Source of the DNA: Alphaproteobacteria bacterium
GTDB taxonomy: Bacteria > Pseudomonadota > Alphaproteobacteria > SP197
Assembly (NCBI GenBank): GCA_964291415.2
Contig: OZ219917.1
Coordinates: 1,152,001-1,216,000, forward strand
DNA: 64,000 bases
Direction: 5' to 3'
Of this stretch, positions 1 through 64,000 are shown piece after piece. The translations under genes were made by a program, and so were the position numbers. Numbering within the stretch: position 1 is the stretch's first letter; each line of letters starts with the position of its first letter. A model generated the notes under the pieces. It was not told the origin of the DNA and did no database searches. It saw nothing but the letters and a program-made list of their open reading frames with translations.

Positions 1-2142
1 CCCGTAGTTGCGCACGTCCGCCTTCTCGGCGCGCGTCATGCCGAGTCCGACCAGGCGTTCGATGGTGAGAACCGGTCCGCGCAGCACGCCTTCGGCGCTG
101 AGACCCTCGCGGACTTCTCTGTTGATCTCCGCGCGCAAGGCGTGGGTCGGCGCCATGAGCAACGTGCGCGAGCGGGCTTCCGCATCCAGTTCCAGCCAGG
201 CGCGTGCCGCCTTCTCCGCGAGGTCGTCGTGATCGACCTCGACCAGGCCTGTACCGAGAAGACGGACCGCGGTGCCGGGTTCGCCCTCCAGGACCGCCAG
301 GACCGCCGCCTTGAGATCCGGGCTGCGCTGGCGGCGGATGTCGCTCATCAGCGCGGTCGTCATCCCGGCCTGCTGCAGTTGCCGGAACGGCTGGCCGGCA
401 TCGACCGGGCGGAGCTGGCCGGTGTCGCCCACCAGCACCAGGCGCGCGATGTCGAGATTCTGCGCAATGCGCATCAGGGAGCGCATCTGCTCCGTCGACA
501 CCATCGATGCCTCGTCCAGCACCACCACCGAGCCGGCAAAGAGCGCGCGCAGCTTGTCGATATCCGGACCGGGGTTCTCGACATCCGCAACCCGGCAACG
601 CGTGAGGAACCATTGCAGCGTGCGCGCATGGAGTCCCGCTTCGCGCTCCAGCACGCGCGACGCGGCAGCCGAGGGCGCAAGGCCGATGATCCGCCGCTCC
701 CCGGCGAGGTCGCGGACTTCGCGCAGCATGGTGGTCTTGCCGGTCCCGGCGCGGCCCTGCACGCCGACGATCAGGTCCTCCGACAGGAGAATGGACCGCA
801 CCGCGTCTCGCTGCCCCTCGGTCAGGCCCGATCCCGCCAGCCGCGTCGCGACATCGTCGTCGCGGGCCAGCGTCCCGGCCTGGTCGATACCGGCCTTCAT
901 CATGGCGATCACCGCACGCTCCGCCTTCAGCGTCCGGTCGGTGACGAAGGCGCGGTCGGCGCGCCGCAACGCGGCCTCGACCAGGTGGCCGTCGCGCACC
1001 AGCTGCCCGACCGCCTGCCTGATCTCGTCAAGCGTATGGCGCCCCGGCGAATGCGCCAGCGCCAGCGTTTCGAGGTCCTGCGCCGCAAACACCGATTGCC
1101 GCTCCTCGAGGCGTTCCGCCGCGCGGGCCACGATCTCCAGGGCCGACAGATCCTTCGCCCTCCGCACCGGTCGGCGAGGCCGGGCTGCCGCGAGGTCGGC
1201 TCCGAGGCCAAGCGCCTGAGCCCGCTCCGCCCAGACCGTCTCCAGCATCGCCCGCAGCGGCTCGTCCTTGCGCCGGCGCGTTGCCAGCGTCGCCATCTGC
1301 GCCGAGGCCTGGCTGTGGTCCCAGCCTCGCTCGCGCATGTAGTCCAGGATCTCAGCCCGGCGCGTCGAGAACGCGTTGCGCAGCTTCCGGTCGTAACCCG
1401 CGATCTCGAAGCTTGGCATCCGTCCCGACATGGCGGGCTCGACGTCATAGCCCCGTTCCAGCAGCCTGCGCGACAGTTCGTTGCGGTAGTAGGCGCCGAT
1501 CTGCCGGGCATGGCGGTGGAGGAGAGTGGCCTCGATGCTGCGCCAGCGCCCCTGCTTGTCGCGCGTCATGTTGGCGATCACGGCGTGGGTATGGAGCTGG
1601 GGATCGAGATTGCGGCTGGCGACGTGGCGGAAGGTCGCCGCGACCATGTGGGGTGCCTTGATCCGCGGACGCTTTCGCGTGGCGAAATCCCAGCCGCGGG
1701 TCTCCAGGAGGTTCGCCTCGATCCAGTCCAGCGTTGCGCGCACCGCCTCGTCATGGGCGTGCACCACGCCGCGGTCGCCGTGGGGGTGGCGCCTGGTCGG
1801 CAGGAGGGCCGCCAGCGACACCGATTTCGGCGCCGAAAAGGTGATGTCCAGACCCGGGCGGTGTTCATGGGCGCCGGCGCGCTTGCGGCCGAGGCGGATG
1901 CCTGTGCCGATCACGTGGCCGGCCAGCAGCGACTCGAACTTGCCGGCGGCGACGTGAAGGTCGGGCCGCAGCCCCAGGGCCATCGCGCCTTTGCCGTGCC
2001 AGAAACTGCCGTTGCGGTGTTCCGCGTTCTTCGCCCGCCCTTCGTCGCTCTCCCGGCCGGCGGCCGTGTAGTAGCCGCCGTCGCGGCGCAGGTAGTCGGC
2101 CGTGGCCGACGCCGATGTCAGGTTGCGGACCGACGCAACCAT
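1..2142 (-). CDS. MOBF (TrwC/TraI-type) relaxase-helicase, continues beyond the left edge
   Basis: Manual minus-strand translation from ATG 2142: MVASVRNLTSASATADYLRRDGGYY...HRPGLDITFSAPKSVS...FRHVASRNLDPQLHTHAVIANMTR...GRAGTGKTT. Paralogous to 49363-53652. Missing from the ORF track because it has no stop in the window. Confidence 0.93.
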   Translation of the reverse strand, partial: MVASVRNLTSASATADYLRRDGGYYTAAGRESDEGRAKNAEHRNGSFWHGKGAMALGLRPDLHVAAGKFESLLAGHVIGTGIRLGRKRAGAHEHRPGLDITFSAPKSVSLAALLPTRRHPHGDRGVVHAHDEAVRATLDWIEANLLETRGWDFATRKRPRIKAPHMVAATFRHVASRNLDPQLHTHAVIANMTRDKQGRWRSIEATLLHRHARQIGAYYRNELSRRLLERGYDVEPAMSGRMPSFEIAGYDRKLRNAFSTRRAEILDYMRERGWDHSQASAQMATLATRRRKDEPLRAMLETVWAERAQALGLGADLAAARPRRPVRRAKDLSALEIVARAAERLEERQSVFAAQDLETLALAHSPGRHTLDEIRQAVGQLVRDGHLVEAALRRADRAFVTDRTLKAERAVIAMMKAGIDQAGTLARDDDVATRLAGSGLTEGQRDAVRSILLSEDLIVGVQGRAGTGKTTMLREVRDLAGERRIIGLAPSAAASRVLEREAGLHARTLQWFLTRCRVADVENPGPDIDKLRALFAGSVVVLDEASMVSTEQMRSLMRIAQNLDIARLVLVGDTGQLRPVDAGQPFRQLQQAGMTTALMSDIRRQRSPDLKAAVLAVLEGEPGTAVRLLGTGLVEVDHDDLAEKAARAWLELDAEARSRTLLMAPTHALRAEINREVREGLSAEGVLRGPVLTIERLVGLGMTRAEKADVRNYG

Positions 2143-2532
2143 GGTTCGTCGTCGTGGCGCCGCACCCCTGACCACGCGATCACCGGAGGTGGAGCGAACC
2201 CCGTCAAGGGGCGGAAAGGCGTCTCAAGGGCGTCGCGCATGATCCTCAAGGATGGCGTGGGCGGAAGGGCGCTCATCATACCGTCTGCGGGCCCGCAGGG
2301 AAAAACGTCAGAACGCCTCGCTGAACGTCCACGGCGCATCGGAACGCCCGGAGCGGCGAGGGGGACACGCCGCCGGTCCGTCATGCCGTCGCGAATGGTG
2401 GCAACCGCGACGAAAGGGATGGCGTCCGTGTCCCCCGTGGGCAAGACTAGCGTGCATAGCCCACGGTTCCCAATCACGACCTGCTGTCCTCAGAACAGGG
2501 AAGGATCCGTTCGCGGCGGTGCTCGAACCGGC

Positions 2533-3899
2533 ATGGACACCGACCACACCATGTCGAGCGAGCCCGCAACCGAAGAGGCGGTGACGATGGCGCTTCACCT
2601 TGTCCACCACGATCTCTCCTTTGCAGTTGCGCTGACGCGACGAGCAGGAAGAGGCCCTTCGCAGGGTGGCCGCCGGAGATCGCAGCGAGCATCTCGAGGC
2701 GGCCTTCCTCGAGATCCTGCTTCGGGCGCACGCGGAACGCCTGTGGCTGGCGTGCGACTGCCGGGGCAAGCGAGGCAGGCCGCCGGTCAACGGACCATGC
2801 CGCCGCATGGGCCGCTACTTCTGGCGCCGGTTGCCCGCCCCGCACGTGGCGCATGCCGAAGGCTGCGTCTACTCTCGCGTCTCCGTCGCGCACCGGGGCG
2901 GGGACCCGGAATTCCGGGCGCCGGTGGAGCCGCCCGGCGACAGGTTCTTCACGGTGCTTGCGATCGAGCCGGACGACCCGAGGATCGCGGAACCGGACGC
3001 CGCGGCGGACCGCCGCGGTGCGGGCTATGGAAACCGGTCCCCGAAGCTGCGCCAGAGACTGTTCGAACTGATGGTGCATGCCGGGCTCAACCGCTATCCC
3101 GATGCCGAAGCGGCGAATGCGAAGCAATGGTGGAGCCGGATCAGGCGGGCCGCGAAGGGATTCGAGATCGCGCCCGGCGTTGCGCTGGAGGATCTCCTTT
3201 CCCCTATCGGCGCATGTGGCGGATGGACCTTGTCGGCGACAGGATGCAGAGCCTCGCGGAGACCTGGGCGGAAGGCCACAGGCCCCAGGGGTTCCTCTGC
3301 GGAGCCGTATGGGATGTGGACGACCATGGCGTCACCGGCGCCAGGGGCACGCGCCTCGACGTCGTCTCCCGTGTCACGCGGCCGGTGATCGGCGGAAACC
3401 CGGTGAGCCCGCCCTACCTTTTCATAGGCGTCGTGGGTCTCGAGGACGGCGCGGCCGCCTGGGCCTGCCTTGCCGGCCATGCCCAGCCGATCGTCGCCAT
3501 GAACTGTCCGATTCCGGTGGAATCCAACGCGGAGCGGCAGGCATTCGGCACGCTGAGGAAGACCCTCGGAATCCTGAACGGGAATTCGACACGGTGACGT
3601 TCAGTCTGGAAAAGCCGCTGTTCGAGACCAACACGGAGCACGGCCCGTGCCTTCCCGACTTCGTCATCCGGGCCCGCCCCGAGGGCTGGGAAGGCAGGGA
3701 CAGCGTCGATTTCATGATCGAGGTCATGGGGTTCGAAGACGAGGACTACCGCCGGCGCAAGGAGGAAACCCACTGGGCCATGAGATCCCTGGGGACGCTG
3801 TGCGCCATGGAGGAGGCAGGTTCGGCACACCCGGCAGGCTGGCAGCGGAAGGAACGGACGTCACCGACAGGATCCGTGCGGTGCTTCGCAGGAGAATGA
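2533..3899 (+). pseudogene. Frameshifted DUF1173-like protein (CxC motif, C-terminal PD-(D/E)xK-like segment)
   Basis: Protein-like text is spread over several frames: WLACDCRG (2666 ORF), PPYLFIGVVG...PVESNAER (142 ORF tail), EKPLF...PDFVI...IEVMGFEDEDYRRRK (3078 ORF). About 4 frameshifts. Confidence 0.55.
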
Positions 3900-3930
3900 C
3901 CGGACAATCGTGACCGTGCTCATCCGGCCG

Positions 3931-3959
3931 GTCGACGCGTCACGATGTCGACGCGTCAC
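3931..3959. repeat. 13-bp direct repeat GTCGACGCGTCAC x2, with degenerate copies downstream
   Basis: GTCGACGCGTCAC-GAT-GTCGACGCGTCAC read directly. Confidence 0.7.
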
Positions 3960-4127
3960 ACCGATGTGCACGCGACTGTCGAGACCCGCCCGAAAGTCGA
4001 CACATTGGTCAGGGAAGCGAGCGTCCGTCCAGGAGCCTCGAAACCTCGTATGCCCTGCCGGTTGTCGCGAGTCCTGTGCCGGTGTCGACGACTTCGGCCG
4101 GTGATTCGGGGAGCTGCACAGGCCGTG

Positions 4128-4157
4128 TTGACGACAGGAGATTGCGGAGGTTACACT
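4128..4157 (+). promoter_or_regulatory. Candidate sigma70 promoter of the lipoprotein gene
   Basis: TTGACG-N18-TACACT, about 230 nt upstream of the ATG at 4386. Confidence 0.4.
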
Positions 4158-4385
4158 TCACATGCGGTTGAGGGATCCGAATGTTGGCCGCACGCACATC
4201 ACAAGAGGCGCTTCGCTGGTGAGCCAGACGAATGGACTTTCTGTCCCGAGGGGTGTGTCCTTTTTGCAACATGGCCTCAAGGATCGCCTCTTGACTGGTT
4301 GTCCCCTGACGGGGTTAGATGGTTTTGTTTGCCTACCCGATTCGATCGGGCCACGTATCATCCTTGCAAGGGAGAAATGTAAACG

Positions 4386-5963
4386 ATGAGCAGATTGAAC
4401 AAACTTTCCGCACTTGCGGCAGCCGTGGCCCTGTCGGGCGGGCTTGCTGCGTGCGGCGGTGGCGGCGGATCGACCGACGAGTCGATGATGCAGACACCGC
4501 AGGAGATGTGCGCTGATGCCGGCGGCCGCTACAATGCGGACGGCAGTTGCACGTCCGCCGAGGCGTTGGAGGTCGAACGGCTTCAGGGTCTGATCGCGGA
4601 TCTGCGCCAGCAACTCGGGATCGACGACACCGCCGATCCAAGCGCCACCATCGCGGATCTTCAGATGGAGCTTGAGGATCTTCAGGAACAGCTCCGGGAG
4701 ATAAACGAAGAGAAGGAAACGGCTGACGCGAAGGCCGCGGCCGCGGCCGCCAGAGCGTTGTTTGCCGGTATTGGCGACACCACCAACTTCGTCTTCACGC
4801 TCGAGCAAATCACTGTTGCCGACGAATACGGCGGCGGAATGGCCTCCTTCACAATTGAGAGCGGGGCTACTACTCCTTTGGCTCCGGGCGTTGCCGGCGA
4901 CGACACGATGAAGTCCGCCGAGCCCATGCTGGGTCCGGTTTGGCAGGGCACGATGCTCACCGACGCCATTGCTGCCGACGCTACCACAAATCCTGGCGCC
5001 AGCACTACCGTGGTCGTCTACACCGACATCGCGAAGCCGAAGCCGGTGCCGTTCGGTGACGTGCATGCGCTAGATGGCGATGTTCTGCGCCTTAATGCCG
5101 ATGCCGACGCAGACGCTCACGTAGGACTGATTTCTTCAAATGGATCGGAATTCAAGCACACCGGTCGAATGGATCACGATCCCGATCCTGAATCAGCCAC
5201 TGATGTTGTTCGGGTTAGGGGCATGTTCAACGGAGCTATGGGTGAGTACCGCTGCACGGCGGCTACTCCGACCACTTGCGCGTCGATAGAATCGTCAGCG
5301 GGTGTCAGGCTCGTGGGTGCGGACGGCTCGGCGACGAGTGCGTGGATCTTTGATCCGGATTCCGAAGCCAAGGCCATGATGGCCGACCCGCACTTCGCCT
5401 ACTTCGGCTGGTGGCTGAACAAGGGCACCGCCGACGAAGGCGTCGAGGCTGGCGTGTTCCACGGCGTGACAGACGCCACGGCCACTGAGGACCAAACATT
5501 GGCGGCGCCCACCGACATCAGCGCTCTGGGTGACACGGCGACCTACAGTGGTTCGGCAGCCGGCAAGTACGCCATCCAGCCGAGCCTCTCCGCCGCCTCC
5601 GGCGGCCATTGGACGGCCGAGGCGACCCTGACCGCCGATTGGGGAACCGAGACTGCGGCGGGAACGATCTCCGGTATGGTCAACAACTTCATGGCCGGTG
5701 GCGAGATGATGGAGTGGAGCGTTGCGCTCGGCGAAACTCCGCTTAGTGCGACCGGTGCATTCGACACCAGCGACGACACGAACGGTAACATGGTGGTTTG
5801 GACCATCGGTGGCGTTGACGGAGCGGAAGCCGGCAATTGGTCAGGCGGTCTCCGCGCGGCGGGTGACAACGGTGTGCCGACACTGGCCACGGGTTCGTTT
5901 ATGGGAACCCATGGCTCCGTCGGCCACATCCTCGGCGCGTTCGGCGCTCACCTCGACGAGTAG
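4386..5963 (+). CDS. TbpB-like surface lipoprotein (probable Slam/T11SS cargo)
   Basis: Lipobox LAA-C followed by a GGGGGS linker, coiled coil, YFGWW, ATYSGSAAGKYA and C-terminal GAFGA barrel signature; Slam-like gene downstream. Confidence 0.8.
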   Translation: MSRLNKLSALAAAVALSGGLAACGGGGGSTDESMMQTPQEMCADAGGRYNADGSCTSAEALEVERLQGLIADLRQQLGIDDTADPSATIADLQMELEDLQEQLREINEEKETADAKAAAAAARALFAGIGDTTNFVFTLEQITVADEYGGGMASFTIESGATTPLAPGVAGDDTMKSAEPMLGPVWQGTMLTDAIAADATTNPGASTTVVVYTDIAKPKPVPFGDVHALDGDVLRLNADADADAHVGLISSNGSEFKHTGRMDHDPDPESATDVVRVRGMFNGAMGEYRCTAATPTTCASIESSAGVRLVGADGSATSAWIFDPDSEAKAMMADPHFAYFGWWLNKGTADEGVEAGVFHGVTDATATEDQTLAAPTDISALGDTATYSGSAAGKYAIQPSLSAASGGHWTAEATLTADWGTETAAGTISGMVNNFMAGGEMMEWSVALGETPLSATGAFDTSDDTNGNMVVWTIGGVDGAEAGNWSGGLRAAGDNGVPTLATGSFMGTHGSVGHILGAFGAHLDE

Positions 5964-5984
5964 CCGCACTTCGAACTTGTTGTG

Positions 5985-6013
5985 GGGCGGCGACTTCGGT
6001 CGCCGCCCTTTTT
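5985..6013 (+). terminator. Rho-independent terminator (target site of the class IIC intron)
   Basis: GGGCGGCGAC-TTCG-GTCGCCGCCC-TTTTT, perfect 10-bp stem. Confidence 0.92.
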
Positions 6014-6422
6014 CTGTGTGCCGAGCATGACTGGCAGCTTGGAGGTGGAAGTCCTCCATCCAGCCCGATGGCGGCGAAGGATTAGCGAAGCGCAAGGACG
6101 TTGTCGTGAGGCAGGGTCTGAAGGAAGCGTGAAGCAAAGCCGTGAGCGGGTGGACAAGAACCGGATCCGAGGCCTTCCCGGCCGGACGAGCGGGCAGATG
6201 ATCGCGAAGTCCAGGGCCATCAAGGGCCGGAGTGGTGAATCCGGCGGATGTGCGGTGAAAGCGATTGGTTTTACCTCGGGAGGTCTGCGCCGCGTCCGGA
6301 AGCGCCGGACTGAGCGGCTCCGCAAGGGCCGTGATCGCGGTGCAGAAGTCAGCAGAGGGCATAGTAACCGGCGTGCCGGCGAAGGCCTGAACGGTGGACA
6401 GGGCTAGTAGGACGGCAGGCTC

Positions 6423-6987
6423 ATGCGGACCATGCGGCAGAGCATCCAGTTGGAACTGGCCTTGGAGCCGGAAGTAAAGGGTGAAGCCCGGAGCGCCGGA
6501 GACCGAGGAACCGAAGCCCGCATGGCGCGTGCCGAACCCGAACACCCGCGGTCGGGCGGGGACCGACGATGGAGGCGGCCCTGCAGCCCGGCATTGTGAA
6601 GAAGGCGCTGGCGCGTGTCCGGCGCAACAAGGGAGCGCCCGGCATCGACGGCATGACCGTCGAGGAGTTGGGCGCTTATCTGAAGGACCACCGGCCCGAG
6701 AGCAGGTCCCGGCTTCTTGACGGCACCTACGAACCGCGGCCGGTACGGCATGTCGAGATACCGAAGGCATCGGGAGGCCTTCGCCCTCTCGGTGTGCCGA
6801 CGGTGCTCGACCGCTTGATCCAGCAGGCGGCAATGCAAGTGCTCCAGAGAGACTGGGACGCAAGCTTCTCGGAGGCGAGCCATGGGTTCCGACCCGGACG
6901 CTTGGCCCATCAGGCGGTAGAGCGCGCGCGGGAGCACATCCTCGCGGGCTACGTTCATGTGGTTGATCTCGATCTGGAGAAGTTCTT
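6423..6987 (+). pseudogene. ltrA: Intron reverse transcriptase/maturase, 5' part
   Basis: VRRNKGAPGIDG, IPKASGGLRPLGVPTVLDRLIQQA, SHGFRPGR, VDLDLEKF then break. Confidence 0.9.
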
Positions 6988-7014
6988 GGAAGCATTGTCA
7001 TACTGCCCCCCAGC

Positions 7015-9225
7015 TTATGCGGAGTGACCGAAGAGGTCCGGCTTATCGTCTACAACCCTGATACGTAGAGCCTTTTTTCTTCCGGCGCGGACATGGATGG
7101 CGTCGAGTTCGCCACGCTTTACACGTTGCAACACGGTCTGACGGGTCACACCGAGACGCTGCATGGCCTCGATCATCGGGACGTAGCCGGGCGGCGCCTC
7201 TTCCATGAGCCTGGGACGGAACGCGTCCGTGATGCGGATGCGCCACGGGGCTCCCGGCGTGACTTGCTCACCGTCGATGAAGCCGTCATTGAGCCATCGA
7301 TGCACCGTCGAGGTTGCGATGCCGAGTATCTTCGCCGCCTGGGCGATGTTGACCAGCTCGCCATCGGTGGCCGCGGTCGCTGGATCGAAGCACGGAATGC
7401 TCCAGTGCCGGCGGAGATTGCCGACGCGATGGACATTGAAGGGATGCCCGTAGGCGGTTGTCTTGCCCTGGCGATTGAGTATGGCGGCGATCACCGCATC
7501 GGAATGGAACTGAGCGAGGCGGCGGACCAGATCGATGATGTCGTCGTCGGTGCGGACCGCCGCCCGTCGTTTGCGCGGGCGCTCGAGTTCGATCTCGGTC
7601 AACAACCCGGTCCGCCAGCGCAGTGTCAGGTGGATATGATACTCGCCGCGCGGGGCAAGAACGATGACCTCATCGAGCACCGTGCGCAGCAGCTCCTTCC
7701 TGTCGCGAGCCGTCGTCGTGGGCGCATCCCAGGCGCGCTGGAGATCCTCGCCGAGGGCCAGGAGCGAATCGCGCTCGGCGGCATCGAGTTGGCGCGGCCG
7801 GTCGCGATGACGCCGCTCCATCTCATTCTGCGCTTCTTCGAGTGCGTTCAGACACTGCTCCCATTCCCGTTCCAGCCCGCGGGCGACGAGACGATGTTCG
7901 GGCTCGACAGCGCGATACCGGCGCTCGGCCTTCTCGGCCTCGTAACGTGCTCGCTCGACGGTGAGCCCCCATTGCTTGAGCGCCTGATCGTAGTCCGCCT
8001 CGATGCGCTCGACCGCCTGCAAGGCGGCCTTGATGCCGGCCGGTCGGATCGCCTCCAGGACGGCCTTGGCGACCGCCTGGTCGATCTGCACGGCCCCCAC
8101 ATGCAAGCACAGGGAGCGCCGCGCCTCGACCAGCTCCTTGCCCCTGCAATGATATCCGGGCGAGGAGGTCCGGCCGGTGTAGTGGGTCGCCAGGCGGCGC
8201 CCGCACTCGCCACAGATGCCGAGACCCTGCAGCAAGGCCGTTCCCTCACGCACCGCTCCCTTGCCCGCGCCATGCGACAGCGGCCGGGTGTTGCGCGACA
8301 GGCGCTCGAGAATGGCTTCGTGGGTGGACCAGTCGATATAGGCGGGATGATGGTCGTGGATCAGTACCTGCCATTCGGAGCGGGGCAGCCTGCGGATGCG
8401 CGTGCGCACGATGCCGTTCTCGTCGACATGGCGCTCACGCCGCGACTTGCCGTAAGCGTAGGCGCCGGCATAGACCGGATTGGTCAGCACTTCATGGATG
8501 GTGTGATAGGCGGGCGGTTCCCAGCGAAGCTCGGCATGGCGGTGGAAGCGGTGGGGAAAGTGCAGCTTCTCCATCACGAACCAGCGCCACACCCGGCGTG
8601 CCGATCCGAACTCGGCGAATCGTTCGAACACGGCGCGGATCGCGGCCTGAACCTCCTCATTGGGGTCGAGAAGGATCTCGGCGCCGGCCTCGCCCCGGAT
8701 GTATCCGATGGGCTGTCCTCGGTAGAGCTCACCGCGCGCCGCCTTGTTGCGGATTCCGCCATCGAGCCGTGCTCGCAGGATATGAAGCTCCGCCTCGCTC
8801 ATGGTGCCCTTCAGTCCCAGGACGAGTCTGTCGTTGAACAGGCCGGGATGATAGATGCCGTCGGCGTCGCCGATCAGGGTGTCGGTCAATCCGCACAGGT
8901 CAAGCAGTCTGTACCAGTCGGCGTTGTTGCGGGCGAGTCTCGACACCTCGAGCCCGAGCAGGAGCCCGACCTGGCCGAGGGCCACTTCGGCGGTCATGCG
9001 CGCGAAGCCGCTGCGTCCTTCGGCAGTGGCGCCCGAGAGGCCGAGGTCCTCGTCGACGATCGTGATCCGGTCGGAGTGCCACCCCAGATCACGGGCGCGA
9101 TCGGCCAGGGCGTACTGGCGCCGGGTCGACTCGCGGTTGTTCTCGACCTGGGACGGCGAGGACTGGCGGACGTACACGAGGGCACGGCGTTGCCGATGTG
9201 CAGCACAGATCTTGCCATCAGTCAT
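7015..9225 (-). CDS. Large serine recombinase (resolvase + recombinase + Zn-ribbon, C-terminal HTHs)
   Basis: YVRQSS catalytic motif, EDLGLSG, EVSRLARN, LTNPVYAG, CGECG; 736 aa. Confidence 0.93.
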   Translation of the reverse strand: MTDGKICAAHRQRRALVYVRQSSPSQVENNRESTRRQYALADRARDLGWHSDRITIVDEDLGLSGATAEGRSGFARMTAEVALGQVGLLLGLEVSRLARNNADWYRLLDLCGLTDTLIGDADGIYHPGLFNDRLVLGLKGTMSEAELHILRARLDGGIRNKAARGELYRGQPIGYIRGEAGAEILLDPNEEVQAAIRAVFERFAEFGSARRVWRWFVMEKLHFPHRFHRHAELRWEPPAYHTIHEVLTNPVYAGAYAYGKSRRERHVDENGIVRTRIRRLPRSEWQVLIHDHHPAYIDWSTHEAILERLSRNTRPLSHGAGKGAVREGTALLQGLGICGECGRRLATHYTGRTSSPGYHCRGKELVEARRSLCLHVGAVQIDQAVAKAVLEAIRPAGIKAALQAVERIEADYDQALKQWGLTVERARYEAEKAERRYRAVEPEHRLVARGLEREWEQCLNALEEAQNEMERRHRDRPRQLDAAERDSLLALGEDLQRAWDAPTTTARDRKELLRTVLDEVIVLAPRGEYHIHLTLRWRTGLLTEIELERPRKRRAAVRTDDDIIDLVRRLAQFHSDAVIAAILNRQGKTTAYGHPFNVHRVGNLRRHWSIPCFDPATAATDGELVNIAQAAKILGIATSTVHRWLNDGFIDGEQVTPGAPWRIRITDAFRPRLMEEAPPGYVPMIEAMQRLGVTRQTVLQRVKRGELDAIHVRAGRKKALRIRVVDDKPDLFGHSA

Positions 9226-9379
9226 GGTCGATGCTCTCCGCCTGGGGCTTCTCCGGTGCCGCCTTGGCGATGACCTCGGCCAGCCGTTCGAGCACGACGC
9301 GGCGTGTCTCCTCGTCGAGGGCTGTCCACAGCTCCTCGTGCGGTTCCCGGGTTCCCGGAAAGATCAGGTTCAGTTGCAT
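9218..9379 (-). CDS. Small helical accessory protein of the recombinase element
   Basis: MQLNLIFPG...LWTALDEETRRVVLERLAEVIAKAA, overlapping the recombinase start. Confidence 0.5.
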   Translation of the reverse strand: MQLNLIFPGTREPHEELWTALDEETRRVVLERLAEVIAKAAPEKPQAESIDHD

Positions 9380-9695
9380 GACAGGGCTCCGCTTCAGAAC
9401 GAGCGAGCAGAGCATCGACGAGAGATCGCAAGTGCAACAGATCGTGCGGTCCGGCTGTGAGTTGATGACCGGTCCCCGGTTGTCCGGTGGCATCGCCGGG
9501 CACGGCATCCGTCCACTCGACGGGAACAAGACGGCGGCTGCCGTCAGGACCAAGAAGGAGAAGAAGCAGGACGCCGTCCTGCCGGCGAATCTGCTTCAGG
9601 ACTTCAAGCGACTGGCCCTGATAGGGATGCGCCTCGCGCGTAATCCTGACCGAGACCGGAAGCTCACGGAGGTGGGTAGTGTGTCGGGTGGTCCT
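9222..9695 (-). CDS. DUF5372/Y4bD-like ORF with no 5' start codon inside the integrated element
   Basis: Open frame from the junction: RTTRHTTHLRELPVSVRITREAHPYQGQSLEV...GPDGSRRLVPVEWTD. Its stop overlaps the recombinase ATG (ATGA). Confidence 0.6.
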   Translation of the reverse strand, partial: RTTRHTTHLRELPVSVRITREAHPYQGQSLEVLKQIRRQDGVLLLLLLGPDGSRRLVPVEWTDAVPGDATGQPGTGHQLTAGPHDLLHLRSLVDALLARSEAEPCHATEPDLSGNPGTARGAVDSPRRGDTPRRARTAGRGHRQGGTGEAPGGEHRP

Positions 9696-9696
9696 T

Positions 9697-10525
9697 CGAC
9701 CGGGTGAATCACGACATCCTGATGGGACTGGTGGCCAAGTGCGTGGCCGACAGATGCCTGCTCAGGCTCATCTGCGGCTTCCTGACCGCGGGGGTTCTGG
9801 AAGGCGGTGGTCGGTCCAAGCACCAAGAAGACGCCGCAGGGTGGTCCATTCTCGCCCTTGCTGTCGAATTGGATGCTCGACGTTCTGGACAAGGAACCGG
9901 AGAAGCGTGGCCACGCTTCGTGTGCTACGCCGACAGCTGCAGCATCTACGTGGGGTCCCGGCCGGCGTGCGAGCGGGTCATGGCAAGCGTGACGAGGTTC
10001 CTCGCCCGGCGGCTGAAGCTGAAGGTCAATGCAGATAAGAGCGTGGTAGATTGCCCGTCGGCGCGGGCCTTCCTGGGCTTCAGCTTTACCGCTGCGCGGG
10101 CAACGAAGCGGCGGATCGCGCCGCAGGCGCTCGCCCGGGTCAAGACACGGGTCCGGGAGATGACGCGCTGCACCAAGAGTGCCAGCCCTGTTCGTCTTGT
10201 CGCGGAACTCTCCCGCTACCTCATCGGGTGGCGGGGCTACTTCGGCTTCTGCGAGACTCCCTCGGTGCTGCGCCGCCTCGACCAATGGGTCCGACGGAGG
10301 CTCCGCGCCATCATCTGCGACTGTGGAAGCGCGGACGCACCCGCTATGCGGCGCTGCGCCGCCATGGGCCGTGGGCACTGCCGGCGGTTTGAGCCGCCAG
10401 GTCCTTGCCCACGGCCCATGGCGAATCAGCGCCAGCCCTGCGCGCTGCTACGCGCTGCCCCACGCCTCTTTCACCAAGCTTGGCCTCGCGACCCTTGCGA
10501 GCCATGCTACCGCGCAAATCCATCG
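9697..10525 (+). pseudogene. ltrA: Intron RT/maturase, 3' part, frameshifted, YADD changed to YADS
   Basis: DRVNHDILM; TPQGGPFSPLLSN in another frame; FVCYADSC, FLGFSF, GWRGYFG, LDQWVRRRLR. Confidence 0.88.
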
Positions 10526-10696
10526 AACCGCCGTGTACGGACCCGTACGCACGGTGGTGTGGGAGGGGCGGAGCCGCGAGGCTCTCCCCTATCCCGATTT
10601 GCATCGTCCCTCGGACCGGCCGCCGAGCATTGTTCCAGCCGCGATCTACAGTCATCCTCCCGCTTTGCTGCGCTCCCTACGATTGAGGCCCGCACG

Positions 10697-12061
10697 ATGC
10701 TTCTCCCTCCGTTTCTCCGCGTCCTCGCGGCATCCTGCGTCCTGCTTCTGATCGCTCCAATCTGGAGTGTGGCCGACGACGTCCTTCCATCCCCCGCCGT
10801 CATCGAGGCCGATGCGCGGGCGCTTGCAGAGGCGGGTCGCTTCGAGGAGGCGTTAGGCCTCTTGCGGACCTTGGTTGGAGGCGGGACGGTGGAGGCTGGG
10901 ACGCTGTTTCTCTACGGCATGGCGGCGACCGGTGCCGCGCAGCGGCCCGGTCTCGCCGAGGCGGACCGCGATGCCCTGCTGGACGAGGCCATCGCCGCCT
11001 TCCACACGTTGCTGGTGGGACGGCCGGGCCTCGTGCGTGTGCGCCTGGAGCTGGCCCGCGCCTTCTTCCTGAAACGTGAGGACGGGCTGGCCCGACGGCA
11101 CTTTGAGCACGTACTGGCAGGCGACGTGCCCGAGGCGGTCAAGGAGAACGTGGGCCTTTTTCTCGCCGAAATCCGCGCGCGCGATCGCTGGAGCTTCAAT
11201 TTGGGTGTCGCGGTGGCACCCGACAGCAATATCAGCGGCGGTTCGGACGAACGCATCATCTACATCTACGGCTTGCCCTTCGAGCGGGATACCGAGGAGC
11301 TGACCACGTCCGGCATTGGCCTTTCCTTCTGGGGCGGCGCGGAGTACCAAGTGCCGGTCTCCGACCGGATTCGCGTCCGTGCCGGCGCGCAGGCCTCGCG
11401 GCGGGAGTACGAGCGTTCCGTCTTCGACCAGCACTTCGTCGCTCTCCATCTCGGCCCGCGCTGGCTTCTCGGCGAGGCGACGGACGCGAGCCTGCTGGCG
11501 AGCGGCCGGCAGAACTGGTCCGGCACCGCGCCCAACTACCGCGAGCTGGGCGCTCGCCTGGAAGTGACCCACCGGTTGAGTCCTCGCCTGACCACTTCTG
11601 CCCGGGCATCCTGGCACGACCGACGCTACCGCACCCGGACCCACCTGGATGGCCCGGTCTGGGATGCAACCCTGCGCGGTGCGTGGGTTGTCACGCCGAC
11701 GGTGCGGGCCGAGTTGTCCGGCGGCTATGCGCAGCAGCGGCCGAAGTTCCGGCGCGAGCGCCACCGCGGCCGGTGGCTCGGCACAGGCGTCAGCGTGGCC
11801 CTGCCGCTGGGCTTCACGGTCGGCGGCAGTGCGGAGGTGCGCTGGACCGACTACGAGCCGGGCTGGTTCCCCTTCGTCGCCGATGGTGGCCCGCGTGAGG
11901 ACCGTACCCGGTCCTACAGGCTCAGCACCCACAATCGGGCCTTCACGCTCATCGGCTTCAGCCCGGAGTTGGCACTTGTCCACGAGACCCGCGACAGCAA
12001 CGCCCAGCTCCACGACTACCGCCGCACGTCGGGCGAACTGCGCTTCGTCCAGCAGTTCTGA
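10697..12061 (+). CDS. Slam-like outer-membrane translocon (TPR + DUF560 beta-barrel)
   Basis: Signal peptide, TPR RVRLELARAFF, DSNI, barrel strands, RDSN...Y and terminal Phe. Confidence 0.85.
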   Translation: MLLPPFLRVLAASCVLLLIAPIWSVADDVLPSPAVIEADARALAEAGRFEEALGLLRTLVGGGTVEAGTLFLYGMAATGAAQRPGLAEADRDALLDEAIAAFHTLLVGRPGLVRVRLELARAFFLKREDGLARRHFEHVLAGDVPEAVKENVGLFLAEIRARDRWSFNLGVAVAPDSNISGGSDERIIYIYGLPFERDTEELTTSGIGLSFWGGAEYQVPVSDRIRVRAGAQASRREYERSVFDQHFVALHLGPRWLLGEATDASLLASGRQNWSGTAPNYRELGARLEVTHRLSPRLTTSARASWHDRRYRTRTHLDGPVWDATLRGAWVVTPTVRAELSGGYAQQRPKFRRERHRGRWLGTGVSVALPLGFTVGGSAEVRWTDYEPGWFPFVADGGPREDRTRSYRLSTHNRAFTLIGFSPELALVHETRDSNAQLHDYRRTSGELRFVQQF

Positions 12062-12452
12062 ACGAACGGACCTCCGCCTCTTCCGCCGTTCTTGGTGCGA
12101 CCTGCCGGGACCGAGAGCCGGGCATCGCCCTCTTCCACCCGCAGAGGCTGGGCGAGCGTCACCGCAGCATTCCCTTTGCGCCGGGGCCGGTCGGGTGGAG
12201 TGCATGGCTGGTCCCAAGCGGCGACACGCCGGCGATGATGCCGTCCTCTGCGCAGGTGTGGACGACGCCGACTGCCGCCCAGCCGAGCGTGCCGTCGCGT
12301 AGAGCATTGGAGAGGCCCAGAGCCCAGTGTGCCGGTTGACGCACGGCCGACTTGGTCACCAGCAGGCGAACGCCTGGCCCACCCCTTGACATTCACATGG
12401 CGAAAATCCGAAGTATCCGTGGAACCCAAACCAAGGGTGTGAAGGAATTCAA

Positions 12453-13646
12453 ATGCCGCGGCGGCTGGATCTTGCAGCGCTTCTTTCGGGATGTGCCGAC
12501 GACTCGTTCGACGACGGCATTCGCATCGACAGCGATCTCGAACCTCTCGCCGGTCCCGGCGGCGCGATCAAGCCGGCGGTTTACGAATACGGAGCCTATC
12601 AGTTCGACCGGCGGTGGGCCTCTCCCGACGACGGCGAGCCGACACAGGTCATCGTCATCGACAACGTGCCGTCGCAGGCGAACAGGCTCGAGGAAGCCCT
12701 GAGACGGAGCCGCGAGTCGACGTCGATTCCGGAGTTCGTTCTCGACCTCTCGACGCTGCCCCGTCTTCCCGTGCACCTGCCCCGGTCCCTGTCGAGTCTC
12801 CAGTTCCCGCACCGCAATGCGGACGCCTATCTTCGCGACTCGCAACTGGAAGGAGAGGATTTTCTCAAGACCGAGGTCGGCCGGGCGATCTTCGGCGCAA
12901 CGGCCGAGACCTGCGGGCCCTTGATGTCATGGTTCCCGCAGGCGCTGCTCTATGGGTTCTGGCAGTCCCACCTCGGCAAGAAGCGGCAAAACACCAGGCA
13001 CGCACGCGCGTGGGTGTCCGAGATTGTCGGCTGGCGGCCCGCCGCGACCCAGACAAGGATGCTCGGGCTGAAGGGAGACGCTCTCAATCTCAACACCAAC
13101 GACGTCGTGACCTCCAATCCTGACGATCGCACGGCATGGGAGGTCGGCAAGGGCGCGAGAATTGCGGGTGCGAAGAGTGAGAGGCTCTCCGAGATCGGTC
13201 ACGGGCAGGTGGCCGTCTCGGGAGCCGACGCCCGACCGGCGGCGGTCTCCTTCGCGCGCGTGACGCAGCGCGCGACGGTGTCCTTTGCCCAGCTCCGGCG
13301 CGTCAGTCTGGGGGGCGAGTCCGGCGGGGCGGACGCGGCCGCTCGGGCTTTGCTGGTGGCGCTCGGGCTGCACGCCCACCAGCTCGCTTTCGGCAGGGGA
13401 TTCGCCCTGCGTTCCGGCGCCGAGCTTCGACCCCGGTCGACCACCGCGACGTGGCTTGGTGCTACGGGCGACGAGACGATCGATCTCGGTGGGGCCGAGA
13501 CGACGCTGGCACTTCTCGAAGCGGCCAGGGAACATGCCGCATCCCGGGAGGTGCCGCTCGACGGTTGGGGATTTCCCGCGACAGTGCTGACTCCGAAGAA
13601 GAACCTCAGCGCGGCGATTCGCTCGACCTGGCCCGAACTCGACTGA
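12453..13646 (+). CDS. csb1: Type I-G (I-U) Cas7/Csb1
   Basis: IKPAVY, IDNVPSQANRLEEAL, PHRNADAYLRDS, PQALLYGFWQS, SEIGHGQV, LRSGAEL. Confidence 0.92.
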   Translation: MPRRLDLAALLSGCADDSFDDGIRIDSDLEPLAGPGGAIKPAVYEYGAYQFDRRWASPDDGEPTQVIVIDNVPSQANRLEEALRRSRESTSIPEFVLDLSTLPRLPVHLPRSLSSLQFPHRNADAYLRDSQLEGEDFLKTEVGRAIFGATAETCGPLMSWFPQALLYGFWQSHLGKKRQNTRHARAWVSEIVGWRPAATQTRMLGLKGDALNLNTNDVVTSNPDDRTAWEVGKGARIAGAKSERLSEIGHGQVAVSGADARPAAVSFARVTQRATVSFAQLRRVSLGGESGGADAAARALLVALGLHAHQLAFGRGFALRSGAELRPRSTTATWLGATGDETIDLGGAETTLALLEAAREHAASREVPLDGWGFPATVLTPKKNLSAAIRSTWPELD

Positions 13647-15046
13647 TGCTGGCGATCAGCGTCGAGTTCCTGCACGGGACCTTCCGCGGCGACCCGGACG
13701 GCACCGCGCTCACCGGAGGGCTGACCCGGGGAGAGTGGCCACCGTCGCCGGCACGGCTCTTCGCCGCCCTGGTGGCGGCCGACGGGACCCGGCAGGCGTC
13801 ACGGATGACGGACGGTCACGAACTGATCTGGCTCGAAGAACTTCCCGCACCGGCGATTCACGCCCAGCGCGAACCCTGCCATCAGAAGCTCCGTCCGCGC
13901 TTTGTCGCAGCGCAGCGCAGTCGTCCCGCCAAGGCCGCGTACCAGGAGTATCCCGCACGAGAGGCAGCCCTCCAGCGACCGGGCGTGCGGGTCGCCCTGC
14001 GCAACCCTCTCGTGGTGTACCGGTGGAATGTGGAACCGCCGGACGAAAGGACCTTCAAGTCGCTGATCCATCGCGCCGCGCGCGTGGGATACCTGGGCAC
14101 ATCCGACTCCCCCGTCCGCATCCGCGTGGCGACCGAGATGCCGCGCGATGCCGAGAGCGAGGTCTGCGTTCCGGATCCTGAAGGCAACCTGCGCATCCGC
14201 GTCCCTCGGCCGGGCGATGTCGCCGTGCTGGACCGCATGTTCGACGTCTGGCAGGAGCGGGGGGCATCGGTGACCCGCTCCCAGTTCCCTCAACTTCTCC
14301 ATTGGCAGACGTACCGGTCGCCTGGCGGTTGCGATGCTGTGGAGAGCGGAGACGTGGTGGCCTGGCTGCGCCTGAGCCCGGCCCTCACCGGCAGGCGGAT
14401 TTCCTCGTTGACCGCGCTCTTCAAGGCCGCCCTTCTCGACCGTCATCAGCGCATGTACGGCGATCCGCCCGCCGTGCTGCACGGTCATGGATTCAAGGAA
14501 AGGGGATACGATCTCGCCCGCTACCTGGCGCTGCCGGACATCGGCATGCCGCGCTCGCGCGGCCGCATTCATGGTCTCGCCCTGTGGCTGCCGCCGGGAG
14601 TCGACCGCGAACAGCAACGCAAGGCCCGCGATGCGGCGTTTGCCATCGACGTGCTCGTCGGTCGAGGCATCGAAGTATCCGTGGAACCGCGCGGGGATGA
14701 AGAACGCCTCTGGGCCGCCAATCCGCAGCGCTGGCGTGGACCGTCGTCGACCTGGGTCACGGCGTTCCCCGTGATCCACGAAAGGAGGGGCGTTCCCGGC
14801 CTCCCGGAAGCGGCCCGATGGTGCCGTCACGCCGGCCTGCCCGATCCGGTTGCCTTCCAGTCGTCGCGCGCGCCGCTTCTTCCCGGCGCGATCGATCTTG
14901 CGCCGTCGGAAGTCAACCGGCCCGAGCGGCCCGCGCTCCCGTATTCTCACGCCGAGTTCCGCTTCGCGGAGCCCGTGAGCGGGCCAGTCGTTGTCGGCGC
15001 CGGGCGGCAGCGCGGTTTCGGCCTCTGCGTGCCGATTGATGGCTGA
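13646..15046 (+). CDS. csb2: Type I-G Csb2 (Cas5/Cas6 fusion)
   Basis: EWPPSPARLFAALVAA, YLGTSDS, LHGH, G-rich loop GPVVVGAGRQRGFGLC; TGATG coupling to csb1. Confidence 0.92.
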   Translation: MLAISVEFLHGTFRGDPDGTALTGGLTRGEWPPSPARLFAALVAADGTRQASRMTDGHELIWLEELPAPAIHAQREPCHQKLRPRFVAAQRSRPAKAAYQEYPAREAALQRPGVRVALRNPLVVYRWNVEPPDERTFKSLIHRAARVGYLGTSDSPVRIRVATEMPRDAESEVCVPDPEGNLRIRVPRPGDVAVLDRMFDVWQERGASVTRSQFPQLLHWQTYRSPGGCDAVESGDVVAWLRLSPALTGRRISSLTALFKAALLDRHQRMYGDPPAVLHGHGFKERGYDLARYLALPDIGMPRSRGRIHGLALWLPPGVDREQQRKARDAAFAIDVLVGRGIEVSVEPRGDEERLWAANPQRWRGPSSTWVTAFPVIHERRGVPGLPEAARWCRHAGLPDPVAFQSSRAPLLPGAIDLAPSEVNRPERPALPYSHAEFRFAEPVSGPVVVGAGRQRGFGLCVPIDG

Positions 15047-17866
15047 CACAACGCCCACATCCGGCAGCGGAGTACGGTCGGTCACCGCGCAGCGGATTCC
15101 TCCGTCGCCCACATTCACCGAATTCTACCGAGCCATCAACGGGCGCGATCCGTTCCCCTGGCAGGCGCGCCTTGCCGACTGCGTCGTGGAGAGCGAGCGG
15201 TGGCCGCCGGTGATCGGCATACCGACCGGTCTCGGCAAGACGGCCTGCCTCGATATCGCGGTGTGGTGGCTGTCGACCCAGGCGGACCGCGTGCCGGCGC
15301 GTCGCAGTGCGCCAACGCGAGTCTGGTGGGTCGTTAACCGGCACCTCCTCGTGGACTCGACGGCCGGGCACGCGAGAGACATGGCACGCGCGCTCCACGA
15401 TCCTGTCGGCGCGGGGATGGATGCCGCCGGGTGCGATGTTGCCAGGCGCGTCGCTGAACGGCTTCGTTCACTGTGGGTCGATCCCGCCGCGCCCCGCTGG
15501 ACGTGATCAGCCTTCGGGGCGGCATCGCCTCGCGCGCTCCCACGGACCCGGCGCGGCCGACCGTCATCCTGTGCACGCTGGCAACGTACGGCTCTCGCCT
15601 TCTGTTCCGGGGTTACGGGTCCAGTCGGCCGTCCGTCGACGCCGCGATGGCCGGTACCGACAGCCTGGTGCTGCTGGACGAGGCGCATCCCGGGGTACAC
15701 CTGAGAACACTGATCCCTGCCCTTGCCGCCTGCAGTCCCGCAGCGCGGGACCTGCTCGGTGCGAACCGGGCCCGGCCAACGGTTGTTGCGTTGACGGCCA
15801 CCGGGGATGTCGCGCAAGACGACAGGTTCGAACTGGATGGCGAAGACGAGACGCACCCGGAGGTCCGCCGACGACTGGACGCTGTGAAACCGCTCGACGT
15901 GGATGTGGTTGACGGAAGGACGGCAAAACGCCTTGCCGGGGCGGCTGTAGCGCTCGTGCAGCGGGCGCCCGCGCTGGCTGCAAGTCTCGTGTTCGCCAAC
16001 ACCCCGACGACGGCGCGCGAGACGCTCGATCGCTTGCGCCATGCGCTTCCGGATGCGGAGATCCTGCTTCTCACGGGACTCGCGCGCGAACGCGAGGCAG
16101 CGCGGCTTCGTGCCCGCGTGCTTGATCCGGAACACGGGATGGCCACGGCGCGTCCCGCCGACGCACCGCGCCGGCATCACCTGATCGTCGTGGCGACGCA
16201 GACCCTGGAAGCGGGAGCCGACATCGACGCTGAATACCTCGTCACGGAGGGGTGCAGCGTGCGTGCGCTCACGCAACGGCTGGGCCGCCTGAATCGACTC
16301 GGGCGGTTCCCGCATGCGCGTGCAACCTACGTTCATGTCCTGCCATCCGGGTCTCGCAGGGCAAGCGCATCCGACACGGACTTCGACGACTGGCCGGCGT
16401 ACGGACGGGAGCCAGCCATTGTGCTCGAGCGGTTGCAGAAGTCGCATGCCGGCGGCGGAGCCGGAACCATCGGACTCTCTCCACGGTCCATGGCCTCGGT
16501 ACTGGGACCACCGCTCGACCATCCAGGCCGTGCGCCGGAGGTCCTTCCCGGCCTGTTGTGGGAATGGACGAAAACGACAGAGCCTCCCGAGGACGAGGCA
16601 CCGGTGGAACCCTATTTCGTCGGCATCGCCAGCCCGCGGCTTTCGGTGACCGTGTTCTGGCGTGCGCATGTCCCGGATTCCGGCAGGCGGTTGTGGCCGC
16701 GAGCCACGGACCGCGAAACCATCGAGGTGTCATTCACAAGAGCGCGCGAAGCGCTGAGCGAAGGAGTGATCCGCCGGCTGGCCTCGGACGGCGTCACGGT
16801 AGAGGCAGTGTCCGCAGGCGACCTGCGTCCCGGGGACCGGATCGTCATCGCCAGTGACGCGGGACACATGGACCGGTTCGGGTGGAATCCGGGAGCCTGC
16901 GGCCCCGTCGTTGATGCCTCGCTCGCTGGCTTGGGTCTGCCGCTTGATGCCGTCGCCATCCGGCGCCTGTGCGGCGTGGATATCGGTGGACTCGTAGACA
17001 CCGCCCTGGGGATCACCGCCGACGGTCGCGAAATCGACGAGACGGAACGGTCGGAAGCGATCACGGACATCCTTGCCGCACTCAGGAACGCGCCGGTGCC
17101 GGAGGGATGGCAGGAGGCAGAGTGGACCGGGTTTGTCGGCAGCCTTCGCCCGCAGGTTCTCAGACCTTGCGACGAAGTACCTCGCCTGATGGTCGAACAG
17201 CCGCGTGACGAGACATTGAACGATGAGTTTGACGAACGTTCTTTGTGTCATGTCGCGATCGAACTGGATCAGCATGGTCACACTGTCGGGGCTCGCGCAA
17301 GCAGGGTGGCCGAACGGATTGGCCTGCCCGATAGTTTACGGGAAGTGGTCGAGCATGCCGCGAAACTGCACGACATCGGCAAGGCCGATGCGCGATTTCA
17401 GCGGTGGCTCGACCCGCGGCGCGAGAATGGTCCGCCGCTCGCGAAATCGGACGTTCCAAGTCACCGCTGGGAAAGGATGCGGCTTTCGTCCGGCTGGCCC
17501 ATAGGAGGACGTCACGAGGAGCTCTCCGCTCGGCTGGTGCGTGCATGGTTGGCGTCGACACCCGAGTGGGGCACCCCGCTTCAACGCGACCTGCTGGTGC
17601 ATCTGGTGATCAGCCATCACGGAAAGGGCCGCCCGCTGGTGCCGCCGGCGACCGATGGTACGGCCTGCACCGTGAGCGCCGTCGTGTCAGGAGTATCGGT
17701 GACGGCAAGCGCGGATCTCGCGATGATCGACTGGGAGCAGCCTGGCCGCTTCCGGAAGCTGCAGGCGCAATTTGGGCCGTGGGGACTGTCACTCCTGGAA
17801 GCCATCGTCATCCGGGCCGATCACGCCGTCTTGGCCGGAGTGGATGGAACACCGAAGGACTCCTGA
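15039..17866 (+). pseudogene. cas3: Type I-G Cas3 (helicase + C-terminal HD) with one frameshift near 15495
   Basis: PFPWQARL and PTGLGKT in the 14991 frame; DEAH, TQTLEAGADID, QRLGRLNR, HDIGKAD, RHE, SHHG in the 15473 frame. The frameshift may be an assembly error. Confidence 0.88.
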
Positions 17867-18762
17867 TGCACACGTTCAACTGCCCAGGGCTTCCCGCATC
17901 TTGGGTCAATGGCTGGCTCGCAGGAATCGGCGCTACGGTGCTCGATCGCCGCATCCGGCTGCATTGGACCGCAGAGGATGCGCCCGTGGCGGTGCTCTCG
18001 TCAGCCGAACTCAACCCAGTCGACGCACTGGTCGAATCCTGGCCTGACGAAGCGTTTCTGTACGACCTGCCGATCGCCAAGGAGTGGGGTGACGCGGGCG
18101 AACTGGGGCGAAACGTGCCGGTTGAACAGTTTGTTGAACGTGCGTGCGCGGCGCGCGGCCACCCGCATGCCTGGACGCTCTCCTCGACCATGACTGACTT
18201 GAGCATCGATCGGAACGGTGAGGTCGCCCATGCCCCGTTCGACCCTCCTGTCCCCAGGGGATTCTCGATTCATGAACGACTGCTCAAGGTGCACAACGAA
18301 GCAACGCCAGTGTCGAGAGGGCTCCTGCAAGACTCCCTTTTGGGTCTGGGAGAACGCGTCAGGGGAAACGGTCTGGGATTCGACTGCACACGGGTGGGTT
18401 CGCTCGCCGACATGTCGGACAAGTGGATCGAACCCGTCGTCGAGTTGCTGGCGTTCTTCGGCCTGGCGGAGTTTCCGCTCCGAGGCTGGGGAGTGGACCG
18501 TCGGCCCAATCACCACCTCAACCCTGACGAGCGGCAGCGCGGGTGGCGGAAGGTCATGGATAGCGAAGAGCGACGATTTGTCTGGCCTGCTTGGCGACAA
18601 CCTCTGGATGCCGCAGGTATCGACGCGCTGCTCGACGTCTGGAAACCCTGGCGCAAAGAATCCTGGCCGCCCCTTGGTGTCCACGTCGCGTGGCAGAGCG
18701 TGCGATACCAGCGCAGGGGTTCGGCGGATCCCACCAGAGCTATCGGAGCGGCGTCGCTTTGA
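17866..18762 (+). CDS. Short Cas8g/Csb3-like large subunit (298 aa)
   Basis: Last gene of the I-G operon, TGATG-coupled to cas3; PGL...NGWLAGIG, GLGFD, VELLAFFGL, FVWPAW. Confidence 0.7.
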   Translation: MHTFNCPGLPASWVNGWLAGIGATVLDRRIRLHWTAEDAPVAVLSSAELNPVDALVESWPDEAFLYDLPIAKEWGDAGELGRNVPVEQFVERACAARGHPHAWTLSSTMTDLSIDRNGEVAHAPFDPPVPRGFSIHERLLKVHNEATPVSRGLLQDSLLGLGERVRGNGLGFDCTRVGSLADMSDKWIEPVVELLAFFGLAEFPLRGWGVDRRPNHHLNPDERQRGWRKVMDSEERRFVWPAWRQPLDAAGIDALLDVWKPWRKESWPPLGVHVAWQSVRYQRRGSADPTRAIGAASL

Positions 18763-18975
18763 CGCACCAACCCGTCATTCCAGTCTTCGTGAGCGAGCAC
18801 GTCGTCTACTGTCCACGACACAGTGTACGCTGATCCACCGACAATGGCGTCTGGACCGACAACGCTCACACTGCTACAAGGCCAGCATGAGGCATTATGG
18901 TAACCTTCTCGTCATTCCGATGACTGAAGTGGGACGCGGTTGCCCCTAACTGACCGCAATTCGCCGTGAGTGGCA

Positions 18976-19304
18976 GTGTCGCCGGGGTGTCAATCCTGGC
19001 CTTCGTTGAGCGCCTATCAGCAGCTTGAACTGTGATGAGTACGTTCGTTTGTGTCGCTAGGGCTTCGACCCTGGCCTTTATTGAGCGCCGCGGTTGGGCA
19101 GCATGACATGGAGGCACTGCTGAGTGTCGCCGAAGATCGGACTTTGGTCGGGCCAAGCCATACAGCCGCCAGCTTTTGTCGAGCTCCAGCACCGACCTGT
19201 GTCGGGCGGAGTTCAGCCGTGCCACTCCAAGCCAGCGTCGCCTTTGCTGTTGCAAGTTCCCCGGCTGCAAGCGTGTCATCGCCGTACGGCTCGATCACAG
19301 AGCG
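18976..19304 (+). CRISPR. Degenerate type I-G CRISPR array (2 clear + 3 diverged repeats)
   Basis: GTGTC-initiated units at 18976, 19051, 19124, 19199, 19273 (period 73-75). R1 GTGTCGCCGGGGTGTCAATCCTGGCCTTCGTTGAGCG and R2 GTGTCGCTAGGGCTTCGACCCTGGCCTTTATTGAGCG are 37 nt; spacers are 36-38 nt. Confidence 0.75.
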
Positions 19305-19639
19305 CCATCATCGCCACTTCACAAGATGGCTCGTCATGGAGGCCAGCAACATGCGACAGAGCGCCGGGCGCTTCACCTTGATCAGCTTGATCCACTTCAC
19401 GTCCGCGTCCGACAGCGTCCAGGTGTCCTTGAAGGCAGCGCCCACCAATTATGAGCTGATCGGAACAGCGTAGTTGGCCTTGGAATTGAAGAGCGGGACT
19501 TAGTGGATCATGTTGACCGCCGTGCTCCTGTGCCTGATTCTCACCAACAAACTGAATCATAACACAAAAACGGATACGGCGGCACACTCTTCATGCAAGA
19601 TCCGGGCTAGTCGGCTAGAGGCAAGGCTACACTAGCCCT

Positions 19640-21087
19640 GGTTGTGTCCCACCGCGTGGTGTAGGAGTTCTGGCTCCGCTGGAAGTTGTGGGTAACTGGC
19701 CCGCCGCAGCGACCACCACGAGTCAGGCGGCGGGGGGCCAGTTATCCACAACGGCGGCCATCGCGGTTCCGGTTAAGGTTGGGTTTGCACAATCCACCTG
19801 ACCGGAGGAGTACCACGATGACCACCAACGACATGATGACCCTGCAGGCCCTGTTGGAGAAGAGCTCTGACAGCGATCTTCTGCGCGAGATGATCGAGTT
19901 CGCGGCCGGGCGCCTGATGGCCCTGGAAGTGGAGGGTCTGACGGGCGCCGCGCATGGCGAGCGCACACCGGAGCGGATCAACCAGAGAAACGGCTACCGC
20001 GACCGGTTGTGGGAGACCCGCGCGGGCACAGTGGAGCTGAAGATCCCGAAGTTGAGAAAGGGGAGCTACTTCCCCGGCTTCCTGGAGCCGCGGCGGACGG
20101 CGGAGAAGGCTCTGACGGCGGTGATCCAGGAGGCCTACATCCAGGGCGTGTCGACGCGATCGGTTGATGACCTGGTGCAGGCCATGGGCATGAGCGGCAT
20201 CTCCAAGAGCCAGGTCTCCCGGCTGTGCGGCGAGATCGACGACAAGATCGGCGGCTTCCTTGAGCGGCCCCTGGAGGGCGACTGGCCCTACCTGTGGCTG
20301 GATGCCACCTATGTGAAGGTCCGCGAGGCCGGGCGCATCGTCTCGGTCGCGGTGACCATCGCCGTGGCGGTCAACGACCAGGGCCGCCGCGAGGTCCTGG
20401 GCATGGCGGTCGGCGCCTCGGAGGCCGAGACCTTCTGGACCGACTTCCTGCGTTCCTTGGCGCGCCGCGGGCTCCGGGGTGTCAAGCTGGTGATCTCCGA
20501 CGACCACAAGGGTCTCAAGGCCGCGGTCACCCGCATCCTCGGCGCCACCTGGCAACGATGCCGCGTGCACTTCACCCGCAACCTCTTGGCCCATGCCGGC
20601 AAGCAGGGCCGGGGCGTCGTCTCGGCCTTCATCGCCACCGCCTTCGCCCAGAACAACGCCGCGGACGCCAAGTCCCAGTGGCGCCTCATCGCCGACCAGC
20701 TCCGGCCCAAGGTGCCGAAGCTCGCCGCGCTCATGGACGAGGCCGAAGAGGATGTGCTGGCCTACATGACCTTCCCCAGGGAGCACCGTCAGAAGTTGCA
20801 CTCCACGAATCCCCTCGAACGTCTCAACGCCGAGATCAAGCGCCGCACCAACGTCGTCGGCATCTTCCCCAACGAGAACGCCATCACCCGCCTGGTCGGC
20901 GCGATCCTTCTCGAGCAGAACGACGAATGGAGTGTCGGACGCCGATACATGACGCTGGAATCGATCGCTCCCGTGAGCGACAATATCAATCTCATGCTGC
21001 CCGCCGTGGCAGCCTGAGCATCCCGGCCCAACACGCCGGATACCGAGCTGGACGCCAGGCTCTTACACCACCCGGCGGGACACGATC
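19640..21087 (+). mobile_element. IS256-family insertion sequence
   Basis: Imperfect IRs GGTTGTGTCCCACCGCGTGGTGTA / TACACCACCCGGCGGGACACGATC; 8-bp TSD CTAGCCCT at 19632-19639 and 21088-21095. Confidence 0.95.
19818..21017 (+). CDS. IS256 transposase
   Basis: [56 protein letters not shown]. Confidence 0.96.
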
Positions 21088-21373
21088 CTAGCCCTAGAAA
21101 GATAAAGCAGATACCATTGACCTAACGTATGGGACTACAGCGTTGTCGAAGGCGGGTCGAGAGGGGAATGACAGCAATCACTCGCAGAGACGTGGAATCG
21201 CAAGCAGCCACTGATGTTGGACAGGCTGAACTGGGCGCATCGAGCACGTTGAAGCTTCGTTGTAACGCTGTTACGAACGCTTCGCCGCTCCGCAAAGCAG
21301 GATCGCCAACAAAGTTGTAGCGATCTCGCCCGACGATGCACGCTGCAGCCCAATCGCACGAAAGAAACTCCCA

Positions 21374-22021
21374 ATGTCCGAAATCGCCTCAGCCTTCGAT
21401 CTTTCAAGAAGCATTTTGGATAAGCTACGATCCGGGTTGGCAATTGTCGCCAGACTTGAAGAGCAAGAGCACCATAGGCTCTTGGACTGGGCTCGTGCTC
21501 CCCGAGCAATGGGGTTGTACGGAGATGCACGCAGCCTGGTGTCAGAAACGGGTGTAGCCGAAGAATACGCCGATCAAGTGCGAATGGCTGTTGTAATGAT
21601 GGTAGGCTCAATTGGTGGCTCATCGATCGCATCCCAAGACTTCATAGATGCTGGCCTCAAGAGTAGTGCGTTAACCGAGAAGGAGGTTCGCGGCATCAAG
21701 AAGTTTGCGGACCTGATCATCGAATGCCGTTCGGAGATCAAGAAAGAAAAGGACATAGCGCAACTACAAAATAGCGCACTACCGACGTTGATCGAATTTG
21801 AACTTACATTGGATGCGCGAGTACAAGTTTCCGACGGAACCATACTGTATGCCGTTCCGGTGGTCGTCGCATATGTCGATACCGACTCTGAGAATCAAGT
21901 GTTGTGGTTTCAGATGAACGAAGAGCGAGCTCGCGAAGTTAGAGACAAACTAAGTGCTACTCTTGATCATTTGGATATAGTGAAAAAATGGTTGCATACG
22001 TCCAAGAGTCAAGGCTTCTAG
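21374..22021 (+). CDS. Hypothetical protein, COMMD-like (helical N-domain + COMM-like C-terminus)
   Basis: C-terminal LPTLIEFELTLDARV...PVVVAYV...VLWFQMNEERAREVRDKL matches the COMM-domain pattern by eye; low GC. Confidence 0.5.
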   Translation: MSEIASAFDLSRSILDKLRSGLAIVARLEEQEHHRLLDWARAPRAMGLYGDARSLVSETGVAEEYADQVRMAVVMMVGSIGGSSIASQDFIDAGLKSSALTEKEVRGIKKFADLIIECRSEIKKEKDIAQLQNSALPTLIEFELTLDARVQVSDGTILYAVPVVVAYVDTDSENQVLWFQMNEERAREVRDKLSATLDHLDIVKKWLHTSKSQGF

Positions 22022-22031
22022 TGGAGCCCAA

Positions 22032-22320
22032 CATGTTCGAGATGCCATCATTCGACGTGTGGGCAATTGCGTACACGGCACTGGGCGCTGTCATATTATG
22101 GACCCGATTGGGGCGAAAGAGGATAAGGGTGTTTGCCCTTTCTCGGTTGCTCGAGGGAATTGGCCTTAGGGACAAGGGTCAGATGTTGGCTGAGTTTCTT
22201 GTTTTTGTTGGTTTGGGAATTGTGGTGGGTGTCTCGATTGTACAACCCACTAACCCAGAACAAGCCCTCGCGGCCGGAATGGGTTGGACCGGGCTTGTGG
22301 CTCAACCTACGTCACGATAG
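22032..22320 (+). CDS. Small membrane protein (about 3 hydrophobic segments)
   Basis: Hydrophobic helices; QPTNPEQALAAGMGWTGLV tail. Start uncertain. Confidence 0.6.
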
Positions 22321-22372
22321 GTTGGTTGGAAGGAAGAAGACTACAACACGACTATAAGGATGTGGTGAATTA

Positions 22373-23062
22373 ATGCAAGAGAAGATGTACAATCGGATTG
22401 CGACAGGTTGCTTGATTGTGGGTGTGGGTGTGGTGTTGGTGTCTGAAGCGAATGAAGTGTATTCGTGGATGACGGTGGGATTGGCGATAGCCATTACTAT
22501 TGTAGCCGCTGCGGCATATTTTGCATTTCATATGACGGCGGGGCGCAAAGAAGAAACGCCGAATCGAATTGAAGGCGATGCCGAGCCAGTTGAGGTGGCA
22601 GTCACATCAGCAGATGTGGAAAAATACAGAGAAGTGGAATACACTGCCCCTCCAGCCCGTGTCGATACACAGCCTGAATTCACAATACTAGTGGAGAAGT
22701 TGAGAGAGGTCGAGTATCCATTTGCACCTACAGTGTCGGGAGCGTTGCATTGGGCAAAACTGGGTGAATTGGAAGAAACAAGTCAGCTCCTGGGTGTATG
22801 GACTGGCAATCTTGAAGAAATGCCCAAGCAAATCCAAAAGCACAAGTTAATGGATGAAGCGGCGAGGGCAATAGGGGCACAAGGGATTGTAGTGCTGGGA
22901 GACGGCTCGTACTACAGCATCGCAGGCATTGCGGGAATGCGGACTTCGTGGGAAAAGTGGCATCGCCATAAGCGCGGCGTGGCGAAGAGGGCAGGTTGGT
23001 TAGAAGTATTGACTGGAGAGGGACTGTCCGAAGAAGGACAGCGTATGAAAACGTTGCAGTAG
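22373..23062 (+). CDS. Membrane-anchored hypothetical protein (2 N-terminal TM helices)
   Basis: 229-aa ORF, low GC, co-directional with the two preceding genes. Confidence 0.65.
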   Translation: MQEKMYNRIATGCLIVGVGVVLVSEANEVYSWMTVGLAIAITIVAAAAYFAFHMTAGRKEETPNRIEGDAEPVEVAVTSADVEKYREVEYTAPPARVDTQPEFTILVEKLREVEYPFAPTVSGALHWAKLGELEETSQLLGVWTGNLEEMPKQIQKHKLMDEAARAIGAQGIVVLGDGSYYSIAGIAGMRTSWEKWHRHKRGVAKRAGWLEVLTGEGLSEEGQRMKTLQ

Positions 23063-23702
23063 CATTCGCGGACGACCAGCAACTGCTGGAAGTTGGTATT
23101 GGAAGTGAGGCTGCGGAGCGATTGACTTTCTGCGTACGGTTATGATTGCGCTTGGTCTTGCGTCCAAATGAAGTCGTCTGTGCTGGCGTGGAACGCCACC
23201 TCATGTATGCACAGGTCAGCCGCTAAGTGCAAACGGTCTACGGCGCAAGATAAGACGGACGTGTGGCAACGTTCTTGACGTCGAGTGTCAGCGGAACAGC
23301 CGGTTGCGGCGTTCTAGCGCGACTAGCCTGACGCACCTTTCGAGAGGCGTTTTTTATGACGGACACGACGGGATCCTGGAGGCAGACCTCGAAGCCGCTT
23401 CTGTGGTTGCCAAGAAGAACCTACATTGGTTCACTCAACTCTAACAAGACATGCCAGTGACTTTACTCAGTGGAAGTTCCTGTTCGAGAATCTGGTTGCC
23501 GGTGACACGTTCACACATCCGGATCCTTCCATGATGCGCACCGCCGAGCTTCTTATCAACAAATACTGGGAAACAGTGGCCGGACAAGAGGGCAGAACGC
23601 ATTGCATTGCACGCGGGAGCTATTGGCTCTGCGTGCCAATGTTACCCATGTGTGCAATCGCCACGAGTAACTTATTCCTGGTGTACGGTCGATTCACATA
23701 GT

Positions 23703-23876
23703 CTACTGAGCACATAGCTGGGCAATGGCCGTGCCAGTCCGTTCGGCAGCAGCTGCCACTTCTCTGTCCAGAACATGCGCATAGCGAAGCGTCATGGATA
23801 AACGGCTGTGACCCAGGAGTTTCGCTACGATCGGCAGCGGAACGCCACTCATGACTGCCTGGGAGGCAAATGTGTG
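23703..23876 (-). pseudogene. C-terminal part of tyrosine integrase B of the left IME (split by RIT)
   Basis: Manual translation HTFASQAVMSGVPLPIVAKLLGHSRLSMTLRYAHV...AAAERTG...*; matches the C-terminus of 35253-36404. Confidence 0.9.
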
Positions 23877-24062
23877 CCTCTTACTCCGGAACCGGAATAA
23901 GCGTCATTATTGCCGGATCCGTCTTATTCCGGCTCGTCTGGCATGAACATCTGAGATTGGTGTGACTTCAGTATGTTGTGCAGGGTCATGATGGTTGAAG
24001 TTCCGGAGTAATCCGGTGGTCTTCTCGTGCTGGCAATGTCGTCAGCGCAATGGAGAAGGCCG

Positions 24063-25304
24063 ATGTCGACAGAGTTTTACTTTCCCAGCCGAACCAGCCA
24101 GCGGTGGTTGCGTGTCGGTCCACTGGCCGGCGATCTCGAGCGGTTCGCCACCCGGCTCAAGGCCCAGGGCTACGCTCGGCCGACGGCGGTGAGCAAGCTG
24201 CGGCTGGTGCGCAATCTCAGCCGCTGGCTCGAGCACCGGGGCCTGGGGGTCGAAGCGCTCGATGAGCTGCGCATCGAAGCGTTCCTTGTGACCCGCGGAC
24301 CGCGATGCGTGCAACGCGGCGAGGCTGTGACCACCCGGCAGTTGCTGAGCCATCTGCGCACGGATGGGCGGATTCCTTTCGCTGCGCCATCCCCGCAGGT
24401 CTCGAACCCGTTCGCGTCGGTCGAACGCCGCTACGAGCGCTTCCTCGTCAACGAGCGGGGCGTGAGCCGGGCGACGGTGGAGACCTACCTGCCCATCGTC
24501 CACGCCTTCCTTGCCGAACGCTTTGCCACGCGGGCCGTGGCGCTTGAGACGCTCACCGTACGCGACGTCAACCGGTTCATCGTGCGCCAGTCCCGGCGCT
24601 TGTCCCGATCGCGCGTCAAGCTCGTCGTCACCGCGCTGCGCAGCTTCCTGCGCCACCTCCATCAGCGTGGGGACATTCCCGTCGATCTCGCCGGCGCGCT
24701 CCTTGCCGTGGCGAGCTGGCGGCTCTCAGGCGTGCCGAAGTCGCTCGCGCCCGAGCAGGTGGAGGCGGTCATCCGCAGCTGCGATGCGCGCACCGCCGCC
24801 GGACGGCGCGACCGTGCCATCGTGCTGCTCCTTGCGCGGCTGGGGTTGCGCGCCGGTGAAGTGGCCGCGATGACGCTCGGCGATCTCGATTGGGACACAG
24901 GCGTCGTGAGCGTGACCGGCAAGGGCCCGCGGCGCGAGGCGCTGCCGCTGCCCCGTGAGGTCGGCGAGGCCCTGGTCGCCTGGCTGCGCGACGGGCGCCC
25001 GCAGTGCCCCACCCGGCACGTGTTCGTGCGCCTTCACGCACCGCATGTGGGGTTCGCCGGAGCGGTCGCGGTCATCAATGTCGTGCAGCGGGCGTTGGCC
25101 CGGGCCGGCATCGATCCGCCGTTCAAGGGCGCGCATCTGCTGCGTCATTCCCTGGCTACCACGATGCTGCGCCACGGCGCCTCGCTGGAAGAGATTGGGC
25201 AGGTCCTGCGCCATACCTCACCCGACACCACGTGGATCTACGCCAAGGTGGACCTTGAAGCGCTCCGCACGCTCGCGCCGGCGTGGCCTGGAGGTGCATC
25301 ATGA
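24063..25304 (+). CDS. RitA tyrosine recombinase
   Basis: LGLRAGEV, GKG, HLLRHSLA, VLRH, IYAKVD. Confidence 0.9.
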   Translation: MSTEFYFPSRTSQRWLRVGPLAGDLERFATRLKAQGYARPTAVSKLRLVRNLSRWLEHRGLGVEALDELRIEAFLVTRGPRCVQRGEAVTTRQLLSHLRTDGRIPFAAPSPQVSNPFASVERRYERFLVNERGVSRATVETYLPIVHAFLAERFATRAVALETLTVRDVNRFIVRQSRRLSRSRVKLVVTALRSFLRHLHQRGDIPVDLAGALLAVASWRLSGVPKSLAPEQVEAVIRSCDARTAAGRRDRAIVLLLARLGLRAGEVAAMTLGDLDWDTGVVSVTGKGPRREALPLPREVGEALVAWLRDGRPQCPTRHVFVRLHAPHVGFAGAVAVINVVQRALARAGIDPPFKGAHLLRHSLATTMLRHGASLEEIGQVLRHTSPDTTWIYAKVDLEALRTLAPAWPGGAS

Positions 25305-26233
25305 ATGACCTCGCACTGCTGCTCGAGGAGTACCTCGCAACGCGCCGTGCGCTCGGCAACCGGCTGGTGCTGCCCGGCCGGCTGTTGAAGCGCTTCGTCG
25401 CGTTCACCGTGCAAGACGAGATCCCCTTCATCACCACCGAGTGCGCGCTGCAATGGGCCACCGAGCCGCGCGATGCACGGCCCGCCCAGTGGGCGGGCCG
25501 TCTGAGCATGGTGCGCGGCTTCGCCCGCTACGCCCACGGTGTTGACCCACGTCACGAGGTCCCGCCGCAGGGGCTGTTGTCTGGGCAGTATCGCCGCCGC
25601 ACCCCCTATCTGTACCGCGACGCAGAAGTCGCCGCGCTCATCGCCGCGGCGCGAGCGCTCTCCGGCATCACCGGACTGAGGCCCCTGACCTATGCCACGA
25701 TGCTGGCGCTGTTGTCCGTCACCGGGATGCGGGTGAGCGAGGTGGTGAACCTCGACCGTGACGATGTCGACCTCACCGACGGGGTGCTGAGTGTGCGTGA
25801 CAGCAAGTTCGGCAAGTCGCGCTATCTGCCGATGCATGCCTCGACCGCACGGGCGCTGCGCCGCTATGCACGACATCGCGACCGCCTCTGTCTTCGTCCT
25901 CTCGTCCCGGCCTTCTTCCTTGCCGAACGCGGCACCCGGATCACCGAGTGGGCGTTGCGCTGGACCTTCGCAAAGCTGTCGAAGCAGGTCGGTCTGCGTG
26001 CTCCCTCGTCGTCGCACGGCACCGGTCCGCGCCTGCATGACCTGCGCCACCGGTTCGCCGTGAACACGCTGCTTGGGTGGTATCGCAACGAAGTCGATGT
26101 CGAACGTCACATCCCGCAACTCGCGACCTGGCTCGGCCATGCCCATGTGAGCGATACCTACTGGTATCTCACCGCCACGCCGGAGTTGCTGCATCTGGCC
26201 GCCCGACGTCTCGACCGCAGGGCGCCGTCATGA
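25301..26233 (+). CDS. RitB tyrosine recombinase
   Basis: TGMRVSE, SKFGKSR, HDLRHRFA, LGH, TYWYL; ATGA overlap. Confidence 0.9.
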   Translation: MNDLALLLEEYLATRRALGNRLVLPGRLLKRFVAFTVQDEIPFITTECALQWATEPRDARPAQWAGRLSMVRGFARYAHGVDPRHEVPPQGLLSGQYRRRTPYLYRDAEVAALIAAARALSGITGLRPLTYATMLALLSVTGMRVSEVVNLDRDDVDLTDGVLSVRDSKFGKSRYLPMHASTARALRRYARHRDRLCLRPLVPAFFLAERGTRITEWALRWTFAKLSKQVGLRAPSSSHGTGPRLHDLRHRFAVNTLLGWYRNEVDVERHIPQLATWLGHAHVSDTYWYLTATPELLHLAARRLDRRAPS

Positions 26234-27228
26234 GCGATGCGGCAGACTTCCCGCGGCTGCTCGCGCTGTTCTTCACCGAGCGTCTCATGCGACAGCGCCA
26301 GGCCAGCCCGCACACCATCGCCAGCTACCGTTCGACGTTCCGCCTCCTGGTGCTCTACGCCCAGCGCGTGTTGAACACACCGCCCTCGGCGATGGCGCTC
26401 GCCGACTTCGACACCGAGCTGCTCGGCGACTTCCTCGGCCATCTCGAGACCGAACGCGGCAACGATGCGCGGACCCGCAACACCCGCCTTGCCGCCATCC
26501 GTTCGTTCTTCCGCTTCGTCGCCTTGCAGGAACCCCGCCACGCCGCCCTGGCCCAGAGGGTCCTGGCCATCCCGGACAAGCGCTACACCCGCCGCCCCGT
26601 GACCTGGCTCGAGCGCCCCGAAGTCGAGGCGCTCCTCGCGGCGCCGGACCCGCGATCCCGCAGCGGACGCCGCGACCGCGCCTTGCTGCTCGTGGCAGTC
26701 CAGACCGGACTGCGCGCCTCGGAGCTCACCGGACTGCGATGCGAGGATGTTCAGCTCGGCGCCGGCGCCCACGTGCGGTGTCACGGCAAGGGACGAAAGG
26801 AGCGGTGCACGCCGCTGCGCAAGGATGCGGCGAAGGCACTCCGGGCGTGGCTGGCCGAACGCCGCGGCGAGCCGCGCGACCCCGTGTTCCCCAATCAGCG
26901 CGGCGGCCCGCTGAGCCATGACAGCCTCGCCTACCTCCTGGGCAAGCACGTGACGACCGCGCGGGCTCGATGTCCCTCGCTCGCCAGGAAACGTGTCAGC
27001 GCCCATTCATTGCGCCATTCGTGCGCCATGGAACTCCTTCACAGCGGTGTCGACCGCGCGGTCATTGCATTGTGGCTCGGTCATGAATCCGTCGAGACCA
27101 CGTACGTCTATCTGCACGCCGACCTGAAACTGAAGGAAAAGGCCATGGCGCACACTCAACCTTCACATGTGCCGCACACGCGTTACCGGCCCGACGATGA
27201 CGTGTTGGCATTCCTGAACAGCCTGTGA
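26230..27228 (+). CDS. RitC tyrosine recombinase
   Basis: TGLRASE, GKGRKER, HSLRHSCA, WLGHES, YLHAD; ATGA overlap. Confidence 0.9.
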   Translation: MSDAADFPRLLALFFTERLMRQRQASPHTIASYRSTFRLLVLYAQRVLNTPPSAMALADFDTELLGDFLGHLETERGNDARTRNTRLAAIRSFFRFVALQEPRHAALAQRVLAIPDKRYTRRPVTWLERPEVEALLAAPDPRSRSGRRDRALLLVAVQTGLRASELTGLRCEDVQLGAGAHVRCHGKGRKERCTPLRKDAAKALRAWLAERRGEPRDPVFPNQRGGPLSHDSLAYLLGKHVTTARARCPSLARKRVSAHSLRHSCAMELLHSGVDRAVIALWLGHESVETTYVYLHADLKLKEKAMAHTQPSHVPHTRYRPDDDVLAFLNSL

Positions 27229-27311
27229 TTATCCCGGAATCAAGGTCCCTTCGAGCACGCTCCCCGCCCGTCTCCGCCGTCGATTCCGGAGTAAGACGGA
27301 TCCGGCAATAA

Positions 27312-28291
27312 TGTCGCAGATCGTGGAGACGAACATCCTCGATCCCGGCCTCGTTGCGGGCCCTGTACCAGAGCCCGATCTCGCATGAGCGTGGCCGCGC
27401 AGGATCGCGCGGCGAGGGAAAGACCCAGACGCTGCTCGCCCTTGGCTGACGCTCGACAATCTCCTGGGCGGCGGCCGATAGCCAGACTTCGCGGGGCCCG
27501 GTCTTTGCATCGATCAGCCTGAGTGAGGCGCCGTGGACCTCGCGCCACCGCAGTCTGGTGATCTCGCCGCGTCGGCATCCGGTCAGCAGGAGCAGGCGGA
27601 TCATGTCGGCCTGAGGTTGGTACGTGGGACGCGTCGCGACCATTCTGTCCAGTGTCTGGTAGAGGCAGGCGATTTCCTGCCTCGACAGGAACCGCGTCAG
27701 CGGCGGGCGCCTGTTTCGCTTCACGCTTCGCGTCGGGTCGCTGCTGATGTGGCCGCTCGCAACGGCGAACTTCATGATGCGGCGCAACGTTTGCAGCACC
27801 ATGTTGGCGCCGCCCGGTGCAACCTTGCTGTAGGCATCGAACCACTTCTCAACATGTCGCGGTCCGATGTGATCGAGCCGCAGGGAACCGAATGACGGCA
27901 GCAACTGCCTCTTCAGTTCCCGGGCAAGGTATGCACGCCGTTGAGGTGTGCAGTGGTCGAGGACCGCTTCCTTCCATGGCCCTGTGGCGAAGGCGGAAAA
28001 GAGCGGGACAACCCTGTCGGGCTTGCGATCGCCGGATCGTTCCTGGAGCATGAGGGTCAGGCAGTCTCGACGCGCCTCATCGATGGACTTTAGTGCCGCG
28101 GATCCGATGGTTGTTCGCGCCGGGCGTCCGTTCCTGAATTCCTGCCAGACATAGCTGCGATGGCCCGAGGACCGGACCCGCACACCAAAGCCGGCGAGAG
28201 AGGTGTCCCAGACGGTGTACTCGACCTCACGGGGACGGAGTCTTTCGACAACAGCCTCCGTCAACCTGACCTTTCTCGCCCTGGTTCTCAT
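27312..28291 (-). pseudogene. N-terminal part of tyrosine integrase B of the left IME
   Basis: Arm-binding N-terminus YTVWDTSLAGFGVRV, TGCRRGEI, breaks at DVRLHDLRH. Confidence 0.9.
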
Positions 28292-29409
28292 GCCAGACCC
28301 TCCGACAGAACCGGCGCGAAGAGATTGATGGCCTGTCGAATCGTTTCGTCGGTGAGATGCGTGTAGCGCAGGGTCGAGGACGCCCTGGCGTGGCCAAGGA
28401 GTTTGCCGATCGCAAGAATGGTCTCGCCATTCTGGAGCGCGACGCTGGCATAGGAGTGGCGCAGATCGTGCAGGCGGACGCCGTTCAATCCGGCTTCCGC
28501 ACGGATTTGCCGCCAGAATTCGTCGAGATGATGCCGTTTCGGCTTTGTTGCCGAAAAGACCCATGTGGACTTCCGCGGCAGGTTGTCGAGGACATCGCGC
28601 GCGGCTTGCGCCAGCCAGACCGTGCGCGGGCCGGTCTTGCTGTCCGGCAGGAACAATCGGCCTTCACGGTAATCCCTCCACCTGAGCATGATGATCTCAC
28701 CCTTGCGGCAGCCGGTCAGGAGAAGCATCTGCACGGCGGCGGTATGCAACGGACGTCTTGATTGGTGGCGTGCCAGAACGGCGGCAAGACTGCGGTACTC
28801 CTCCGGCCGGAGAAACCGTTCGCGTAAGGTCTCGCGGTAGCGGCGGATACCGACGCAGGGGTTGCTGTTCTCCGGCCTGTAGTCCCAGATTTCGGCCTTC
28901 TGCATGATGACGGACAGGATCGGTAGGGAGCGGTTGGCCGCCGCTGGCGTTGCATGCAGCGACCGGAACCAGGTTGCGACGTCCTGCTGGGTGATGTCGC
29001 TGATGATGCGGTCGGCGAAGAAGGGCAGGATCTGCCTCTTGAGATAGATCCGGTTGGCCGTGAGGGTGCCGGGCTTCCAGCGCCGCTTGTAGTGGTCAAG
29101 GACTTCCTCGGCGACAGTCTCGAAGAGTGCGTCCTTATCTGTCCAGGGATCCGCAGAGTCGCCGTTCCGGTACGCAGCCAGCATCGCGCGTGCCCGTTCA
29201 CGAGCCTGCGCCATGGTCACGGCTCCGGCATCGTCGAGGGTCTTCCAGATTCTCCGGCCCTCGTGCTGAGACTGAATGAAGTAGCGTCTGGCGCCCGAGG
29301 GCATGATGCGCAGGCCAAATCCCTTCAGTTCGGTGTCCCTCACGTCCAGGATGACTTTCTTTGGCTTGAGCGTATCGACGCGGTGCTGGGTGAGGTGTAG
29401 CGTGGCCAT
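28288..29409 (-). CDS. Tyrosine integrase A of the left IME (Arm DNA-binding domain)
   Basis: RDTELKGFGLRI, TGCRKGEI, HDLRHSYA, LLGH, RYTH; paralog of 34125-35249. Confidence 0.92.
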   Translation of the reverse strand: MATLHLTQHRVDTLKPKKVILDVRDTELKGFGLRIMPSGARRYFIQSQHEGRRIWKTLDDAGAVTMAQARERARAMLAAYRNGDSADPWTDKDALFETVAEEVLDHYKRRWKPGTLTANRIYLKRQILPFFADRIISDITQQDVATWFRSLHATPAAANRSLPILSVIMQKAEIWDYRPENSNPCVGIRRYRETLRERFLRPEEYRSLAAVLARHQSRRPLHTAAVQMLLLTGCRKGEIIMLRWRDYREGRLFLPDSKTGPRTVWLAQAARDVLDNLPRKSTWVFSATKPKRHHLDEFWRQIRAEAGLNGVRLHDLRHSYASVALQNGETILAIGKLLGHARASSTLRYTHLTDETIRQAINLFAPVLSEGLA

Positions 29410-29598
29410 GGTTGTTTCCTCCGGTGTTCTGTGGCACTGGGGGAAGAATGGGGCCGCCTTTTCGCCCAAGTGTTGCACAAAACGAAAGAAAATACGTGTG
29501 TATTTTCCGTGGGTTAGCACTCAAAAGTGCGCCTCTTGTGTAGCACGGAATGGCGGATATCGTGCGCCCTGAAGTTCGACACGATCGCGGTGGCAGGC

Positions 29599-30897
29599 AT
29601 GGCACAGCTTGCGCAGTCGTCTATCCGCCAGAGAGCCGCGAGGGCTCTTCCCGGTGGTACGTTCGGCAACGTCTCCGGAGATCTCGTCATTGCCCGGGGC
29701 AGCGGCAGCCGCGTGTGGGACGATGAAGGCCGCGAGTACATCGACTATCTCATCGGCTCGGGCCCCATGCTCATCGGGCATGCCCATCCCGAGGTCACGA
29801 GCGCGGTGCGCAGCCAGCTCGAAACGGGGACGACGTTCTTTGCCAGCAATCCCGAGGGCATCGCCCTCGCCGAAGCCATCATCGACGCCGTGCCGGCCGC
29901 CGAAAAGGTTCGTTTCACGAGTACGGGCTCGGAAGCCGACGCCTTTGCCATGCGCCTTGCCCGTGCCCATACGGGACGCCCGAAAATTCTCAAGTTCGAG
30001 GGCGGCTACCACGGCTACAGCGACTACGCACTGATGAGCCTCGCGCCGAAAACGTCCGGAAACTCTCCCCGCCCGATTCCCGATTCCGCGGGCATTCCCG
30101 ACACGGTGAGGGACACGATCCTTGTGGCGCCGTTCAACGATGCAGGTGCGGTGGAAAGTCTCTTGAGGGAGTACGGATCCGAGATCGCGGCGGTGTTCCT
30201 CGAGCCGATGCAGCGCCTCATCCCGCCGCAACCGGATTTCCTTGCCGCCTTGCGGAACCTGACGCGAGAACACGATGTGCTCCTCGTGTTCGACGAGGTG
30301 GTCACGGGATTCCGGCTGGGCATGGGCGGCGCCCAGGAATACTACGGAGTCGTTCCGGACCTCTGTACGCTCGGCAAGGTGATCGGGGGCGGCTTCCCGC
30401 TTGCAGCCATTGCAGGACGCGAGGACATCATGGCCGCCTTTGACAGCGAGCAGGCCGGCGCCGGGCGGTTCGTGCCGCAGGTCGGCACGCTCTCCGGCAA
30501 TCCCGTGGCGGCCATGGCCGGCCTTGCAACGCTCGGCGTCCTGTCGCGTCCCGGCGTCTTTGAGCGACTCTTCGACACGGGCCGCCGCCTGATGGCGGCC
30601 CTCGAGAGGATCCTGGCTGACAACGGGATCGATGCCCGGGTGGTCGGCGAACCTCCTCTGTTCGATGTCGTCTTCACCCATGGCGCCGTCAGCAATCACC
30701 GCGACATGCTGGCTGCCAACGCCGCGATGCTGAAGCGATTCAACGCTCTCCTCATGGAGAATGGCGTTCTCAAGGCGGATTCCAAGATCTACGTTTCCAC
30801 GGCCATCGACGACGAGGACATCACCCGTACGATTGCCGCAATGGAAGACGCCATCGGCCGCCTTGCCCGGGAATGTCACGCCGGTTACGTGTCATGA
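29599..30897 (+). CDS. Class III PLP aminotransferase (GSA aminomutase-like)
   Basis: TGSEA, FEGGYHG, FDEVVTGFR, TLGKVIGGG, GTLSGNP. Confidence 0.92.
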   Translation: MAQLAQSSIRQRAARALPGGTFGNVSGDLVIARGSGSRVWDDEGREYIDYLIGSGPMLIGHAHPEVTSAVRSQLETGTTFFASNPEGIALAEAIIDAVPAAEKVRFTSTGSEADAFAMRLARAHTGRPKILKFEGGYHGYSDYALMSLAPKTSGNSPRPIPDSAGIPDTVRDTILVAPFNDAGAVESLLREYGSEIAAVFLEPMQRLIPPQPDFLAALRNLTREHDVLLVFDEVVTGFRLGMGGAQEYYGVVPDLCTLGKVIGGGFPLAAIAGREDIMAAFDSEQAGAGRFVPQVGTLSGNPVAAMAGLATLGVLSRPGVFERLFDTGRRLMAALERILADNGIDARVVGEPPLFDVVFTHGAVSNHRDMLAANAAMLKRFNALLMENGVLKADSKIYVSTAIDDEDITRTIAAMEDAIGRLARECHAGYVS

Positions 30898-32024
30898 CGG
30901 ATGTCAGTGTCGATGCCTCCGGGACATTCCTGATCCTGGGGTCCAGGCGCTTTCACGCCATCTGGCTGCGCGACAATGCGGCCGATCCCGAGACCCGTGA
31001 CCCCGGCAATGGTCAGAGGCTGATTGCACTGGGCGCCATCCCGTCCAATCTCCGCATTGCCTCCGCGGCCGTCAGCAACACCACACTCATGGTCAACTTC
31101 GCCCCGGAGATGAGGACGATCGCCTTCGACTTGTCCTGGCTCGAGCGGAATGCCTACGACCGGACGGGAGTTGACGGGCGTGGCTGGACGGATCCGGCAA
31201 TCACCATGTGGACCGGCGCCCGGCTGGGCGAGGCGCCGGTCGCGGACCTTGGGGATCTTGAGATGCGCGGCGCTGCGCTGCGCGACTGGCTTGGCCACGT
31301 CCGGCGCTATGGTGTGGCGCGGGTGATCAACGGGCCGGCGGCGCCCGGAGCGCTCTTTCGCATCGTCGATCTCTTCGGTCACGTGAGGGAGACCAACTAT
31401 GGCCGTCACTTCGACGTTCGCACCCAGGTGAACCCGGTGAATCTTGCCTATACCGGACTCGCCCTTCAGGCCCATACCGACAACCCCTACCGGGACCCGG
31501 TGCCGACGATTCAACTGCTTTACTGTCTCGAGAGTTCGCTTGCCGGCGGCGACAGCATGGTCATCGACGGATTTGCCGCCGTTCGCCGCCTGCAGGACGA
31601 GAATCCGGATCACTTCGATGTGCTTGCCGATCACTGTGCACGCTTCGCCTTTGACGGCGAGGATGGCGTCTCGCTCGCCGCCCGCCGTCCGCTGATCGAA
31701 CTGGCGCCGGACGGAGAACTCAGGTGCGTGCGTTTCAACAACCGGTCCCTGGCGGCCGTGAGGGATGTGCCCTTCGAGCGCATGGCCACGTGGTATGCGG
31801 CCTACCGGCACCTTGGCGACATCGTCGACGACCCGATGATGGCGATTTCGTTCCGCCTGGAACCCGGCGAGTGCTTTGTTGTCGACAACACCCGCGTTCT
31901 TCACGGCCGTACGGCGTGGACAGGCGCCGGCAACCGCTGGCTCCAGGGCTGCTATGCGGACATGGACGGGCTGCGCTCGACACACGAGGCGATGATGCAG
32001 GCAACATCGCGGACGCCGGTCTGA
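30894..32024 (+). CDS. tmpA: TmpA-like / gamma-butyrobetaine hydroxylase-family Fe/2OG dioxygenase
   Basis: WLRDN, NLAYT, HTDNPYRDP, DNTRVLHGR, RWLQGCY; adjacent HD gene. Confidence 0.75.
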   Translation: MTDVSVDASGTFLILGSRRFHAIWLRDNAADPETRDPGNGQRLIALGAIPSNLRIASAAVSNTTLMVNFAPEMRTIAFDLSWLERNAYDRTGVDGRGWTDPAITMWTGARLGEAPVADLGDLEMRGAALRDWLGHVRRYGVARVINGPAAPGALFRIVDLFGHVRETNYGRHFDVRTQVNPVNLAYTGLALQAHTDNPYRDPVPTIQLLYCLESSLAGGDSMVIDGFAAVRRLQDENPDHFDVLADHCARFAFDGEDGVSLAARRPLIELAPDGELRCVRFNNRSLAAVRDVPFERMATWYAAYRHLGDIVDDPMMAISFRLEPGECFVVDNTRVLHGRTAWTGAGNRWLQGCYADMDGLRSTHEAMMQATSRTPV

Positions 32025-32614
32025 TGGCCCAGGCGATCATCGATTGCCTGGCTGCCATCTTCGAAGACGTGGCGGCCGTCGAGTACCTTGGCGAGGACGT
32101 GACGATCGCCGAACACATGCTGCAGAGCGCCACCGTTGCCCAGAGAAGCGGCAGGAAGGAGGCGGTCATCGTCGGAGCGCTGCTTCACGACATCGGCCAT
32201 GTGGCAGGCGATTCCGGGATGTTCTCCATGACCGACATCCGGGACCGTCACCACGAGGTGGCCGGCGCCCGACTGGTGGAGCGTTTCTTTCCCGCCGTCG
32301 TGACCGACTGCATACGCCACCATGTGGCGGCCAAGCGCTACCTCTCGGCTACCAGGCGTGGTTACCTGGAGAGGTTGAGCGACGCGTCGCGCCATTCGCT
32401 TTCCCTCCAGGGCGGCCCGATGGAGGCACACGAGGCCGGGCAGTTTGCCCGACACCCGCACCTCGGCGACATCATCGCCGTACGCCTCCTGGATGACGCC
32501 GGGAAGCGGCCCGGCATGAAGACGCCCGGATTTTCGCATTTCGTCCCGATCATCGAGAGCCTGGTGGAGGAACACCGGCGAAGCCAGAACAAGGAGGCGC
32601 ATGATGCTGCTTGA
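32024..32614 (+). CDS. tmpB: TmpB/PhnZ-like HD oxygenase
   Basis: YLGEDV...EHMLQ, LLHDIGH, HHVAAKRYL, SLSLQGGPM, DDAGK. Confidence 0.75.
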   Translation: MAQAIIDCLAAIFEDVAAVEYLGEDVTIAEHMLQSATVAQRSGRKEAVIVGALLHDIGHVAGDSGMFSMTDIRDRHHEVAGARLVERFFPAVVTDCIRHHVAAKRYLSATRRGYLERLSDASRHSLSLQGGPMEAHEAGQFARHPHLGDIIAVRLLDDAGKRPGMKTPGFSHFVPIIESLVEEHRRSQNKEAHDAA

Positions 32615-32936
32615 CGTGCGAACCTACACCTGCCGTCCCGGCATGCTCAAAAGACACATGGAACTCTATGAGGCGTTCGGCAAGGAACCGCAGACGAGAC
32701 ACCTTGGACAGCCCCTGGCATGGCTGGTCACCGAGACCGGCAATCCCAACCAGTTTGTCCATATCTGGGTCTACGAGAATGCCGGTGACCGCGAGGCGCG
32801 TCGGAAGGCGATGCAGGCGGATCCCGACTGGCAGGACTACCTGGCCCGCAGCGCCGAACTCGGCGCCCTCGAGAGTCAGGAGAACCGGCTCATGACGCCG
32901 GCAGGTTTCTTTCCGCCACCCGTCTGCCGGTCGTGA
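32601..32936 (+). CDS. NIPSNAP family protein
   Basis: RTYTCRPG, NQFVHIWVYE, DPDWQDY. Confidence 0.88.
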   Translation: MMLLDVRTYTCRPGMLKRHMELYEAFGKEPQTRHLGQPLAWLVTETGNPNQFVHIWVYENAGDREARRKAMQADPDWQDYLARSAELGALESQENRLMTPAGFFPPPVCRS

Positions 32937-33628
32937 CCATGCCGGTCATTGCCGGCAATCCGCTGCCTTTTCCACAGGGGGGCGGCCTTGAGCCATCACG
33001 CACGGCGCTTCTCGTCATCGACATGCAGCGGGATTTCTGTGCGGAGAATGGCTACATGCACCGTCTCGGAGCCGACCTGGCGCGCCTGAGACAACCTGTC
33101 GAGCCGATTCGCCGTATCCTCGGCGCGGCGCGCCGGTGCGGGCTCACGATCATTCACACGCGCGAGGGCTATGCTCCGGATCTCTCGGACCTGCAGCCCT
33201 GGAAGGTTGGCGGCGCCGCCAACGAGGCCATCGGCAGCACCGGACCTCTGGGCCGGGCGCTCGTCCGGGGCGAGGAGGGGTGGAACATCATCGACGAACT
33301 CGCTCCGTCGCCCGGCGAGGACGTGTTCGACAAGGCAAGCTACGGGGTCTTCGCAACGACCGCGATCGACGCCGACCTTCGGGCGCGGGACATCCGGGCG
33401 GCGATCCTGGTCGGGCTCACCACCGATTGCTGTGTCACGTCGACCCTGCGCGAGGCCCTGGATCGCGGCATCGAGTGCGTGGTCGTCGAAGACTGCACGG
33501 CCGCGGCAAGCCAGCGGCGACACGATGCGGCCATCGACCTCATCCGCTCGTCCGGTGGCGTCTTCGGAACTCTCGCGAGGAGCGACGCTGTCATCGAGGC
33601 GCTCGAAACGACGCATCGCCGGCGCTGA
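32933..33628 (+). CDS. Cysteine hydrolase (isochorismatase family)
   Basis: ALLVIDMQRDF, HTREG, GLTTDCCV. Confidence 0.9.
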   Translation: MTMPVIAGNPLPFPQGGGLEPSRTALLVIDMQRDFCAENGYMHRLGADLARLRQPVEPIRRILGAARRCGLTIIHTREGYAPDLSDLQPWKVGGAANEAIGSTGPLGRALVRGEEGWNIIDELAPSPGEDVFDKASYGVFATTAIDADLRARDIRAAILVGLTTDCCVTSTLREALDRGIECVVVEDCTAAASQRRHDAAIDLIRSSGGVFGTLARSDAVIEALETTHRRR

Positions 33629-33677
33629 CATTGTCGTCGGCGTCACTTCACGATAGCTTTCCGTCCTGGAGGCTTCC

Positions 33678-33994
33678 ATGGTGACGTTGACACCGCTCGA
33701 TGCGGCCTTCGGAGCGGAGATTCACGGAGTCCGGCTTGCCGACGATTTCGCCGAGCCGGTCATGCGTACCCTGGTGGACGCGCTTCATGCCCATCGCGTG
33801 ATCGTCATCAGGGACCAGGATCTCGACAAGGACCGGTTTCTCCGGTTCGGCAGGCTGTGGGGCGATCCCATCCCCCATGTCCTCGACCACATGCGCATGG
33901 ATGGCTATCCCGAACTCATGACCGTGGGCAACACCGAAGAGCGGGACAGGGACGCCAAGATCCGCAACGGCGCCGCCCTGTGGCACACCGACCA
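33678..33994 (+). pseudogene. TauD/TfdA dioxygenase, 5' half (split by the IME)
   Basis: FGAEIHGV, VIRDQDL, ALWHTD then break. Confidence 0.9.
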
Positions 33995-34124
33995 CGCACC
34001 TTCGGTGCTGAACTAAATTTCAACATACTGAAACAACGACGTTTTCTCTCTCACAACTTCACGCCTGGGACGCCGGAACAAGGCGTTTCCGTGCCCAAGG
34101 TGCAACAGGGAAGGGAGAGAAACC

Positions 34125-35249
34125 ATGGCGACGAGCCGCCTTACGCAACATCGCGTCGACACCCTCAAGCCGGGCGGGAAGACCCGTGACATCCGCGACA
34201 GGGACCTCAAGGGTTTCGGTGTTCGGATCCTGTCTTCGGGGCGCAAGCGTTTCTTCCTGCACCGTCAGGTGGACGGTAGGAGGGTCTGGCATGCCATCGG
34301 TGACGCCGACGACATCACCCTGTCGTGCGCGCGTTCAAGGGCCAAGGCCTTGTTGGCAGCGAGATTGCTTGGCGAAGAAGCGGAGGCAATCGACCACATT
34401 GCCTTCGAGGTCGTAGCCGAGGAAGTCTTCCGCCGCTACGGGCGCCACTGGAAGCCACGCACACTCAGGGTCAATCTCGGATACTACAGAAACCAGATCT
34501 TGCCCTGGTTCAAGGGCATGGCCATTGCCGCCATCACGCGTCCTGATGTTCAGAAGTGGTTCGCCTCGCTTCACTCGACACCGGTGGCTGCCGATCGCTC
34601 GGCACCGGTGCTCTCGGTCATCCTCAGACAGGCCGAGGTCTACGGCTACCGCCCCGAGGGATCCAACCCCTGCAGCGGGATCAGGCGCTATCGCAGGCGG
34701 GGCCGTGAACGATTCCTGACTTCCGACGAGATACGCCGGTTGAGCCGGGTTCTCGACCTGCATCATGAGCGCCATCTTCTTCAGGTATCCATCGTGCGAC
34801 TTCTTCTCCTGACGGGATGCCGCAAATCGGAAATTCTGACGCTCAGCTGGTCCGAATACCGCGAGGGCAAACTTCACCTCTCGGACTCCAAGACCGGACC
34901 GCGCACGGTGTGGCTGTCGTCCGCCGCACGTCGCATCCTCGATGGCCTGCCGCGGTCAGGGCCATGGGCGTTTCCTTCTCCCCTCAAGAACCGCCATCTG
35001 TCGGAGAGCGCGCTTGACGCATTCTGGTGGGGAGTCCGAGGCGAGGCGGCAATCGACGATGTCCATTGTCATGATCTTCGCCACAGTCATGCGTCGGTGG
35101 CCCTCGCTCATGGCGAGACGATCCTCACCATCGGCAGGCTTCTCGGCCACAACGATCCGGCGACCACGCTGAAGTACACGCACCTTGCCGATGCAACCAT
35201 CCACGAGGCTGCCGAAGCTCTCGCACCCATCCTTGCCGGGGAGGACTGA
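34125..35249 (+). CDS. Tyrosine integrase A (Arm domain)
   Basis: RDRDLKGFGVRI, TGCRKSEI, HDLRHSHA, LLGH, KYTH. Confidence 0.93.
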   Translation: MATSRLTQHRVDTLKPGGKTRDIRDRDLKGFGVRILSSGRKRFFLHRQVDGRRVWHAIGDADDITLSCARSRAKALLAARLLGEEAEAIDHIAFEVVAEEVFRRYGRHWKPRTLRVNLGYYRNQILPWFKGMAIAAITRPDVQKWFASLHSTPVAADRSAPVLSVILRQAEVYGYRPEGSNPCSGIRRYRRRGRERFLTSDEIRRLSRVLDLHHERHLLQVSIVRLLLLTGCRKSEILTLSWSEYREGKLHLSDSKTGPRTVWLSSAARRILDGLPRSGPWAFPSPLKNRHLSESALDAFWWGVRGEAAIDDVHCHDLRHSHASVALAHGETILTIGRLLGHNDPATTLKYTHLADATIHEAAEALAPILAGED

Positions 35250-35252
35250 ACC

Positions 35253-36404
35253 ATGCCTCGTAGGATGCGCCTCAGTGATCGCAACGTTGCACGGTTGCGT
35301 CAGGAGGCAGCCGAGTACACGGTCTGGGACACAAGGATGGCTGGTCTCGGTGTGCGTATCCGGCCGTCCGGGCAGCGGGCGTTCATCTATCTCGATAGTG
35401 GCGGTGGATCCTCGAAACGCCGCACCCTCGGTCAGACGATGCTGATGACGGTCGAAAACGCGCGCGCCGAGTGCTTTGCCATCCAGTCCGACGGAATTGA
35501 AGCCCGGGAAACGGTCGCAAAGGTTCCCTTGTTTCGGGAGTTCGTTGCCGGCGTCTGGCGATCAGAATGCTACGAACGTCGAAAGCCCTCTTCCCGCCGC
35601 ACTGCCGACACCATACTTGCAAGCCAGTTGTTGCCGACATTCGGTGACGTGCCACTCGACCGGATCGACCGGCGATCCGTTCACCTCTGGTTTGACCGCT
35701 ACAGCGTCACTGCGCCTGGTGGGGCCAACCGCGCGCTCGACGCCTTGCGTCAGATCATGAACCACGCCAAGGCCCACGGCCATATTGAAACCAATCCTGC
35801 AAGCCGCATCCGCCGTAATCCGGTGCGCAGGCTCAACCGGTTCCTTTCCCGCATCGAAATTCGTCGCCTGCACGCTGAACTGGACCGTTGCGCTGCAGAA
35901 AATCCGTCACGTGCAGCGCAGGCAGACATCGTCCGTCTGCTCGCCTGCACCGGTTGTCGACATGGCGAGATCCGAACCTTGAAATGGCAGGAAGTCGGTG
36001 TCGGTACGCTCGATCTCAGCGACAGCAAGACAGGTCCGAGAACGGTGTATCTCAGCCGCAAGGCACGAGAGATAATCGAGCGCCAGCCACGCACCGGCAG
36101 TCCGTATGTCTTTCCCTCGACGAACGATCCGGCACAGCCCGTTTCGCAGAATCACGCATTCTGGCAACTCGTTCGAACACGTGCCGGGATCGAGGATGTG
36201 CGTCTTCACGACCTTCGTCACACATTCGCCAGCTATGCCGTCATGCAGGGTATTCCGCTGCCGACGGTGGCGCGTCTGCTTGGTCATCGGAAGGTTTCGA
36301 TGACTCTGCGATACGCACACGTTGCTGACCGGGACGTCGAAGCGGCGGCGGAGCGGGTCGGGAAAGCCATGACAGAGATCATGGAATCGGGTGGGGGATC
36401 CTGA
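35253..36404 (+). CDS. Tyrosine integrase B (Arm domain)
   Basis: VWDTRMAGLGVRI, TGCRHGEI, HDLRHTFA, LLGH, RYAH. Confidence 0.93.
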   Translation: MPRRMRLSDRNVARLRQEAAEYTVWDTRMAGLGVRIRPSGQRAFIYLDSGGGSSKRRTLGQTMLMTVENARAECFAIQSDGIEARETVAKVPLFREFVAGVWRSECYERRKPSSRRTADTILASQLLPTFGDVPLDRIDRRSVHLWFDRYSVTAPGGANRALDALRQIMNHAKAHGHIETNPASRIRRNPVRRLNRFLSRIEIRRLHAELDRCAAENPSRAAQADIVRLLACTGCRHGEIRTLKWQEVGVGTLDLSDSKTGPRTVYLSRKAREIIERQPRTGSPYVFPSTNDPAQPVSQNHAFWQLVRTRAGIEDVRLHDLRHTFASYAVMQGIPLPTVARLLGHRKVSMTLRYAHVADRDVEAAAERVGKAMTEIMESGGGS

Positions 36405-36834
36405 GTCGATTTAATCCAATTTCGTTCGTATGCGATGCGGAATGGTTGAGAAGTGGTTCAACGCGTGGTGATGCCATGCGCTCAACCATGGACTTGGCGT
36501 TCGGAGAAATAGCACACTTCAGCGGCTAACGCTCTCGTTCAAGACCGTCAACTGCGACACCGGTGCATGATTCTTCTTCGGTATCAACTGAGCGTGGATC
36601 GCGAGTCGCGTCATGAATGTCCTTCGGACCGCTGTTCAAGTATTGCTTCTATCAATGCGCGTACGTACCGGGGTGGAGGGCTTTGCACGATTGTACCAAC
36701 GGCCGGTTGCACGACGGCACAGAAGCCGGATGCTACGATGTCAAATGCGAAAGCAGGGTCGAGTTCGAGTGAGTCGAACTCACTCTCGGAATGGAAGCCT
36801 GTTTCTAGTACTTCCAGCGGTGCGCCCGAGCGTT

Positions 36835-37800
36835 CTATTCTTCGCTCTTTACCACATAGCCATGGTTTCTTTGCGTGGCCTCAAACGCGCTCTTCCCGAA
36901 CATCGAAACATCGCCCTGCATCGCGCGCAGAGTTTCGCTCTGAGCAGCACGATCGAGGTTTTCCATGTAAGACTCCCTAATCCTTTGCAGTTGTCGTTCC
37001 GAAATCTGCGAGTAGCCGTCTGCCGCCAGTCGGGCGCGTCCGAACATGAAGTCGCGCACATCCGACGGCAACTCGATGTCGTGTTGTCCTAACTGTCCGT
37101 GCCGAACGTGAAGCTTCGTTCCCTTCCAGCGGCGTGGGTAACTCATCCCAATGAATCCAAACAGGACAAATCTCCCCATCTTCGCATATGACATCGCCGA
37201 CTCTCGATCGTGAGCAACATCAACATCGACTGCGCGAGCGAGATATCGGCTGATGTTGCGTGGTAAATTGGCAATCGAGGTGCCTGCAACTATATCAGTT
37301 ACAAACATATGTTGTTCGGGAGGTCCAGGATTGGTCTCATGTCCCAGAAGGAACTGCGACCACTGTCTGAGGGCACCGTTGACGTTCGCCTTGATATGGT
37401 CGGGAAATTCGTCGAGGTAGCCACTGGATGTATACAATCTCAATACCCTCCATGATACGGAGGTCGCGAACTTCAGCATCCATGGACCATAACTGATGCG
37501 GCGAACGCTTCCGCTGTTGAGAGGAGCGAAACAGCTCTCGGCGAACTCTTTCTCCCAGGAAGAGAACAGCTGCTCGCAATCCCTGCACAACATTCGAGGT
37601 TTAAGACCATCCTGGACTCGCCGATTGGGGGATTCGGATGACCGAATATGGCCTGTTGCGGAAGTTCTCCGCAACCATTCGAAGACGAATCTTGGAATGA
37701 TATGGCTCGCTTGCAAGTCGGACGATCCGGCGCACAAGGCGCATCGTTCAAAGTCGAGTCCATTGTTACCGATTGAAGAATATAATTTGTGCAACGTCAT
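36835..37800 (-). CDS. HNH-like Zn-binding protein
   Basis: CALC...SHIIP...LCRDCE pattern. Confidence 0.65.
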   Translation of the reverse strand: MTLHKLYSSIGNNGLDFERCALCAGSSDLQASHIIPRFVFEWLRRTSATGHIRSSESPNRRVQDGLKPRMLCRDCEQLFSSWEKEFAESCFAPLNSGSVRRISYGPWMLKFATSVSWRVLRLYTSSGYLDEFPDHIKANVNGALRQWSQFLLGHETNPGPPEQHMFVTDIVAGTSIANLPRNISRYLARAVDVDVAHDRESAMSYAKMGRFVLFGFIGMSYPRRWKGTKLHVRHGQLGQHDIELPSDVRDFMFGRARLAADGYSQISERQLQRIRESYMENLDRAAQSETLRAMQGDVSMFGKSAFEATQRNHGYVVKSEE

Positions 37801-37967
37801 CTCGCTCGATTTGGTGATCCGGCTTTTGGCACTTCAGTCGATGAGACTGGATTTTGTCGTGCTATCCTCGAGATCCCGATGCTACCGCTAACGGGTTTGA
37901 AGTACCCCGCTGCACACATAGTGGCAAAACACTCACAGTATTCGACAGCCTCGCCCTTCGTTGTACT

Positions 37968-38375
37968 TCAAGATACAGGTTTGATTTTCATATCCCGAAC
38001 GTTCAACGGTACGAAACACTCCAGAGCCCCGCGCTGTGGTTCTCCCAGTGTCGCGGAGACGGATTCGCAATGGACTGCCTGGGGAAACGTGAACTGTTTA
38101 GGCGTGTTCGGCTCTTGATCCATCTGTGATTCGATACTCCGACGAACATGCTCTGGCAACGCCGCGAGAATCAGCGCCAGTGGCGCCGGGCCAAAATCCA
38201 GGGAGAGAGCATGACGTTCACCTGCATACATCGCGTCGACCATTAGCGAATACTGACCCGGGCGGCCGAGTGCATCGAATCCCCATATTGGGAATCCGTA
38301 GAAGTAGTGTTCCATGTGCGGGCTGTCGTAGCCGTCCTTTTTCAATCGCGTTCCGTAATCTGGTCGTAGCGTCAT
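37968..38375 (-). CDS. Hypothetical protein
   Basis: 135-aa ORF with protein-like composition, upstream of the HNH-like gene. Confidence 0.5.
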   Translation of the reverse strand: MTLRPDYGTRLKKDGYDSPHMEHYFYGFPIWGFDALGRPGQYSLMVDAMYAGERHALSLDFGPAPLALILAALPEHVRRSIESQMDQEPNTPKQFTFPQAVHCESVSATLGEPQRGALECFVPLNVRDMKIKPVS

Positions 38376-38879
38376 GGTTCGTGTTCCTTACCCGCGTTTG
38401 AGCGTGCATTGTATTGCGCCCCATGGGGAATTATTCGGGTTTCCACTGAGTTGTGGCCTGATTGAGGATTTACTCCATGCTTACGGAGTGTACGCCGAAG
38501 GACCGCAAGTTTGAAGCTTTGGACGGCGCTGGTTCACCGGTCGTTGCGCCAATGGCCGGATGACTTCGGACAGCGGTGTCTTGTTGGTGTGCGAGGCCGG
38601 TTGCCTGCTCGACATCCCCGCCCCGGTTGCGCCATGTTTTGTCGGTCACCGCATTCTTTGTCTGCCAGGCATGTCCTGGAGACTCTTGATGCTACTCGGA
38701 TGGTAGTGATACGAGGATCTCGACGATCATGGTCGGCTGCCCGAAGACAGCGACCTTGCGTAGACTTGCGGACGTCCGCAGGTGAACGGTGCGATGCCTC
38801 CGCAGGAATGCCGACGGAGTCACGGACTGTCCGCCTCGAGGACACTGAACCGACTGGAGCCGGGTGCCAGGTGACCGGG

Positions 38880-38944
38880 TGCGAGCGGTGTTCCGCTTCG
38901 AGGGCGGCACGACAGTGGACGTAGACCTGGTCGACTGTTGCTGA
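38880..38944 (+). pseudogene. higB: HigB toxin C-terminal remnant
   Basis: VFRFEGGTTVDVDLVD immediately upstream of higA. Confidence 0.55.
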
Positions 38945-38963
38945 CTGGAAAGGACCCCTGACC

Positions 38964-39278
38964 ATGAGCGAGATTGCAGGCGATCGAATCGGCCCCACCC
39001 GGAACCCACCGCACCTTGGCGAACTCATCCGCGAGAGCATGGACGATGTGGGTCGGAACGCAACCGAAACGGCGGCACGGCGTGGCTGCGAGCGCGGAAT
39101 GCTGTCGCGCCTGATGAACGGCAAAGCGGGTGTGTCGGCGAACATGGCGCTGGCGCTGGTGGATATCGGCTGGGGAACTGCCGAGTACTGGATGCGGATG
39201 CAGGCGAGCTTCGAGCTTGCGCAGGTGCGCCAAGGTCGGACTGCCGAAGCGCGACACGCAGGCGCGCTACAGGCATGA
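38964..39278 (+). CDS. higA: HigA antitoxin (XRE HTH)
   Basis: NPPHLGELIRE, LSRLMNGKAGVSANMALAL, TAEYWMRMQASFEL. Confidence 0.85.
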   Translation: MSEIAGDRIGPTRNPPHLGELIRESMDDVGRNATETAARRGCERGMLSRLMNGKAGVSANMALALVDIGWGTAEYWMRMQASFELAQVRQGRTAEARHAGALQA

Positions 39279-39393
39279 TCGAGACTCGCGCCGGGGCGGA
39301 CGACCGGGGCACTGTCCGGGCGGCTGTCCTTCATCAGGTTTCGGCCAACGGCACGCCGTCCGGGGCGCGGCGCAGAGCGGGCGGTATAGCCTG

Positions 39394-42198
39394 ATGCGCC
39401 TGTCGTGGAACGAGGTTCGCGCTCGCGCCGCCGCCTTTGCCGAGGACTGGAAGGACGCGGCTTACGAGAAGGGGGAGACGCAGAGTTTCTACAACGCCTT
39501 TTTCGACGTGTTCGGGGTGCGGCGTCGGAGTGTCGGGCGCTACGAGGAGCATGTTAAGAAGCTCGACAACAGTTCGGGTTTCATCGACCTGTTCTGGCCG
39601 GGCGTGCTGCTCGTCGAACAGAAAAGCGCCGGGCGCGATCTCCGCAAGGCTTACGAACAGGCCGGGGACTACTTCGACGCGCTGCCGGAACACGAGCGCC
39701 CTCGTTACATCCTGGTGAGCGACTTCCAGACCTTCGAGCTTCACGATCTTGACGAACGGGAAGCCGTCGCCTTCGCGCTCGCGGATCTGCCCGCCCATGT
39801 CGAATCGTTCGGCTTCATCCTCGGCGTGCAGCGCCGGACGTTCCGCGACCAGGACCCGGCGAACATTGAGGCCGCGGAACTGGTCGGACGGCTGCACGAT
39901 GCGCTCGCCGATGCCGGACACCGGGGTCACGATCTGGAACGCTTCCTGGTGCGAGTCGTGTTCTGCATGTTCGCCGACGACACCGGGATCTTCGAACCGC
40001 GCGATATCTTTCTCGACTTCATCGAGACACGCACCAGCGAAGACGGGGCCGATCTCGGACCGTGGCTCGCGCAACTGTTCGAAGTGCTCGACACTCCGGA
40101 GGACGAGCGAGCGGCGACTCTTGACGAGGACCTTGCGCGCTTCCCCTACGTCAACGGTGATCTCTTGAAGGGGCACCTGCGGACGTTCTCGTTCAACGCG
40201 GCAATGCGCGGGGCATTGCTCGACGCCTGCCGCTTCGACTGGTCGAACATCTCGCCCGCGATCTTCGGCGCGCTGTTCCAGTCGGTCATGGACCCGGCGG
40301 AACGCCGAGCCCAGGGGGCGCATTACACGACCGAGAAGAACATACTCAAGGTGATCGAGCCGCTGTTCATGGACGACCTGCGTGCTGAGTTTGAGCAGGT
40401 ACGCAAGCGCCGCCGTGGCCGGCTTGCTGCACTCCACCAGTTCCAGGCAAAGCTTGGCAATCTGACGTTCTTCGACCCGGCCTGCGGCTGCGGCAATTTC
40501 CTCATCATCGCGTACCGGGAATTGCGGTTGCTGGAAATCGAGGTCATCCGGGAGATACGGGACGCGACCGCCGCGACCGATCAGGCGGTACTCGATGCGG
40601 CATGGCAGTCAGTAGTGGACGTGGATCAGTTCTACGGGATCGAGCTTGGCGAGTTCCCGACCCGCATCGCGGAGACCGTGCTGTGGATGATGGACCACAT
40701 CATGAACAACCGGCTGAGCCTTGAGTTCGGTCAGACCTTCGTTCGTATCCCGCTAGAGAAGTCGCCGCATATCGTCTACGGCGACGCGCTGGAAACAGAT
40801 TGGTCGGGTCTGCTGCCGTCGGACGACTGCTCCTTCGTGCTCGGCAATCCGCCGTTCGTGGGTTCGAAGTACCAGACGGCAGAGCAGCGTGCGCAGGTGC
40901 GTGGAATCGCGGCGCTCGGCAAGGGCGGTGGCACGCTCGATTACGTCGCCGCGTGGTTCATCAAGGCGGGAGAGTATCTGAAGGGCAGCTGCGCTCGGGT
41001 TGGCTTCGTCGCGACCAACTCGATCACGCAGGGCGAGCAAGTCGCGCAGCTATGGCCGGTCCTGTTCGGACGCTGCAAGCTGGAGATCGCCTTCGCGCAC
41101 CGGACTTTCGCGTGGGGATCGGACGCGCGCGGCAAGGCGCATGTGCATGTCGTCATTCTCGGCCTCGACCGGCGGAACGCTGCACGAGCAGAGAAGCGGC
41201 TTTTCAGCTATCCCGATATCAACGGTGATCCGGAAGAGAGCAGCCATTCGGCGCTGTCGCCGTACCTGTTCGACGCGGGCGGGTTGTCGGACCCGCATTT
41301 GGTGGTCCGGGAGGAAAGTGCACCGATCAACGGTATGCCGCAGCTTCTGACTGGCTCACAGCCCATCGATGGCGGCAAGTACATATTCGATGCAGCGGAA
41401 CGTGGCGCGTTTCTGGAGGTGGAGCCGGAAGCCGCGCCCTGGATTCGACCGTTCATCGGCGCGCGGGAATACTTGCAGGGTGGAGAGCGGTGGATTCTGG
41501 CGCTGCACGACGCTCCGCCGGCAGTTCTGGCGCGACTGCCGCGCGTGCGGGAGCGGATCGCCGCCGTTCGGGCCTTTCGGCAACGAAGCCAACGCAAGTC
41601 CACACTCAAGCTGGCCGAAACCCCGACGCTCTGGCAGATCAACGTCGTTCCCACGGCTCCGTTTCTAGTGATTCCGGAGGTCAGTTCGGAGCGACGGGAG
41701 TATGCTCCCATCGGCTGGTTGGAGCCGCCTACGATACCCAGCAACCTCGTTCGCATCTTGAGCAACGCAACTTTGTCGAACTTCGCGCTGCTGACCTCGG
41801 CCATGCATATGGCGTGGCTGCGCCACATCGGCGGGCGCCTGAAGAGCGATTACCGCTATTCCATCGGTCTCGTCTACAACACGTTCCCGCCGCCGCCCAA
41901 GGGAAGGGACTTGTCGAAGTTAGAGCCACTCGCCCAAGCTGTCCTGGATGCACGCGCTGCCCATTCGGGCGCAACGCTCGCCGACCTCTACGATCCGGAC
42001 CTGATGGCGCCGAACCTTCGCCGGGCACATCAGAAGCTCGATCGTGCGGTGGATCGGCTCTACCGGCGCTCGGGGTTCGCATCCGAGCGGGAACGTGTTG
42101 AATACCTGTTCATGCTCTACGAGAGACTGCTCGCTCCGTTGACCGACGCGACAAAATCGAAGGGGCGCAGGCGTAAAGTCCAGGGTCGTGCGACATGA
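39394..42198 (+). CDS. MmeI-like type IIL restriction-modification enzyme
   Basis: FIDLFWPG..LVEQKS nuclease, GAHYT, DPACGCGNF, GNPPF, LADLYDP. Confidence 0.9.
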   Translation: MRLSWNEVRARAAAFAEDWKDAAYEKGETQSFYNAFFDVFGVRRRSVGRYEEHVKKLDNSSGFIDLFWPGVLLVEQKSAGRDLRKAYEQAGDYFDALPEHERPRYILVSDFQTFELHDLDEREAVAFALADLPAHVESFGFILGVQRRTFRDQDPANIEAAELVGRLHDALADAGHRGHDLERFLVRVVFCMFADDTGIFEPRDIFLDFIETRTSEDGADLGPWLAQLFEVLDTPEDERAATLDEDLARFPYVNGDLLKGHLRTFSFNAAMRGALLDACRFDWSNISPAIFGALFQSVMDPAERRAQGAHYTTEKNILKVIEPLFMDDLRAEFEQVRKRRRGRLAALHQFQAKLGNLTFFDPACGCGNFLIIAYRELRLLEIEVIREIRDATAATDQAVLDAAWQSVVDVDQFYGIELGEFPTRIAETVLWMMDHIMNNRLSLEFGQTFVRIPLEKSPHIVYGDALETDWSGLLPSDDCSFVLGNPPFVGSKYQTAEQRAQVRGIAALGKGGGTLDYVAAWFIKAGEYLKGSCARVGFVATNSITQGEQVAQLWPVLFGRCKLEIAFAHRTFAWGSDARGKAHVHVVILGLDRRNAARAEKRLFSYPDINGDPEESSHSALSPYLFDAGGLSDPHLVVREESAPINGMPQLLTGSQPIDGGKYIFDAAERGAFLEVEPEAAPWIRPFIGAREYLQGGERWILALHDAPPAVLARLPRVRERIAAVRAFRQRSQRKSTLKLAETPTLWQINVVPTAPFLVIPEVSSERREYAPIGWLEPPTIPSNLVRILSNATLSNFALLTSAMHMAWLRHIGGRLKSDYRYSIGLVYNTFPPPPKGRDLSKLEPLAQAVLDARAAHSGATLADLYDPDLMAPNLRRAHQKLDRAVDRLYRRSGFASERERVEYLFMLYERLLAPLTDATKSKGRRRKVQGRAT

Positions 42199-42286
42199 TC
42201 CATTCTCTTGGAGGTGAGAGCGCTGACGGTCAGCAGACCAGGATCTGCCTGGACGCATTGAGAACTATGCCAATGCGGGAACGAAA

Positions 42287-42469
42287 ATGACAGACCTTTC
42301 CGAAATCATTGGAGGCCTGATCGCCACCGGAAAGGAGGGCGACCACTGGGACTTCAAACGTGATTCGCATACCAAGACAGGCGACTTGATCAAGGACATC
42401 ATGTGCCTTGCCAACACGCCCCGACATGCTGGAGACCGCTATATCGTCTATGGTGTCGACGACTGTTAG
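42287..42469 (+). pseudogene. Truncated Schlafen/AlbA_2 domain
   Basis: EGDHWDFKR...KDIMCLANT...YIVYGVDD*. Confidence 0.75.
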
Positions 42470-42599
42470 CGACGGTCAGAAAGTGCGCATAGTCGATGAA
42501 GTTCCCTTGATGAGGGCTACCAGATGTAGAGGTGGGCACCTGGGATTACGGCGTTGATGACTCTGGCGCATTCGCCTAACTCCGGTGAAACACACTGAC

Positions 42600-43057
42600 A
42601 TAGTCTAGTTCAACATCCCAGGCCGCCGCCTCCGGAGGCGTCACCTCGACAAAGGTCGTCTCCCGCTTCAGCCGCCAGTAGCGCAACGAACTGCACGAGA
42701 TGCCGTGAAGGCGGCAGAACTCGGCCTGGGTGCCGAGGAAACGCTCGTACTCCTCACAGATCTCGCGCCACCGGGCAGCGCCCTTCCTCGGCAACCGTGA
42801 GCGAACAACATCGGTGCCCGACATGACAATCTCCCTTCGCTTGGAACAAAACGCCAAGCGATATCGCCAGTGATCAGCGACTCAAGACCGTCGCAAAGTG
42901 ACCGGTTACGAGGTGACGGCGCCGGAGGCGGCAGCCTGGGATGTTGAACTGGCCTTTGGCGGCGGTATGGTCCTGCGTCATCGGAAGTCCTGATGTTGGG
43001 AGGCTGGCTGCGGCTCAGAACCAACCCGCCACAAGGGCGGTCACGCCAAACGCTTAC
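42600..43057. mobile_element. IS66-family remnants (two tnpA fragments in opposite orientation + one terminus)
   Basis: Minus: TQAEFCRLHGIS..LRYWR..FVEVT; plus: EVTAPEAAAWDVELAFGGGMVLR; terminus ...AACGCTTAC at 43057 (GTAAGCG on minus). Confidence 0.7.
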
Positions 43058-43350
43058 ACTTCCTTACCGTCGCCAACAACTACAGTAGAGGAGCCCGCAA
43101 CGAATGAAGAACGCTACTTGTCGCTTCGCACCCTCACTCTTCGGAGACTTTACCGGGAAGTCTGGCGTTCTCCCATCCGTGTAGCTTGTCACGAAGTTCG
43201 GATATGCCTAAGTTGGCAACTCCGAAGTCAGGGACGCCGCACGGCGCATGGAGGCGAGAATCGTGACGACCAGGAAGGGCGTTCCAGTCACGTTCCGGTC
43301 ATAAACTGGAGCAAACCAGCACCACTAGTGGGAATGCGGGCTAGTTCAGT

Positions 43351-44319
43351 CTATCTCCCTTGAACAAAAAGCGATTGAATCGCCCTACGATGTTTGCGGA
43401 CTGTCGATTCAGAGAGCGCCGAGAATTCCGAAATTTCGCGGATATCCAAATCCTTCTGGCAACCTTCCAGGACCTTGAGACGATTTCGAAGTCCACGCGC
43501 GTTCCTCATTTCGAGAAGCTCCATTTGCAGAGTCTCGGCCTTTCCAGACAGATCATCCAACGCTACATTAACATACCGCAATACTCCCAAAGAACAATCG
43601 TCTCCGGTACGGCTATGGAGTAGAGGCATAACCGTCTCACGAATTGCATTCTCAATTCGGCTAGATGATTCTTCCCTGGACCACGAAAAAACATGAGACA
43701 GGGCAGGAGCCAACATACCATTTCGACGCTGGTATAGACTTTCTGCGGAACCGTCCGACATAGCGGCAAAGCCATCGTAATTCCCTAACTTCTCCCTAAC
43801 AATACGAAGGTGTTTGCTTGTTCTCTCTGATGTCAGAAACACTGTCTCATTTGCATATTCACCGCGCATCGGTCCGATCAGGACATTCGCGCTACCGCCG
43901 TGGGAGACCACTACAACCCCATCGCCAAGATTCCCCGAAAAAAAGACGTCCCCGGAAACTGCAACGAATGCAAGAGTTGCGGCAAGCTCACTGGGAGGGC
44001 TTCCCAATCCACGCGCACGCTGGGCGATCTCTTCTTGACATACAACAAGTATTCGCTCCCGAATGCTGGCGGGATCAATCCAGGGTGCAGAGTCTCTAAG
44101 TACTTTGCTTGTAGCCTCGACAGCTGCAGCAGCACCATGCTCCGAGTGCTTCGCCGATCCGGCCCCGTCAGAAACCACGACGATTGCCATGCCGCCATCC
44201 AACGACACGCTGGAAGCGTCCTGACATGGTAAGCCGCAAAGACGATGACCCCGGCCCGCAGACGACATGGCCGCGCCGGTCCAGCGGCGTAAAGTCCGAC
44301 CCGACCAGTTATGCGTCAT
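43351..44319 (-). CDS. PP2C-family phosphatase with C-terminal HTH
   Basis: H...PCQD, VSDGAGSA, GDG, GEYANET, SDG, GDDCS; tail IREISEFSALSESTVRKH. Confidence 0.88.
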   Translation of the reverse strand: MTHNWSGRTLRRWTGAAMSSAGRGHRLCGLPCQDASSVSLDGGMAIVVVSDGAGSAKHSEHGAAAAVEATSKVLRDSAPWIDPASIRERILVVCQEEIAQRARGLGSPPSELAATLAFVAVSGDVFFSGNLGDGVVVVSHGGSANVLIGPMRGEYANETVFLTSERTSKHLRIVREKLGNYDGFAAMSDGSAESLYQRRNGMLAPALSHVFSWSREESSSRIENAIRETVMPLLHSRTGDDCSLGVLRYVNVALDDLSGKAETLQMELLEMRNARGLRNRLKVLEGCQKDLDIREISEFSALSESTVRKHRRAIQSLFVQGR

Positions 44320-44321
44320 CT

Positions 44322-44999
44322 TTAGATTTCAGCCCAGCCCTTGATACCATCGGTATCGAGAGGCACGCGCTGACCAGGTGTGCTGCCAGAAACCCGCTGA
44401 ACACTCGCGCTCAACCACTCGAAAAACTTCTCGAACTCCAGTCCCCGAAGCCGCAGGGGTGCCCGAGCCGGGCTAAACTTTGCTAAGGTGTCCATGTCCG
44501 CGTCGTCTCCGATTCCCACGGCGAACACTGACAACTCCTTTCCGTTTACCATGCGGACTACACGATCCACTGCATATTCAATGTCGTCAGTCGGCATACC
44601 ATCCGTCATGAGAACCAACCATGGTTGATAATAGTCAACTCCCTTATCCTTGTACTCCTGCTTGCGCTTTCCAAGAATTCGAATCGTCTCATTGACCGCC
44701 TCACCCATTGGTGTGACACCGTCGGCTTCCATAGCCATGTCCGGCTTCCTTTCCACAGGCCCGAAGTTGGCAAGCAACTGAACGCCGCCATTGCCAAAAG
44801 TTACAATACCCACCTCTGCAGAATACCGAGCCACATCGTCCTCGAATAGTGAGGAGTAAAAGCGATTCACTCCGCGCCTTAGCTCGATTACTTTGTCGCC
44901 CATCATCGAACGGCTTGTATCCAAACACAGTACTACAGGCACACGTGGTGTGGGGTTCTCTACCAGATCTTGCCCACGAACCATCAGTTCGGTTCCCAT
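44322..44999 (-). CDS. TerY-like vWA protein
   Basis: CLDTSRSM MIDAS, GVTPMGEA, YYQPWLVLMTDGMPTD, FFEWLSAS. Confidence 0.92.
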   Translation of the reverse strand: MGTELMVRGQDLVENPTPRVPVVLCLDTSRSMMGDKVIELRRGVNRFYSSLFEDDVARYSAEVGIVTFGNGGVQLLANFGPVERKPDMAMEADGVTPMGEAVNETIRILGKRKQEYKDKGVDYYQPWLVLMTDGMPTDDIEYAVDRVVRMVNGKELSVFAVGIGDDADMDTLAKFSPARAPLRLRGLEFEKFFEWLSASVQRVSGSTPGQRVPLDTDGIKGWAEI

Positions 45000-45092
45000 G
45001 GAATTCTCCTTCAGCCTCAGTTGCGAATGCTATGCATAAGCGCTGCAGCACCACCAATGCTCACAACTTGTTCGTGCTTCGCATAGTTTCTG

Positions 45093-46778
45093 TCAAGAGC
45101 ATCTCCGGCACACTACTTCGCCTTCGTCATATGTACCAAACTCTTCACCGCATACCGTGCACCGCCGGGAGAAGCCAATACCCGCCTCAATTTGCTGTCG
45201 GCTGGGTCTTTTGAATTCCTTTGGAAACGGGTCTTCCGACACGTATCCGTTTCGAAGATCGCTGCTATAGCGTGACATCAGCTCTTGCCACTCTCCCACA
45301 TGCAGGTACCTTCCGTCAGTGAATACTTCATGGAATGTGTCTTTCATGTAGCGGGGAAGGTGACTGAACATGAACCGCCACGCGCCAGGTGGCACACCCT
45401 GTGCACCCTTGCCGCCGCGAGGGTAGGGGAAGTGACGCCTCAAGACATTTCGCGATGGATCGGCTCCTCCTTCATGAGAATAAGGAGGCTTACCCGGATG
45501 CAGGAGCATAAATACGAGGGTAGCAACAGCAAAAGCTTCGTCTCTCTCCGTTCTCAAGATGGAGCTTAACCGCTCTTTGTACAACTCAGGAGAAAGATAT
45601 GGAGGCATACCCACGGGGCAAGGGTAACCTTCCACCTGATAACTATCGCAATCTACCAAAAATATCGTTGAGTCGTCCTGTACCAGAATGTTCCTGGGGT
45701 TGATGTCTCCGAGCAGGACGTTTAGAGAATGCAAGTAGGCAACGGCATCCAAAATTGCTGCTGATAGGTTCACCAAATGTATGCGAGTCCAATCAGGACA
45801 ATTCCTCCGCAAGAGCGGTGGTATGAAAAACGTAGGCTGAAGCGCTCTCCCTTCAGCTCTCGGCATCAGATAACCGACCATCTCGCCGTGAGGGTTGTAT
45901 GCCTGCGAAAAAGGCCAGCAAATAGCTGAGTGGCTGATTTGCCGTGTTACCATCAAATCCAGTTTATCGATGATGTATGTTTTGAGGCGATCAGAATGGT
46001 AGATTTTGCACACTAGTCCATCCTGACTTGTCTCGTAGACCGTACCTTCTCCGCCCGCCCCTACTTTAGTCAGCAATTGTATACTCTTGCCTTCCTTGTC
46101 CTTTACTATGTCACCCTCTCGAGTGTGTGACGTCGTGTTGATAGTTGTTTCGTCGAGCAAGACATGGCGATGATAGGTTGGAAACGGGCTAAAAGGCGCG
46201 GTGTATTGTCCTGAATCGACCTTCCGCAATACAGTCTCTCTCGAATCGTCCCTCCCAGTCGGCGAATTGCTGTGGAGCGGGTGCCACTTGAGTCCGTCGG
46301 GTTCAGTGGGATCCAAAGCCCAGCCCATGATATCTCCTATTCGATTGATCCGAATGGCCCTTATCTCTTGAATGCCTTTCACGGCATTGCTGACGTTTAG
46401 GGAAAGCAGGTCTCGCACGAGGCCACGGTCTTGGGCGATGATAACCAGCGGGTATTGACAGCGGAACTTAGTGAACATTGCCTGAAACTGATTATCGGCA
46501 TGAGGATCGTCGTCATTGCTACCAATTAGCTCGGCGTCGCCGGTGTTGACTAAATTCTTTACCATCACTGTAGCCGCTCGTGCTTGACGAGCGACCAGTT
46601 CATCGGATCGATTTACTAGTCGATTGAGCTCTTCCGCTACCGACCGTGCTACAATGATTGGCCGAATACCGTGCTGCCTCACGATCGGTATCAGTCGAGT
46701 ATGGAAAGCAGCTTCCGCTTCCTTCTCCATGAGGCTGCTGGTGTCCACAAAAATACGCGTATCTTGGGACCATTGCAT
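45093..46778 (-). CDS. PIN-domain + Ser/Thr kinase + Zn-finger fusion
   Basis: PIN: IFVDTSSLM, AEEL, ADNQF, QDRGL; kinase: GAGGEG, CKIY, GDINPRNILV, VDCDS; CTVC..CRRC tail. Confidence 0.85.
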   Translation of the reverse strand: MQWSQDTRIFVDTSSLMEKEAEAAFHTRLIPIVRQHGIRPIIVARSVAEELNRLVNRSDELVARQARAATVMVKNLVNTGDAELIGSNDDDPHADNQFQAMFTKFRCQYPLVIIAQDRGLVRDLLSLNVSNAVKGIQEIRAIRINRIGDIMGWALDPTEPDGLKWHPLHSNSPTGRDDSRETVLRKVDSGQYTAPFSPFPTYHRHVLLDETTINTTSHTREGDIVKDKEGKSIQLLTKVGAGGEGTVYETSQDGLVCKIYHSDRLKTYIIDKLDLMVTRQISHSAICWPFSQAYNPHGEMVGYLMPRAEGRALQPTFFIPPLLRRNCPDWTRIHLVNLSAAILDAVAYLHSLNVLLGDINPRNILVQDDSTIFLVDCDSYQVEGYPCPVGMPPYLSPELYKERLSSILRTERDEAFAVATLVFMLLHPGKPPYSHEGGADPSRNVLRRHFPYPRGGKGAQGVPPGAWRFMFSHLPRYMKDTFHEVFTDGRYLHVGEWQELMSRYSSDLRNGYVSEDPFPKEFKRPSRQQIEAGIGFSRRCTVCGEEFGTYDEGEVVCRRCS

Positions 46779-46844
46779 AGTGCAATCTCGCGATAATGCT
46801 CAAATGGGGTAGTTTTGGTTAGGCTGCCGAAATAGCCTCAAGTG

Positions 46845-47197
46845 CTATTTTCGGCCACCGCCGCCCTGATTTTTGTTCCATGATGGTTTATGTCGGGCAA
46901 TCGTCTTTTTTTCGTGCGCCCGTCGAGCCTTGGACGAAGAACCGGGTTTTGCCTCCTTGTAGGTAACTTCATGTTTGTCCGGATCAAAGCGGTCGCTCTT
47001 GTCCTTGCTCATTTCTTCTTTGGTCTCCGCGTATGCTGGTTCAGGCGTTTCTGGAGATCTTTCGTCTCCCCGACATACTTCACTTCACCGGACTCCTTGT
47101 CGCGAATTCGATACTCACCAGCGGTGTTCGGTGGAATGCTGGTTTCGCCCTTTTTCCATCGTTTGGGACGGCCCGGCCCATATGGATTGTTTGACAT
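46845..47197 (-). pseudogene. GIY-YIG nuclease split in two frames at ~47010
   Basis: AGEYRI...YVGETKDLQKRLNQH, then in another frame ARRAHEKKTIARHKPSWN. Confidence 0.7.
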
Positions 47198-47517
47198 ACC
47201 TTCCCCCTTGTCCTCGGAGTCCACAGCTGCCCGCTTGACCAACAAGGGTACTTGGTCGGTTCGTGCATGGCAAGCTGAGGGGTGACGCAAGCGACTGACG
47301 CTCCTGCACGCAGGACCGTGGTAGCCGCCCTGTGATGGAACCAAGTGTCGTACAGGAGCTGATCCAGTTGGGTGCCATCCTCAATCCAATCGAAGAACTG
47401 TTGGGCCGCAAGACGCGCACCTCGGAAGCAGGGCACACCGCTCAAGCGAGCGGATTCGACCAAGACGGCACCTGCAAGCGGAATGGGAAGATCGGTGATC
47501 TCGTCAAGAGTTTTCAT
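47080..47517 (-). CDS. DUF433-like protein (3' end uncertain)
   Basis: RLSGVPCFRGARL...FFDWIEDG..LDQLL. Confidence 0.6.
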   Translation of the reverse strand: MKTLDEITDLPIPLAGAVLVESARLSGVPCFRGARLAAQQFFDWIEDGTQLDQLLYDTWFHHRAATTVLRAGASVACVTPQLAMHEPTKYPCWSSGQLWTPRTRGKVCQTIHMGRAVPNDGKRAKPAFHRTPLVSIEFATRSPVK

Positions 47518-47644
47518 GGTGGCAGCCGAGTATGTGGTCGAACCAGCATCGAACAAATACGTTCCATTGCGTTCCCTGCACATGGTGCGTCAGTTTCCAT
47601 TACCATGGGCCAACGGAGGATACACTGCGGTGGCGTACATTGAG

Positions 47645-48379
47645 ATGGCTTCGGTATCGGATCTATTGAAGAAGACCGGAGCGACGGCTTGCGTCGTACT
47701 GGCAATGTCAGCTGGAACCGTCAGCCCCTCGGGCGCTGAAGAGTTCGAGCCCCTGTGCGACCAGACCCATATCGAGCGCATGGTTTGGGACTGCTGGAAC
47801 CCGGTCGATGTCAAGGGGCATCAGGAATGCCACTTCCGTGGCGCCCTGTCGCCGTATCACTATGCGCCGCCGATCGCGTGGTCGGGCGGCTGTCGCGATC
47901 GCAAGGCGGAGGGCGATGGCATGCTGGTGGACGCTCACGGCAACCGCTCGGCGGGCCGACTCGTCGCAGGGATGAAGGACGGCGGGTGGACGACCCTGCA
48001 TGCCGATGGCGGCGTGATCGGGGAGGCCTTCGCGGACGGCACGCCCCATGGCCGGTGGGTCTTCGACTTTTCCGCCAAGGGCAACGGGTTCCACGTGATG
48101 ACTTACGAGAACGGTCGCCGGCATGGCCGGTGGGAACGTCGCGATCCGGACGAGTACAGCGAGACTGGGACGTTTGAGAAAGGGATGCGCACGGGCACCT
48201 GGACCATCATCTGGCCCGATGGCGTCGAAGCGCTGGTGCCGTACGTGGATGACGTCATCCACGGCGAGATGGCCGTCACCCGGGACGGGCTTCGGCTTGG
48301 CACACTCATCTACCAGGGGGGCCGGCACGTCGACGGCATCCTCGACCCGATTCTCCTCTCCGAGCCGGGTGACCCCTGA
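47645..48379 (+). CDS. Secreted MORN-like repeat protein
   Basis: Signal peptide; WSGGC..G.A.G.G and repeated G..HG.W units. Confidence 0.7.
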   Translation: MASVSDLLKKTGATACVVLAMSAGTVSPSGAEEFEPLCDQTHIERMVWDCWNPVDVKGHQECHFRGALSPYHYAPPIAWSGGCRDRKAEGDGMLVDAHGNRSAGRLVAGMKDGGWTTLHADGGVIGEAFADGTPHGRWVFDFSAKGNGFHVMTYENGRRHGRWERRDPDEYSETGTFEKGMRTGTWTIIWPDGVEALVPYVDDVIHGEMAVTRDGLRLGTLIYQGGRHVDGILDPILLSEPGDP

Positions 48380-48406
48380 GCCGGTCTTCGCAAGACTGGC
48401 AGCGTT

Positions 48407-49300
48407 TCATGGATCCGGATCCAGAATCGAACAGGCCATGCCCCGGTCATAGGCTCGCGCCACATTAATGCAGTGCATGACCTGCATGCCATGGCGCTCC
48501 CAGAACGCGTCGCGTTCCCGGATCTCGATTTCGGCCTTCGTCGGCCAGATGGCGGTCTCCCTCTGCAGGGCGACGCCAGTCGTACCGCACGCGAGACCGA
48601 AGACGATCAACAGGGTCAATGCGATCCAGAACCACCGCCGCGCGACCGCGTTCCACGTGCCGTAACTGTTCGCCACTGCGCCCAGCACCGGCCGCATCGT
48701 CGCTACGTCGTTCATGGCCCTGGTGTTGTCGGCCACGGTCTCCCTGACGGCCGCCGCCTCGTCGAGGGCACGGCGGCTGCCGACCGCGGCGTCCTTGATC
48801 GCCGCCACGTCCCGGGCGACGGCGGTTGCGCCGGCGGCGGTCTGCCGCAACTCGTCGAGCGCCTCGGCTCCCGGCGTCACCCTCTCGGCGACGCGATCGA
48901 TGCCGGCAAAGACCGCGCCCTCGCGCTCGTCGAGGGATCGCGTGAGATCCTCCAGACTTCGCTTGATGCCCGCCGACAGCTCCTTCATCGCGGCGCGCTG
49001 TTCATCGGCGAATCGCTGCAGAGCCGTGGCCTCCTTCGTTTCGCCGCTCCCCTTGCGTTCCCGTTCGATCTCGCGGGCCAGGCTCTCGGCCGCCGCACCC
49101 TGGGTTGCGGCGAGAGCGTCGATCTTCTCCGCGAGGACCGCTTCCGCCTGACCGACGATCCGCGCCATCTCGCCCTCGTGTTTTTCGAAGAGCGCTCTCA
49201 GGGTGGCGGGATCCATCGATGCCTCGGGTCTCTGCTGGCGCTGCTCTCGGCGTCTGAGCCTTTCGGCGGTGCGGCGGTCTTCTCCGTCGTCGGACGTCAT
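48407..49300 (-). CDS. Coiled-coil protein with C-terminal TM, divergent from the relaxase
   Basis: Ala/Glu-rich heptads, WFWIALTLLIVFGL. Confidence 0.65.
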   Translation of the reverse strand: MTSDDGEDRRTAERLRRREQRQQRPEASMDPATLRALFEKHEGEMARIVGQAEAVLAEKIDALAATQGAAAESLAREIERERKGSGETKEATALQRFADEQRAAMKELSAGIKRSLEDLTRSLDEREGAVFAGIDRVAERVTPGAEALDELRQTAAGATAVARDVAAIKDAAVGSRRALDEAAAVRETVADNTRAMNDVATMRPVLGAVANSYGTWNAVARRWFWIALTLLIVFGLACGTTGVALQRETAIWPTKAEIEIRERDAFWERHGMQVMHCINVARAYDRGMACSILDPDP

Positions 49301-49362
49301 CGGCGTTTCCTTCGTGTCTGAGGGCGCTACCCGAAGCGGCGCGGTGCGCTACAATGCGGACC

Positions 49363-52300
49363 ATGGTCGCCACCGTCACCGCCATCACGTCCGCTTCGGC
49401 GACGGTGCACTACTTCGAACAGGAGGGATACTACGCCAGGAACTCTCCCGAGCACCGCCGGGCGAGCTTCTGGCACGGCGCCGCGGCCCGGGCTCTCGGT
49501 CTCGGCCGCCACGTCAAGCCGAAGATCTTCGAATCCATCCTCGCCGGCCATGTTCCCGGCACCGGCCAGCGCCTGGGCCGGGCGCGGGACGGCGAGCACC
49601 AGCACCGCCCGGGCGTCGACATCACGTTCTCGGCGCCGAAGTCGGTGTCGCTGCAGGCCCTGGTGAGGGGAGACGAACGGGTCATCAGGGCTCACGACGA
49701 GGCGGTGCGCAGCACCCTCGACATGATCGAGCGGGACTTCCTGGTGACGCGGGTTCACAACCCGGCGACGGGCAGACGCGAGCGCCGGCGGGCCCAGGGC
49801 ATGGTGGCGGGCACCTTCCGGCATCTGGCCAGCCGCAACCTCGATCCCCAGCTCCACACGCACAGCGTGGTGGCCAACATGACCCGCGGCCCGGACGGGT
49901 CCTGGCGCAGCCTCGACACCGGCGGGCTCCACTCCCGGCGCCTGCTGATCGGCGCCCACTATCGGGGCGAGCTGGCGCGGCGATTGATGGATCTCGGCTA
50001 CGAGCTCGAGGAGACGATGATCGGGCCGGTGCCGGGGTTCGAGATCGCCGGCTGGGAGAAGGAGACGCTCGACGCCTTTTCGACGCGCAGGAAGGAGATC
50101 GTCGAGCACGTCGAGGAGAAGGGCTGGGACTACAACGCGGCGACGGCCCAGGCGGCGACGCTGGCGACGCGGCGGCGCAAGAACGAGCCCCACCGGGAGA
50201 TCCTGACCGGCATGTGGCGCGAGCGTGCCGAATATCTGGGCATCGACCTCAGGCGCCGGCGCCTGACGCGCTCCGCGCCGCCCCCGGCACCGTCGGCCCT
50301 GGAGGTTGTGGCGCGGGTTGCCGAACACCTCGAGGAACGCCAGTCGGTCATCGCCGTCCACGACCTGGTGGCGGGCGCCCTCGCCCACGCACCGGGCCGT
50401 CACGACATGGCGGAGATCATGAGCGCCATCGACCGGCTGCGCCGTGACGGCCATCTCGTCGACGCCATCCGCTCGCGCGGCGGACCCTCCCTCGTCACGG
50501 ACCGGGCGCTCAAGGCCGAGCGCGAGGTCGTGCGCCGCATGAAGGAGGGTGTGGGCGCCACGGCGGCGATCGTGCCGGCCGAAGCCGTCGAGCAGAAGCT
50601 CGCGGGCGCCACCCTCACGCCGGGTCAGCAAGAGGCTCTCCGTCTCATCCTGGGCGAGGGCGATTCAATCGTCGGCGTGCAGGGGTTTGCAGGCACGGGG
50701 AAGACGACGATGCTGCGCGAGGTCGTCGACCTCGCCGGTGCCGAGACCATCGTCGGTCTGGCGCCCTCGTCGAGCGCCGCCCGGACGCTTGCGCGGGAGG
50801 CCGGCATCGCCACCCGGACCCTGCAGGGGTTCCTGGTGCGCCACGGCGATCTCTCGCCAGAGACGGCGGGGTCCTTCGCCGGCAAGGTGCTGGTGGTGGA
50901 CGAGATGTCGCTCGCCAGCACCGCGCAGACGAGATCGCTCATGAGGATCGCCGATCACCTCGGCGCGGCCAGGCTGGTGATGGTGGGCGACAGCCGGCAG
51001 CTGCGCGCCGTCGAGGCGGGCCAGCCCTTCCGCCAGCTGCAGCAGGCGGGGATGGCGACCGCGGTCATGGACGACATCCGCCGCCAGCGCAGCCCGGGCC
51101 TCAAGGCCGCGGTTCTGGACGCCATTGCCGGCAAGCCCGGCGCAGCCCTGACGAAGCTCGGCGCCGACGTCCTCGAGGTCGACCACGAGGACCTCGGAAC
51201 CAGTGCGGCGCGCATCTGGCTGGCGCTCTCGGCCGACGATCGCGCCGAGACGGCGCTGATGGCCCCCACCCACGTGCTGCGCCGGGAGATCAATGCCACC
51301 GTCAGGGACGGCCTCCGCGAAGAGGGCGTGCTCCGCGGGCGCCGCGTCACGCTCCCCACGCTCGTCAACCTCTCCATGACCCGGGCCCAGAAGCGCGAGA
51401 TCCGCAACTACCGCGAGGGCGACGTGGTGGTCTTCCACAACGACCTCCGCCACTACCGGGTGAGGTCGGGCGACATCTGCCCCATCTCGAGCATCGACGG
51501 CGAGCGTCTCCTGCTCGGCCACTCGGACGGCAAGGCCCGCCACGTGAAGCCCGATTCGGATGTCCGCTACCGCTACGACGTCTTCGAGAGCGACGCAATC
51601 GATCTCGAGGCCGGCGACCGCATCCGCTGGACCCGCAACCACAACCCGAGCGGCCTCGTCAACGGCGCCACCGCGACGGTCGAGAGGATCGGGAAGACGT
51701 CACTCGTCCTCAAGACCGACGAAGGCCGGCGCCTCGAGATGGAACTCGACGATCCGCGGCTGCGCCACATCGCGCACGCCTATGCGACGACGGTGCACGC
51801 GGCCCAGGGCCTCACCCGCGACAAGGTGATCGCGGTTCTCGATTCGGGCCACGGGCAGCTGGCCAACCAGCAGACCTTCTACGTCGAGATCAGCCGGGCC
51901 CGTGACGAGGCGATCATCGTCACCGACAACCGCGAGCAATTGGCCGAGACCCTGGAGGAGAACACGGGCGAGGTGCTGACCGCGCTGGAGGCGGTGGGCG
52001 AGAGCCTCGACGAGGGCGCGATCGCCCGGCGCGTGCCCGAGAAGGAGAGCGTCGCGGACCTCGGCGTGGAACCCCTGGCGGTCGGCCGCTGGAAGCGCGC
52101 ATGGAACCCGGACCTTGCGCCAGACGAGCCTGCGGCGCTTGCGCAGCTGAAGACGCTGGCCGCCATGAGGGAATCACCCGATGAACGGGTGGCGGCCTGG
52201 GCCTCCGCGGAGTGGGCCCGCGAGAGCGCCCGGGCGGTCGCGCATGTCGAGGCGCGCCTGGCCGACGCCCTCGAGCGCCGGCCGGCGCTCCGGGTCGGCG

Positions 52301-53652
52301 AGGGAACGGATGCCGCCGGCTACGCCGCCTGGCGCTTCGCGGCGGAGTCGGGCCTGGCTGCGGCGCGTGAGCTGACGGGCATGACCGAGGCGCCGGATCT
52401 CGCCGGACTCGCCGCCCGTGCCGAGTCGCTGCTGGCCGGTGACGACCGCGTCCTTGCCCGGCAGGCGACGGACGACCATGCCGCGGCCTGGGAGGCGCGC
52501 TGGCACGCCCTGGAACGACGCGCCGGCGAGGCAGGGCTGTCGGTCCACGACCACGGCGAGGCGTCCGGCGCCGTCGATCACGCGCGGCGGATCCTTGCGG
52601 ATCCTGCCCTGGCCGGCGGCAGCCGGGACCGGATTGCCGCAACCGTCGAGGCCTTCGATGCCCGCGCACGAGCCCGCCGGCGGGCCGACGCATGGCTTGC
52701 CGCGTGGCAGGGGCGCCACCCCGCCGACCCGGCGGAGGCGATGATCGGCGCTGGCCGCGTGCTCGCTGCCGATCCCGCCCTGCCCGCGGCGCTGAAGTCC
52801 CGTCTCGATCGTGCCATCGGCCGCCATGAACGCCTGGCCCGGGAGGAATCCCTGACGGCAGCCGCGGAGACCGCGGAGCCTTCGATCGACGGCGCCCGGC
52901 CGGGCGCGCCGGTGACGCCCGAACCGGTGACGAAAGACGCCGCACCGCCCCCGCCGCCCATCGTCGAGGACGAACGGGAACGCGAGGCGCGGCGCGAGCG
53001 GGCCCGTCAGGCGGCCAACCGGGCGCGCCGGCAGGCCGACGACGCCCGGCGCCGGCTGGAGGACTGGGAGACGCACCTCGCCCATGGCCGCCTCGGTCAC
53101 GTGATCGTCCTGGCGGACGCGGCGGCACGGAATCGCGATCTCGGCACGCAAGACCGCCGCCGTCTCGAGGAGGCGACGGCCCTGGCCCGCCGGCGCCTCG
53201 AGACCCACGAGGCGTATCGGGACTGGCAGAATGCCTGCCGGGCTCATGACACTGCCGCGAAGTCGCAGGGGCGCCACGCGCTCGACGACCCCGGCTGGCG
53301 GGACCTCGCGGCCCGCGCGGGCCGCCTTGCGGAGAACCCGGATTCGAGCGCCACGGCGCGCCGGGCGGCAGCGGAGTGGCTCGCGGCGTCGAAGGACATG
53401 GCGGAGGCCCGCCTGGCTTTCATCGAAAGGCGTCTGGCGTGGGAACGTGTGGAGGCCGAAGCGCAGGCTGCAGGACGGAACCCGCTCGATCTTCCCGAGG
53501 CCGGCGAGGTGGTGGCATGGCTGCGGGAGAACCCGGAAAGCGCCGGCGCCACCGAGGGCGAACGGCAGGCCATGAAGGATGTGGTGGCCCGTCACGAGGC
53601 CCGGCAGGCCGAACGCAAGAGCCGTGACCGCGGGTTCAGCTGGCGACTGTAG
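49363..53652 (+). CDS. MOBF (TrwC-type) relaxase-helicase with long C-terminal extension
   Basis: YFEQEGYY, DITFSAPKSVS, DPQLHTH, GFAGTGKTT, VDEMS, HAYATTVHAAQG, YVEISRAR. Confidence 0.95.
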   Translation: MVATVTAITSASATVHYFEQEGYYARNSPEHRRASFWHGAAARALGLGRHVKPKIFESILAGHVPGTGQRLGRARDGEHQHRPGVDITFSAPKSVSLQALVRGDERVIRAHDEAVRSTLDMIERDFLVTRVHNPATGRRERRRAQGMVAGTFRHLASRNLDPQLHTHSVVANMTRGPDGSWRSLDTGGLHSRRLLIGAHYRGELARRLMDLGYELEETMIGPVPGFEIAGWEKETLDAFSTRRKEIVEHVEEKGWDYNAATAQAATLATRRRKNEPHREILTGMWRERAEYLGIDLRRRRLTRSAPPPAPSALEVVARVAEHLEERQSVIAVHDLVAGALAHAPGRHDMAEIMSAIDRLRRDGHLVDAIRSRGGPSLVTDRALKAEREVVRRMKEGVGATAAIVPAEAVEQKLAGATLTPGQQEALRLILGEGDSIVGVQGFAGTGKTTMLREVVDLAGAETIVGLAPSSSAARTLAREAGIATRTLQGFLVRHGDLSPETAGSFAGKVLVVDEMSLASTAQTRSLMRIADHLGAARLVMVGDSRQLRAVEAGQPFRQLQQAGMATAVMDDIRRQRSPGLKAAVLDAIAGKPGAALTKLGADVLEVDHEDLGTSAARIWLALSADDRAETALMAPTHVLRREINATVRDGLREEGVLRGRRVTLPTLVNLSMTRAQKREIRNYREGDVVVFHNDLRHYRVRSGDICPISSIDGERLLLGHSDGKARHVKPDSDVRYRYDVFESDAIDLEAGDRIRWTRNHNPSGLVNGATATVERIGKTSLVLKTDEGRRLEMELDDPRLRHIAHAYATTVHAAQGLTRDKVIAVLDSGHGQLANQQTFYVEISRARDEAIIVTDNREQLAETLEENTGEVLTALEAVGESLDEGAIARRVPEKESVADLGVEPLAVGRWKRAWNPDLAPDEPAALAQLKTLAAMRESPDERVAAWASAEWARESARAVAHVEARLADALERRPALRVGEGTDAAGYAAWRFAAESGLAAARELTGMTEAPDLAGLAARAESLLAGDDRVLARQATDDHAAAWEARWHALERRAGEAGLSVHDHGEASGAVDHARRILADPALAGGSRDRIAATVEAFDARARARRRADAWLAAWQGRHPADPAEAMIGAGRVLAADPALPAALKSRLDRAIGRHERLAREESLTAAAETAEPSIDGARPGAPVTPEPVTKDAAPPPPPIVEDEREREARRERARQAANRARRQADDARRRLEDWETHLAHGRLGHVIVLADAAARNRDLGTQDRRRLEEATALARRRLETHEAYRDWQNACRAHDTAAKSQGRHALDDPGWRDLAARAGRLAENPDSSATARRAAAEWLAASKDMAEARLAFIERRLAWERVEAEAQAAGRNPLDLPEAGEVVAWLRENPESAGATEGERQAMKDVVARHEARQAERKSRDRGFSWRL

Positions 53653-53886
53653 GCCGGTTGCGCTCCCGGGACCTCTTCCACGCGCCGGGCGGCGCAGTTC
53701 TCCCGGATCGCCTGATCGAGCTGACGGACCATGGTTTCGGGACGCCCTCGACGTCACCCCGGTCACGGCAGCACGCTGGCTCATGACCTTCCAGGAGCGT
53801 ACGATGCGCCGGCGCGCCATGCTGCAACAGACGCGAACCGCGAAGGAGGGGGCAAGGACAGCCTCACCCACCAGGAGCATCGCCTC

Positions 53887-54423
53887 ATGACCATTCTGTC
53901 GTCTCTGTTGGACTGCGAGCCCAGGCGACCGCGAGCCGGGTCCGCTGACTGGGATAGCGGGCCGCCGCCATCGCGCTGCCCGGGCGTGACCCGCGCAGGG
54001 TGTCTGATCCTGGTGCGAGCGGTCGACACGAAGTGGCCGCACGCCGAAGCATTTGTCGGAGGCACGAGGCTGCCGGGCTACCTGGACGGCATCGATGTCG
54101 GCACCGTGCTGGTCCACCGCGCGGGCGATTCCGCCATGCCGCTTGACGAGAGACCGTGGCAGGCCGGCAGGGCCCACCTCGACGGCGTCCGCTGGGAGGA
54201 AAAGACCTGGCCGGTCGAGGACTTCATCGCCTTCCGGGATCACGTCGCCAGTCTCATGGAGTTCACGGTTCCCGGCGACGAGCGCCCGCAATCACGCAAC
54301 CTGCCCGTGGCGAGCGACGCCACCTCGCCCGACCGCGACGTCGCCGAATCCCGGACCGCCATCCCGGGGCTGCGTCAGGCTTCGCAGAGGCGCTCGCCGA
54401 ACGGCACAAGGAGGGAACCATGA
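53887..54423 (+). CDS. Hypothetical protein, tandem paralog 1
   Basis: Shares RPWQAGR.HLDGVRWEEKTWP..DFIAFRDHVASLMEFTVPGD with the next gene. Confidence 0.55.
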   Translation: MTILSSLLDCEPRRPRAGSADWDSGPPPSRCPGVTRAGCLILVRAVDTKWPHAEAFVGGTRLPGYLDGIDVGTVLVHRAGDSAMPLDERPWQAGRAHLDGVRWEEKTWPVEDFIAFRDHVASLMEFTVPGDERPQSRNLPVASDATSPDRDVAESRTAIPGLRQASQRRSPNGTRREP

Positions 54424-54818
54424 ACGACCGACCTCGCCCGGCATACCTCCAGCGCACGATCCGCGAGGGGTACATCATCCTCGTCGACGCGGTCGACACC
54501 TCCTGGACCAACGGCGGCGCCTTCGAGGGCGACGACACCCTGCCGGATCAGTTGGCCGACGTCCATGTCGGCACCGTCCTGGTGCGCTGCCCCGTCGACC
54601 CCGCCATTCCGCCAGGGAAGAGGCCATGGCAGGCCGGTCGGGTGCACCTCGACGGCGTCCGCTGGGAAGAGAAGACCTGGCCCCGCAAGGACTTCATCGC
54701 CTTCCGGGACCACGTCGCCAGCCTCATGGAGTTCACGGTTCCCGGCGACGTGCGCTGGGAGTTCCGCAACCTGCCCGTGGTGAGCGATGCGCCGCCGGCT
54801 GGCCGCGACGTCGCCTGA
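54420..54818 (+). CDS. Hypothetical protein, tandem paralog 2
   Basis: RBS GAGGG, ATGA overlap, near-identical core to paralog 1. Confidence 0.65.
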   Translation: MNDRPRPAYLQRTIREGYIILVDAVDTSWTNGGAFEGDDTLPDQLADVHVGTVLVRCPVDPAIPPGKRPWQAGRVHLDGVRWEEKTWPRKDFIAFRDHVASLMEFTVPGDVRWEFRNLPVVSDAPPAGRDVA

Positions 54819-55181
54819 TCCACCTTCACCGCCCTCGCCCGCCTCGAGAGACGGAGAGCCCCGCAGGCCACGCGGTGTCGCCGCCCGCCGCCGCCCACCG
54901 CCGAGTGCGATGGCCGGGGCGGCCGAGGGTGATTGACGGGCGATCATCGGCGCCTCGCCGCGAAACGCCTCTCTACGGGCTTTCGTGGCGCTCTCAGGCG
55001 CGACACGCATCGTGCTGCAGCGATCGGTCTTTCCGCGGCATGGACGGCCCGCCGTCCCGCACTCTCAGCCGGTGGCCGCCGCGTCACAAGAACCGTGAGG
55101 CAGGCCATGCCGGATGCCGTGTCGCGCCTGGGATACCCGGCGGCCGTGGCAGCGGCCCGGCCGCGGGATCCGCTGGTGGCT

Positions 55182-55610
55182 TCAGGTGCGGTTGCGCGCG
55201 TACACCTCTTCCTCGATCCTGGCGGCGCGGCTGTCCTGCAGGACCTGTTCGAGCAGGCGGACCATCGTCCCGTGATGGCCGGTGCGGGTCATCGCGTCGA
55301 GCCTGACCTCGAAGAGCACCCTCAGGGTCTCGGCGAAGCCCGGCGTCCCGTCCGTCCCCTCCAGCGCCCGGACGGTCTCGGCGGTGGCCTTGACGGTCTC
55401 CAGCAGGGTTCGCTGTTCTTCCGGGCCGAGGACGAGGCGGGGCGGGTTCCTCACCTTCGACGGCGGGTTGCGGTTGAGCGCGCGATCGACAAGGAGCTTC
55501 GACATCGAGACGCCCTCGCGGTCCGCAATGGCGCGGATGCGCTCGCGCTCGAGACGGCTGCACGAGATCGAGTGCATGGTGGCCCTCTCCTCGACGCGCC
55601 GGCCCGTCAC
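55182..55610 (-). CDS. RHH / MobC-like protein 3
   Basis: HSISCSRLERERIRAIADREGVSMSKLLV. Confidence 0.75.
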   Translation of the reverse strand: MTGRRVEERATMHSISCSRLERERIRAIADREGVSMSKLLVDRALNRNPPSKVRNPPRLVLGPEEQRTLLETVKATAETVRALEGTDGTPGFAETLRVLFEVRLDAMTRTGHHGTMVRLLEQVLQDSRAARIEEEVYARNRT

Positions 55611-55930
55611 GGTCCTTCTCTCCCGGCATCGCGCTGCGCCTGGAAGTCCCGGGCGGCGAGATAGAGGAACGACAGAGCTTCCATGGCCGTGACGTCGCTC
55701 CCCGGCAGGGGTTCCATCAGGTCCTCGAGAAGAAGCAGGGTCCGGTTCACCCGGTTGAGGAGGTCGCGCTGCTCCGCTTCCGTGAGCGTCAGGCGCATGT
55801 CGTCCTCGTCCTCCAGAGCACAGGCGACGAAAAAGCGCGAGATCGTCATCTTCGCCTCCTTCGCCCGCCGGCCGATCTCCGCCCAGTCGCTCGGCCGGCA
55901 GCTGACGCTGAACTGCTGGTGGCGTCTCAT
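55607..55930 (-). CDS. RHH / MobC-like protein 2
   Basis: FSVSCRPSDWAEIGRRAKEAKMTISRFFV. Confidence 0.75.
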   Translation of the reverse strand: MRRHQQFSVSCRPSDWAEIGRRAKEAKMTISRFFVACALEDEDDMRLTLTEAEQRDLLNRVNRTLLLLEDLMEPLPGSDVTAMEALSFLYLAARDFQAQRDAGREGP

Positions 55931-56259
55931 GTGCCCGGCTCCGTCCCGTCCATGCGGGCCTCGGCTTCCAGCAACGCCTCGACCTCGTCGCCGATCGCCC
56001 GCCAGGCCTCGCCCTCGCCGGCGCGCTCGAAGCGGTATTGCTCGATGCGGGCGAGCACCATGAGGCGGTGGGCAAGGCGCCACTGCAGGTCGGCCGGCAG
56101 GCCCTCCGGTCGTGGTGGCGTTGTGGCCAGGGCCCGCTGCACGACGTAGCGGGACTTGGGCATGTCGAGAGCCTTCGCGTTCTCGTCGATCCGCGCCCAC
56201 TCGCTGTCCGTGGCCATGATGGTGCGCGCCTTGCGGCGCGGATCCTTCGCCTCCATCAT
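55927..56259 (-). CDS. RHH / MobC-like protein 1
   Basis: RTIMATDSEWARIDENAKALDMPKSRYVV. Confidence 0.75.
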   Translation of the reverse strand: MMEAKDPRRKARTIMATDSEWARIDENAKALDMPKSRYVVQRALATTPPRPEGLPADLQWRLAHRLMVLARIEQYRFERAGEGEAWRAIGDEVEALLEAEARMDGTEPGT

Positions 56260-56605
56260 GGGCTCATGCGCCGGCTGACGGAACGACACAGGGAAGCCGT
56301 GACGGCGTGTCGGACCGGGAAATCGGGAGATTCAACGGTCCAACAACACCATGGGTTCCATGTGTCCCCATTGTGCGGCTTTGACGTGGATGGCGGGTGT
56401 TGTGCGGTACCTGGGCCATGCTGGCAATGCTACGGAATTTTTCCGCAACTGCAACTATGAGACGACAGAAATGTCTTCTTGTATACGCCTTGTGTCGTCG
56501 TCAGGGGTTGACGGGGTCATGTTTATCACGTAGTTACAGCAGCATGGAGAGAAGGCGGAAGCGTAAGGTTGTTTGATATATGTGTGATTGTCACTATTGG
56601 TCTGT

Positions 56606-57172
56606 CACACCGACCAGTCCTACGAGGAGGTGCCGGCGAGCGCCACCATGCTCTATTCGATCCTGGCGCCCCGTGCAGGTGGCGAAACGCAGTTCTGCGA
56701 CATGGCGGGGGCCTATGATTCCCTCGACGCCGCCACCAGGGAGAGGATCGACTCCCTCGAGGTGGCGCACAAGTACGGACGTGGCCGCCGCCTTGCGGGC
56801 GAAGCCACGGTCAATCCGATCATCAACGACGACCAGGACCGCCGGGTGCCGCCGGTCCATCACCCACTGGTGATGCGCCATCCGGTCACCGGCAGGAAGA
56901 CACTCTACGCAATCGGTCACGGAGCCTACGCCATCAGGGACATGGCCTCTAGGGAGGCCGGTGCGTTGCTCGATTCGCTGAAGGCCCATGCGTTGCGCGA
57001 GGAGCATATCTATCGTCACCACTATCGCCCGGGCGATCTCGTCATCTGGGATACCCTGCAGACGATGCATGCGGCGAGCCCCATCGCCTTTGCCACGTCG
57101 CAGGAGAACGCCCGCCTTCTCTGGCGGATCAGCGTGCGCGGACTGCCGCAGGTCCTGTCACGGACCGTCTGA
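56606..57172 (+). pseudogene. TauD/TfdA dioxygenase, 3' half
   Basis: HTDQSY, GGETQF, HPLVMRHPVTGRKTLY, GDLVIWD...MH, RLLWRISV. Confidence 0.92.
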
Positions 57173-57175
57173 TCG

Positions 57176-57589
57176 ATGTCGCCGGTCAGCGGAGGGTGCC
57201 TGTGCGGCGCCGTGCGGTATCGCATCGATGCGCCGCCGCTGTGGACGGCCTACTGTCACTGCCGGAGTTGCCGGCGCGCCACCGGCGCTCCCGTTTCCGC
57301 CTTTGTCGGGGCGGCCGCGTCGTCCGTGACCTTCACCGCCGGCCATCGGGCCATCCATGAATCCTCGCCCGGCGTCAGGCGAGGGTTCTGCGCTTCCTGC
57401 GGCACACCGTTGACCTACGAATCGGACGAGGTCCCCGGTGAAATCCACTTCTTTACGGGGACCTTCGACGACCCCGATTCCCTGCCACCCGCCCTGCATG
57501 TCTGGCACGAGGAGGCGCTTGCTTGGTTCGATACCGACGATGCGCTTGTCCGCCACGCACGAGGCAGTGGCCGCCTGGACGACAGGTGA
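57176..57589 (+). CDS. GFA/CENP-V family protein
   Basis: GGCLCGAVRY, CHCRSCRR, RGFCASCG. Confidence 0.92.
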   Translation: MSPVSGGCLCGAVRYRIDAPPLWTAYCHCRSCRRATGAPVSAFVGAAASSVTFTAGHRAIHESSPGVRRGFCASCGTPLTYESDEVPGEIHFFTGTFDDPDSLPPALHVWHEEALAWFDTDDALVRHARGSGRLDDR

Positions 57590-57594
57590 GGGCT

Positions 57595-57810
57595 TCAGGC
57601 AAGGAGGGCGAAGACACCGCCGATGGCGATGATCACGAAGCCTGTGACCATGAACTTCGCCATCGAGAGCCTGAAGCGCGGGTTGGTGATATCCGCATGC
57701 TCGCGCTGGTGTTCCGTAAAGCTCATGTTGAGAATGTTGGCGAGCGAAAGCAGCCCGAACCCGACGATCATGATGCCCAGGGTGATGAAGATGACGGCCG
57801 CCACGTCCAT
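57595..57810 (-). CDS. Small 2-TM membrane protein
   Basis: Two hydrophobic helices. Confidence 0.5.
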   Translation of the reverse strand: MDVAAVIFITLGIMIVGFGLLSLANILNMSFTEHQREHADITNPRFRLSMAKFMVTGFVIIAIGGVFALLA

Positions 57811-58193
57811 GGATACCGATGGTACACGAAGGACGACGCGATACAATCGACCGACGCGTCGTTGCCGCTGGAGAAGACGAACACGCCTCTGGCAGATCCC
57901 ACCCTGTCAATCGCGCATGCAGAAGAGCTGCAGGCCGCTGACGTCCACGGCACTGCCGCCCGGGCATGTCTCCGGCGTTCCCAGGCCGTCTTGTCCCCGC
58001 GGTGCGAGGAGTCAATCATCGGGGAGCGCCGACGGTTCCGATCGAGGGATTCAGGGAGGACGTCGGCAACCATGACCGAGATCCGGAGGGTCTTGGGTTT
58101 CGGGCGTGGTCCGTGGTATCCGTCGGTCATGTCGAGCAACCCTGGCAAACGCGCTTCCCCAATGGTGTTGCCACGACTCGGTCATTCCTCGGG

Positions 58194-58988
58194 ATGACAC
58201 CCGGCGGACATTCGCGTCTTTCGACGTTCGCGACAATGGCCCTCGCGGCCGGACTGTGTCTGGTGTGCGAACTCGCCCTTGCCGGAGACTACTATCTGCG
58301 CGGCGGCATCGGCCTCGACAGGCGGGAGACGGCAGACTTTACCGACACCGATTGCTCCACGGCCACTCCGGCGGCGCTCTACGGCTGCGGAACCGGAGGC
58401 GATGGTGCGCCCTATCGTTCGACGGGAGACTTCGGGACGGTGCCCTCGGTGGAACTCGGACTGGGCTACGATACCGGGGCGGTCCGGTTCGAGGTGCTGG
58501 CCGAGTACCGGCCCGGCTACTCCTTCGAGGGCCGCGCGAACTTCCTGGCGCCGGAGCGCCGGCAGGACGTATCGGCAGACCTGTCGTCTCTCTCCGGGAT
58601 GATCGCCGGTTTCGTTGATCTCACCGCCCTGGGGGCGCCCGAATTCGGCCCCTTTGCGCCCTTCATCGGTGCGGGAATCGGCGCCGTGCACACCAGGATC
58701 GGGCAAACGACCATGACGTTTCCGGCGACGACGACCATCGTGCCGGGCGGCAGCCGGACCGGACTGGCGTGGATGGCGACGGCCGGGGTCGCACTGGCGC
58801 TCGACGAGCGCGTCAGCCTCGATCTGGCCTGGCGCTACACGGACCTCGGCGAGGTCCGCACGCCGCGCGGGCCGGGCCGGGTCGTCTGGCGCGACGGAAG
58901 CCGGGCGCCATTGCCGCTTGATCTCGCGCCGACCAAGGCGAGGCTCGAGAGCCACGGCGTCCGGCTGTCTCTGCGTTACAGGTTCTGA
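58194..58988 (+). CDS. Opacity-family / 8-stranded outer-membrane beta-barrel
   Basis: YYLRGGIG, PFIGAGIG, LDLAWRYTDLG, LRYRF terminus. Confidence 0.85.
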   Translation: MTPGGHSRLSTFATMALAAGLCLVCELALAGDYYLRGGIGLDRRETADFTDTDCSTATPAALYGCGTGGDGAPYRSTGDFGTVPSVELGLGYDTGAVRFEVLAEYRPGYSFEGRANFLAPERRQDVSADLSSLSGMIAGFVDLTALGAPEFGPFAPFIGAGIGAVHTRIGQTTMTFPATTTIVPGGSRTGLAWMATAGVALALDERVSLDLAWRYTDLGEVRTPRGPGRVVWRDGSRAPLPLDLAPTKARLESHGVRLSLRYRF

Positions 58989-59241
58989 CGACGGTACCTC
59001 TCTCCTGGTGGACGTTGTCTCACGAACCTCAGACTTGCAGGTCCGATGCGCACTGTGATTCTCCTCATTGGCGCCGTTGCCAGCGGTCGTGCCAGGATCG
59101 ATCCGGACGAGAGGCAAGCGTCGGCGCGGCTCTGCCAACAAGCCGACCCCGGTGCTTGCGTCGCATCGCCGGTCTGCTTCATGCCTCCATTTCCCCTGCG
59201 GCGAACATGCTTGTGATCGGAACGGCGCCTGCCGTTGCTTC

Positions 59242-60456
59242 ATGATGTTTCGCCTCATCGAGAGAAACGCTCGTTTCCGGGTCTTCGTGCTTGCGCAATG
59301 CGTCCTGAACGCCGCGGAAGCCGCAGGCGATGTCATCATTCCCCTGATCGTTCTTGACCTCACCGGATCTGCAACCCTTGTGTCGTTCGTTGTCGTCCTG
59401 GAGATGGTGCCGTACTTCGTGTTTCATCTTCCATTCGGCGCCATCCTCGATCGGCGCGACCGAAAGCGGCTGATGATCCTGGCCGATCTCGGCCGTGCCC
59501 TCCTGCTTCTCCTTGTCGTCATCGTCCACCTTCTGAACGGACCTGTTCTCATCGCCCTGTTTGCGGCTGCCGTACCGTTCGGAACCCTGTCGTCGGTCTC
59601 GAATGCGGCGCGGTCGGCGATCGTGCCGCAGCTCGTCGAGAAGACCGAACTTGAAGGCGCCTACGGATGGACGGAGGCCACCGAGTCGGTTGCCTGGATC
59701 GCCGGACCCGCCGTCGCCGGCTTCACCGTGGCGATGGTTGGAGCCGTCGAGGCACTGTCGCTCGTATCCGCGTTTCTCGCCGCATTCGCCCTTGCGATCC
59801 TTTTCGTCAGGATCGACTCACCGGCCGACGTCTCTTCAAGCAACGGCAGCCTCCTGCGCGATATCCGCGAGGGCCTGGTGTTCTTCCTGGGTCATGCGCG
59901 CCTGCGCACCATGCAGTTGATCTGGACCGCCTACGGTGCCGTCGGATACGGCGTTGTCCTGGGACTTGTCTACGTGGGTTCCGGAGGTGATGCCAGCGAT
60001 GCCCTCGCGGCGTCCTACGCCGTGTCTTCCTATGCGGCCGGTTCAGTGTTGGGGACGTTGTGTTCCGGCTATCTCAGGTTGAGGAGCGGGAACATCCCGG
60101 CCTGTTGTCTGATCGTGTTTTCGGCCGGCGCGGCGCTCGTTGCCCAGGGGGGCCTTCATTTCCTTACTTCTGGCGCCTTCCTCATCGGAGCCGGCGAAGG
60201 ATTCCTGCTTGTGCTCTACCTCTCGGCCAGGGCCTCGCACACGCCCGACCACCTGATGGCACGCGTCGTGAGTGCCTCCGCCCTGCTCGACAAGGGAGCG
60301 GGAATGCTGGCCGCGTTGTGGATCGGATTCTCGTTAAGCCTCGTCGGCGGCGGCGCAACGTTCCTGGTGATCGCGGGGCTCGGCATGGTCCTGGCGTTCC
60401 TCGCAGTTGTGTTCAGATCGGGGCTGGAACGCCGAACCGGTTCCCCCGGTCCCTGA
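59242..60456 (+). CDS. MFS transporter
   Basis: GAILDRRDRKRLM motif A, about 12 TM segments. Confidence 0.9.
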   Translation: MMFRLIERNARFRVFVLAQCVLNAAEAAGDVIIPLIVLDLTGSATLVSFVVVLEMVPYFVFHLPFGAILDRRDRKRLMILADLGRALLLLLVVIVHLLNGPVLIALFAAAVPFGTLSSVSNAARSAIVPQLVEKTELEGAYGWTEATESVAWIAGPAVAGFTVAMVGAVEALSLVSAFLAAFALAILFVRIDSPADVSSSNGSLLRDIREGLVFFLGHARLRTMQLIWTAYGAVGYGVVLGLVYVGSGGDASDALAASYAVSSYAAGSVLGTLCSGYLRLRSGNIPACCLIVFSAGAALVAQGGLHFLTSGAFLIGAGEGFLLVLYLSARASHTPDHLMARVVSASALLDKGAGMLAALWIGFSLSLVGGGATFLVIAGLGMVLAFLAVVFRSGLERRTGSPGP

Positions 60457-60665
60457 CGACGTCGGGCGGGAGGCATGCGTGGCCAGGATTGACTCGCTAT
60501 CTCCCTTCCAGTCCCCAGGCATTCAGGTCGGCCTGTCGGAACACGGGGACCAGGCATGGTAGAACGCGGGATCCAGCCGAACACGATTGACCGGTCTTCA
60601 GTGTGTCTGGGGAGGCTGGCAAAAGGGCGGGCCTTCAGCCGAGCCGCGTGATTGGAGTGATTCAC

Positions 60666-61097
60666 ATGAAACCGGACGAGATGACGCGTGGCGGGTGTCT
60701 TTGCGGCAGCATTCGATTCCGCATCGATGGAAAGATTGGAGACGCCAACTACTGCCATTGTCGAGATTGTCGACGCGCGAATGGCAGTGCGTTCAATGTC
60801 GGTGTGCGGGTTGAGAAGTCGGCGTTCAGTCTTGAAGGTTCTTCACTCTCCTCGTTCACAACGTCTGGAGAGAGTGGGGGAGAGGTTGCGCGATTCTTCT
60901 GCAGGGTTTGCGGATCACCTGTCTTCACGAGTTCATCTCGCAATGACAAGGTCGTCCATGTGAAGGCGGGGTCATTTGACGACCCCGATGTCGTTGTTCC
61001 CGGATATCAGATTTGGACTGTTTCAAGAGTGCGGTGGGCGAAGCCGCCGCCTGAGATCGTCTCATTCTGCAAGAACAGGCCGAGGCATAAGCAGTGA
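60666..61097 (+). CDS. GFA/CENP-V family protein
   Basis: GGCLCG, CHCRDCRR, RFFCRVCGS. Confidence 0.9.
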   Translation: MKPDEMTRGGCLCGSIRFRIDGKIGDANYCHCRDCRRANGSAFNVGVRVEKSAFSLEGSSLSSFTTSGESGGEVARFFCRVCGSPVFTSSSRNDKVVHVKAGSFDDPDVVVPGYQIWTVSRVRWAKPPPEIVSFCKNRPRHKQ

Positions 61098-61786
61098 GCA
61101 AGGCAGTGCGGGAAACGAACACCGGTACTTTTCGTCTTGATGCGCAACGGGAGCCTCTCCTCGCAAGACATCCGACTGATCCGCCAGCCCTCGTATGCGG
61201 CGACAGCGGTAACGCACACGGATCTCCAGGACGTTCCGGGTGCGCTTCCTCGAAGGGAGGACCTGTGGCAGACGGCGGGACCGGTCGAGGCGTCCGCCTT
61301 CAGCGCAACCTGCCAGGTCCGCCACAGATCGGCCACCAGCTGCCGCCGTCGTCGCGTCTGCGACGGCATCAGGCCGCCATGCTTCCATGGCTCTCCGGTT
61401 GGTCATCGAGAGACCGGCCGGGACTTTCTGACGATCCTTGGTCCGAACGACGGAAAGCGGGTCAGTGCATCACATCCTCGGCATAGGGCAAGGCAGGCGC
61501 GGCCAACGGGCAATCGACATCGACGTGTTGTTCGACAGGCCTGTATGGCTCGCACTCTACGGCCCCGGCCAGCGATCCGGACATTCAGCGCGAGATCATC
61601 AAGGGCTTCGATTCAATGATGGTCTTGCTCGACGCCATCTTTCGGGATGTGTGTCGCAGTTCTCCGAACCCGGTCGGAAGCGCTCGTTCGGCGACGGTTG
61701 AAAAACGTCGCTAAACCGAAGAAAGTAGCGACGGAACCAGGTGCGATCCATCACTCGCTCTCGTCGCCCGGCGTTCCGGAAAGCGC

Positions 61787-62068
61787 ATGGAGATTCACAT
61801 CACGGACAACGCAGGCGGCGTTCCGCCCGACACCATCGACAGGATGCTCAATCCCTTTGTTGCCGCCAGGCCGCCGGAGCGGGGCACTGCGTTGGGCCTT
61901 GGTCTCTCAAACAATGTCATGTGTCGGCACGGGGGTGGGATCAGAGAGGGGCCTGAACCGGGTGAATTCATCGACATGATTGTCATGCCGCGTACGGAAT
62001 CGCCGTCGGAAGCGGGCGGTGATGGAATCACGGATATGCGGGACAACGGCCGGGAGCACATCACATGA
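61787..62068 (+). pseudogene. Histidine kinase HATPase fragment
   Basis: ITDNAGGVP...PF...GTALGLGLS...HGG, with no N-terminal domains. Confidence 0.7.
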
Positions 62069-63330
62069 CGCCAGCGACGAGACGGCACGTTCTCCGGTAC
62101 GGTCTTGCCGGATGCCTGATGGGGCTCGGTGCGAAATCGCTTGGCGCGGCGACGTCATCTGGAGTCACCGACAGTGAGATCGTGCTGGGAATGTCTGCCG
62201 CATTCTCAGGGCCGTCCCGTGGTCTCGGCATAGAGCTGTTTCGCGGAGCGAGCGCCTACTTCGAGCATGTCAACCGGCACGGTGGCGTCGGAGGCAGGAA
62301 GGTCGTCCTGAAGACCTACGACGACGGCTATCAACCCAACCCGGCGGTCAAGAACACGCTGACTCTCATGCTGGAGGACGACGTCTTCGCCTTGTTCGGC
62401 TATGTCGGCACACCGACGGTCACGCGTGTCCTTCCCATGCTCAAGAAGTTCCAGGAGAAACAGATCTACCTGTTCTTTCCTTTCACCGGCGCGCAGCCCC
62501 AGCGGGAGCCGCCCTATGGCCCCTTCGCCTTCAATCTGCGCGCCTCCTATCGCCAAGAGACAGCCGGCCTTGTCCAGAACTTCGTCAACATCGGCCGCAG
62601 ACGCATTGCGGTCTTCTATCAGGCCGACGCCTACGGCCGCAGCGGCTGGGCGGGTGTGCGCCGGGCGCTCAAGCAGTATGGAGAGCAGATTGTCGGCGAG
62701 GCGACCTACAGGCGGGGCTCGAAGTTTACCGGCGTCATGCGAGATCAGGTGGAGATTCTCAAGGCATCACGCCCCGATGCCGTCATTTGCATCGGAGCGT
62801 ACGCCGCATGCGCTGCGTTTCTCCGAGATGCCGTGGACCTTGGGTTGCAGGTGCCTATAGCCAATGTGTCCTTTGTCGGGAGCGAGAATCTGCTCAATCT
62901 CATCACACAGGGGCGCGACGACGGCGAGCGTTACACCGCTCTGCTGGTGAATTCGCAGGTCGTGCCCAGCTACCACGATACGTCGATTCCGGCAGTCAGG
63001 CAGTACCAGGAATTGATGGCGCGCCATGATCCTTCCGCGCCGCAGGAATTGTTGACGGAAAGCTACACGCCGTTTTCACACAGCTTTGTAAGTCTAGAGG
63101 GCTTCCTTGATGCCAAGATGATGGTCGAAATTCTGGGACGCCTCGGCGAAATGCCGGAACGTGGGGCGCTGGAGGATGCCGTGTTCAGCATAACGGACTA
63201 TGACCTGGGGATTGGCGAGGCGGTGTCGTTCGGACCGGAGAGGCGTCAAGGCTTGCAAAAGGTCTACTACACCGTAGTCGATGAAGGTCGCTTTGTGCCG
63301 CTCCACAACTGGCAGGAGAGGTTTGCGTGA
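62065..63330 (+). CDS. ABC-type (LivJ-like) substrate-binding protein, Tat-like signal
   Basis: TRRHVL, GMSAAFSG, DDGYQP, YVGTPT, FNLRASY. Confidence 0.9.
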   Translation: MTPATRRHVLRYGLAGCLMGLGAKSLGAATSSGVTDSEIVLGMSAAFSGPSRGLGIELFRGASAYFEHVNRHGGVGGRKVVLKTYDDGYQPNPAVKNTLTLMLEDDVFALFGYVGTPTVTRVLPMLKKFQEKQIYLFFPFTGAQPQREPPYGPFAFNLRASYRQETAGLVQNFVNIGRRRIAVFYQADAYGRSGWAGVRRALKQYGEQIVGEATYRRGSKFTGVMRDQVEILKASRPDAVICIGAYAACAAFLRDAVDLGLQVPIANVSFVGSENLLNLITQGRDDGERYTALLVNSQVVPSYHDTSIPAVRQYQELMARHDPSAPQELLTESYTPFSHSFVSLEGFLDAKMMVEILGRLGEMPERGALEDAVFSITDYDLGIGEAVSFGPERRQGLQKVYYTVVDEGRFVPLHNWQERFA

Positions 63331-63331
63331 C

Positions 63332-64000
63332 ATGAAAATACCGAAACTCTTCCGAAGGACACTCTTTGGCGTTTTCTTTCTGTTCGGTGTGATCGGCGTG
63401 TCGACATCCTGGCTTAGCATTTATGCGGTCGATACACATTTGTCCAAGGAATACGAGGCGAACAGCAAGGGAATTGCGAAGACGATTGCGGATGCCAGTG
63501 TCGACATCCTGTTGAACAGCAACCTGACTGCCTTGCAGTCCCTTATTGATCAGTTCATCGAGATTCAGGGGGTAAGCTACATCTACATTGTCAGCGAAAC
63601 CGGCGAGATCCTTGCCCATACCTTCGTCCCGGGCATTCCGGAGGAAATCAGGGCTGGTGACGTGACCAGCACGACGACGGTGGAACGCAGCTTGCCCGGT
63701 ATGGGCGACTTCATTGAAGTGGCGAGCCCGATCCTGGCGGGCGTGGCTGGCACGGTGCACATAGGCATGGACACCGGGTTGATCGCCTTGAAGATTCAGA
63801 GAGCAATCGGTCAGCAAGTCTACCTCATGTGCATGATTTTTGTTGTCGGTGTCTTTGCCGCGATTTGGTTCGTCAATTTTGCTGCCAAGCCGGTTGACGG
63901 ACTTCTGAGCTTCGCGGTCGGGCTCGCGAGAGAACAATCGGCTGACGGCGCCACGCGTGAGAGGTTGCTGGCGCGCAATGACGAAGCCGGCGATCTGGCA
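63332..64000 (+). CDS. Membrane sensor with HAMP domain (partial, runs off the window)
   Basis: MKIPKLFRRTL, TM-periplasmic-TM, then KP...RNDEAGDL. Confidence 0.75.
   Translation, partial: MKIPKLFRRTLFGVFFLFGVIGVSTSWLSIYAVDTHLSKEYEANSKGIAKTIADASVDILLNSNLTALQSLIDQFIEIQGVSYIYIVSETGEILAHTFVPGIPEEIRAGDVTSTTTVERSLPGMGDFIEVASPILAGVAGTVHIGMDTGLIALKIQRAIGQQVYLMCMIFVVGVFAAIWFVNFAAKPVDGLLSFAVGLAREQSADGATRERLLARNDEAGDLA

Follow-up and report, generated by a model that had tools for sequence, protein, structure and literature searches.

The locus and its genes

The stretch of DNA that was analysed (64,000 nt, hereafter the window) comes from an Alphaproteobacteria bacterium (GCA_964291415.2 OZ219917.1:1152001-1216000). 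At positions 6988-9696 it holds a large serine recombinase (LSR) element of 2709 bp, which interrupts, in antisense orientation, a group II intron's reverse transcriptase (RT) gene at the FF|D motif. RNA domains D1-D4 of the host intron are found at 6100..6387 (+ strand; Rfam RF02001 117.9 bits, RF01998 52 bits) and domains V-VI at 10526..10598 (+; RF00029 43.6 bits). The N-terminal half of the RT ORF (6569..6987, +; Pfam RVT_1, E 2.3e-10, and sequence reading) ends in ..DLDLEKF(F) and forms the left target arm, and the C-terminal continuation (FDRVNHD..) occupies 9694..10400 on the same strand, with frame breaks of its own. The left copy of the core, CTT, lies at 6985..6987 and the same three bases recur at 9694-9696; the crossover dinucleotide TT is inferred.

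The element ends are fixed by a second copy in the same genome, which sits at the identical motif in the RT gene of another group II intron. In that copy, as assembled, the recombinase is broken by six single-base insertions and the junction ATG described below is out of frame. Uninterrupted related RT genes fix the ends as well: contigs from two public runs skip 2709 or 2710 bases relative to the window, with empty-site joints from 6984 to 9694/9695 and three ambiguous bases. Adjacency of the N-terminal part of an RT was counted in 65 of 80 loci; the count for the C-terminal part was excluded, as the window itself failed its criterion.

The recombinase (736 aa, 7015..9225, - strand) was identified with Pfam, NCBIfam and PHROGs (phrog_95 integrase, E 7.6e-55), and its Resolvase (61.4 bits), Recombinase (65.7 bits) and Zn_ribbon_recom (27.6 bits) domains all score above the Pfam cut-offs. 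Its C-terminal extension carries two excisionase/MerR-type HTH motifs. The ORF is whole in the integrated state, so the integrase is not the interrupted gene.

Past the recombinase stop, after 13 nt, there is an outward GGGGGG run, four bases and an ATG. These belong to the P' arm (6988..7014, -), recognised from the sequence and with a weight matrix, in which the outer half-site motif covers 6999-7008, the putative SD run 7011..7006 and the start codon 7001..6999, followed by four codons (ACA ATG CTT CC(A)) that run outward into the core. The P arm (9674..9696, -) consists of its own outer half-site motif (9674-9683, + strand), an 11-nt spacer and the core CTT (9694-9696), and its DNA doubles as coding sequence for the first post-junction residues R-T-T-R-H-T-T-H. 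This attP geometry, motif-11 nt-core-11 nt-motif with similar inverted 10-nt half-sites in both arms, is common to the family; the motif reads G-G-G-C-A-G-T-A-T-G in the P' arm and ..G-T-G-T-G, in the same strand sense, in the P arm. The main confounder is that the outer P' half-site motif includes the junction ATG. As both motifs lie 11 nt from the core, fixed att geometry alone would keep this ATG in phase with the P arm, and the G-run may be a binding motif and not an SD.

The second ORF of interest (9222..9695, -; ORF list, Pfam and structure model) is a body of 157 codons without a start codon, related to DUF5372. Its frame is open from 9695 to 9225, and the TGA at 9224..9222 overlaps the recombinase ATG at 9225..9223. 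Before 9503 the frame contains no ATG, GTG or TTG, i.e., none upstream of or within the domain. The Pfam match (PF17342; residues 19-95, profile positions 2-76 of 78) reaches 24.1 bits, just below the 25-bit cut-off, and the relatives P0003-P0005 have a precomputed PF17342 match. The search for relatives returned 1608 at E <= 0.001, while a word-indexed homologue search gave 4 matches only. The structure model predicts an SH3/Tudor-like barrel (15-62) and a helix (83-102), with the remainder a disordered Arg/Gly/Pro-rich tail; conservation of barrel and helix extends across phyla, R20, H23, P50 and W61 being invariant, and the tail is poorly conserved. A fold search with this model found only generic SH3/Tudor/KOW-like matches (best E 9.4e-3).

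When the ends are joined by script through the CTT core, the five codons from the P' arm and the 157 of the body form one in-frame ORF of 162 codons. A sequence-only reading of this locus had described the frame open to the element end without a 5' ATG, the terminal GGGGGG-CAGT-ATG pointing out 13 nt past the recombinase stop, and an in-frame 162-aa product via the shared CTT whose stop overlaps the recombinase ATG; all three statements held. It had missed a third conserved gene, a small ORF of 53 aa (9218..9379, -) with an M-Q-L-N-L start and its own SD, taken from the ORF list and with annotated counterparts in the loci L004 and L005. This ORF lies in the third frame beneath the DUF5372 tail, has its stop 8 nt beyond the recombinase ATG and remains whole upon integration. 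Its codon-position entropy, from 46 aligned unique sequences, is 1.17/1.00/1.40. No Pfam family covers it either, and neither NCBIfam nor PHROGs has a family for it or for the DUF5372 ORF.

Frame and junction across relatives

Among one-genome-per-species contigs 586 relatives were confirmed, of which the best 80, from several phyla, were kept. The loci are related to one another, and many come from error-prone long-read MAGs. In 79 of 83 loci the recombinase has a DUF5372 domain upstream of it. A simple motif failed to find the P' arm in divergent loci, and a position weight matrix used instead located it in 80/83. Both ends carry the same two-base core in 71 of 73 loci (mostly AA; AC in L007 and L010-L012, AT in L009), and because of this identity the rebuilt junction is unambiguous and in frame. 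The domain, shared-core and half-site criteria for an LSR mobile element are met, with no target duplication extending past the core; the evidence for excision and integration activity is indirect only, from the empty-site contigs and from contigs of relatives that carry the junction or are circular.

An in-frame start across the rebuilt junction is present in 71 of the 73 loci having both ends (67 ATG, 4 GTG), 69 of them clean; L043 and L056, counted within the 71, are doubtful since their cores mismatch, and L014 and L072 are broken. Reduced to 61 unique junctions, the usual ATG is found in 48, and the other 13 comprise seven with an in-frame ATG 3 or 6 nt downstream, four with GTG in place and the two broken ones. 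Changes in length between the P motif and the domain keep the frame (+3, +3 and +1 codons in L027, L063 and L064). The relation extends to a distant subfamily, represented by L090 in an IS21 istA gene, where the DUF5372 protein has 35% identity and there is an extra HTH gene; the same ATG-11 nt-core geometry is in frame there.

In the integrated state, no in-frame ATG, GTG or TTG lies between the nearest upstream stop and the domain in 58/73 loci, and the remaining 15 have some in-frame start in flank or element. From the boundary to 12 codons into the domain there is no start codon in 41 of 59 unique loci. The sole recurrent candidate for an internal start, a GTG (Val of V-T-I-T-R), occurs in 14 of the 59 unique loci, which equals the background (70 of 312 Val codons); it was rejected because this unbiased set of loci shows no GTG enrichment. 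The GTG had come into question because 76 of the best 150 database representatives start in or after the P-arm-coded stretch, mostly at the first residues of the domain.

The DUF5372 frame is open as far as the recombinase ATG, with its stop overlapping, in 58/73 loci. With synonymous recoding of the small ORF as the test, 37 of the 46 unique loci have an open frame where 7.6 would be expected, and a control frame is open in 4 against 4.8. Over the short stretch from ATG to domain, the DUF5372 frame is open in 58 of the 61 unique junctions and the other two frames in 41 and 15, so that a stop-codon control discriminates poorly there.

The sequence-only reading had named three outcomes that would refute it. 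A frame relation not conserved among homologues was not observed (71/73 loci, and L090 too); a true crossover that shifts the frame is not so either, as the junction is in frame and exists as DNA in three contigs (see below); and translation from an internal start in the integrated state, tested by conservation, finds no conserved start to support it.

Circular DNA, expression signals and predicted complex

The predicted junction was found as contiguous DNA in three metagenome contigs (L086, L087 and L089), one of them circular. L089 has identical ends of 127 nt, which closes it to a circle of 2727 bp with no flanking DNA. This circle carries only a 165-aa ORF, beginning at the junction ATG, and a 739-aa recombinase, with the ATGA overlap and the 13-nt spacer. 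A fourth metagenome match to the junction pattern, L088, proved to be unrelated and due to chance. The pattern had no match in viral contigs and none in 401 genomes of the phylum, the window's own included. For the window's own strain, no joint turning back on itself was seen in four runs for which only contigs were searched, so a circle is neither shown nor excluded there.

No sigma-70-like promoter was found between 6700 and 10000, the integrated sequence being scanned and not the joined form; terminator-like sites in the same scan numbered 1 against 1.3 expected. A promoter spanning the joint could not serve the ATG, because the ATG sits in the P' arm. At the 3' end of the recombinase, third-codon-position entropy showed no clear dip in synonymous variation that would mark a promoter, only a modest one at codons 691-705. 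A joint that creates a promoter is therefore a criterion not met, while a circular form with abutted ends is met for relatives.

The LSR was modelled together with DUF5372 residues 1-112, and the complex scored 0.68, the best of 3 controls scoring 0.00. When the tool was calibrated, 58 of 80 solved complexes and 2 of 110 mismatched pairs attained the mark, a yardstick that is rough for our own alignments; the score is a confidence of the model and not a measurement. The runs have at least 72% of contacts in common, with partner pLDDT of at least 66, and the modelled interface joins LSR residues 338-342, 362, 392-405 and 477-543 with DUF5372 residues 21-25, 51, 53 and 77-104. Verified RDFs (directionality factors) are predicted to bind at the DBD2-coiled-coil junction (PMC12286644). 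DUF5372 is thus predicted by the model to bind the LSR at the zinc-ribbon/coiled-coil junction, where RDFs bind, although binding data are lacking. The role suggested earlier, an integration cofactor or directionality factor, gains support from this complex model, as it stands up to its controls; which way the effect runs is a guess.

Proposed switch, rivals and related systems

The explanation that we favour is a split-gene switch. In it, a minimal transposon-like element would be inserted by its LSR through site-specific recombination at a TT core, antisense in an RT motif. The attP lies within the first gene of the element's own operon: SD, ATG and four codons belong to the P' arm, and the remaining 157 codons of the DUF5372 ORF start in the P arm. 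With attP so placed, integration severs the gene from its translation start and excision to the circle restores it; that integration interrupts an element ORF, with the att site inside the gene, is a criterion met. In the circle, ribosomes from the junction ATG would make the DUF5372 protein and terminate at the ATGA overlap, which would tie recombinase translation to the circular state, and on the way they would also traverse the small overlapping ORF where it starts. By inference, the DUF5372 protein is a circle-specific cofactor which, with the boosted recombinase, returns a non-replicating circle to a target. The direction is a difficulty for this explanation: a classical RDF is required for excision, and a gene that is off when integrated fits that awkwardly.

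The anatomy, its conservation, the junction DNA and a frame open beyond chance are shown by computation. It is inferred that translation occurs from the circle only, that it is coupled to that of the recombinase, that the two proteins bind and which way the effect runs; there is no RNA or protein evidence. The recombination-state switch put forward in the sequence-only reading, with an accessory protein made only from the circle, is accordingly supported in that it survived its own three refutation tests, while translation, the strain's excision and the effect direction stay inferred. Taken as a whole, we consider this explanation somewhat more likely than not.

A first rival, which we think unlikely, regards the G-run and ATG as nothing but the outer binding motif, and the in-frame relation as a by-product of inherited symmetric att geometry; when integrated, the element would make DUF5372 from a start that is non-canonical or supplied by the flank, or would make next to none. 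In its favour are the similar 10-nt motifs at an equal 11-nt distance from the core in both arms, the other frame that is also open in 41/61 unique junctions, and the 15/73 loci with an in-frame start in flank or element. Further, 69 of the best 150 database representatives read as flank-coded N-termini (55 long, 14 short), a recurrent 7-residue type among them, and the sole 'DUF5372 family protein' annotation, made by PGAP in L090, begins at ATT. Against it, loss of the motif ATG is made good by another in-frame ATG at a distance of 3 or 6 nt (7 unique junctions) or by a GTG (4), and only the frame-broken L014 and L072 end up without an in-frame start. There is no conserved internal start, and 58/73 loci have no integrated-state start at all. 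The frame is open to the recombinase ATG far beyond chance, which makes sense only with ribosomes reading from upstream and therefore counts against this rival, and the domain is well conserved as protein.

A second rival, also improbable in our opinion, takes DUF5372 for a classical RDF that stimulates attL x attR recombination while blocking attP x attB. The splitting would then be a lock that makes insertion nearly irreversible, with excision only when the factor comes in trans, from a circle or from a copy whose flank gives a start. The predicted interface coincides with the known RDF site (PMC12286644), and the circle junction is symmetric and attP-like, so canonical LSR logic should apply. 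There are often several copies per genome (e.g., L074-L078, L021-L023), and some targets supply an in-frame ATG. However, an RDF made most abundantly from the circle would block re-integration of a non-replicating circle, its coupling to the recombinase start suggests a role when integration is needed, and excision could be served by the two extra excisionase-type HTH motifs of the LSR or by the intact small protein. The RDF criterion of expression from the integrated element is not met, as no start codon is available in the window, in 58/73 loci or in 41/59 unique loci.

That the long ORF is a mere leader bringing ribosomes to the recombinase start, its peptide having no cofactor function, is very unlikely: the overlapping stop in 58/73 loci and the poorly conserved, predicted disordered tail speak for it, but the barrel and helix conserved across phyla with four invariant residues (R20, H23, P50, W61), the 1608 relatives at E <= 0.001 and a complex model that passes its controls speak against it.

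Returning to the split-gene switch, a bolder reading can be built on it, whose parts, if all must hold together, we would sooner doubt than accept. It would describe a widespread, hitherto undescribed family of minimal serine-recombinase transposons that parasitise other mobile elements by homing to conserved catalytic motifs, in group II intron RT, IS3-type, IS21 and other transposase genes. The element would sense its physical state via the attP-split gene, as only the circle joins the start to an RDF-like protein. The usual directionality logic would be reversed, since the factor would act for integration and not excision. Finally, the ATGA overlap would switch on recombinase translation, and ribosome traffic would silence a small protein that serves the integrated state.

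Several known systems resemble the proposed switch. TnpX is an LSR with a 2-bp target (PMC3158075), and in the Tn4451/Tn4453 circle the joined ends reportedly form a promoter for tnpX (Lyras and Rood 2000). As there, an LSR element would form a non-replicating circle whose joined ends switch on expression needed for re-insertion; unlike there, the joint completes a recombinase-coupled coding sequence and not a promoter, none having been found here. Circle junction promoters are known from IS911, IS30 and IS2, and IS110-type elements rebuild a promoter. The likeness is that circular versus integrated state controls the expression of transposition proteins; these elements, however, use DDE/DEDD transposases and a transcriptional signal, whereas here a translation start is joined to an ORF in a serine-recombinase element. 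In ICEKp1, promoters of int switch with the state (PMC13023037), so that recombination genes are likewise expressed differently when integrated and excised, as the excised form joins the ends, but there the integrase is of the tyrosine type and the promoters are one at the 3' end and one of a host tRNA; no ORF is assembled.

SSV-type integrases of Sulfolobus fuselloviruses have the att site inside an element gene that is whole only in the circle (PMC5861418), and integration interrupts it as it does here. Theirs is a tyrosine integrase gene of archaeal viruses, split near the middle, while in the present bacterial hosts the split falls 5 codons into an accessory gene and leaves the recombinase whole. 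In mycobacteriophage integration-dependent immunity, attP is reported to lie inside the repressor gene (Broussard et al. 2013); this too is an attP in a regulatory gene whose product differs between integrated and free states, but there the 3' end is lost and the shortened protein is active in the prophage, whereas here the gene loses its 5' end and would be silenced. With LSR RDFs (PMC12286644), DUF5372 shares a small size, membership of a fold-diverse set and predicted binding at the junction of DBD2 (the zinc ribbon) and coiled coil; known RDFs are expressed from the integrated element and trigger excision, while the DUF5372 gene has no start codon there. No papers on 'DUF5372' were found in the open literature searched, which also yielded no account of this element or of any gene put together across the attP of a serine recombinase; the search did not extend to ISfinder or subscription journals.

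LSRs are leading tools for the insertion of large DNA, and the chief engineering problem still open is how to control their direction. If the switch is true, it would be a natural system with a cofactor gene physically wired to the recombination state, and a compact 2.7-kb element offering a directly testable, predicted cofactor-integrase interface. It would also be a translational counterpart of the IS-circle junction promoters and a bacterial, accessory-gene counterpart of the SSV-type split integrase gene, in mobile elements whose speciality is insertion into other mobile elements' conserved genes. Annotation is affected too: since its start is 2.7 kb distant, the gene is missed in most records, and 24 of 30 plasmid records lack any feature beneath the DUF5372 match.

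The element, its genes and its ends

The element (window 6988-9696) sits antisense within the reverse-transcriptase (RT) ORF of a group II intron, whose RNA domains are found on both sides of it (Rfam matches at 6100-6387 and 10526-10598), with the left half of the interrupted ORF carrying RVT_1. The insertion is at an FF|D motif and CTT is found at each junction; a second copy in the same genome (L002, G000:C1:115482-118203) occupies the same FF|D motif in the RT gene of another group II intron. Uninterrupted related RT genes, on contigs from two public runs, skip 2709 or 2710 bases (6984 to 9694/9695). Since the second copy and these empty-site contigs fix the ends, the element is 2709 bp long with a core of TT or CTT, and the window's copy is reproduced without gaps by contigs of one public sequencing run (X1).

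On the minus strand the element encodes a large serine recombinase (LSR) of 736 aa (9225..7015) with Resolvase, Recombinase and zinc-ribbon domains. Its C-terminal extension of about 200 aa (window 7018-7360, residues about 620-736) holds two excisionase/MerR-type HTH motifs, of which one is HTH_17 (residues 625-666) and the other spans residues 686-719; such an extension is unusual among large serine recombinases. Upstream of it, also on the minus strand, lies the open frame of the DUF5372 ORF body (9695..9225), matched by Pfam DUF5372 over residues 19-95 with 24.1 bits (cut-off 25) and closed by a TGA that overlaps the recombinase ATG. There is no ATG, GTG or TTG in this frame, either ahead of the domain or within it. 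At the opposite end, 13 bases 3' of the recombinase stop, a six-G run and four further bases lead to an ATG (7001..6999) which, with four more codons, points outward from the element. The split DUF5372 frame and the outward Shine-Dalgarno (SD) sequence and ATG, as described in the sequence-only reading, were confirmed; its gene list was incomplete, as a third conserved gene, a small ORF of 53 aa (9379..9221, minus), lies in another frame beneath the DUF5372 tail.

The in-frame start across the joined ends

Relatives were collected by a one-genome-per-species scan with a three-sequence recombinase alignment, which gave 586 confirmed loci; the best 80 were kept (from Acidobacteriota, Pseudomonadota, Verrucomicrobiota, Gemmatimonadota and others) and, together with the window and two plasmid loci, 83 were analysed. 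In 79 of the 83 the recombinase is preceded by a DUF5372 domain; the remainder are cut or interrupted. Contig ends or, in L008, an IS21-type insertion kept ten loci out of the evaluation; in L008 an IS21-type element with IstB-like sequence replaces or interrupts the 5' part of the copy (1900-2430). The ends of the other 73 were joined by script through the core to rebuild the junction.

The two-base core was the same at both ends in 71/73 loci, and in 71/73 the P' arm (the end behind the recombinase stop) supplied an in-frame start (67 ATG and 4 GTG). Of these starts, that of L043 is doubtful because its P' arm lacks one base, and that of L056 because its cores do not match; in L014 and L072 the frame is broken. 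The usual ATG was kept in 48 of the 61 unique junctions; in the 13 without it, an in-frame ATG stands 3 or 6 nt further downstream (7 junctions), GTG takes its place (4) or the frame is broken (2). Changes in length between the P motif (at the end where the DUF5372 body begins) and the domain are of whole codons (+3, +3, +1). A distant subfamily, represented by a Mesorhizobium huakuii plasmid locus (L090, NZ_CP050297.1, 181689-185137), has the same layout of ATG, 11 nt and core, in frame, at 35% identity in DUF5372. Besides DUF5372 and a recombinase of 822 aa, this copy encodes an HTH protein of 161 aa as an additional gene. It lies antisense within an IS21 istA gene, at a ..RDKG.. motif, and PGAP has assigned an ATT start to its "DUF5372 family protein". 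The proposal that the frame relation would be kept in homologues therefore held, with the two doubtful and two broken cases stated, and the worry that the true crossover shifts the frame was not borne out.

The rebuilt junction was also searched for by a degenerate sequence pattern, with matches in four contigs from metagenomes. In three of these the sequence leads from the 3' end of the recombinase over SD, ATG and junction into DUF5372 and on to the 5' end of the recombinase. One (L089) has identical ends of 127 nt, giving a 2727-bp circle without foreign DNA, in which the recombinase stop lies 13 nt ahead of the junction ATG, and a 165-aa ORF from that ATG ends in a stop overlapping the start of a 739-aa recombinase as ATGA. 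In L087 a 175-aa ORF is uninterrupted across the junction, while L086 is frameshifted. The joined form suggested earlier is thus real DNA in relatives, with the caveat that assembly cannot separate a tandem dimer from a circle. No match was found in viral contigs or in 401 assembled genomes of the phylum, which is expected if the joined form is transient.

Taken alone, the position of the ATG could be explained by the att site. On each arm a 10-nt motif lies at a distance of 11 nt from the core, and the two motifs are similar; that of the P' arm ends in the junction ATG, where the P motif has GTG. Because the ATG lies in a half-site motif, fixed att geometry alone would hold it in phase with the P arm. 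The stretch from ATG to domain is open in 58/61 unique junctions, but this control is weak, since the other two frames are also open in 41/61 and 15/61. In favour of translation are the relocation of the start in frame, the absence of an alternative start, the indels of whole codons and the open frame up to the recombinase ATG, which together make it likely, in the absence of translation data.

That open frame was examined against the small ORF, which is itself a conserved protein (46 unique sequences aligned, codon-position entropy 1.17, 1.00 and 1.40). The DUF5372 frame continues through it to the recombinase ATG in 58/73 loci (53 ATGA, 5 TAATG). When the small ORF was recoded synonymously with the codon usage of each locus, 7.6 open frames were expected, compared with 37 observed in the 46 unique loci; the third frame, as control, was open in 4/46 (4.8 expected). 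As the DUF5372 tail has little conservation and disorder is predicted for it, we take the open frame to reflect selection for ribosomes reaching the recombinase start; translational coupling to the recombinase is inferred from this and not shown.

An internal start in the integrated state, the other alternative, is not conserved: its sole recurrent candidate, a GTG at the Val of V-T-I-T-R (14/59 unique loci), was rejected as background, equal to the GTG share among Val codons elsewhere in the ORF (70/312). No in-frame ATG, GTG or TTG occurs between the nearest upstream stop and the DUF5372 domain in 58/73 loci, and 41/59 unique loci have no start codon from the element boundary to 12 codons into the domain. 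In plasmid records 24/30 have no annotated feature under the DUF5372 match, a soft count owing to incomplete gene tables. The N-termini of the best 150 database representatives were classified: 76 start inside or after the P-arm-coded stretch, 55 are long and read as flank-coded, 14 are short and do not end in Pro, 3 begin at the motif and 2, P0025 and P0040, look as a junction-derived N-terminus should. Eight representatives (P0006, P0009, P0012, P0032, P0038, P0058, P0088, P0111) have a common 7-residue N-terminus, M-S-G-x-W-H-R/Q, before the P-arm-coded residues; one target class apparently supplies an in-frame ATG when integrated, as inferred without the DNA context.

Predicted role of DUF5372 and known systems

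The idea that the gene is assembled only on circularisation is supported by the comparative evidence and by real junction DNA, while translation, coupling, binding and direction remain unproven. State-dependent expression through joined ends is known: the Tn4451 circle and IS circles form a promoter at their joined ends, promoter switching through joined ends is described for ICEKp1, and in SSV-type viruses the att site interrupts the integrase gene. In the open literature (without subscription journals, ISfinder and supplements) we found no serine-recombinase element in which attP parts an accessory gene, of a kind resembling a recombination directionality factor (RDF), from its translation start. 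Neither this element family nor its targeting of conserved motifs in genes that belong to other mobile elements was found there.

The DUF5372 model (57-sequence alignment) has an SH3/Tudor-like barrel (15-62) and a helix (83-102), with pLDDT >90 for 56 residues; a fold search with it gave generic matches only. The complex model of LSR with DUF5372 residues 1-112 scored 0.68 (best of 3 controls 0.00); in calibration, which is approximate for our own alignments, the mark was reached by 58/80 solved complexes and 2/110 mismatched pairs. Runs had at least 72% of contacts in common and a partner pLDDT of at least 66, and the modelled interface places the DUF5372 helix against LSR 338-342, 362, 392-405 and 477-543 (zinc ribbon and coiled-coil base). 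For verified directionality factors, binding is predicted at this DBD2-coiled-coil junction as well (PMC12286644). Binding is thus predicted by the model, without binding data.

To hypothesize, DUF5372 would be a circle-specific cofactor which, with the boosted recombinase, drives re-insertion, the direction being a guess; excision would perhaps be served by the 53-aa protein or the extra HTH motifs. We favour this because a classical directionality factor has to be present in the integrated state, whereas the DUF5372 product of the element would be absent then. A "lock" reading, with DUF5372 as a classical RDF, remains possible.

Targets, cargo and assembly

The P' end is adjoined by group II RT sequence in 65/80 loci, the remaining targets being IS3-type, IS21 and other genes. 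Vicinamibacterales MAG copies (L007, L010, L011, L012, also L008, and L009) lie outside RT genes: the target of four is an IS3-type transposase gene, entered at a ..FSRRVVGW.. motif with AC as the core, and that of L009 is a different transposase-like gene, where the core is AT. All these copies retain the junction frame. Extra DNA lies between the recombinase stop and the P' arm in L074-L078 (about 130 bp, with a small ORF) and in L057, L072 and L081 (190-350 bp); the element is therefore able to carry a little cargo.

As assembled, L002 differs from window 6988-9696 by six single-base insertions (window positions 7003, 7325, 9163, 9228, 9288 and 9379), an altered left junction (3 bases, not 5) and one substitution, which leaves its recombinase frameshifted and its junction ATG out of frame. 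Most of the insertions give rise to a CG-containing context, and there is no case in which a long homopolymer is merely lengthened. They are absent from the X1 contigs, and in that run a contig of twice the flank depth starts exactly at 6983, the first base common to both flanks; this hints that the differences may be assembly errors, which is unsettled. The host RT ORF has at least two frame changes downstream of the insertion (window 9694-9990) and is therefore a pseudogene or misassembled, besides being interrupted; in one run, contigs carry two additional bases after window 9807. Short-read MAGs have many contigs of roughly element length (2.7-3.1 kb; L013, L015, L025, L027, L063, L066, L071, L085) that stop close to or at its boundaries, as expected when a multi-copy repeat breaks assemblies.

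Follow-up and report, generated by a model that had tools for sequence, protein, structure and literature searches.

The window, by which we mean the whole stretch of 64,000 nucleotides that was analysed, carries a type I-G CRISPR-Cas effector operon, an assignment upheld by neighbouring matches to TIGR02570, TIGR02165, TIGR02621 and NF049934 at 12453-18762. The region downstream, which an earlier note on this DNA had described as a cryptic array of unlike repeats, begins 213 nt past cas3ext and consists of five units (R1 to R5) and the spacers or former spacers between them (S1 to S4). The features of the locus are listed below; matrix scores refer to the repeat family introduced further on, and G019 is a genome of the same genus.

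12453..13646, + strand: csb1 (cas7g); TIGR02570, E 1.4e-16; PF09617, E 4.6e-35
13646..15046, + strand: csb2, a Cas5-Cas6 fusion, the type I-G pre-crRNA nuclease; TIGR02165, E 2e-59, profile positions 1-492 of 492
15039..17866, + strand: cas3g, in two pieces through a 1-nt deletion near 15493-15506; TIGR02621, E 3.5e-125, matched from profile position 107 on
17866..18762, + strand: cas3ext, type I-G Cas3-extension family protein of 298 aa; NF049934, E 1.2e-15
18759..18886, + strand: 5' stub of cas4 with in-frame stops, remnant of a cas4-cas1-cas2 deletion
18887..18975, + strand: leader remnant, abutting R1
18976..19012, + strand: R1, leader-proximal and near-canonical repeat; matrix score 44.7, the best of the genome; one mismatch against the family pattern; intact tail, CTTC + GTTGAGCG
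19013..19050, + strand: S1, spacer of 38 nt, 45% G+C; no target found
19051..19087, + strand: R2, drifted yet recognisable repeat; matrix score 28.6; stem kept through U-G and A-U pairs; tail CTTT + ATTGAGCG
19088..19123, + strand: S2, spacer of 36 nt; no target found
19124..19160, + strand: R3; 5' 26 nt repeat-like with a 7-bp stem, 3' 11 nt unrelated, canonical handle lost
19161..19198, + strand: S3, former spacer, unrelated to the other spacers
19199..19235, + strand: R4, relic repeat; GTGTCG..CGGAGTTCAG and ACTCC kept with extra bases between them, 3' part unrelated
19236..19272, + strand: S4, former spacer, on the basis of the G019 comparison and spacer alignments
19273..19309, + strand: R5, relic; GTGTC in register is its sole recognisable feature
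19326..19553, - strand: N-terminal fragment of an N6/N4 DNA methyltransferase (DPPF motif region), with two in-frame stops, ending after about residue 93
19686..21017, + strand: IS256-family transposase gene, just past the relic; NF033543, E 5.9e-103

Each of csb1, csb2 and cas3ext reads through as one intact frame, the csb1 product being 81% identical to that of the related locus L015 and the csb2 product starting with MLAISVEFLHGTFRG. The cas3g gene is frameshifted in the assembly: its N-terminal piece (15039-15506) contains PTGLGKT and the remainder runs in another frame up to 17866, a tblastn match being divided between the two frames at residues 197/199, with a one-base gap relative to L015, whose 987-aa frame is open throughout. 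Interference has therefore probably been lost. One public-run contig carries an extra T behind 15493 (depth 6.16 of 13.9), which by reading of the codons appears to restore the cas3g frame, so that the frameshift may be strain-specific or else a homopolymer error in the C run. Homologues of Cas3ext numbered 990 at E<=0.001, with identities of 60% to 92% among the best 120 of the 990, the nearest of which reach 85-92%. A weak PADLOC match of this protein (E 0.005) hints at Cas8g, and the Csx17 profile TIGR04113 had no match in the genome, but none in any control genome either.

The five GTGTC starts reported at 18976, 19051, 19124, 19199 and 19273, spaced 75, 73, 75 and 74 nt apart, were confirmed, as was the observation that all units differ from one another, R1 from R2 at 8 of 37 positions. 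Over both strands of the 4.44-Mb genome, these starts form the sole chain of three or more GTGTC at 72-76 nt; given a genomic GTGTC frequency of 0.00115 per position, three extra in-register occurrences would be expected by chance with a probability of about 2e-7. The spacers are mutually unrelated (pairwise alignment z -1.2 to 0.7). It had been anticipated that standard finders would largely miss such an array, and this proved to be so: a generic repeat search paired R1 and R2 only, TRF reported nothing at 18976-19304, and Rfam at the gathering score gave no match in the array, group II intron families being its only matches. A matrix scan and k-mer chains revealed no other CRISPR array in the genome; two further k-mer chains were discarded as coding tandem repeats of 90 and 93 nt.

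R1 and R2 are genuine members of a widely distributed type I-G repeat family, present in 60 or more arrays, whose consensus is GTGTCGCCGGGGTTCAGGCCCCGGCCTTCGTTGAGCG (37 nt, period 72-76 nt, from 48 distinct consensus repeats of related loci); the unit spacing of the window agrees with the 71-76 nt observed in the family. Scored with the family matrix, R1 and R2 reached 44.7 and 28.6, whereas the next-best site genome-wide reached 1.6. R3 (-46.4) ranks only within the top 0.35% and R4 (-43.8) only within the top 0.24% of the window's positions, and the score of R5 (-85.5) is equalled or beaten by 27% of positions. In gapped alignments anchored on GTGTC, the score of the unit was reached by 7 of 500 shuffles for R3, 4 of 500 for R4 and 179 of 500 for R5. 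The clade consensus is thus shared by R1 and R2 and, through their 5' halves only, by R3 and R4, but not by R5, and the lesions of R3, R4 and R5 all differ from one another.

The ends of the units gave a mixed picture. The terminal GAGCG ascribed to R1, R2 and R5 stands in R1 and R2, but in R5 the motif sits 5 nt early (19300-19304). The common end of R3 and R4, CCAAGCCA, is real, an 8-mer at the handle position. Its origin by unit duplication was rejected (R3 tail plus S3 against R4 tail plus S4, z 0.8), and GTGTC...CCAAGCC was found in no related locus and at no other in-register site of the genome. An intact 5' half joined to an unrelated 3' half is common in the terminal repeats of L022, L025, L058, L062 and L064, and R3 has the same shape. 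The available text of PMC12839519 reports that terminal repeats are more mutated in all subtypes, the term 'I-G' being absent from that main text, and that mutation hotspots coincide with spacer retention.

An array could be denied altogether if GTGTC recurred by chance within a gene or pseudogene, a view compatible with the open frames of 85-140 aa that cross the region on both strands, with indels of 24, 6 and 6 nt in the alignment to G019, and with an R5 signal limited to GTGTC. It is contradicted by the match of R1 and R2 to the repeats of so many arrays, by the homologous leader described below and by the uniqueness of the GTGTC chain. A coding reading of 19039-19590, considered apart from the methylase fragment at 19326-19553, was rejected, since nine frames from the window and G019 had no Pfam match at E<=1 and no codon periodicity was seen, mismatches between the two being spread evenly over the three phases (23/88, 24/90 and 25/90). 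The methylase fragment bounds the array relic, with the same junction in G019. The full-length L003 and L005 methylases matched it at 60-63% by tblastn (E 1e-21 to 1e-22), the homology ended at about 19326, and five full-length methylases gave no tblastn match below about 19320, so that the array units are not methylase sequence. We regard chance periodicity as extremely improbable; it is refuted for R1-R4, and the GTGTC of R5 is possibly the sole true remnant of that unit.

The units were also claimed to preserve both register and hairpin. Register holds for all five, whereas the hairpin holds for R1-R3 and fails in R4 and R5. The 7-bp stem of R1-R3 occupies columns 6-12/19-25 and gives -10.8, -12.0 and -7.3 kcal/mol in fixed register; in the canonical register the values are -2.3 kcal/mol for R4 and +6.3 kcal/mol for R5, and neither unit's own fold improves on shuffles (z -0.4 and +0.3). 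As proposed, the hairpin of R1-R3 has been kept by pair-preserving substitutions, the stem changes relative to the family pairing as G-U or A-U, which suggests that the hairpin was under selection in the past and perhaps still is. The repeats of the window alone are too small a sample for a covariation test. A set of 36 repeats was aligned: the window supplied three, G019 two and L015 one, and the other 30 belong to seven loci whose repeats are non-identical. Across this clade alignment 96.4% of stem cells were paired, none of 500 shuffles reached as high a value, and both sides change in four of the seven stem pairs. In R2 both the base at the cleavage site and the opening base of the handle are altered. 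The stem of R2 with its T-rich tail also fits a terminator-like pattern.

Between cas3ext and R1 lie the traces of a lost adaptation module. The frame from 18756 reads PVIPVFVSEHVVYCPR..*..WTDNAHT, against PVILISAIEHFAYCPR...WSDNAHT at the N-terminus of Cas4 in L015, and DNA homology to L015 stops at 18871. The module that served the array is absent, cas4 being reduced to a stub with stops, and the 100%-complete genome gave no match to a Cas1 domain (PF01867), while seven control genomes were positive. Local alignment of the leader remnant with the 110 nt that precede the first repeat of L018 scored 33, compared with 7.6+-1.3 for shuffles (z 19); homology was also seen with L022 (z 7.6) and L015 (z 4.9), and z was below 2 for 5 of the 10 leaders tested. 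The junction between leader and repeat reads AGTGGCA in the window and ATTAGCA or ATTAGGG in the family. Since R1 abuts the family leader, the position is the main array's own site. A sigma-70-like promoter was not found in the shortened leader. No RNA run containing the stretch was listed.

Two genomes of the same genus are informative about the history of the locus. G002 has cas3ext, cas1 and 38 repeats in that order. G019 keeps R2-R5 and the same methylase fragment (72.7% identity over 417 nt), with other genes between Slam and the relic; Csb2 and Cas3ext were both sought there as representatives of the type I-G effectors and neither was found, nor was a family repeat at <=3 mismatches. Identity between G019 and the window is 74% in the repeats (70-81% per repeat), 68% in the spacers (58-83% per spacer) and 76% in the methylase fragment; S2 is identical at 30 of 36 positions, apart from a 24-nt duplication in G019, and S3 is 58% identical. 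R2-R5 have diverged there at the pace of the methylase pseudogene beside them. A single disruptive change in G019 takes the R3 hairpin from -7.3 to -1.4 kcal/mol. The suggestion of non-canonical guides had been coupled to orthologous loci spared from random, non-compensatory decay, and such decay is what the sole orthologous locus found, that of G019, displays. The relic is 73% identical between the genome of the window (G000) and G019, whereas identity at four-fold sites of the adjacent Slam gene amounts to just 62% (n=127), so that some constraint or a younger shared history is possible. The divergence of R1 from R2 is close to the neutral divergence observed between these two species of the genus.

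Searches for targets of the spacers in the genome itself, the cas promoter, phages and plasmids, all of which had been put forward, yielded nothing above chance. Within the genome the best matches were exact over 12-15 nt, or extended over 16-20 nt with one or two mismatches (E>=0.085). A seed search of the cas region (11800-21200; first 12 nt, <=2 mismatches), with seed position and TTN PAM assumed from the available text of PMC9638904, found three sites with PAMs CCG, CGC and ATC, never TTN, and full-length spacer matches within 11800-21200 were at the level of shuffled spacers. Against phages, S1 gave E>=2 and the stretch 19013-19346 a single match with E 0.3; plasmids gave no match. The exact S1 string occurred in 0 metagenome contigs and 0 viral contigs, scans in which diverged protospacers would be missed.

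These searches bear directly on a regulatory mini-array of the CreA/CreR kind, in which a pseudo-spacer would pair partly with a promoter, either that of the cas operon or one driving a nearby toxin gene, and Cascade would repress without cleavage. Divergent, degenerate repeats beside a type I cas operon are described as a hallmark of such elements (PMC8501985, PMC9458426, 10.1101/2023.03.10.532045 and PMC10120712, in their available parts), and a silencing-only role would tolerate a broken Cas3. The units, however, do not stand alone, lying at the main array's own site behind the family leader; none of the three seed sites has a TTN PAM, which weakly refutes this role, the best partial matches genome-wide have E 0.085 or more, and the sole ortholog belongs to a genome without a Csb2 or Cas3ext match. 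A regulatory role of this kind is very improbable. More generally, the proposal that the divergence reflects non-canonical guides, CreA-like or homing, is not supported in view of the deletion of the adaptation genes, the cas3g frameshift, the unit-specific lesions and the want of targets in these searches.

We consider instead that the region is probably what erosion has left of a canonical type I-G array belonging to the Cas3-extension clade. Two repeats and three relics behind an operon without acquisition genes point to ordinary decay and not to a new guide RNA. A tentative order of events can be drawn from what is shown, namely the identity of the repeats, the leader homology, the deletion, the frameshift and the comparison with the ortholog. 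The ancestral order would have been csb1-csb2-cas3g-cas3ext-cas4-cas1-cas2-leader-array. A deletion of about 1.9 kb took out the greater part of cas4, cas1 and cas2 in their entirety, and the distal end of the leader. Thereafter no repeat would have been copied afresh and the repeats would have drifted apart; because unlike repeats should recombine poorly, the units would not have been deleted. R1 and R2 still belong to the repeat family, each with its hairpin, a 4-nt linker and an 8-nt handle; R3 is down to the hairpin half, R4 to fragments of it and R5 to GTGTC alone. The damage to R3-R5 presumably preceded the split from G019, which would make these units neutral relics. At most two crRNAs would still be cuttable by Csb2, one made of the R1 handle, S1 and the R2 hairpin and the other of the R2 handle, S2 and the R3 hairpin, so that R1-S1-R2(-S2-R3) may still give crRNAs; interference itself has probably been lost.

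Among the related loci, drifted repeats are seen where the array lies close behind cas3ext. Among 80 such loci, which span many phyla, Cas1 is present in 55; in these, cas4-cas1-cas2 separate cas3ext from an array that starts 2.0-2.4 kb past it, and the mean pairwise identity of the repeats is 0.93-1.0 (>=0.98 in 50 of the 55). The array lies <1 kb past cas3ext in 12 loci, 11 of which have non-identical repeats (pairwise identity 0.54-0.89). Of the loci that leave little or no space for adaptation genes, 11 have csb1, csb2 and cas3g as single frames and a conserved handle; aligned repeats from seven loci of this type, together with the window, show at least 90% conservation of the handle. Intact effectors and a conserved handle in those loci mean that a frozen array is not necessarily a dead one, and drifted repeats in arrays close behind cas3ext may merit a study of their own.

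It could accordingly be asked whether the window holds a frozen mini-array that still works. Adaptation would have been lost, Csb2 would cut R1 and R2 as well as the hairpin half of R3 to release S1 and S2 crRNAs, and Cascade would interfere, or only silence if Cas3g is broken, with R3 as a functional terminal repeat and R4-R5 as older relics. The single-frame effectors of those 11 loci, the conserved handle and the paired stem cells speak for this, as do the 7-bp stems of R2 and R3, the open frames of csb1, csb2 and cas3ext, the co-occurring allele that appears to restore the cas3g frame, and the R1 hairpin followed by CTTC and GTTGAGCG, which fits the cut published in the available text of PMC9638904. 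The cas3g frameshift of the assembly, the negative promoter search, the terminator-like pattern of R2 and its changed cleavage-site and first handle bases speak against it; so do the R1/R2 differences, which are about as large as the neutral divergence between G000 and G019, the negative target searches, and the persistence of R2-R5 in G019, where Csb2 and Cas3ext were not found. On balance a working mini-array seems unlikely. It is similarly doubtful that the window is one case of a recurrent and stable 'hard-wired' type I-G state following the loss of cas4-cas1-cas2, and just as tentative that in such a state fixed spacers are kept for long while drifting repeats hold the hairpin and 8-nt handle under selection. 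If this were true, repeat drift would also protect the units from recombinational loss, R1-S1-R2-S2-R3 would yield two crRNAs with R3 as the working terminal repeat, and the arrays would be innate, inherited guides instead of adaptive memory.

Taken as an eroded array, the locus has mainly annotation value, as a genuine type I-G remnant with its leader that finders missed. It marks a CRISPR-Cas locus in which adaptation has been lost and interference is probably being lost, and it offers a dated view of array erosion once the recopying of repeats stops.

One of the nearest known systems is the type I-G system (formerly I-U) of Thioalkalivibrio sulfidiphilus, in which, according to the available text of PMC9638904, Csb2 cuts 4 nt 3' of the hairpin base to leave an 8-nt 5' handle. 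The window shares with it Csb1/Cas7g, Csb2, a Cas3g with a C-terminal HD domain and a hairpin repeat of 36-37 nt, and its arrangement of hairpin + 4 nt + 8 nt fits the Csb2 cut. It differs in the gene order csb1-csb2-cas3g-cas3ext, in the 298-aa NF049934 protein that replaces a recognisable Csx17/Cas8g, in being without cas4, cas1 and cas2, in its frameshifted cas3g and in having only two good repeats left. CreA/CreR and cr-like mini-arrays, as described in the available parts of the sources cited above, likewise place divergent, degenerate repeats around segments of spacer size next to a type I cas operon; unlike these, the window has five units instead of one spacer between two repeats, occupies the main-array position behind a leader, and lacks a PAM-bearing partial seed match at the cas or neighbouring promoter, and the only ortholog found is that of G019, no counterpart having turned up in a cas-bearing relative. 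The arrays of the clade (L015-L094 and G002) have in common with the window the repeat family, the leader-repeat junction region and the four effector genes, with 74% nucleotide identity to L015 over 6.4 kb; they carry 4 to >100 near-identical repeats behind cas4-cas1-cas2, whereas the window has five unlike units. Finally, the locus resembles degenerate terminal repeats and decaying arrays as these are generally known and as they appear in the available text of PMC12839519, given its trailer-ward degeneracy, the earlier loss of the 3' half and the persistence of mutated repeats with their spacers, and it is set apart from them by three successive degenerate units in place of one and by good repeats that themselves differ at 8 of 37 positions.

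The five GTGTC-initiated units R1 to R5 and the spacers between them are, in our judgement, quite probably an eroding type I-G CRISPR array, which loss of the adaptation genes would have frozen and whose trailer units would have been damaged already before the split from the same-genus genome G019. The surrounding features are:

12453-13646, + strand: csb1/cas7g, upstream of the array
13646-15046, + strand: csb2, upstream of the array
15039-17866, + strand: cas3g, upstream of the array
17866-18762, + strand: Cas3-extension family gene (cas3ext), upstream of the array
19326-19553, - strand: methyltransferase gene fragment with two stops, downstream of the array
Downstream of the array: IS256 transposase gene

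The cas operon is preceded by a gene for a Slam-type outer-membrane protein and by a group II intron (6100-10598), in which Rfam places D1-D4 at 6100-6387 and the 3' terminus at 10526-10598. The intron may be located inside or just ahead of the Slam-type beta-barrel gene (surface lipoprotein assembly modifier), because its reverse transcriptase/maturase frame continues, as a single open frame, into that gene, which ends at 12061.

GTGTC starts at 18976, 19051, 19124, 19199 and 19273 (spacings 75, 73, 75 and 74 nt), and occurs genome-wide at 0.00115 per position. Chains of at least three GTGTC at 72-76 nt spacing were found at the array site alone, on both strands of all five contigs, so that the register of the units is not due to chance. 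R1 and R2 were the sole pair returned by a generic repeat search (79% over 39 nt; 8 of 37 positions differ), and neither TRF nor Rfam reported anything at the array coordinates, as the earlier note had expected of standard finders. No other array was found in the genome by a repeat-matrix scan and a check of k-mer chains. Two candidates from a simple k-mer array finder, C4:375520-376571 and C1:72204-72506, were rejected as coding tandem repeats (periods 90 and 93 nt), acidic-residue-rich in one reading.

At E<=0.001 there are 990 homologues of the Cas3-extension protein, 24 of which were aligned and used to retrieve 80 loci (L015-L094) from genome_contigs. These carry the four-gene variant csb1-csb2-cas3g-cas3ext, with cas3ext at about 10001-10900 in each locus and its product 52-70% identical to that of the window. 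They come from MAGs whose record titles name Alpha- and Gammaproteobacteria, Acidobacteriota (also Vicinamibacterales), Chloroflexota, Rhodothermales, Gemmatimonadota, Latescibacterota, Spirochaetia, Candidatus Synechococcus spongiarum and others. The repeat is nearly invariant over these hosts, which suggests wide horizontal spread of the variant in one kind of habitat. The 80 loci gave 48 distinct 37-nt consensus sequences, condensed as GTGTCGCCGGGGTTCAGGCCCCGGCCTTCGTTGAGCG and repeating every 72-76 nt. Their layout is 5 nt, then a hairpin with a 7-bp stem and a 6-nt loop, then 4 nt and finally 8 nt.

Scores of the units against a matrix built from the 48 consensus repeats, and share of window positions that equal or exceed them
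R1: 44.7; R1 alone
R2: 28.6; R1 and R2 alone
R3: -46.4; 0.35%
R4: -43.8; 0.24%
R5: -85.5; 27%

The best genome site after R1 and R2 scored 1.6, and shuffles with GTGTC fixed and gaps allowed matched the score of R3 in 7, of R4 in 4 and of R5 in 179 of 500 cases. R3 retains its first 26 nt, including the 7-bp stem, followed by 11 nt unrelated to the family repeat; R4 retains GTGTCG..CGGAGTTCAG and ACTCC with additional bases in between. The type I-G classification made from the sequence alone is thus borne out by the csb1-csb2-cas3g operon, the family repeats R1 and R2 and the leader, and its GTGTC register and R1-R3 stem pairing stand, except that R4 is reduced to fragments and R5 to GTGTC alone. 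The common end that it had seen in R3 and R4 is also real, an 8-mer, CCAAGCCA, at the handle position, which is unexplained.

The 89 nt ahead of R1 (18887-18975) share homology with what precedes the first repeat of related loci (z 19 for L018, 7.6 for L022 and 4.9 for L015; z < 2 in 5 of 10 leaders tested), and therefore R1 is leader-proximal and the array reads on the + strand. Cas1 is present in 55 of the 80 loci, where the array begins 2.0-2.4 kb past cas3ext and pairwise repeat identity is 0.93-1.0 (at least 0.98 in 50 of the 55). The array lies less than 1 kb past cas3ext in 12 loci, and the other 13 are cut by a contig end, contain larger inserts or have a single detected repeat. In L015 the 2-kb interval after cas3ext holds cas4, cas1 and cas2. 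In the same-genus genome G002, cas3ext is followed by cas1 and then by 38 repeats. The window aligns with L015 from csb1 through 109 nt past the cas3ext stop (74% over 6443 nt). Since this homology ends in a cas4 N-terminal stub with stop codons, followed by the leader, about 1.9 kb has been deleted, taking cas1 and cas2 entirely along with most of cas4 and the distal part of the leader. No Cas1 domain was found anywhere in the 100%-complete genome, control genomes being positive.

Eleven of the 12 loci with an array close to cas3ext (L020, L024, L031, L044, L067, L070, L071, L089, L091, L093 and L094) have unlike repeats, with pairwise identity of 0.54-0.89; their arrays are short, every repeat is different and there is little or no room for cas4-cas1-cas2. 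csb1, csb2 and cas3g are each single-frame in 11 loci with little or no adaptation-gene room (those listed except L044, plus L042). In an alignment of 36 repeats (seven such loci contributed 30, the window three, G019 two and L015 one) every column of the 8-nt handle is conserved to 90% or more, and pairing holds in 96.4% of stem cells, a value that none of 500 shuffles reached. A frozen array is therefore not necessarily dead, and R1-S1-R2-S2-R3 might still yield two crRNAs, given also that csb1, csb2 and cas3ext are intact, that R1 has a complete canonical tail and that every change from the family stem in R1-R3 keeps pairing, via G-U or A-U. Against such residual function, however, cas3g is frameshifted, no promoter-like site was found in the shortened leader, R2 is terminator-like and altered at the cleavage-site base and the first handle base, and the divergence between R1 and R2 is about that of neutral sequence.

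The Walker-A part of cas3g (PTGLGKT) lies in one frame, with a stop at 15506, and the remainder in another. Relative to the single 987-aa open frame of L015, the window is short of one base in a C run, and the tblastn match is split at residues 197/199. One contig of a public run (depth 6.16 of 13.9) has an extra T behind 15493 and two nearby base changes; by codon reading this T would restore the frame, so the broken allele may be strain-specific or an assembly error, and the assembled strain may be accompanied by one whose cas3g is intact. Only this run (X1) contains the stretch, and it may itself be the source of the assembly.

An orthologous mini-array with conserved spacers is common to two Rhodobacterales MAGs, L091 (11654-11910) and L093 (11652-11834). 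L091 has one additional leader-proximal repeat-spacer unit, paralleling R1-S1 of the window, which is absent from G019.

G019 matches window positions 19081-19497 at 72.7% identity over 417 nt; it has units resembling R2, R3, R4 and R5, and a methylase fragment with the same truncation.

Identity between window and G019
R2: 73%
R3: 70%
R4: 73%
R5: 81%
S2: 83%, outside a 24-nt duplication in G019
S3: 58%
S4: 65%

Of 168 aligned positions in the methylase pseudogene fragment (19326-19500), 40 are mismatched, giving 76% identity. Mismatches in the array relic are even over the three phases (23/88, 24/90 and 25/90), and the R3 stem weakens from -7.3 kcal/mol in the window to -1.4 kcal/mol in G019. 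Searches of this genome for Cas3ext, for Csb2 and for a family repeat at <=3 mismatches found none of them; it does encode Cas1, on another contig. Since the identities of the units resemble that of the methylase fragment, the units persist and diverge at the neighbouring pseudogene's pace in a genome where the cognate nuclease was not found. The relic is, without explanation, more similar between the two genomes than the Slam four-fold sites (62% identical, n=127), which points either to an uncertain neutral baseline or to a more recent common history of the relic. This drift in the orthologous locus is the outcome that the earlier note had named beforehand as refuting its special class of non-canonical guides, a proposal that is not supported. 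On the eroding-array reading, unlike repeats would recombine poorly, by which damaged units perhaps survived; this agrees with PMC12839519, where repeat mutations are reported to go along with spacer retention.

The Slam gene is upstream in G019 too, with unrelated genes between it and the relic. At the cas operon's place (L011 2483-9975) there are a match to the PADLOC defence candidate PDC-M06B (E 4.7e-22) and an HNH/HTH protein; the interval looks like cargo turnover in a defence island. The methylase remnant comprises the first ~93 codons in both genomes, with an identical junction with the array relic. Its family (L003, L004, L005, L007, L009, L010), N6/N4 DNA methyltransferases with an HNH-like C-terminal end, occurs in several genomes of the genus, at one to four copies each.

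Spacer searches of the genome, the cas region and phage and plasmid collections returned no target. In the whole genome, matches of S1-S5 did not exceed 12-15 nt when exact or 16-20 nt when near-exact; in 11800-21200 no seed-anchored match with TTN was found and full-length matches were at the level of shuffled spacers. The best phage or plasmid hit had E 0.3, and an exact scan for S1 gave no match in viral or metagenome collections. Regulatory mini-arrays are recognized in PMC10120712 by three features: they stand alone, related loci conserve them, and a cas or cargo promoter contains a partial seed match with a PAM. The array here does not stand alone and no such match was found for it, while its one ortholog found lies in G019, which gave no Csb2 or Cas3ext match. 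The family repeat layout, with its 4-nt offset and 8-nt handle, is consistent with the type I-G rule of PMC9638904, whereby Csb2 cleavage lies 4 nt 3' of the base of the hairpin and produces a 5' handle of 8 nt.
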